Source: an uncultured virus (IMG/VR IMGVR_UViG_3300021389_002231)
Taxonomy: Duplodnaviria; Heunggongvirae; Uroviricota; Caudoviricetes
Reading direction: 5' to 3' (one strand)
Length of the DNA: 20,000 bases
IMG/VR virus record: IMGVR_UViG_3300021389_002231
This document shows, piece after piece, positions 1 through 20,000 of this stretch (positions are counted from its first letter, which is position 1; each line of letters begins with the position of its first letter). The position numbers and the translations under genes are program-made. A model generated the notes under the pieces. The model was given only the letters and a program-made list of their open reading frames with translations. It searched no databases and was not told the DNA's origin.

Positions 1-275
1 GTCTCTTCTCTATTAGTGAATCCAACAGGTTTATTTTTATCTAACTGCATCCACAAGTCTAAGTCGTCGCTTGCATCTTCGTCCCATTCTAAGACAATTA
101 TAAATTCTGCTTTTACTGGAATATCTGCTTTTTTGGCAATGGGATTTATCATTAAAAACGCAATTACAAATAGCATAACAAATCCAATTAACACATTAAA
201 CAATAAATCGTTAAATGCTAAGTTGGATCCGGTGCGTCTTTTTTTACCTGTGAAAAAGTTTTCTTGATCAGGCAT
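1..275 (-). CDS. MotB/ExbD-like single-TM partner protein, truncated by the window edge; not in the ORF track
   Basis: ATG at 275-273 overlaps the end of the upstream MotA-like gene. Manual translation gives MPDQENFFTGKKRRTGSNLAFNDLLFNVLIGFVMLFVIAFLMINPIAKKADIPVKAEFIIVLEWDEDASDDLDLWMQLDKNKPVGFTNREE, open to the edge. It has a basic N-terminus, one TM helix with an Asp (FNDLL) as in MotB/ExbD/TolR, then a W-x5-D-x-DL-type motif. Confidence 0.7.
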   Translation of the reverse strand, partial: MPDQENFFTGKKRRTGSNLAFNDLLFNVLIGFVMLFVIAFLMINPIAKKADIPVKAEFIIVLEWDEDASDDLDLWMQLDKNKPVGFTNREE

Positions 276-708
276 ACTCTTGCTCTTGTATAATTACTTG
301 CACCTTAACAAACAAACTACCAATCAATCCACATAGTGTTGTAAGTAATGCTGTACTCATACCAGCAGCCATGTCAGTAATAACACGCTTCATGCTATCA
401 ACATTTGATGGGTCAATTTCTGCAAAGCTACTTCCTAGCATAAGCATAAATCCAATAACAGTTCCTACCATACCTACTGTCATACAGGCCTCACCTATAA
501 ACCAAGGTGTTTCAAAATCGTTTCTATCTTTAAAGCTTCTATAACCTACGCTGGCTGTCGCAGCAAACCACATGGTTATAATTGCAAAGCTCAATTTAGT
601 TGAATCATTTTCTAACAAAAATGGAATAGCACCATAGTAAACTGCTGTTCCTAAACCAATGATTTGCATAACAACAATCAACCACCAAACTAAAAATCTC
701 TTATTCAT
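268..708 (-). CDS. MotA/TolQ/ExbB proton-channel family membrane protein
   Basis: Four hydrophobic segments; motifs GMVGTVIGF and GMSTALLTTLCGL match the TolQ/ExbB GLxGTVxG and GxxxALxTTxxGL helices. Confidence 0.8.
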   Translation of the reverse strand: MNKRFLVWWLIVVMQIIGLGTAVYYGAIPFLLENDSTKLSFAIITMWFAATASVGYRSFKDRNDFETPWFIGEACMTVGMVGTVIGFMLMLGSSFAEIDPSNVDSMKRVITDMAAGMSTALLTTLCGLIGSLFVKVQVIIQEQEYA

Positions 709-738
709 AACGTTCTCTTTCCTTTTATCAGTGTGTAG

Positions 739-746
739 TATTTATC
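739..746 (-). promoter_or_regulatory. T4-late-like promoter motif GATAAATA
   Basis: GATAAATA lies about 30 nt upstream of the MotA-like ATG, at the edge of the intergenic gap; the same motif class occurs at 12870, 16300 and 19173. Confidence 0.45.
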
Positions 747-996
747 TAAATTTCTTAGATAAACGGAAAAGCATCGCTTGTTCTTCGTTGAACAAAAAAT
801 AAACCTGAACCCAAGTACCAGTGACATAATCAAGGCAAGAGTCAAAGTCTTTATATCTACTGGTTTCAGTAAATATTACTTTTTTAGGTTGATATTCTTT
901 TACTAATTGCTGAACCTCTTCTACAGTTCCTGAGACTTTGTATGATATTTGTTCTCCGTAATAGTCTAAACTTTTATCAATTTGTATCTGTCTCAT
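742..996 (-). CDS. Hypothetical protein
   Basis: 84-aa ORF co-oriented with and overlapping its upstream neighbour; C-terminal FxxEEQAMLFRL resembles small phage proteins. Confidence 0.65.
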   Translation of the reverse strand: MRQIQIDKSLDYYGEQISYKVSGTVEEVQQLVKEYQPKKVIFTETSRYKDFDSCLDYVTGTWVQVYFLFNEEQAMLFRLSKKFR

Positions 997-1921
997 TACA
1001 CAATATATTCGTTAAAAAATCGCTTCTAGTAATCGTTTTCAATCTATCTTTTGTATCAGCTTTAACAAATATATCGTGGAACGATTTGAATAAATCAGCG
1101 TTCGCATAGATCTTTAAGCTGTTACACATGTATTTATAGTATTCTTCACTGGTACTTCTATTGTCAGTTAATTCTGAAATATCAAACATTGTAACACCTT
1201 TTTCTTCTATTTGGTGAGGTATTTTTGGGACTGATAAGAAGTCTTTTGTAAACTTACTTACGCCCTCTTCGATGGTATATTCAAGTCCATGTTCTAATGC
1301 CATATCGACTATTGCAATAGGTTTGTCCTTGATAAAATTAGAACCCCGGTCGGGATTCTGGGGGGATATTTTCTTACCTATTTGGTAGAGAAAATTATTG
1401 TATGTTGAATCTGTTAAATTATAATGAAAGTTTAATCTTAATAAATTACCTTCATTAACAGTCATAACATTATCTGTTTTATAGTTAACATTGTAATCAT
1501 ATATGTATAATTGGTGAGGTTGCTTTGTAAAATATACAAGTTGGTCTGGATTATTAACTGCTATGTTTCCTAAATCAATACTAGATGGTAAACAGTATTT
1601 AAAGTCACTTTCTAGTATTGGCCCGTTTTCTATATCAGTACAAGTACTTAATGCTTTTTTTAGCATTTTTATATAATTGCTATCATTGGGACTAGTATTG
1701 TATCCATGCATTAATAACGGTAGACTAATAACTCGTGTAGAGCCACCAAACTCCATATTAGGATTATTTCTATATAAGAAGCAACGTTGTTGTGATATAC
1801 TGTCTAATTGTTGGGGGAATATACCTGTGTTCTCAGAATAAGTTATCAAGTGTTGCAATATACTTGATTGTCCACATATATTATTGAGATTTACGTTAAG
1901 TAAAAGATTACGGATTTGCAT
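977..1921 (-). CDS. Hypothetical protein
   Basis: 314-aa open frame coupled to the clamp-loader gene; no motif recognised. Confidence 0.75.
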   Translation of the reverse strand: MQIRNLLLNVNLNNICGQSSILQHLITYSENTGIFPQQLDSISQQRCFLYRNNPNMEFGGSTRVISLPLLMHGYNTSPNDSNYIKMLKKALSTCTDIENGPILESDFKYCLPSSIDLGNIAVNNPDQLVYFTKQPHQLYIYDYNVNYKTDNVMTVNEGNLLRLNFHYNLTDSTYNNFLYQIGKKISPQNPDRGSNFIKDKPIAIVDMALEHGLEYTIEEGVSKFTKDFLSVPKIPHQIEEKGVTMFDISELTDNRSTSEEYYKYMCNSLKIYANADLFKSFHDIFVKADTKDRLKTITRSDFLTNILCNETDTN

Positions 1922-2840
1922 TTAGTGTTCTTGCAATTTCTACCATAGTAGCACTTAGATTAATCTCTGGATCTGCTACTTGAGTATGCTTAATCATACC
2001 CTCTCTAATTGCTAGTACACAACTATCATATGTAAAGTCATCATTAGTATACAAGTCTAAGTTTCTGTATAACCAAGTAAAGATTTCATTGTATTCATCT
2101 GCTCTTGCACTACCAACAATTAATTTACGTGCATCTTGTATTTTACCTTGCTTAAATAATTCCACCATTTTAACACGCCACTCAGCAGTACTACCACCTT
2201 CTTCTGGCTTAGTAAGTGTATTGTCAATAACACTCATTTGTACGGTATTAATAGTTTTACGCAAGTCTGGATAGTTAGCACGAACCATTGCATCTAATGT
2301 ATCAATATCAAATTGTACATTGTTGTCTGCACAGATTTCGCCAACTCTTACAGTAAATTCTGTTTGATCTAATTGTTCAATATGAAAACCTTGACATCTA
2401 CTGTGTAATGCAGGAATAATCATGTTAGGATAATTACAAGTTAAAATAAATCTTACGCTTGCATGATACTGTTCCATAACTCCACGTAATGCCGCTTGTC
2501 CTTCAGGACTAATATGATCCGCCTCATCAAGTAAAATAACTTTAAATTCACCCCAAGGCATAGTTTCACTAAATGCACTAATTTTCTTACGAATCATTTC
2601 AACGCCGTTATCTCGACTAGCATTAATATAAAGTACATCAGCGGCTTGTACTTTAAGTTCAGCAATAAGTACCTTTGCAAGAGTAGTTTTTCCAGTACCT
2701 GGGCTACCACTAAAAAGTAAATGAGGTATTCCACCATCATCTATCCAGTTTTGTACTTGTCTGCGTTGTGCTTCATCTCTGAATACATACTCGCCGACTG
2801 TAGTAGGTCTATACTTTTCAACCCATAAGTCTTTAGCCAT
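1908..2840 (-). CDS. Sliding-clamp loader AAA+ subunit (RFC small subunit / T4 gp44-like)
   Basis: LWVEKYRP, Walker A GSPGTGKT, INAS, Walker B LLDEAD, SRC arginine-finger motif, DLRKTIN. Confidence 0.93.
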   Translation of the reverse strand: MAKDLWVEKYRPTTVGEYVFRDEAQRRQVQNWIDDGGIPHLLFSGSPGTGKTTLAKVLIAELKVQAADVLYINASRDNGVEMIRKKISAFSETMPWGEFKVILLDEADHISPEGQAALRGVMEQYHASVRFILTCNYPNMIIPALHSRCQGFHIEQLDQTEFTVRVGEICADNNVQFDIDTLDAMVRANYPDLRKTINTVQMSVIDNTLTKPEEGGSTAEWRVKMVELFKQGKIQDARKLIVGSARADEYNEIFTWLYRNLDLYTNDDFTYDSCVLAIREGMIKHTQVADPEINLSATMVEIARTLNANP

Positions 2841-3024
2841 TTATAACTCCGTTTTCCCAATTTTCAGCACAATCTTCTGCATAGCGTCTGCTTTTGCCAT
2901 ACATAGGTCTTTCTTCTGCTAGTTCATCACCAACATATAGTTTAACTACATAGTGAGTTTCTTCAATAATAACTGCACGTCTGTTTTCTTTTTTAAATTC
3001 TACTGTTTCGCCGTTTTTAACCAT
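2833..3024 (-). CDS. Hypothetical protein
   Basis: 63-aa ORF coupled to both neighbours; C-terminal YAEDCAENW resembles small T4-like phage proteins. Confidence 0.7.
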   Translation of the reverse strand: MVKNGETVEFKKENRRAVIIEETHYVVKLYVGDELAEERPMYGKSRRYAEDCAENWENGVING

Positions 3025-3025
3025 T

Positions 3026-3247
3026 TTATTTTCCTTTAAATAAATTTGGAAATACTTTATCTATAATTTCCATCATACCCATAATTAATACTACTGCCCA
3101 TCCAACCGGACCTGCAACAAACAAAAATGCAAATATTTGCCATGTTTTAGCATCTTTGCCTACAGTCTTTTTAGCTGTAAACATTACTATGATAAACCAT
3201 AGCAACATTATACTTAATATACATAATACACTAAAAAATAATTCCAT
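3026..3247 (-). CDS. Small membrane protein
   Basis: 73 aa with two hydrophobic helices; packed within the operon. Confidence 0.7.
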   Translation of the reverse strand: MELFFSVLCILSIMLLWFIIVMFTAKKTVGKDAKTWQIFAFLFVAGPVGWAVVLIMGMMEIIDKVFPNLFKGK

Positions 3248-3258
3248 ATAAGTTCCCC

Positions 3259-4224
3259 TTAAATCTTATGTGTAAACAAACTGCTTACACTTTCTTCATT
3301 TGATACACGCCTAATGGCTTCACCAAACATAGTTGATACACTTACTGCACGAGTCTTTTCGCAATCATGTGGACATTTAAAATCTATACTATCTGTGATT
3401 ACAAGTTCTTCTAATACACTGTTCTCAACCTTATGACATGCTTCGCCAGTTAGTACTCCGTGTGTGATGTATGCTCGTACACTTAATGCACCAGCATCCA
3501 TTATTGCCTGTGCAGCATTACATAAAGTTCCACCACTATCAATAATATCGTCAACTAAAATAGCATGGCAACCTTTGACTTCACCAATTATATTCATTAC
3601 TTCGCTTACACCTGCTTTGGGTCTACGCTTGTCTACGATAGCAATATCTCCGCCAAACATATCAGCAAAGTTTCTAGCTCTAACAGTACCGCCGGCATCT
3701 GGAGATACAAAAACAGTTTCTACATCGTGTACATCTTGTCCTTCTTTGTAGAATTGTTTTTTAATATCTTTTGCAAACACAATACGACTTGTTAAATCAT
3801 CTACAGGAATATCAAAGAAGCCCTGTATCTGTCCTGCGTGTAAATCCATTGTAAGGATTCTATCTGCACCTGCCTCTGTAATTAAGTTTGCTACTAATTT
3901 AGCAGTAATTGGTGTACGACTTGCACTTTTACGATCTTGTCGTGCATAACCAAAATAAGGAATAACTGCTGTAATACGCTTGGCACTGCTACGCTTAGCC
4001 GCATCAATCATAATCATTAATTCCATTAGGTTATCGTTTACTGGTGTACTTGTACTTTGTATAATAAAAACATCTTCACCACGGATATTTTCTAAAAATT
4101 CTACGCTACTTTCACCATCCGCAAACGCTTTTATTTCTGCAGGTACTAGTGTAGCAAAACAATGAGCAGCTATCTTCTCTGCCATCTCAATGTTACTATT
4201 TCCAGCTATAATCTTCATATGCAT
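3259..4224 (-). CDS. prs: Ribose-phosphate pyrophosphokinase (PRPP synthetase); start may be the ATG at 4218
   Basis: [34 protein letters not shown] and [11 protein letters not shown] motifs; full length. Confidence 0.96.
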
Positions 4225-4258
4225 TCAGAGTCCATTCTCGGTTAAAGTTATAAGTATA

Positions 4259-4287
4259 ATAATACTATATTTTAGTTGATTTGTCAA
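4259..4287 (-). promoter_or_regulatory. sigma70-type promoter for the prs-clamp loader unit
   Basis: TTGACA (4287-4282), 17-nt spacer, TATTAT (4264-4259) in the intergenic gap. Confidence 0.75.
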
Positions 4288-4296
4288 TAGAAATGT

Positions 4297-4689
4297 CTAT
4301 AATTTTACCTTTAAAAGTAATGACATAATGTCTAACACTTCGCTAGGTTGAGCATAGTATTCTTCTTCTAGCCATTGTTTTTTTACTGAAATATCTGGGC
4401 AAAGAAAACTATGATCGCCGTTACCATTAGTAAATGTACAATAGTTCCATACTCTTGCAACTACAGGTAAGTGTGTCATACCTAATCTTGGTGCTAAATA
4501 TATTCTGTGATTGCCTGTGTCTAGTCTTACTTGTCTACTGTAAACTCCTACACCAAGTATTATGGGTTCCAGTATGCCATTTTGCATAATATCTTCCATA
4601 AGTTCTAAATCATTGTTTGGGCTAGGTGTAGGTGATTTCCATTGGTCTAAAAGTACTACAGGCATTTGCTGTATTAGACCTTCGTACAT
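4297..4689 (-). CDS. Stand-alone ParB/sulfiredoxin-like domain protein
   Basis: IMQNGILEPII...LDTGNHRIYLA..LGMTHLPV matches the ParB N-terminal pattern (GxxxPI, GxHR, LGxxxxPV). Confidence 0.65.
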   Translation of the reverse strand: MYEGLIQQMPVVLLDQWKSPTPSPNNDLELMEDIMQNGILEPIILGVGVYSRQVRLDTGNHRIYLAPRLGMTHLPVVARVWNYCTFTNGNGDHSFLCPDISVKKQWLEEEYYAQPSEVLDIMSLLLKVKL

Positions 4690-5330
4690 TAATAAGTGTC
4701 TACGACAGCATCTGCAATTCCGTGCTTAACGGCTTCGTCGGCGGTTAGCCAAACATCTTCCGGCGGTAGCAATATTTCTTTGATTTTCTTTTCTGATAAA
4801 CCAGTACATTTTTTATAATGATTTAACATACGTTCTGATGATAATTCAAACTCTTTTACACGAGCAAATAGTTCGTGTTCTTTACCGCCTGAACCCCATG
4901 AATATTGATGTGATAAGATACTTGTGTTATTTGTTAACACACGTTTGCCTTTAGTACCTGCCATAAATGTAAGTACACCACATGATGCAATCATTCCCAA
5001 ACCTACAGTTTTAATAGGTAGTGCTGAACCTTTCATTACATCAATAAGACCAAATGCGGCATGTACGCTACCACCTGGGCTATTAATAATAAGTGTAAGT
5101 TCTTTAGGACGCTCACTGTCTGGTAGTAAGTTTTTCTCAATAATCCAGTTTACAACTGGCTTTGTAGATTCGTATGTAAACCCATCAGCAAAATAATAAA
5201 TACCTGATTCATATAATACTTGTCCTGGTTGTTTAGGTGGACCTGCTGGTGTTTGTGGATTTGCTGCACCTTTTTCTTCTAATGCTTGGCCCATTTCGCC
5301 AATTGCTTTTTGTAGTTTTTCAATATTCAT
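4689..5330 (-). CDS. clpP: ATP-dependent Clp protease proteolytic subunit
   Basis: INSPGGSV, GMIASCG (catalytic Ser), SHQ (His), DVWLTADEAVKHGIAD. Confidence 0.9.
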   Translation of the reverse strand: MNIEKLQKAIGEMGQALEEKGAANPQTPAGPPKQPGQVLYESGIYYFADGFTYESTKPVVNWIIEKNLLPDSERPKELTLIINSPGGSVHAAFGLIDVMKGSALPIKTVGLGMIASCGVLTFMAGTKGKRVLTNNTSILSHQYSWGSGGKEHELFARVKEFELSSERMLNHYKKCTGLSEKKIKEILLPPEDVWLTADEAVKHGIADAVVDTY

Positions 5331-5351
5331 TATTTTTGAATTCCTTTTAAG

Positions 5352-5732
5352 TTATAATGTGTGTCTAGTCATATCGCCCGATGGACGTTTTGGTATTGCT
5401 TTGCCGTGAATTTGCATTTTGTTATCTTCCATTGGATTAGTTTTGGATTCTAGTAAACAATCTTTATTATCAAGTAAATAAATTTTTAAATCATCATTTA
5501 CTTTCATACCATTACTCCAACGTCCATGATCAACAAGAACGTATGTTCCTTCTGTAAGCCAATCAATGTCATCACCCACACTGTATACTTTAAACCAACG
5601 TGGTCTGATTGCAGACTCGGTTCCATCTTTTGAGATAAGAATAATACCACCTGGTGTTTTTAATTCTTCACCAGGATTATCAATCATCTCTGCTAAGATC
5701 TTATTACGCATTGCTTTTACTACTTTAGTCAT
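5352..5732 (-). CDS. GroES-like co-chaperonin
   Basis: KAMRNKILAE..KTPGGIIL mobile-loop pattern, KVYSVG, G.YVL; GGAGG RBS. Confidence 0.75.
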   Translation of the reverse strand: MTKVVKAMRNKILAEMIDNPGEELKTPGGIILISKDGTESAIRPRWFKVYSVGDDIDWLTEGTYVLVDHGRWSNGMKVNDDLKIYLLDNKDCLLESKTNPMEDNKMQIHGKAIPKRPSGDMTRHTL

Positions 5733-5746
5733 ATTTCCTCCGACTA

Positions 5747-6145
5747 TTACTGATCTATATCTTCCATACTACCATCACTGTACTCTACTTCAAAGTATTG
5801 AGTACCGTCATCTCTAGTACGGGCCGTTCTACTTACTTCTGTTATCTTAGGTGCTTGTTTAGTTGCTGCCTTAGATTTTGGTGCAGGAGTATCAACTGGC
5901 TTTTTTGCTTCTGCCGGCTTCTCATCTTCTTTAAGACTAACTTCTTTTGTGTCAGCTCCTGGTACATTATCTTTATAGAATTCTTTCTGTATTTTTTCTC
6001 TAGGAATTTCTACATTTCCTCTATTGTCAATAATGTCGCCTCGAGCATTCATATTTAAATTACTCACTGCTCGTGTTTTTTCATTTTTTGCTGCCAGATT
6101 GCCCATGTCTAATGTACGGCCTCTAGCTGTTTTTACTGTTTTCAT
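5747..6145 (-). CDS. Hypothetical phage protein
   Basis: 132 aa; ordered-looking N-terminus (TARGRTLDM..NARGD) and a K/P/A-rich linker; ATGA overlap with the upstream gene. Confidence 0.75.
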   Translation of the reverse strand: MKTVKTARGRTLDMGNLAAKNEKTRAVSNLNMNARGDIIDNRGNVEIPREKIQKEFYKDNVPGADTKEVSLKEDEKPAEAKKPVDTPAPKSKAATKQAPKITEVSRTARTRDDGTQYFEVEYSDGSMEDIDQ

Positions 6146-6648
6146 TTTAAAAACTCCTTGATATCAAGTTCATATTTTATGCTGTCTATATGATGTATAC
6201 CCAGCAAATATAAACAGTAGCTAGCTACACTACTGCCTCTTCCTACACCTAATACAATATTATTTTGTTCACATGTATGAACTAAGTGTAGTAAAAATTT
6301 AAGCACAATAATCATTCCTCGTTTCTCATACTCAACAAGTTCTGAATATACTCTGTCACGTTGCTGTGCATTAGTACAACGTTCCATTAGCCATTCTTGG
6401 ATATTTATATCCTTGTAACTGTCCGGCATATTCCATTTATTTAAACAATCCTCAACATATGTATCAGTTGTATTTTGTGGCTTTGCATCAATAAATCTAT
6501 CTAAATCAAATGTTTGACACCATTCGTTATATATATTTATGGGTTTTGTATCTTCAACAATTACATCAGTAACATTATTTCCACTTAACCAACCCGTAAC
6601 AATATCTTGTTCAGATACTACATATTGCTTATTTTTATTCATGAACAT
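6142..6648 (-). CDS. Stand-alone fragment of DNA polymerase III alpha (DnaE-like)
   Basis: RVYSELVEY...GVGRGSSVASYCLYLLGIHHIDSIKYEL matches the DnaE GxGRGSxxxSLVxYxLGITxxDPxxxxL motif; only 168 aa. Confidence 0.8.
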   Translation of the reverse strand: MFMNKNKQYVVSEQDIVTGWLSGNNVTDVIVEDTKPINIYNEWCQTFDLDRFIDAKPQNTTDTYVEDCLNKWNMPDSYKDINIQEWLMERCTNAQQRDRVYSELVEYEKRGMIIVLKFLLHLVHTCEQNNIVLGVGRGSSVASYCLYLLGIHHIDSIKYELDIKEFLK

Positions 6649-6654
6649 CCCACT

Positions 6655-6683
6655 ATTATATTACTTTTCCTTGTAAAAGTCAA
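6655..6683 (-). promoter_or_regulatory. sigma70-type promoter, probably giving a leaderless transcript
   Basis: TTGACT (6683-6678), 17-nt spacer, TATAAT (6660-6655), then 6 nt to the ATG at 6648. Confidence 0.7.
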
Positions 6684-6960
6684 GTATTTCTTTAATTGAT
6701 TTATCTGGTGCTGGCCCAGTAATTTCACCAATATCTAATACAGAACCATCTTCTTTTTCATTTTTTGCATAAGTCTCAGACTGGGCTATTTGTCTCTTAT
6801 GGTCTCTAATTAATTCAATAAACAGATTAATTTGATCTATAAGTCCCTCGCCCATTTGAGCTTTACTGGCTGCTAACACTTTTTTAAGCATTTGCTTTTC
6901 AAACTCCATAGCTTCACCCATGGTTAATTCGCTAAGTGGCTTACCTTCGTAGTCAATCAT
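6661..6960 (-). CDS. Hypothetical protein
   Basis: 99-aa helical-looking ORF; ATGA overlap with the MazG-like gene. Confidence 0.7.
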   Translation of the reverse strand: MIDYEGKPLSELTMGEAMEFEKQMLKKVLAASKAQMGEGLIDQINLFIELIRDHKRQIAQSETYAKNEKEDGSVLDIGEITGPAPDKSIKEILDFYKEK

Positions 6961-7367
6961 AGATCGCCATCTTGCCTATTTTCACTATAATATGCATCAA
7001 ATGATCCACCTGGATAACGTTTTTCCAGTTTGCGTACATTTTCTGCAATTACTTCATTAGGGTCCAAATCCAATGCCCTGCAACTATTAATCCAATACCA
7101 AATAATATCGCCAAGTTCTCGTTTAGCGTGAAACTGAGTTTCATCATCAAGTGGTTTACCTTGGAATATACATTTTTTAACAATTTCTGCAAATTCGCCT
7201 CCTTCTGACGCAATACCAATTGCTCCTGTAAGCAACTGTGCCATATTTACTCCTGACTCTTTGTCAAGTTTATTAAGCATTGTTGCCAATGCTTCAGTGT
7301 TGTTACTTTCATTACTTGTAACTGCACCTACAAATTCTTTGTATTTGTTTAAATCAATATTTTTCAT
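6957..7367 (-). CDS. mazG: MazG-like nucleoside triphosphate pyrophosphohydrolase
   Basis: GIASEGGEFAEIVKK and KRELGDIIWY (ExxE...ExxD) motifs; NVRKLEKRYP. Confidence 0.88.
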   Translation of the reverse strand: MKNIDLNKYKEFVGAVTSNESNNTEALATMLNKLDKESGVNMAQLLTGAIGIASEGGEFAEIVKKCIFQGKPLDDETQFHAKRELGDIIWYWINSCRALDLDPNEVIAENVRKLEKRYPGGSFDAYYSENRQDGDL

Positions 7368-7751
7368 TTACTCTACCTTTGGTAATTCTATTACATTTGC
7401 GTTTGCTTCAACTTTTTCCATGTCAAAGTTTACACTTTCTCCACAACCACAACTGCTTGCTGCTGCTGGGTTTACTACTTCTAACATTGTTCCCATTACA
7501 TCTTGTTTTAACTCAAGTGTTGTACCTACTAAAAACATAATGCTTGAACTGTCAACGGCCATTTTTCTTCCGTTATCCATTATAATAACATGATCTGCTT
7601 TTTTGTCAAGTTCATTTTCTTCTTTTAAATTCCAAACATAACTGAATCCTGCACAACCGCCACCTTTAAGTCCTAAGACAGGAATTTTACCTTCGTTTGC
7701 ATCGCTGATACCAGTTAGATGGTTCATTGCTTTTTCTGTGACTTTAATCAT
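7368..7751 (-). CDS. A-type Fe-S cluster carrier (IscA/SufA/HesB family)
   Basis: IKVTEKA, GGGCAGFSY, NP...SCGCGES with the three conserved Cys. Confidence 0.92.
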   Translation of the reverse strand: MIKVTEKAMNHLTGISDANEGKIPVLGLKGGGCAGFSYVWNLKEENELDKKADHVIIMDNGRKMAVDSSSIMFLVGTTLELKQDVMGTMLEVVNPAAASSCGCGESVNFDMEKVEANANVIELPKVE

Positions 7752-7948
7752 TACTTGCTTCCTATATAACCTGCTATGATTCCTATCAATCCAGTCAGTG
7801 CCATTTTCATTAAAGTAATAACACTTTCGTCTACTGGTCTATTTTCTTGTAATGCAACATAATAGTCGCCTACAATAATAATTCCTAATAGTGAAAGTAC
7901 ACCTACTACTAACGCTACTATAATTAAGTCTTTTAAATTTTTGATCAT
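7751..7948 (-). CDS. Small two-TM membrane protein
   Basis: 65 aa with two hydrophobic helices; overlaps neighbouring start and stop codons. Confidence 0.7.
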   Translation of the reverse strand: MIKNLKDLIIVALVVGVLSLLGIIIVGDYYVALQENRPVDESVITLMKMALTGLIGIIAGYIGSK

Positions 7949-8460
7949 TGTTCTATCTCCAAAGCGGACAAGAGTTCTATCTCTTCTTCATTTAGGTATT
8001 TTAAGTTAACTACTGTTATACCACCTAATACCATTGCACCAGTTTGTTCACATAACTTTTTACTAGCAGTCATGCTACCACCTGTTGCAACTAAATCGTC
8101 TGCTATTACAACTCTACTTGTATGACCCAATATACCTTCTTGCAATGTAAGTGTATCTGTTCCATATTCGAGTTCATAACTTTCTTCTAACAGCTTACCT
8201 GGGTATTTAGCACCTTTTTTGCGAATCATAACAAATGGCACATCTAATTCTTGTGATAATGCTGCTCCTAGTACAAAACCTCTGCTTTCAATACCAACTA
8301 TATGTGTTGGCATAAACTCAGCATGGTCACGTAACTCTTCTGCCATTTCTTCTACTAAACTTGTCCACAAATTACTTGCAAACAAACTGTTTATATCATA
8401 AAAATTTACACCTTCTATAGGGTAATCTGGAACTGTTCTTATGTAATCTTTTATATTCAT
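7945..8460 (-). CDS. apt: Adenine phosphoribosyltransferase
   Basis: IRTVPDYPIEGVNFYDI, GIESRGF, IRKKG, YELEYG, DDLVATGGS. Start placed at 8460 (TAATG overlap) rather than 8472. Confidence 0.92.
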   Translation of the reverse strand: MNIKDYIRTVPDYPIEGVNFYDINSLFASNLWTSLVEEMAEELRDHAEFMPTHIVGIESRGFVLGAALSQELDVPFVMIRKKGAKYPGKLLEESYELEYGTDTLTLQEGILGHTSRVVIADDLVATGGSMTASKKLCEQTGAMVLGGITVVNLKYLNEEEIELLSALEIEQ

Positions 8461-9371
8461 TATATATTCCACTCCTTGTTTATTTTACCTTCACTTGGTC
8501 CATTTGCTTGGAATATGTTAGGAAGTTTTGGTGCAACTGTAGAACCTGTATGCAATACCCAATCCATCCATAACGTATGTGCTGACGGTAGTACTGGTAA
8601 CGTCTGAGTATTGGGCATATAACTAAGTAATAAGCTACTAAGAAATTCAACTGGTGTTGATGTTAATATCGAGGTATTATTAAATTCGTTACCATACCAT
8701 GCAAATAAATGATCATTAACATAAGGAGTAGATCGTCCGGTAAGAATACAATCATCGACAGATAAACAAGACGGATGTTTTGCACTCCCTCCAAAATCTA
8801 CTTCTTTATTGATCCAATTATTTAACATATTTTTAAATCTTTCTTTATTAGTATTGACCCAATCTTCTCCTTCAAATCGTTTAATCATTAAATCCCATCT
8901 TAACTTTATTACTGCAACATAATTACTAGATTCAAAATAAGGTTTTGTAAGTAAAAAAGATTCGTGTGCTGACCATACTTGACCAACTGTTCCTTTTATT
9001 CTTTCCTTAGCAAAATCAATATAACTTACATCTGATTTACCACTAAGTATATCCATATACTCAGGTTTTTCAAACCATTCTTCTTTTGTTTGAAAAAATT
9101 GTTCCCAATATGGAGTATATCCATTTCCATTAACTGTATTATTTAAAATACTATCCCAAATTAATTCTTGGTCAGTGCGTCTACATTCTTTAAAACGTTG
9201 TTTTATTTCACCATGTGGGAATTTGTGATCTGCCCACGTATGTCCAAATAAGTCATAATCATAGTCATCAAATAATTTAAGTATTTCATAAAAATGTTCT
9301 GTGTATAGACGATTGTCATTAAAATGTCTTGTTTGTCCACTAAAACAAATTGCTATTTTATCTTTTGCCAT
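8460..9371 (-). CDS. Putative glycosyltransferase-like phage protein
   Basis: IAICFSGQTR...DLFGHTW...VIKLRWD...NDH resembles the IAxCxSGQxR / HTW / RxD pattern of putative glycosyltransferases in phage islands. Confidence 0.5.
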   Translation of the reverse strand: MAKDKIAICFSGQTRHFNDNRLYTEHFYEILKLFDDYDYDLFGHTWADHKFPHGEIKQRFKECRRTDQELIWDSILNNTVNGNGYTPYWEQFFQTKEEWFEKPEYMDILSGKSDVSYIDFAKERIKGTVGQVWSAHESFLLTKPYFESSNYVAVIKLRWDLMIKRFEGEDWVNTNKERFKNMLNNWINKEVDFGGSAKHPSCLSVDDCILTGRSTPYVNDHLFAWYGNEFNNTSILTSTPVEFLSSLLLSYMPNTQTLPVLPSAHTLWMDWVLHTGSTVAPKLPNIFQANGPSEGKINKEWNI

Positions 9372-9718
9372 TAATCATCTGTAGTATCTATGGGATCATC
9401 AAATCCTGGTCTATCCATAAGCCCCATGCCAGATGGATCGCTCATATAATATGGATCGTTAAACATCGGGTCGTCTTCACTTGTTACACTTTTAATTTCT
9501 GTAATGAAATGCATTAATGTACTTTCAATACCTAATTTAAGTGTTTCTGTACTACTAGCACACCCACTGCAACTTCCACTCATTTGCATGTGAAGTATAC
9601 CAGTTTCTTCATCAAAGTTTAATACGTTTACCTGTCCACCATGTTGTGCTACATTAGGTGCAACGTATTCTTCCATAACTTCATCTATTTGTTTAAGTAT
9701 TTCTTCTTTAGTTCTCAT
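9371..9718 (-). CDS. NifU C-terminal / NfuA-type Fe-S carrier
   Basis: VAPNVAQHGGQV...MSGSCSGCASSTETLKLGIE, the CxxC Nfu signature; acidic tail. Confidence 0.9.
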   Translation of the reverse strand: MRTKEEILKQIDEVMEEYVAPNVAQHGGQVNVLNFDEETGILHMQMSGSCSGCASSTETLKLGIESTLMHFITEIKSVTSEDDPMFNDPYYMSDPSGMGLMDRPGFDDPIDTTDD

Positions 9719-9727
9719 TGTTACTCC

Positions 9728-10270
9728 TTAAATTATATGTGCATGTTCTAATGCTTCATATCCGAACCACACTGCAAATACTAAAAATGCATAACGTGTG
9801 ATTGTAAACAACTCTCTTGTGTGTTTATAATTTTGTAGTACTTTATATAATGCGGCTACTATAATTACTGCTAAACCGGCACCTGTCCAACTAACTTGGT
9901 CACTTTTAGAAAACATAAATGTAAATATTTCCATGCTTTCTCTAAAGAAAATAAACCAAATAGTAAATATACCTGCCCAAAATGTAGCTGTATTATCTGC
10001 TATTGCTTGAACATGGCCTTTAATGTGTGCTGGTAAATTATTACTTGTAAAAAATAAGTAAAGCATTAAACCTGAAAGCATAGCATACATTATTGTTTCG
10101 TAATTTTCTAAAAACTCTCCCAATAGCATGCCTCCTGCTAGTCCACTTACTAATCCGACAGCACCTGCGGTAATCATTTTCTTATCTAATGAAACTGTTG
10201 CAGTTATCATAAACAACAAAAACATCATTTCTAAGGCTTCTCGACCTACATATATAAAACTTGCTAACAT
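9728..10270 (-). CDS. FTR1/EfeU-like iron permease, compact form
   Basis: Polytopic membrane protein with two REXXE motifs (REALE, RESME); 180 aa; GGAG follows as the RBS of the next gene. Confidence 0.75.
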   Translation of the reverse strand: MLASFIYVGREALEMMFLLFMITATVSLDKKMITAGAVGLVSGLAGGMLLGEFLENYETIMYAMLSGLMLYLFFTSNNLPAHIKGHVQAIADNTATFWAGIFTIWFIFFRESMEIFTFMFSKSDQVSWTGAGLAVIIVAALYKVLQNYKHTRELFTITRYAFLVFAVWFGYEALEHAHII

Positions 10271-10380
10271 TATATTTCCTTTTTAATTATTTGTAATTTT
10301 TTTGCAGTTACAAACCCTGCTATAAAGGCTATACTCATTGCACTTATTAGTGCAATTGAATGCCATAAAATAAAACTCAT
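10270..10380 (-). CDS. Small single-TM protein (36 aa)
   Basis: Likely start is the ATG at 10380 after a GGAG RBS and just past the ferredoxin stop, giving MSFILWHSIALISAMSIAFIAGFVTAKKLQIIKKEI. Confidence 0.6.
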   Translation of the reverse strand: MSFILWHSIALISAMSIAFIAGFVTAKKLQIIKKEI

Positions 10381-10381
10381 A

Positions 10382-10732
10382 TTAATCTCCTTTACCTGGC
10401 TTATAAGATAAATGTTCTCGTTTATCTTTAACTTTTGCCCATTCTTCCGCATCAGGCGGAACATCTTCGGGCCTTGCTAGTGTAATATTTGGCCATTCCT
10501 CAGATCTGTCTGCATTGAACTTGTACCAGAAATCATATTCTTCTCCCTCTAATGCATTATCAGGAACAATAGCATCTACAGGACATTCTGGTTCACATAC
10601 ACCACAGTCAATACATTCATCTGGGTTAATTACTAAAAAGTTTTCACCTTCATAAAAGCAATCTACTGGACACACTTCTACGCAATCCATATGTTTACAT
10701 TTGATACATTCATCCTTAACTAAATATGTCAC
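10382..10732 (-). CDS. fdxA: 7Fe ([3Fe-4S][4Fe-4S]) ferredoxin, FdxA type
   Basis: [14 protein letters not shown] and [12 protein letters not shown] motifs with the WPNIT C-terminal extension; GTG start. Confidence 0.92.
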
Positions 10733-10733
10733 C

Positions 10734-11033
10734 TTATACTCCTAAAATTAATTTTGCTTCTTCACTCATCTTATCTGGACCAAAAGGCGGATCAAATGTG
10801 ATTTGAACATCACAAGTTTTTATGCCATTTACCATACATGCATCGTGAACGTCTTGTTTGATTTGGTCTGCCATTGGGCAAAACGCACTTGTTAACGTCA
10901 TTACAATAACAACGTGTGAACTTACTATATTTATTTCATAAATTAAACCTAAGTCATATACGTTAATACTGATTTCTGGGTCATATACCTTACGTAAATT
11001 ATCAATAATTGCTTGTCTAATTTCTTTAGTCAT
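10734..11033 (-). CDS. SufT / DUF59 Fe-S assembly protein
   Basis: [20 protein letters not shown]...MTLTSAFCP...FDPP...MSEEAK. Confidence 0.9.
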
Positions 11034-11034
11034 A

Positions 11035-12393
11035 TTAGTAAGACATTTTTTCCTCTACTGCAAACCATACAAAACTGTCTGTATTGTTCACAATATTAAA
11101 CAGTGTTCTTACTCCAAATCCTGCGGCACCTTTTGGTGTTGTTGCTGAACCTTTTTTAGCCCAACACATACCAGCAATATCTAAATGTGCCCATGCAGTT
11201 TTTTTGTCTACAAACTTGTATAAGAACTCAGCGGCAGTAGTTGACCCACCATATGGGCCTCCAATGTTTTGCATATCTGCAATATCACTGTCAATCATCT
11301 TAGCCCAGTTTTTACCCATTGGCATACGATAAAAACCTTCACCTGCTAATTCACCGTTTTCAATAATTGCTTTTTCTAATGTATCACTGTTAGTAAATAG
11401 TCCTGCCATTTCGTTGCCTAGTGTTGCAACAATGGCTCCTGTTAGTGTAGCAAGGTCAATAATGGCACCTGGTTTATATTCGTCTTGTACAAATGTTAAG
11501 ATATCTGCAAGTACTAATCTACCTTCTGCATCAGTGTTTAAATTTTCTACAGTTTGTCCACTTAATGATGTAACAACATCACCTGGCTTAATTGCAGTTC
11601 CATCCGGCATATTCTCTACTAAACCTACAATACCTATTACGTTCTTTTTTAATTTTTTACTAGCAATAGCATGCATGGCTCCAACAACTGCGGCACTACC
11701 GCCCATGTCATATTTCATATCGCCCATGTTACGTCCTGGTTTAAGACTGATACCACCTGTGTCGAATGTAACACCTTTGCCTACTAGTGCAATTGGTTGT
11801 ATGTCAAGGCCATTTGTCCATTCCATTACAACAACATAACTATCTTTTTCACTACCTTGTCCTACACTTAACAATAAGTTAAGACCCATTTCTTTTAGTT
11901 GTGCTTCGTGATAAATTTTTACGTTAACACCCAATGGTGATAGTTGTTCGTTAATACGATTGGCATATTCTGATGGATATAAAACGTTTCCTGGCTCACT
12001 GATCAAATCACGTGCAAAATTTACACTGGTTGATATACCTGCCGGGTCTGCATCAAATTCTACTTGTGTTGGATCTGTTTTATATTTGTCAAAACTGTAA
12101 CTTGCAAGTGCCATTCCTTCATTAATACTGTCCATGTATTTTGTACTAATATCAAATATAATTTCGTTTGCTAGTTTCTTATATTTACTGTACATGTTGC
12201 CACCAAGTTCACGTGCTTCTTTTTCACTCTTTGGTGCTGATTTAATTACGGTAATATATTCATAATCTTTGTGTGCAAATCTCAAATCAACAGATTTGTC
12301 TTTCATCTCTTCGACTGCTTTTTTAATATTGCCGCCTATTTTAGTTGCTTGCTTACTGCCTGCAATCACTATAATCGCTTTAGTTAGAGCCAT
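11035..12393 (-). CDS. pepA: M17 leucyl aminopeptidase
   Basis: LVGKGVTFDTGGISLK, MKYDMGG, NTDAEGRL, DLATLTGA, HLDIAG; AAGGAG RBS. Confidence 0.93.
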   Translation of the reverse strand: MALTKAIIVIAGSKQATKIGGNIKKAVEEMKDKSVDLRFAHKDYEYITVIKSAPKSEKEARELGGNMYSKYKKLANEIIFDISTKYMDSINEGMALASYSFDKYKTDPTQVEFDADPAGISTSVNFARDLISEPGNVLYPSEYANRINEQLSPLGVNVKIYHEAQLKEMGLNLLLSVGQGSEKDSYVVVMEWTNGLDIQPIALVGKGVTFDTGGISLKPGRNMGDMKYDMGGSAAVVGAMHAIASKKLKKNVIGIVGLVENMPDGTAIKPGDVVTSLSGQTVENLNTDAEGRLVLADILTFVQDEYKPGAIIDLATLTGAIVATLGNEMAGLFTNSDTLEKAIIENGELAGEGFYRMPMGKNWAKMIDSDIADMQNIGGPYGGSTTAAEFLYKFVDKKTAWAHLDIAGMCWAKKGSATTPKGAAGFGVRTLFNIVNNTDSFVWFAVEEKMSY

Positions 12394-12427
12394 TTTATCT
12401 CCTTAGTGTTATTGATCTATTGTTACT

Positions 12428-12456
12428 ATTTTACAACTAATTGCTACATTTGTCAA
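12428..12456 (-). promoter_or_regulatory. sigma70-type promoter heading the pepA/Fe-S operon
   Basis: TTGACA (12456-12451), 17-nt spacer, TAAAAT (12433-12428). Confidence 0.75.
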
Positions 12457-12516
12457 TGGTAATTTACATCAAATCATAGAAAGAAATGAGTATGTTAAGT
12501 TGTATATTATGGAAAG

Positions 12517-12545
12517 TTTACTTAGCCCATTACAGGCTAAGTAAA
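12517..12545 (-). terminator. Hairpin, probable intrinsic terminator
   Basis: Perfect 11-bp stem TTTACTTAGCC/GGCTAAGTAAA with a 7-nt loop, 14 nt after the stop at 12560; weak U-tract. Confidence 0.6.
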
Positions 12546-12559
12546 TTAAGATTTTTAAA

Positions 12560-12826
12560 TTAACCTCTTGAGTTAATTACCCAAGTTGTACCTGCACCTG
12601 AACCAGGTCCTTCAGCTTCGATTGCCTCCGCCTCGTGAGCTACGCATTCTGCTTCGTCTTCGTATGTAAGATTAACAATAACGCCTGTTTTTGCTTCAGT
12701 TAAAACCATAGTGGATGGGAAGTCGTGCCCAGTTCCACATGGACCGTGTGCAGCGATCCAGGCGTCAGTATCTGCATACACTGTGCCTGCGTCTGATGTG
12801 ATTGTAAAGTTTTTTACAAATGCCAT
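12560..12826 (-). CDS. Small acidic Ala/Gly/Thr-rich hypothetical protein
   Basis: 88 aa; AAGGAG RBS; has its own upstream CATAAATA motif and downstream hairpin. Confidence 0.75.
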   Translation of the reverse strand: MAFVKNFTITSDAGTVYADTDAWIAAHGPCGTGHDFPSTMVLTEAKTGVIVNLTYEDEAECVAHEAEAIEAEGPGSGAGTTWVINSRG

Positions 12827-12869
12827 AATATTTCTCCTTAAGGTTGTATAATATGTTACTATACTACAT

Positions 12870-12877
12870 TATTTATG
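12870..12877 (-). promoter_or_regulatory. T4-late-like promoter motif CATAAATA
   Basis: Intergenic, about 43 nt upstream of the ATG at 12826. Confidence 0.5.
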
Positions 12878-12923
12878 ACTTTGATTACAATACATTATAT
12901 AGGTGTTTTATTAAAAACATAGA

Positions 12924-12951
12924 TTGACAAATGGATAAATACGTATATAAT
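12924..12951 (+). promoter_or_regulatory. sigma70-type promoter with an embedded GATAAATA motif
   Basis: TTGACA (12924-12929), 16-nt spacer, TATAAT (12946-12951); GATAAATA at 12934-12941; GGAG RBS before the ATG at 12976. Confidence 0.7.
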
Positions 12952-12975
12952 TAATGAACAATCGGAGAAATATTA

Positions 12976-13272
12976 ATGGGAAAATGGTTTAATTGGCAGC
13001 ATCTTAAGTCTGCAGAATATTATAGTGGTGATGTATCAACGCATAAAAATGTAATAAAAGTATACTTCAAACATATGTATGTTGGATTTAGAGAAGCAGG
13101 AAAACAATTGTTTATGGCAATTGCTAGTGTAATACACGCAATATTTCCACCGTTATTTGACTTTAAATTATTAGAAGTAGTAATTAATCAAACTATTGGT
13201 TTACACAAATTCCTACCAAATCATCCAATGTGGAAAAAATTAAAAGATGAACTTAACAAAGATAATAAATGA
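12976..13272 (+). CDS. DUF6356-like small protein
   Basis: H-L...YFKHM...ASVIHAIFPPLF resembles the DUF6356 YxxH..HAxxPxLF pattern. Confidence 0.55.
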   Translation: MGKWFNWQHLKSAEYYSGDVSTHKNVIKVYFKHMYVGFREAGKQLFMAIASVIHAIFPPLFDFKLLEVVINQTIGLHKFLPNHPMWKKLKDELNKDNK

Positions 13273-13930
13273 TGGTTGCACTATTAACACTAGTGGAACT
13301 ACAGGTACACCTAAGGCTGTATATCAAAGTCCAGATAAGATAAGATATGCTAATCAAGCCGCAGTTAGATGTCAAAATATTGACTCTAATAGTCGAATAT
13401 ACACAGTATGTACATTAGACCATGCTGGTGGGCTATTTGCTCAGACATTACCAGCAGTAAGTGTAGATGCACATGTTGATATTGAGCAGTTTAATCCTTA
13501 TGTATGGGTTAGAAAAGTACAAGAAGAAGTTACTCACACTCACTTAACACCAAATATGGCTAGAGCTATAATGGCTACTAAGACATTCCAAAATGGATTT
13601 GATCTTACAGGATTAACGGTCATGTGTGGAAGTGATAGAGTACATAGCAGTATCATTGAAGCCTTTATAGAAAAAGGTGCTACATTTATTGCTAATTGGG
13701 GCATGAGTGAATGTGGTCCGGTAGCAATTAATAAAACATTTAATAAAGGTGATTTAGTAGACAAATACCATGAAAGTATTATGGGAGATACTGTATACTG
13801 TGATACAAAAATCATTAACAATGAGTTACATGTTAAAGGTAATATATGTGTTAATGACGATTGGTTTGCCACAGGTGATTTAGTAGAGTATAAAGATGGA
13901 ATCTATTGGTTCCTAGGAAGAAAATTATGA
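13247..13930 (+). CDS. Minimal AMP-binding (ANL superfamily) adenylation enzyme
   Basis: TSGTTGTPK P-loop, WGMSE, WFATGDL, terminal FLGR; only 227 aa. Confidence 0.85.
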   Translation: MNLTKIINDGCTINTSGTTGTPKAVYQSPDKIRYANQAAVRCQNIDSNSRIYTVCTLDHAGGLFAQTLPAVSVDAHVDIEQFNPYVWVRKVQEEVTHTHLTPNMARAIMATKTFQNGFDLTGLTVMCGSDRVHSSIIEAFIEKGATFIANWGMSECGPVAINKTFNKGDLVDKYHESIMGDTVYCDTKIINNELHVKGNICVNDDWFATGDLVEYKDGIYWFLGRKL

Positions 13931-14694
13931 GAAAATTAGAAGATAAACATATATTCATCAGTTTTGAACCAGGTGCTAGAGGTCATAAACTTGCTAGAGT
14001 AATAGCAACATTACCTTGTATGCATTGGTATAGTTGTGAAGAGAATGGAATTAATCCATGGAATGTTAATGCTCCACATAAAAATGCTAAACAACGACAA
14101 TTAAGCAGATTTCATTTTGATAGAATAACTCCAAAAGGTAAACTTCCTCCTCCACATGATTATGTAGAAAAATATATGCCAAACGAAAAACAATATTATA
14201 AATTGTTTGATCAACTATTTGAAGAAAATGGCGGTAGTGATATTATTAATAATGGAGAAAGAGTAATATTTTGTACACATAGTATGCCTAGTAAAATATT
14301 GGAATACTTTCCTAATTCTTTAATATTTAATATTATGCATGAGCCAGAAGAAACAACACAACGATACCTTGACCTAGTTACTAGGTTTCCGGCATATGTA
14401 AAACATTATGGCGTAGTTCCTGAAGATAATGAATACTTAGCATTTTTAAAAATATTAAATGACAGGAAACCAGGATTAACTGTAGCTGATGTATGGGCGT
14501 TTGAGAGAAAGAAAAAGTTTTACGACCCAAAAACAATGGAAGATAGATATAGAAAAGAAATATATGCTAAAATGCTTTCAAGTAGTATATTTCGTAAAGC
14601 AGTTGACCACGAACGTGTGATGAACATTCCATTAGGTAAATTTAATTATAAAGAAATGAAGAATTGGTTAGATATTAGACTAGACGTCAAATAA
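13927..14694 (+). CDS. Sulfotransferase/P-loop-like hypothetical protein
   Basis: Start at ATG 13927 (ATGA overlap). N-terminal strand plus Gly loop IFISFEPGARGHKLARVI, later IFCTH...FPNS.IFNI, which is the layout of sulfotransferase-fold proteins. Confidence 0.45.
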   Translation: MRKLEDKHIFISFEPGARGHKLARVIATLPCMHWYSCEENGINPWNVNAPHKNAKQRQLSRFHFDRITPKGKLPPPHDYVEKYMPNEKQYYKLFDQLFEENGGSDIINNGERVIFCTHSMPSKILEYFPNSLIFNIMHEPEETTQRYLDLVTRFPAYVKHYGVVPEDNEYLAFLKILNDRKPGLTVADVWAFERKKKFYDPKTMEDRYRKEIYAKMLSSSIFRKAVDHERVMNIPLGKFNYKEMKNWLDIRLDVK

Positions 14695-15774
14695 CTATTT
14701 TATCATATTATCTCTGAGCAACCCCCAACTATGCTTACTCATCAATCCTTGGTTACCGTTTTGAGAATAAAACTCAACATCTCTTAGTGCTTGTTCGTGA
14801 TGCTCATCTCTGTAATACTTCCAATATTCACCTTCTGCTGAATTAAGTCCATATAAAGCTCTAACCCAAGTATAAATCCCTTCAAACGTTTTATTCATTA
14901 AACGATTAAACACTTTTGGTTTTTCACGTAACTTAATAAGTTGTTTTACACTTGCTTGTGCTACAAAGTTGGCTGTAGCATTTAATGGCTCAATAAATCC
15001 AGCACTGATACCAACTGCAACAACATTATCAATCCACTGTTCTACTGGCCTACGTGATTTAAATTTAATTACATTCTCTGCTTCAATGCCTGTTTTTGCA
15101 GTAAATTCTTTTTTAGCATCTTCTATACTTTGATACTCACTAGCAAAAACATAACCATAACTCATTCTACTTTGTAAACTAATGCTCCACATCCAGCCTG
15201 CTGACATTGTTTGTGATTCTGTATAAGGTTTGTATATTGGCGGACCGTTGGCTATGATTGCATGATCATTAATTAACAATTTACTATCAATATGTTTAAT
15301 ACCAACATGTGTACTTAATATTCCATTCTCGCCTGTTGCATCAATAAAAAATTCTTCTTTGTTATAATCGTCTAGTGTAAAATTTCTAGGAACAATTTTA
15401 AAATTAGGTTTTGATTCGCACCATTCTTGTAAAATACTACAGAATCCTGGAGCATCAATATGGTAACTAAATGTCTGCCTTTGCTTTGTTATTAAGTTAT
15501 CTTCTTCATTGCCTGGATAATAAAACCATGTAGTTTGATTCCATCCTGTAAAAATATTTCCATATTTAAGATAACCATTAGCACGTTCAACTAACTCCTG
15601 GTCGCTTATTCCTATTATTTCACTTATTTCATTAATAACAGGAATAGTACTTTCGCCTATTCTTCTTACAATAATATTTGGATCACTATACATTGTTACA
15701 TTTTCACCAGCATTAACTAGATATATTGCTGATATCCAACCAGCAACTCCATTGCCAACAATATTAATTGGCAT
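14695..15774 (-). CDS. Tryptophan-halogenase-like flavoprotein; start at 15774 or 15792
   Basis: IVGNGVAGW (GxGxxG), IGESTIP, LKYG, YHIDA, FFIDATG, GWMWSI (WxWxI), AGFIEPL. Confidence 0.85.
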   Translation of the reverse strand: MPINIVGNGVAGWISAIYLVNAGENVTMYSDPNIIVRRIGESTIPVINEISEIIGISDQELVERANGYLKYGNIFTGWNQTTWFYYPGNEEDNLITKQRQTFSYHIDAPGFCSILQEWCESKPNFKIVPRNFTLDDYNKEEFFIDATGENGILSTHVGIKHIDSKLLINDHAIIANGPPIYKPYTESQTMSAGWMWSISLQSRMSYGYVFASEYQSIEDAKKEFTAKTGIEAENVIKFKSRRPVEQWIDNVVAVGISAGFIEPLNATANFVAQASVKQLIKLREKPKVFNRLMNKTFEGIYTWVRALYGLNSAEGEYWKYYRDEHHEQALRDVEFYSQNGNQGLMSKHSWGLLRDNMIK

Positions 15775-15775
15775 G

Positions 15776-16294
15776 TTAGTTTCGAACTTCATAATATCTT
15801 TCCTTATTTACTTTCCATATGACTTGAGGTACATAAAATACTTCTTCTTCATTAACATATGAAAAAACTCCTTGCTTTTCTAAAACAATTGCACTTCGAT
15901 GAATACGACTCATTTTTCCACTTCTGTCTTTATCATCATATGGACTAGTAGTAATATAAATGTTAGGACTTTTTGCCCATTCAATTTGCAATAGTAAATG
16001 ATCATTAAATGCCCAATTTTGTTTTTGGTATTTACTTAATCCATCACCAGGTTTTAACTCAATTTGAGCTCCTCTGAACAACGCACGATATCCATCTTTA
16101 AACGGATGAATACCACTAAGTGCTACCAATCTATTGTTGTTATATGAGCCCCACCAACTACCACCAGTCTCCATACACCATTCAAATTTTAGTGCTTTTA
16201 GACTGTTGTTGTTAGTGTAATTTCTGTTGTCACATTCTTGCATGAATGTTTCAAGCTCAGGTGAATTAGTTAGAATCTGCCTACTGTTTACCAT
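15776..16294 (-). CDS. Putative GNAT-fold protein
   Basis: WGSYNNNRLVALSGIHP..YRALFRG strand pattern and size (172 aa) suggest an acyltransferase fold; tentative. Confidence 0.4.
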   Translation of the reverse strand: MVNSRQILTNSPELETFMQECDNRNYTNNNSLKALKFEWCMETGGSWWGSYNNNRLVALSGIHPFKDGYRALFRGAQIELKPGDGLSKYQKQNWAFNDHLLLQIEWAKSPNIYITTSPYDDKDRSGKMSRIHRSAIVLEKQGVFSYVNEEEVFYVPQVIWKVNKERYYEVRN

Positions 16295-16298
16295 ACTA

Positions 16299-17129
16299 CT
16301 ATTTATGAAGTATAGTATCTACAGTTTCAGTTCCAGTATTTCTATGAACTTCTATAACTTTTCCAGTATGATCAAAGTCAAAAGAAGTTGTACCAATTTG
16401 TATGTGGTCATGTTGTAAATCTTGCCATGCATCAATGGCATATGATCTCCACATATTTTTGTGTTCTAAAAATGTACTGCCTTCACTAAATCTCATAAAC
16501 TGCCAAAACTTATCAGTATGAATATGACTCCAATCCCATTCGTAGTCTTGTGCATGTGTTCTTATACGTTCTGCTTCTGTTTTAGGGAAAGCTGAATATG
16601 TTTCTACTTCTAGTTTCTTTACTAATACTTGGTTAACGTGGAATTCTTTTTGAGCAGTTGCTCTATCTTTGATAACAAAACAATCACCCGGTGGCTGAAA
16701 TCCAGGCTCATCAAAGTGTATGTAAATTGTTTTTATTTTCTCATATCCACATAACCATAATGCCATAAGTCTACCACTACCTGGGTGTACTCTATATCGC
16801 TTATGCCAAGGTTCGTGTAATATTTGTGGATGAAATATAAGTTCATTGTAGTTAATCATTTCACACAAGTAAAATATTTTACTTACATCTTCTACAATAT
16901 CTCTGTATTCCATTGAGTTGTCTGTAATACCTGCATCGCTGAATTCCATTACTGCATCAAATGGAACTTGTCTAAATTCTTCTAATTTGTGTACTATATC
17001 ATGCAAAGGTGAATGTAATATGTCCCAATCTACGTAACTAGACGCAAGAAAACCACCCAATTTTTGGTGATTCTTTAGCCAGTGATCAAACATATATTCT
17101 CCTACGTATTGTTTCATATATGTGGACAT
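16299..17129 (-). CDS. Hypothetical protein with a possible ParB/Srx-like domain
   Basis: HPQIL...YRVHPGSGRLMALWLCGYEKIKTI resembles the ParB-like GxxR motif. Confidence 0.5.
   Translation of the reverse strand: MSTYMKQYVGEYMFDHWLKNHQKLGGFLASSYVDWDILHSPLHDIVHKLEEFRQVPFDAVMEFSDAGITDNSMEYRDIVEDVSKIFYLCEMINYNELIFHPQILHEPWHKRYRVHPGSGRLMALWLCGYEKIKTIYIHFDEPGFQPPGDCFVIKDRATAQKEFHVNQVLVKKLEVETYSAFPKTEAERIRTHAQDYEWDWSHIHTDKFWQFMRFSEGSTFLEHKNMWRSYAIDAWQDLQHDHIQIGTTSFDFDHTGKVIEVHRNTGTETVDTILHK
16300..16307 (-). promoter_or_regulatory. T4-late-like motif CATAAATA, 5 nt before an ATG
   Basis: CATAAATA-GTAGT-ATG with no Shine-Dalgarno sequence. Confidence 0.5.
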
Positions 17130-17130
17130 C

Positions 17131-17835
17131 TTATGCCTCGCATATGATACCCGCTATATTTGTATGCCAATCTTCACCAGGATGATCGTTATCCCTTGCT
17201 GGTGGAAATTCTGCTTTTGATAAATCAGATATAGTTAATTGATTTATCTTTATATTATTAACAACACAATATGAAGTTAATAACATCTTATTCTTTTTAA
17301 AGTTATATTCATCTGCACTACTGTTTGATAGCATTGCATGATTACTTGCCCAAGTTGGGTTTTTAAGTTCTTCTTTGATAGCTTTATCTGATAAACTTCT
17401 AAACTTATCTAGTCCACCATCAGCATTAATATGTTCTCTGCGTTCTTTAAAAGTCCACAACACATATATTTGTTCAGGCTTAAATGTCTTACAATATGTA
17501 ATTGCCAGCCTTGCTATTTGATCGTTGCTTGCACCATTTTGTCCAATATTTACAACGCCTAGCATACTTGGCCATGTAAAGTTGACTCCATACCCAAATG
17601 TGTAACTACAACCAAATGCCGCGGTTGCTCCCATTTCAGGAACTCGTTTGCCTCTGTATCTCCAATCATTGATAAAGTACTCTACACTGTCTTTGGTATA
17701 ACCGCTGGCACACCCTAGTTTTTCTTCACCCTCATCGATCCAATTTGTTTTACCAGGATCATCATGTCCTAATGTGAAGGTACCGAACCAGTTAGATTCA
17801 GTATACCTTGCTTCTTTGAAATCTTTTGGATTCAT
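17131..17835 (-). CDS. SGNH/GDSL hydrolase-like protein
   Basis: AFGCSYTFG (block I), NIGQNGASN (block II), DNDHPG (DxxH, block V). Confidence 0.7.
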   Translation of the reverse strand: MNPKDFKEARYTESNWFGTFTLGHDDPGKTNWIDEGEEKLGCASGYTKDSVEYFINDWRYRGKRVPEMGATAAFGCSYTFGYGVNFTWPSMLGVVNIGQNGASNDQIARLAITYCKTFKPEQIYVLWTFKERREHINADGGLDKFRSLSDKAIKEELKNPTWASNHAMLSNSSADEYNFKKNKMLLTSYCVVNNIKINQLTISDLSKAEFPPARDNDHPGEDWHTNIAGIICEA

Positions 17836-17841
17836 TTCATA

Positions 17842-18501
17842 TTAGTTCCATTTATAAAACACATGCGAGCCAACTATTGTTACTTTCGCCATTCCACGAC
17901 TATTTGCCCAATAAGGTAAAACAGTTGTAGCATGATAATGTGTTGCACCTTCAGTAATATCAATTGCTCCATTTGTTGTAAAATCATCTAATATAATATG
18001 TGCAATTTCTTTTGCAATATGAAGTGATTCTTCATCGTACATCACGTCAGCTTTCCCATCACAATACCAACTAAACTGACATTTATTTTTAACAGGAAAA
18101 TACTTACGATCGTTGTCTGCAATTTTTGGGTTATCTCTTGTTTTCCAACTTTCACGAACTGGACCTTGTTTAACAACTCCACAAACTGAATCAGGATAAC
18201 GTGAATCCATAACACGATTTATTACTACCATGCTTGTTGCATACATACCTGCATAGCCATCGCTACGTGCCTCAAAGTACATATTCTCAGTTAAACAATC
18301 TACATCATTTTGTGAATAAAATTGAGCATCAATACCTTTATCTTCTAAAAATTCTTCGACATTGACAATTTCAATTTGAGGTTCTACACCTGTAGTATCT
18401 GCTGCGGTTGGATGAGACGGCCATACCATCGATCCTACTGCAATTATCATAATGCTTAAGATTGTTAAGCCATTAAATGTAAATGATAAGAATTTAGTCA
18501 T
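17842..18501 (-). CDS. Cell wall hydrolase, SleB/Hydrolase_2 family
   Basis: N-terminal signal/TM segment; CLTENMYFEAR, VINRV, YPDSVCGVV, CQFSWYCDG, GATHYH, HVFY. Confidence 0.92.
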   Translation of the reverse strand: MTKFLSFTFNGLTILSIMIIAVGSMVWPSHPTAADTTGVEPQIEIVNVEEFLEDKGIDAQFYSQNDVDCLTENMYFEARSDGYAGMYATSMVVINRVMDSRYPDSVCGVVKQGPVRESWKTRDNPKIADNDRKYFPVKNKCQFSWYCDGKADVMYDEESLHIAKEIAHIILDDFTTNGAIDITEGATHYHATTVLPYWANSRGMAKVTIVGSHVFYKWN

Positions 18502-18502
18502 G

Positions 18503-18715
18503 TTATGCTCCTGTTGTTTCTACCTTAACTTCATCAACCATATAGTCGATTACATCTGTAATAGATTCAAAGCCCATTAACTCCCAGGCCTCATGTGCAT
18601 CTTCAAGTTCTTTTACTGCTTGACTTTGCGTTAACTGTCCTAGTCTTACTCTGTCGATTGTAGTTTCTAGCTTCTCTTCTGCTTTATCCCACGCCCATTG
18701 CATTGATTTTGACAT
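18503..18715 (-). CDS. Hypothetical protein
   Basis: 70 aa, directly after a consensus promoter and a GAAAGG RBS. Confidence 0.75.
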   Translation of the reverse strand: MSKSMQWAWDKAEEKLETTIDRVRLGQLTQSQAVKELEDAHEAWELMGFESITDVIDYMVDEVKVETTGA

Positions 18716-18749
18716 TTAGTACCTTTCGTTTTATTGTTAATATAGTTAT

Positions 18750-18778
18750 ATTATAGCAAGATTTCTTGGTATTGTCAA
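18750..18778 (-). promoter_or_regulatory. Perfect-consensus sigma70 promoter
   Basis: TTGACA (18778-18773), 17-nt spacer ending TGC, TATAAT (18755-18750); extended -10 present. Confidence 0.88.
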
Positions 18779-18791
18779 CCTTTTTAATAAG

Positions 18792-18828
18792 AAAAAACCC
18801 TTGTAAAACTGTTGTAATACAAGGGTTT
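18792..18828 (-). terminator. Intrinsic terminator
   Basis: 11-bp stem AAACCCTTGTA/TACAAGGGTTT with a 12-nt loop, running into a T-tract on the minus strand; downstream of 18856..19077. Confidence 0.7.
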
Positions 18829-18855
18829 AGTTAGTAAATTGAAAAAACTTTACAT

Positions 18856-19077
18856 TTAGTCACGATCAAATAACTTCCACAACACTGCTGCAGCGATTAG
18901 ACCAGTAAGACCAGCTGCACCTAGTTGACCAACTATTCCGATTACAGTACCGATTACATCGCCACCTAAGAAAGGAACAGAACCACCGAATACGATTTGT
19001 AGAACGATAGCAAGGCCAATTAGCATTACGCCAATATCCATAGCACCCGAAACGGCACCTTTGATTTTATCTAACAT
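18856..19077 (-). CDS. Small Gly-rich two-TM membrane protein
   Basis: 73 aa, hydrophobic; AGGAG RBS; flanked by its own promoter motif and terminator. Confidence 0.8.
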   Translation of the reverse strand: MLDKIKGAVSGAMDIGVMLIGLAIVLQIVFGGSVPFLGGDVIGTVIGIVGQLGAAGLTGLIAAAVLWKLFDRD

Positions 19078-19101
19078 AGTTTTCTCCTATATTTTATTTT
19101 T

Positions 19102-19152
19102 ACGTGACCGACCAATTCTTCGTCATTGCTTCTGCGATCACATCAGAGCAAT
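19102..19152 (-). other. Candidate structured 5' leader RNA (pseudoknot or switch)
   Basis: Stem AUUGCU-CUG / CAG-A-AGCAAU; the 9-nt loop AUGUGAUCG is complementary to downstream CGGUCACGU (two G-U pairs). Confidence 0.45.
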
Positions 19153-19172
19153 TAATTTCTTAACCACTTGTA

Positions 19173-19180
19173 TATTTATA
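19173..19180 (-). promoter_or_regulatory. T4 late promoter consensus TATAAATA
   Basis: Exact TATAAATA in the intergenic region upstream of 18856..19077. Confidence 0.65.
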
Positions 19181-19215
19181 GTGATTTTACCCCTTTTTAA
19201 CAGTTAAGTTTACTG

Positions 19216-19377
19216 TTAATAAAATTCTTGCAATTCTGCTTCTGCGGCTACTTCTGCCATCCATTGCACTTGTTTATCTTTTAAGTGTGGTGATTTCTTT
19301 TTAATCTTTTTAACCCACGATGCTAATAATTCTTTTAGTAGTGCGTCTTTGGCAGTTTCTTCATTTGGAACAACCAT
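19216..19377 (-). CDS. Hypothetical protein (53 aa)
   Basis: Start reassigned to ATG 19377 after a GGAGAG RBS; the ATG at 19407 lies inside the promoter. Confidence 0.65.
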   Translation of the reverse strand: MVVPNEETAKDALLKELLASWVKKIKKKSPHLKDKQVQWMAEVAAEAELQEFY

Positions 19378-19398
19378 TTTACTCTCCGTATATTTAAT

Positions 19399-19426
19399 AT
19401 TATACATAAGTCAACACTATTGTCAA
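19399..19426 (-). promoter_or_regulatory. sigma70-type promoter
   Basis: TTGACA (19426-19421), 16-nt spacer, TATAAT (19404-19399). Confidence 0.72.
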
Positions 19427-19431
19427 CCTTT

Positions 19432-19533
19432 CTACCCGGCTATTGTTGAAATAACCCACAAAATAAACCAAACTACAAAATACCATTTAATAAATCTAAA
19501 AATTGCAGTCCATATTAAATCACTTGTATTCAT
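19432..19533 (-). CDS. 33-aa Trp-rich membrane peptide; not in the ORF track
   Basis: MNTSDLIWTAIFRFIKWYFVVWFILWVISTIAG*; ATGA overlap with the upstream gene; fills the gap before the promoter. Confidence 0.6.
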   Translation of the reverse strand: MNTSDLIWTAIFRFIKWYFVVWFILWVISTIAG

Positions 19534-19712
19534 TTATTTGCTACTTCCACTTGATTATAAAATGTATGTATTGCCTCGTTGGCAAATGTTATAGCCATTT
19601 TATGTGCTTCTAATTGATCTTCTAATACACTTACTCGCTTTGCTTCAACACTACTAATGAATGCAAATATAACTGCGAATGTTATTGCTACTGCTATGAT
19701 TATATTTTTCAT
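19530..19712 (-). CDS. Small protein with an N-terminal signal/TM segment
   Basis: 60 aa, beginning MKNIIIAVAITFAVIFAF; abuts the upstream stop. Confidence 0.65.
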   Translation of the reverse strand: MKNIIIAVAITFAVIFAFISSVEAKRVSVLEDQLEAHKMAITFANEAIHTFYNQVEVANK

Positions 19713-20000
19713 TTATTTGCTCCCCTTATAACATGATTTTTCAGCTAGAGTTCTATGATCTTCTGCCTCTCTTATTTTAAATTTTTCTGTGCCATATCTA
19801 GTTTTTTCAAATGCCAGTCTTATTATAATGCCAGGCGCAGAATCAATTGTTTCAGGTGCTATAGTTTTCAATAAATCTGTCATAGACATACCGTTTTGTC
19901 TGGCAAGCATTACAGTATATGCGAACTCTCCTATCACACCACAGTCAGGCACATTATTTTTTGATGTAGTTTTAGTTTTAGTTTTTGATGTAAGATTACT
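19713..20000 (-). CDS. Hypothetical protein, 5' end outside the window
   Basis: Frame is open from 20000 (SNLTSKTKTKTTSKNNVPDCG...); C...MLARQNG...C pattern suggests a disulfide-bonded exported protein. Confidence 0.65.
   Translation of the reverse strand, partial: SNLTSKTKTKTTSKNNVPDCGVIGEFAYTVMLARQNGMSMTDLLKTIAPETIDSAPGIIIRLAFEKTRYGTEKFKIREAEDHRTLAEKSCYKGSK

Follow-up and report, generated by a model that had tools for sequence, protein, structure and literature searches.

Motors of the 5:2 MotA/ExbB type are the power source for flagella, nutrient import, gliding, the integrity of the envelope, and anti-phage defence, and with each newly recognised family of this type a further way of using membrane energy has come to light. 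Whether a virus may carry such an ion-driven motor of its own is the question raised by one end of a 20,000-nucleotide stretch of DNA from an uncultured member of the Caudoviricetes (IMG/VR record IMGVR_UViG_3300021389_002231; this whole stretch is called the window below). Two overlapping genes, here named A and B (Table 1), were proposed in a first-pass annotation to encode a stator-like pair of ion-channel proteins. The reading that we prefer, at a probability of roughly 0.6, is that they are the first two genes of a conserved three-gene module for an ion-driven motor of the MotA/ExbB type with periplasmic output, the third gene, C, lying left of the window and downstream of B. A phage with its own ion-driven envelope machine would represent a new kind of host takeover. 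The family is large, with a B subunit of new fold and a new third partner.

The record is a phage, as the annotation held, to judge by phage genes such as the clamp loader with its phrog_168 match. The clamp-loader gene is a phage hallmark that puts the trio inside a phage genome, and among cultured phages it is closest to jumbo phages of the PA5oct type (51% identity). Megablast of positions 1-3000 of the window gave no match among cultured phages, and the 84-aa gene upstream of A matched no family in Pfam or PHROGs. Related contigs measure 99-205 kb at an estimated completeness of 28-56%, and the full genome may thus be ~350 kb long; the carrier of the trio here is a large marine phage. Bacterial contamination of the phage contig was considered and rejected, since phage genes surround the trio both on several long contigs of IMG/VR and in the complete genomes of cultured phages. 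Fe-S assembly genes are abundant in the window.

Table 1. Features at the A-B locus and in its phage surroundings (positions within the window).
Feature	Position	Strand	Remark
Gene A, 146-aa minimal MotA/ExbB/TolQ-family membrane protein	268..708	(-)	Pfam PF01618
Gene B, first 91 codons, ATG 275-273	1..275	(-)	Cut by left window edge
A-stop/B-start overlap, 8 nt ATGCCTGA	268..275	(-)	Arrangement expected for translational coupling
GATAAATA, promoter-like motif, 31 nt upstream of the A ATG	739..746	(-)	Recurs upstream of A
84-aa upstream gene, context only	742..996	(-)	Syntenic with the trio in closest relatives
Clamp-loader large subunit (gp44-like)	1908..2840	(-)	Pfam AAA + Gp44_lid; phrog_168 E 1.1e-77

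The putative channel subunit and its single-helix partner

Gene A belongs to the MotA/TolQ/ExbB superfamily, as had been claimed for it: its product matches the Pfam family MotA_ExbB (PF01618) over residues 70-133 with 30.4 bits (curated cut-off 22.9; E 3.7e-07). Relatives of A number 181; the copies of SAR116 and Geminicoccaceae likewise score above the PF01618 cut-off, as does that of phage RHph_N3_19 (27.3 bits), and that of phage P10VF scores below it (20.1 bits). The NCBIfam equivalog and subfamily models for MotA, PomA, TolQ, ExbB, and ZorA gave A 13-17 bits against cut-offs of 85-500, a search of the PDB with the A profile returned nothing significant (solved MotA chains at E 0.5-0.8 only), and cultured phages yielded no tblastn match to A. 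Hydropathy analysis resolves strong segments at residues 5-28, 71-98, and 116-140 and a weaker one at 38-56, and three or four transmembrane (TM) helices are predicted, the second hydrophobic segment being weak; a sizeable cytoplasmic domain is, from the same sequence analysis, predicted to be lacking. Residues G79, G82, T83, G86, T119, T123, T124, and G127 are invariant in 41 homologues, and these glycines and threonines fall in the two helices matched by Pfam, which are pore-lining in the MotA/TolQ/ExbB family; the threonines are presumably equivalent to T148 and T181 of ExbB.

Directly downstream, an unannotated gene with one Asp-bearing TM helix had been noticed, and gene B answers to this description (...GSNLAFNDLLFNVLIGF...VLEWDEDASDDLDLW... 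in its partial translation). Within the window it encodes a basic N-terminus, a TM helix with the Asp (AFNDLLFN), and the start of a beta-sandwich, EWDEDASDDLDLW, and a Kyte-Doolittle scan of this part finds a single strong hydrophobic segment at residues 25-43. The rest of B could be recovered from related IMG/VR contigs (L001 and L003), where the full-length protein of ~213 aa comprises a short basic N-terminus, one TM helix, and a periplasmic beta-sandwich; longer homologues of 257-317 aa carry additional low-complexity tails only, with no added domain. The TM Asp (D24), the conservation of which was to be checked, is kept in 380 of the 387 distinct B sequences and never substituted, the other seven being N-terminally truncated or misaligned, and it is also retained in the distant copies of Rhizobium phages. 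The invariant positions of the alignment are D24, W65, D72, D74, D100, G103, and E123, with W65, D72, D74, D100, and E123 each present in 386-387 of the 387 sequences. The architecture of B is that of a B subunit, with an N-in single TM helix and a conserved Asp near its cytoplasmic end. In sequence comparisons, neither ExbD nor MotB families occur among the best 25 of 55 families for 75 B members, B is likewise without a family in PHROGs, NCBIfam, and PADLOC, searches of PDB sequences with B and with the B profile gave nothing significant, and hhalign of 75 B members against nine TolR proteins of SAR116 reached a probability of 1.8% (E 0.028, 42 columns) with Asp aligned on Asp.

The structural model of B (pLDDT 83.1) consists of a TM helix at residues 18-44 and an all-beta sandwich at residues 57-197. 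Its best structural matches are TerD proteins, namely 2qz7_B (Z 9.8 over 131 aligned residues, rmsd 4.0) and 2kxt (Z 8.9), both clearly ahead of the following row at Z 6.3, and Foldseek matched the head to the TerD structures 2qz7, 2kxt, and 3ibz with E values of 4e-04 to 2e-02. The matching part spans residues ~56-206. On this model, a TerD-like beta-sandwich is the description that best fits the periplasmic domain of B, a fold that differs from those of ExbD/TolR and of the OmpA-like peptidoglycan-binding domain. At the sequence level, Pfam TerD is absent among the best 25 of 55 families for the 75 B members, and a PDB profile search with B gave no TerD match at E ≤ 10. The atypical extracytoplasmic domain predicted by the first-pass annotation was borne out by Foldseek and the structural comparison, and the DUF2135/YfaP-like motif predicted along with it was not: DUF2135 (PF09906) has weak matches at E ≤ 1 in 7 of 75 B members, the best with E 0.0021, below cut-off (22 bits), and neither of the two closest B proteins of full length matches it at E ≤ 1. 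An Atlas lead for DUF2135/YfaP in B stands at 0.82. TerD proteins, which are soluble and cytoplasmic, carry a calcium-binding motif; the head of B contains an invariant acidic cluster (D72, D74, D100, D101, D107, and E123) that would bind a metal, probably calcium.

A third gene and the reach of the module

The gene-neighbourhood survey confirmed the co-occurrence of A and B: A immediately precedes B in 81 of 83 viral loci and in 79 of 80 bacterial ones; in the three exceptions B stands at the very start of a contig. The overlap expected for translational coupling was also found as described, with the identical length of 8 nt in the related loci L001-L003, and most other loci have an overlap or gap of a few bases. 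Of the proposed stator-like pair, the linked A and B stood and the two-gene unit did not, because C follows 3' of B in 161 of the 163 loci examined and the conserved unit is the trio A-B-C. The product of C combines a hairpin of two TM helices with a small alpha/beta domain in the periplasm and a tail rich in Lys and Pro. BLASTP shows the C proteins of phages and bacteria to be homologous (E 5e-07, one pair), and G54 is the sole invariant residue in an alignment of 41 sequences, in which a conserved His of the TonB/TolA kind was not found. Neither a Pfam family nor a TonB C-terminal domain was detected in C, PHROGs, NCBIfam, and PADLOC are likewise without a family for it, and its model has no Foldseek match at E ≤ 0.001. 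Fold matches of C were dismissed, generic helical hairpins dominating them (best Z 7.7, residues 1-54). A predicted 1:1:1 complex of A, B, and C(1-175) had ipSAE values of 0.01 and 0.01 (mark 0.32), which speak neither for nor against binding.

The order of the three genes is that of exbB-exbD-tonB, and the trio might accordingly be read as a Ton-like energiser of outer-membrane import with C as an analogue of TonB. It may, in a variant of this explanation, work with an inner-membrane importer of phage or host such as SbmA/BacA, for peptides or nutrients; import of iron for the Fe-S and radical-SAM enzymes of the phage would be an example. Of 38 representative viral loci, 6 from several B clades have a gene of the SbmA/BacA family at most two genes away from the trio, and a further such gene occurs at another place on a related contig; the richness of the window in Fe-S assembly genes points the same way. 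Moreover, the auxiliary iron genes of viruses listed in the covered part of a virome survey include exbB/exbD (PMC13065750). On the other hand, C has two TM helices and neither the Pfam TonB C-terminal domain nor the conserved His, neither the sequence nor the fold of B places it in the ExbD family, a gene for an outer-membrane receptor linked to the trio was not found in the loci examined, and SbmA is not adjacent in 32 of the 38 loci or in the window. We consider this explanation unlikely.

Relatives of B are encoded on 304 IMG/VR stretches, and B matches 1983 representatives of 50%-identity clusters at E ≤ 0.001. Among cultured phages, the B search retrieved 29 records of Rhizobium/Sinorhizobium phages; the complete trio is present, unannotated, in P10VF as genes 191-193, in RHph_N3_19 as genes 065-067, and in 16-3, the last a temperate phage of Sinorhizobium. 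Beyond viruses, the trio occurs in non-prophage chromosomal settings of SAR116, Geminicoccaceae, and other proteobacteria, and in two such loci (L144 and L162) the flanking chromosomal genes are not those of phages. In a quick, unrooted tree, B sequences from viruses are intermingled with those from bacteria. The first-pass annotation had regarded the device as the phage's own, and this part of it fell: with the trio in ordinary chromosomes of SAR116 and Geminicoccaceae and with B interleaved in the tree, the module is, as far as can be told, not a phage invention. Each of the 13 genomes sampled around the trio-bearing SAR116 genome has one canonical ExbD/TolR (13/13), and the trio would therefore be an extra motor and not the Tol system, at least in that SAR116 genome.

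The bacterial copies also bear on the proposal, first made in the first-pass annotation, that phage A or B is a decoy or poison which mixes into TolQR, ExbBD, or MotAB of the host and disables or hijacks them. As a minimal version of a channel subunit, A would be suited to such a role; nevertheless, phages always bring A, B, and C together, bacteria maintain all three as a self-contained set in addition to a TolR of their own, and the catalytic-type residues are strictly conserved, as expected of a working channel, all of which makes a decoy highly improbable.

A device for superinfection exclusion, or for defence and counter-defence at the envelope, as Zorya is in bacteria, would be in keeping with the temperate lifestyle of phage 16-3, with the interleaving of viral and bacterial copies, which mobile conflict genes often show, and with PADLOC, in which the best matches of A are ZorA models, albeit weak ones (24 bits and below, E 3.6e-06 to 1e-05). 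Nevertheless, A is without the ZorA-type tail and B and C match no PADLOC model, genes resembling ZorC/ZorD or encoding another linked effector were not found among the neighbours of the trio, the bacterial trio loci are not defence islands, and the late-type promoter motifs described below fit exclusion genes poorly. Such a role is very unlikely.

Upstream motif and a possible role in late infection

The motif GATAAATA reported upstream of A is indeed present, and it has an apparent resemblance to the -10 element of T4-type late promoters. Of 63 distinct regions upstream of A in related phages, 34 contain it within 80 nt of the gene; for the other genes of these loci the figure is 53 of 549, or 44 of 294 if only those with an upstream gap of at least 25 nt are counted. 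No enrichment of ATAAATA exists in the window as a whole (10 seen, 15.4 expected), and a late sigma factor was not found in three related, incomplete contigs when the putative sigma factor of P10VF served as query. Metatranscriptome contigs cover A and the start of B in X8 and X16, from one study, and in X17, from another, although contigs from RNA libraries, which may contain DNA, cannot show transcription, starts, or levels; X17 contigs leave positions 700-756 uncovered, and those of X19 cover neither A nor the start of B. The ATAAATA motif that usually precedes the module in phages would imply late expression.

Late expression would also suit a gated ion leak for lysis timing, in which late opening of the channel lowers the membrane potential and helps to trigger holins or tunes lysis. 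Stator channels without their plug, as studied for MotB, leak protons and halt growth, the late-promoter-like motif precedes A in the 34 regions mentioned, and a gene of the endolysin-type family Peptidase_M15_3 adjoins the trio in 4 of 38 loci. Against this, the trio resides in non-prophage chromosomal loci of streamlined bacteria, the cell-wall hydrolase gene of the window is ~17 kb away, and the conserved periplasmic heads of B and C exceed the needs of a simple leak, so that we hold a lysis-timing role to be distinctly unlikely.

According to the preferred reading, a three-gene motor module, A would be a stripped-down channel subunit of the MotA/ExbB/TolQ type, B would take the place of MotB/ExbD/TolR, its single TM helix supplying the ion-binding Asp, and C would occupy the position held by TonB and TolA in the exbB-exbD-tonB and tolQ-tolR-tolA operons. 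A would form a ring around a dimer of B, as in the known 5:2 motors, protons or another cation would pass by way of the B Asp and the invariant threonines of A, and the heads of B and C would transmit the resulting movement in the periplasm. Since A, B, and C all lack a real cytoplasmic domain, the output would be periplasmic, and the module may act on the host envelope or on membrane energetics in late infection.

A more ambitious version is put forward tentatively, at somewhat short of even odds: the trio may be a distinct class of 5:2-type ion motor, with a calcium-binding, TerD-like axle head and a two-TM partner that does mechanical or gating work in the periplasm, taken up and expressed late by hundreds of marine jumbo and Rhizobium phages, which would thereby re-energise or remodel the host envelope. 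If so, it would be the first virus-encoded motor of this kind. No description of the trio was found in the literature that was searched, including the covered parts of PMC12204202, PMC7029224, PMC12505986, PMC5852040, and PMC13065750. The presence of the trio in cultured, genetically tractable phage-host pairs (those of P10VF, RHph_N3_19, and 16-3) makes its function directly testable.

Comparison with known systems

The closest organizational parallels are ExbB-ExbD-TonB and TolQ-TolR-TolA, which share with the trio three consecutive, often overlapping genes, the first encoding a channel protein of the MotA/ExbB/TolQ family, the second an N-in, single-TM protein with a conserved Asp in its TM helix, and the third a protein anchored in the inner membrane with a periplasmic part, the output side being the periplasm. 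The trio differs from them in the small size of A (146 aa only, lacking a real cytoplasmic domain) and in the head of B, which is TerD-like and not of the ExbD/TolR fold, B reaching no significant match to TolR in hhalign. TonB and TolA have a single N-terminal TM helix, a conserved His, and a long periplasmic spacer, whereas C has a two-TM hairpin without the conserved His or the TonB/TolA C-terminal domain and matches them by gene position only. Genes for Pal, TolB, or a TonB-dependent receptor are not linked to the trio.

With MotA-MotB and PomA-PomB, A may share the four-helix topology of MotA, the Pfam match covering the last two helices, and MotA supplies the only solved chains touched by the A profile; B carries the TM Asp as MotB and PomB do. 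Nevertheless, A is without the torque-generating cytoplasmic domain, flagellar genes are not nearby, and B has neither a plug nor an OmpA-like peptidoglycan-binding domain. Like ZorA of the Zorya system, A is a non-flagellar member of the superfamily, but it is without the long tail of ZorA, neither B nor C matches a Zorya protein, and ZorC, ZorD, and ZorE partners were not found. With TerD-family proteins, the head of B shares the beta-sandwich and a richness in conserved Asp residues; the solved TerD matches, however, extend over the whole chain without a membrane anchor, while the head of B is membrane-anchored and predicted to be periplasmic.

A further parallel comes from the predicted TolQ-like motors with vWA-headed partners, in which, according to the covered part of a recent study, a MotA/TolQ-like gene is joined by one for a periplasmic head with a TM anchor (Mol Biol Evol 2025, PMC12204202), where mention of phage copies or of TerD was not found. 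Both these motors, as there described, and the trio are non-canonical pairings with a periplasmic head of another fold; in the trio, this head is TerD-like instead of vWA, and a third, two-TM partner is always present.

Genes A and B and their upstream motif

The protein encoded by gene A, initially described as being of MotA/TolQ/ExbB type, scores 30.4 bits (E 3.7e-07) against the Pfam MotA_ExbB profile over residues 70-133, above the curated threshold of 22.9 bits, which confirms that description. Judged by its sequence, A belongs to the MotA/ExbB/TolQ superfamily, and profile comparison places it in none of the named orthologue groups. Its hydropathy profile shows three strong hydrophobic segments and a weaker one at residues 38-56. 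The residues G79, G82, T83, G86, T119, T123, T124 and G127 are unchanged in all 41 A sequences and fall within both Pfam-matched helices; we take them to be the equivalent of the pore-lining Thr of ExbB/TolQ. The A protein of Geminicoccaceae is 253 aa long.

The stop codon of A and the ATG of B share an 8-nt overlap. The readable codons of B encode a basic stretch (GKKRR), a hydrophobic helix carrying AFNDLLFN, and EWDEDASDDLDLW, the last two exactly as the first-pass annotation had reported them. Full-length B proteins have 213 and 224 aa in the related loci L001 and L003, and hydropathy gives B a single strong transmembrane segment. The transmembrane Asp (D24, in AFNDLLFN) is present in 380 of 387 distinct B sequences, the remaining seven being N-terminally truncated or misaligned, and it is retained in the distant copies of Rhizobium phages, so its expected conservation among homologues is borne out. 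An alignment of 75 diverse B sequences, reaching down to 27% identity, leaves D24, W65, D72, D74, L97, D100, G103 and E123 invariant, and D72, D74, D100 and E123 are kept in 386-387 of the 387.

An AlphaFold2 model of B built from 28 sequences (pLDDT 83.1) has a single helix (18-44) and, after it, an all-beta domain (57-197). The TerD family supplies the top PDB matches to residues ~56-206: in VIA-align, 2qz7_B has Z 9.8 (131 residues aligned, at rmsd 4.0) and 2kxt Z 8.9, the following row dropping to Z 6.3, and Foldseek scores this family, along with SAV2460, between E 4e-04 and 2e-02. B has no match among Pfam, PHROGs, NCBIfam and PADLOC families. The earlier suggestion of a DUF2135/YfaP-like domain survives as a weak recurrent signal and finds no significant match: PF09906 (DUF2135) hits 7 of the 75 diverse members, all below significance (best E 0.0021), and a protein atlas assigns B to a YfaP cluster at 0.82, which is a lead only. 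Through its invariant acidic cluster the head of B may bind metal, probably calcium, as TerD proteins do.

The ATAAATA motif is not enriched in the window (10 observed, 15.4 expected). Among 63 distinct regions 5' of A in related phage loci, 34 have it no more than 80 nt before the gene; for other genes of these loci the figure is 53/549, or 44/294 when only those preceded by a gap of 25 nt or more are counted. As the motif presumably resembles the T4 late-promoter element TATAAATA, the trio formed by A, B and a third gene, C, may be expressed late; a search of three related contigs, all incomplete, turned up no late sigma factor. The trio genes in the window are covered by contigs from three RNA libraries, which is no proof that they are transcribed. 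In the divergent intergenic region 12827-12975, ATAAATA occurs on both strands (12870-12876 minus, 12935-12941 plus), 35-44 nt upstream of the gene starts, which fits a promoter element in this phage. A GC-rich inverted repeat (1340-1363), terminator-like on both strands, lies within a 314-aa ORF (977-1921, minus).

Coordinates of genes A and B, their upstream motif, window cargo and genes near the trio at related loci (L-numbers)
Feature	Position	Strand	Remark
Gene A	268-708	minus	146 aa; window's left edge
Gene B	ATG 275-273	minus	91 codons readable up to window end
GATAAATA	746-739	minus	31 nt before ATG of A
Iron-sulfur genes	7368-7751, 9371-9718, 10382-10732, 10734-11033	minus	
Nucleotide-precursor genes	3259-4224, 7945-8472, 6957-7367	minus	
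SbmA/BacA-family inner-membrane importer genes	L009 5264-6235, L014 5221-6192, L026 3185-4156, L062 5460-6428, L065 2499-3515, L068 2537-3553		within two genes of trio
Peptidase_M15_3 (endolysin-type)	L035 5995-6459, L047 2685-3155, L051 3063-3527, L058 2705-3175		beside trio
Hsp70/DnaK, Hsp20, ClpS, ribosomal protein S21 genes	L062 920-2812, L069 155-2035, L073 2938-3381, L071 6254-6466, L079 3813-4025		

Gene C and the occurrence of the trio

The pairing of A with B holds, with A immediately 5' of B in 81 of 83 viral and 79 of 80 bacterial loci, and in each of the three others B begins at the contig start. The unit is a trio rather than the pair first proposed: gene C, which lies beyond the window's left edge and follows B, usually with an overlap, was recovered by iterated profile search in 161 of 163 loci, the other two stopping at or just past B. 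Three viral loci (L016, L017, L019) have one gene of 360-418 aa inserted between B and C. C proteins of phage and SAR116 match by BLASTP at E 5e-07 in one pair. The C model (pLDDT 77.7) has a transmembrane hairpin (2-24, 28-53), a small beta-beta-beta-alpha-beta domain and a partly confident tail. Since the loop between its two helices is basic in most homologues, the soluble part of C is probably periplasmic. C has no family match and no informative fold match, and is not TonB or TolA.

A and B belong to a phage record. Among the other genes of the window are those for a gp44-like clamp loader, a cell-wall hydrolase, MazG, PRPP synthetase and a prohead or Clp-type protease, and many more are host-like auxiliary genes. 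The same gene order occurs on three IMG/VR contigs of 79-184 kb (A identity 85-93%), and from the 28-56% completeness ratings of related 99-205 kb contigs the genome may be roughly 350 kb long. Jumbo phages have the nearest clamp loaders (PA5oct-type 51%, Atu_ph07-type 42% identity), and near-identical DNA appears in at least 20 seawater or marine runs from 12 studies; three of these samples may be where the DNA of the window came from.

A 90%-clustered collection holds 181 relatives of A and 646 of B, and the B profile finds 1983 cluster representatives (50% identity) at E<=0.001, of which 1339 remain at E<=1e-10. B relatives are encoded by 304 of 560 pattern-matched stretches in IMG/VR and by 108 of 282 bacterial contigs (one genome per species), the bacterial carriers being mostly SAR116, MAGs labelled 'MarineAlpha6'/Pelagibacteraceae, and Geminicoccaceae, with a few gammaproteobacterial MAGs. 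On a complete SAR116 chromosome (L144) the trio is flanked by TctCBA, cupin, luciferase-like oxidoreductase, alcohol dehydrogenase and anthranilate synthase genes, and in Geminicoccaceae, on a contig of 3.5 Mb (L162), by LysR, fasciclin and trehalose genes; neither setting resembles a prophage. In the SAR116 genome of L144 the trio is additional to Tol, because each of 13 genomes sampled around that of L144 (13/13) has one canonical ExbD/TolR. Among cultured phages, only Rhizobium/Sinorhizobium phages carry B (29 records including GenBank/RefSeq duplicates); RHph_N3_19, P10VF and temperate phage 16-3 (p038, p040, p042) have all three genes, annotated as hypothetical. In 16-3 (L166, 2298-4159) the trio is interrupted by p039 (96 aa) between A and B and p041 (61 aa) between B and C, and shortly before it comes p036, which encodes a trypsin-like periplasmic protease. 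In a quick, unrooted tree of 79 B sequences (those <170 aa excluded; identical or >=90% identical cores collapsed, 165 to 113 to 79), viral and bacterial rows interleave, the window's clade comprises 26 rows, all viral (SH-aLRT 95), and the direction of transfer is not readable.

Neighbouring genes and other cargo

Within two genes on either side of the trio, 38 representative viral loci carry SbmA/BacA-family importers (6), Peptidase_M15_3 (4), ClpP (3), ClpS (3) and fatty-acid desaturases (3), and such neighbours are only leads to a role. The six importer-adjacent loci span several B clades; a Ton-like function in uptake is unlikely. A leak through the trio that times lysis, to be set beside the endolysin-type peptidases, is somewhat less probable, and a part in exclusion or conflict is quite improbable. 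On G016, a related contig, an SbmA/BacA-family gene lies ~150 kb from the trio. Full-length Hsp70/DnaK, Hsp20, ClpS and ribosomal protein S21 genes also occur near the trio on viral contigs.

Elsewhere, the window has a cluster of iron-sulfur genes (IscA-like Fe-S_biosyn, a NifU-like domain protein, 4Fe-4S ferredoxin and an FeS_assembly_P protein) and nucleotide-precursor genes (PRPP synthetase, a phosphoribosyltransferase-domain protein and a MazG-like pyrophosphatase). A protein of the M17 leucyl-aminopeptidase family (452 aa; 11035-12393, minus; Pfam E 1.3e-116), unusual for a phage, has no PHROG match at E<=1e-4. The window's sole plus-strand island includes a tryptophan-halogenase-family protein (14695-15792, minus) and a fragment-sized AMP-binding-enzyme ORF of 227 aa (13247-13930, plus) matching the C-terminal half of its profile. 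A 168-aa ORF (6142-6648, minus), which matches only positions 18-94 of 260 of a DNA polymerase III alpha profile and phrog_11127 'DNA polymerase', could be a polymerase gene that is split or fragmentary.

Proposed mechanism and relation to known motors

B is predicted to act like an ExbD/TolR/MotB subunit, with no detectable homology (hhalign probability against TolR 1.8%) and a different periplasmic fold. A would form a ring enclosing a B dimer, and ions passing via Asp24 and the invariant Thr residues would produce movement. As A, B and C have no sizeable cytoplasmic part, it would be the TerD-like head of B, and C, that deliver this movement, on the periplasmic side. Assembly and role are inferred here, as are ion flow and metal binding; that the trio poisons host motors is highly improbable.

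The passages reached by full-text literature searches contain no description of the trio or of a phage-encoded motor like it; a virome paper (PMC13065750) has exbB/exbD, annotated automatically, in its list of viral auxiliary genes. Given the family of A, the gene order and B's architecture and strict conservation, the trio most closely resembles ExbB-ExbD-TonB and TolQ-TolR-TolA, with which it shares gene order, whereas the fold of B and gene C differ. Since A falls outside the named groups, B is not a detectable homologue and has another fold, and C is neither TonB nor TolA, the trio is best classed as a new form, at the family level, of the 5:2 kind of motor.
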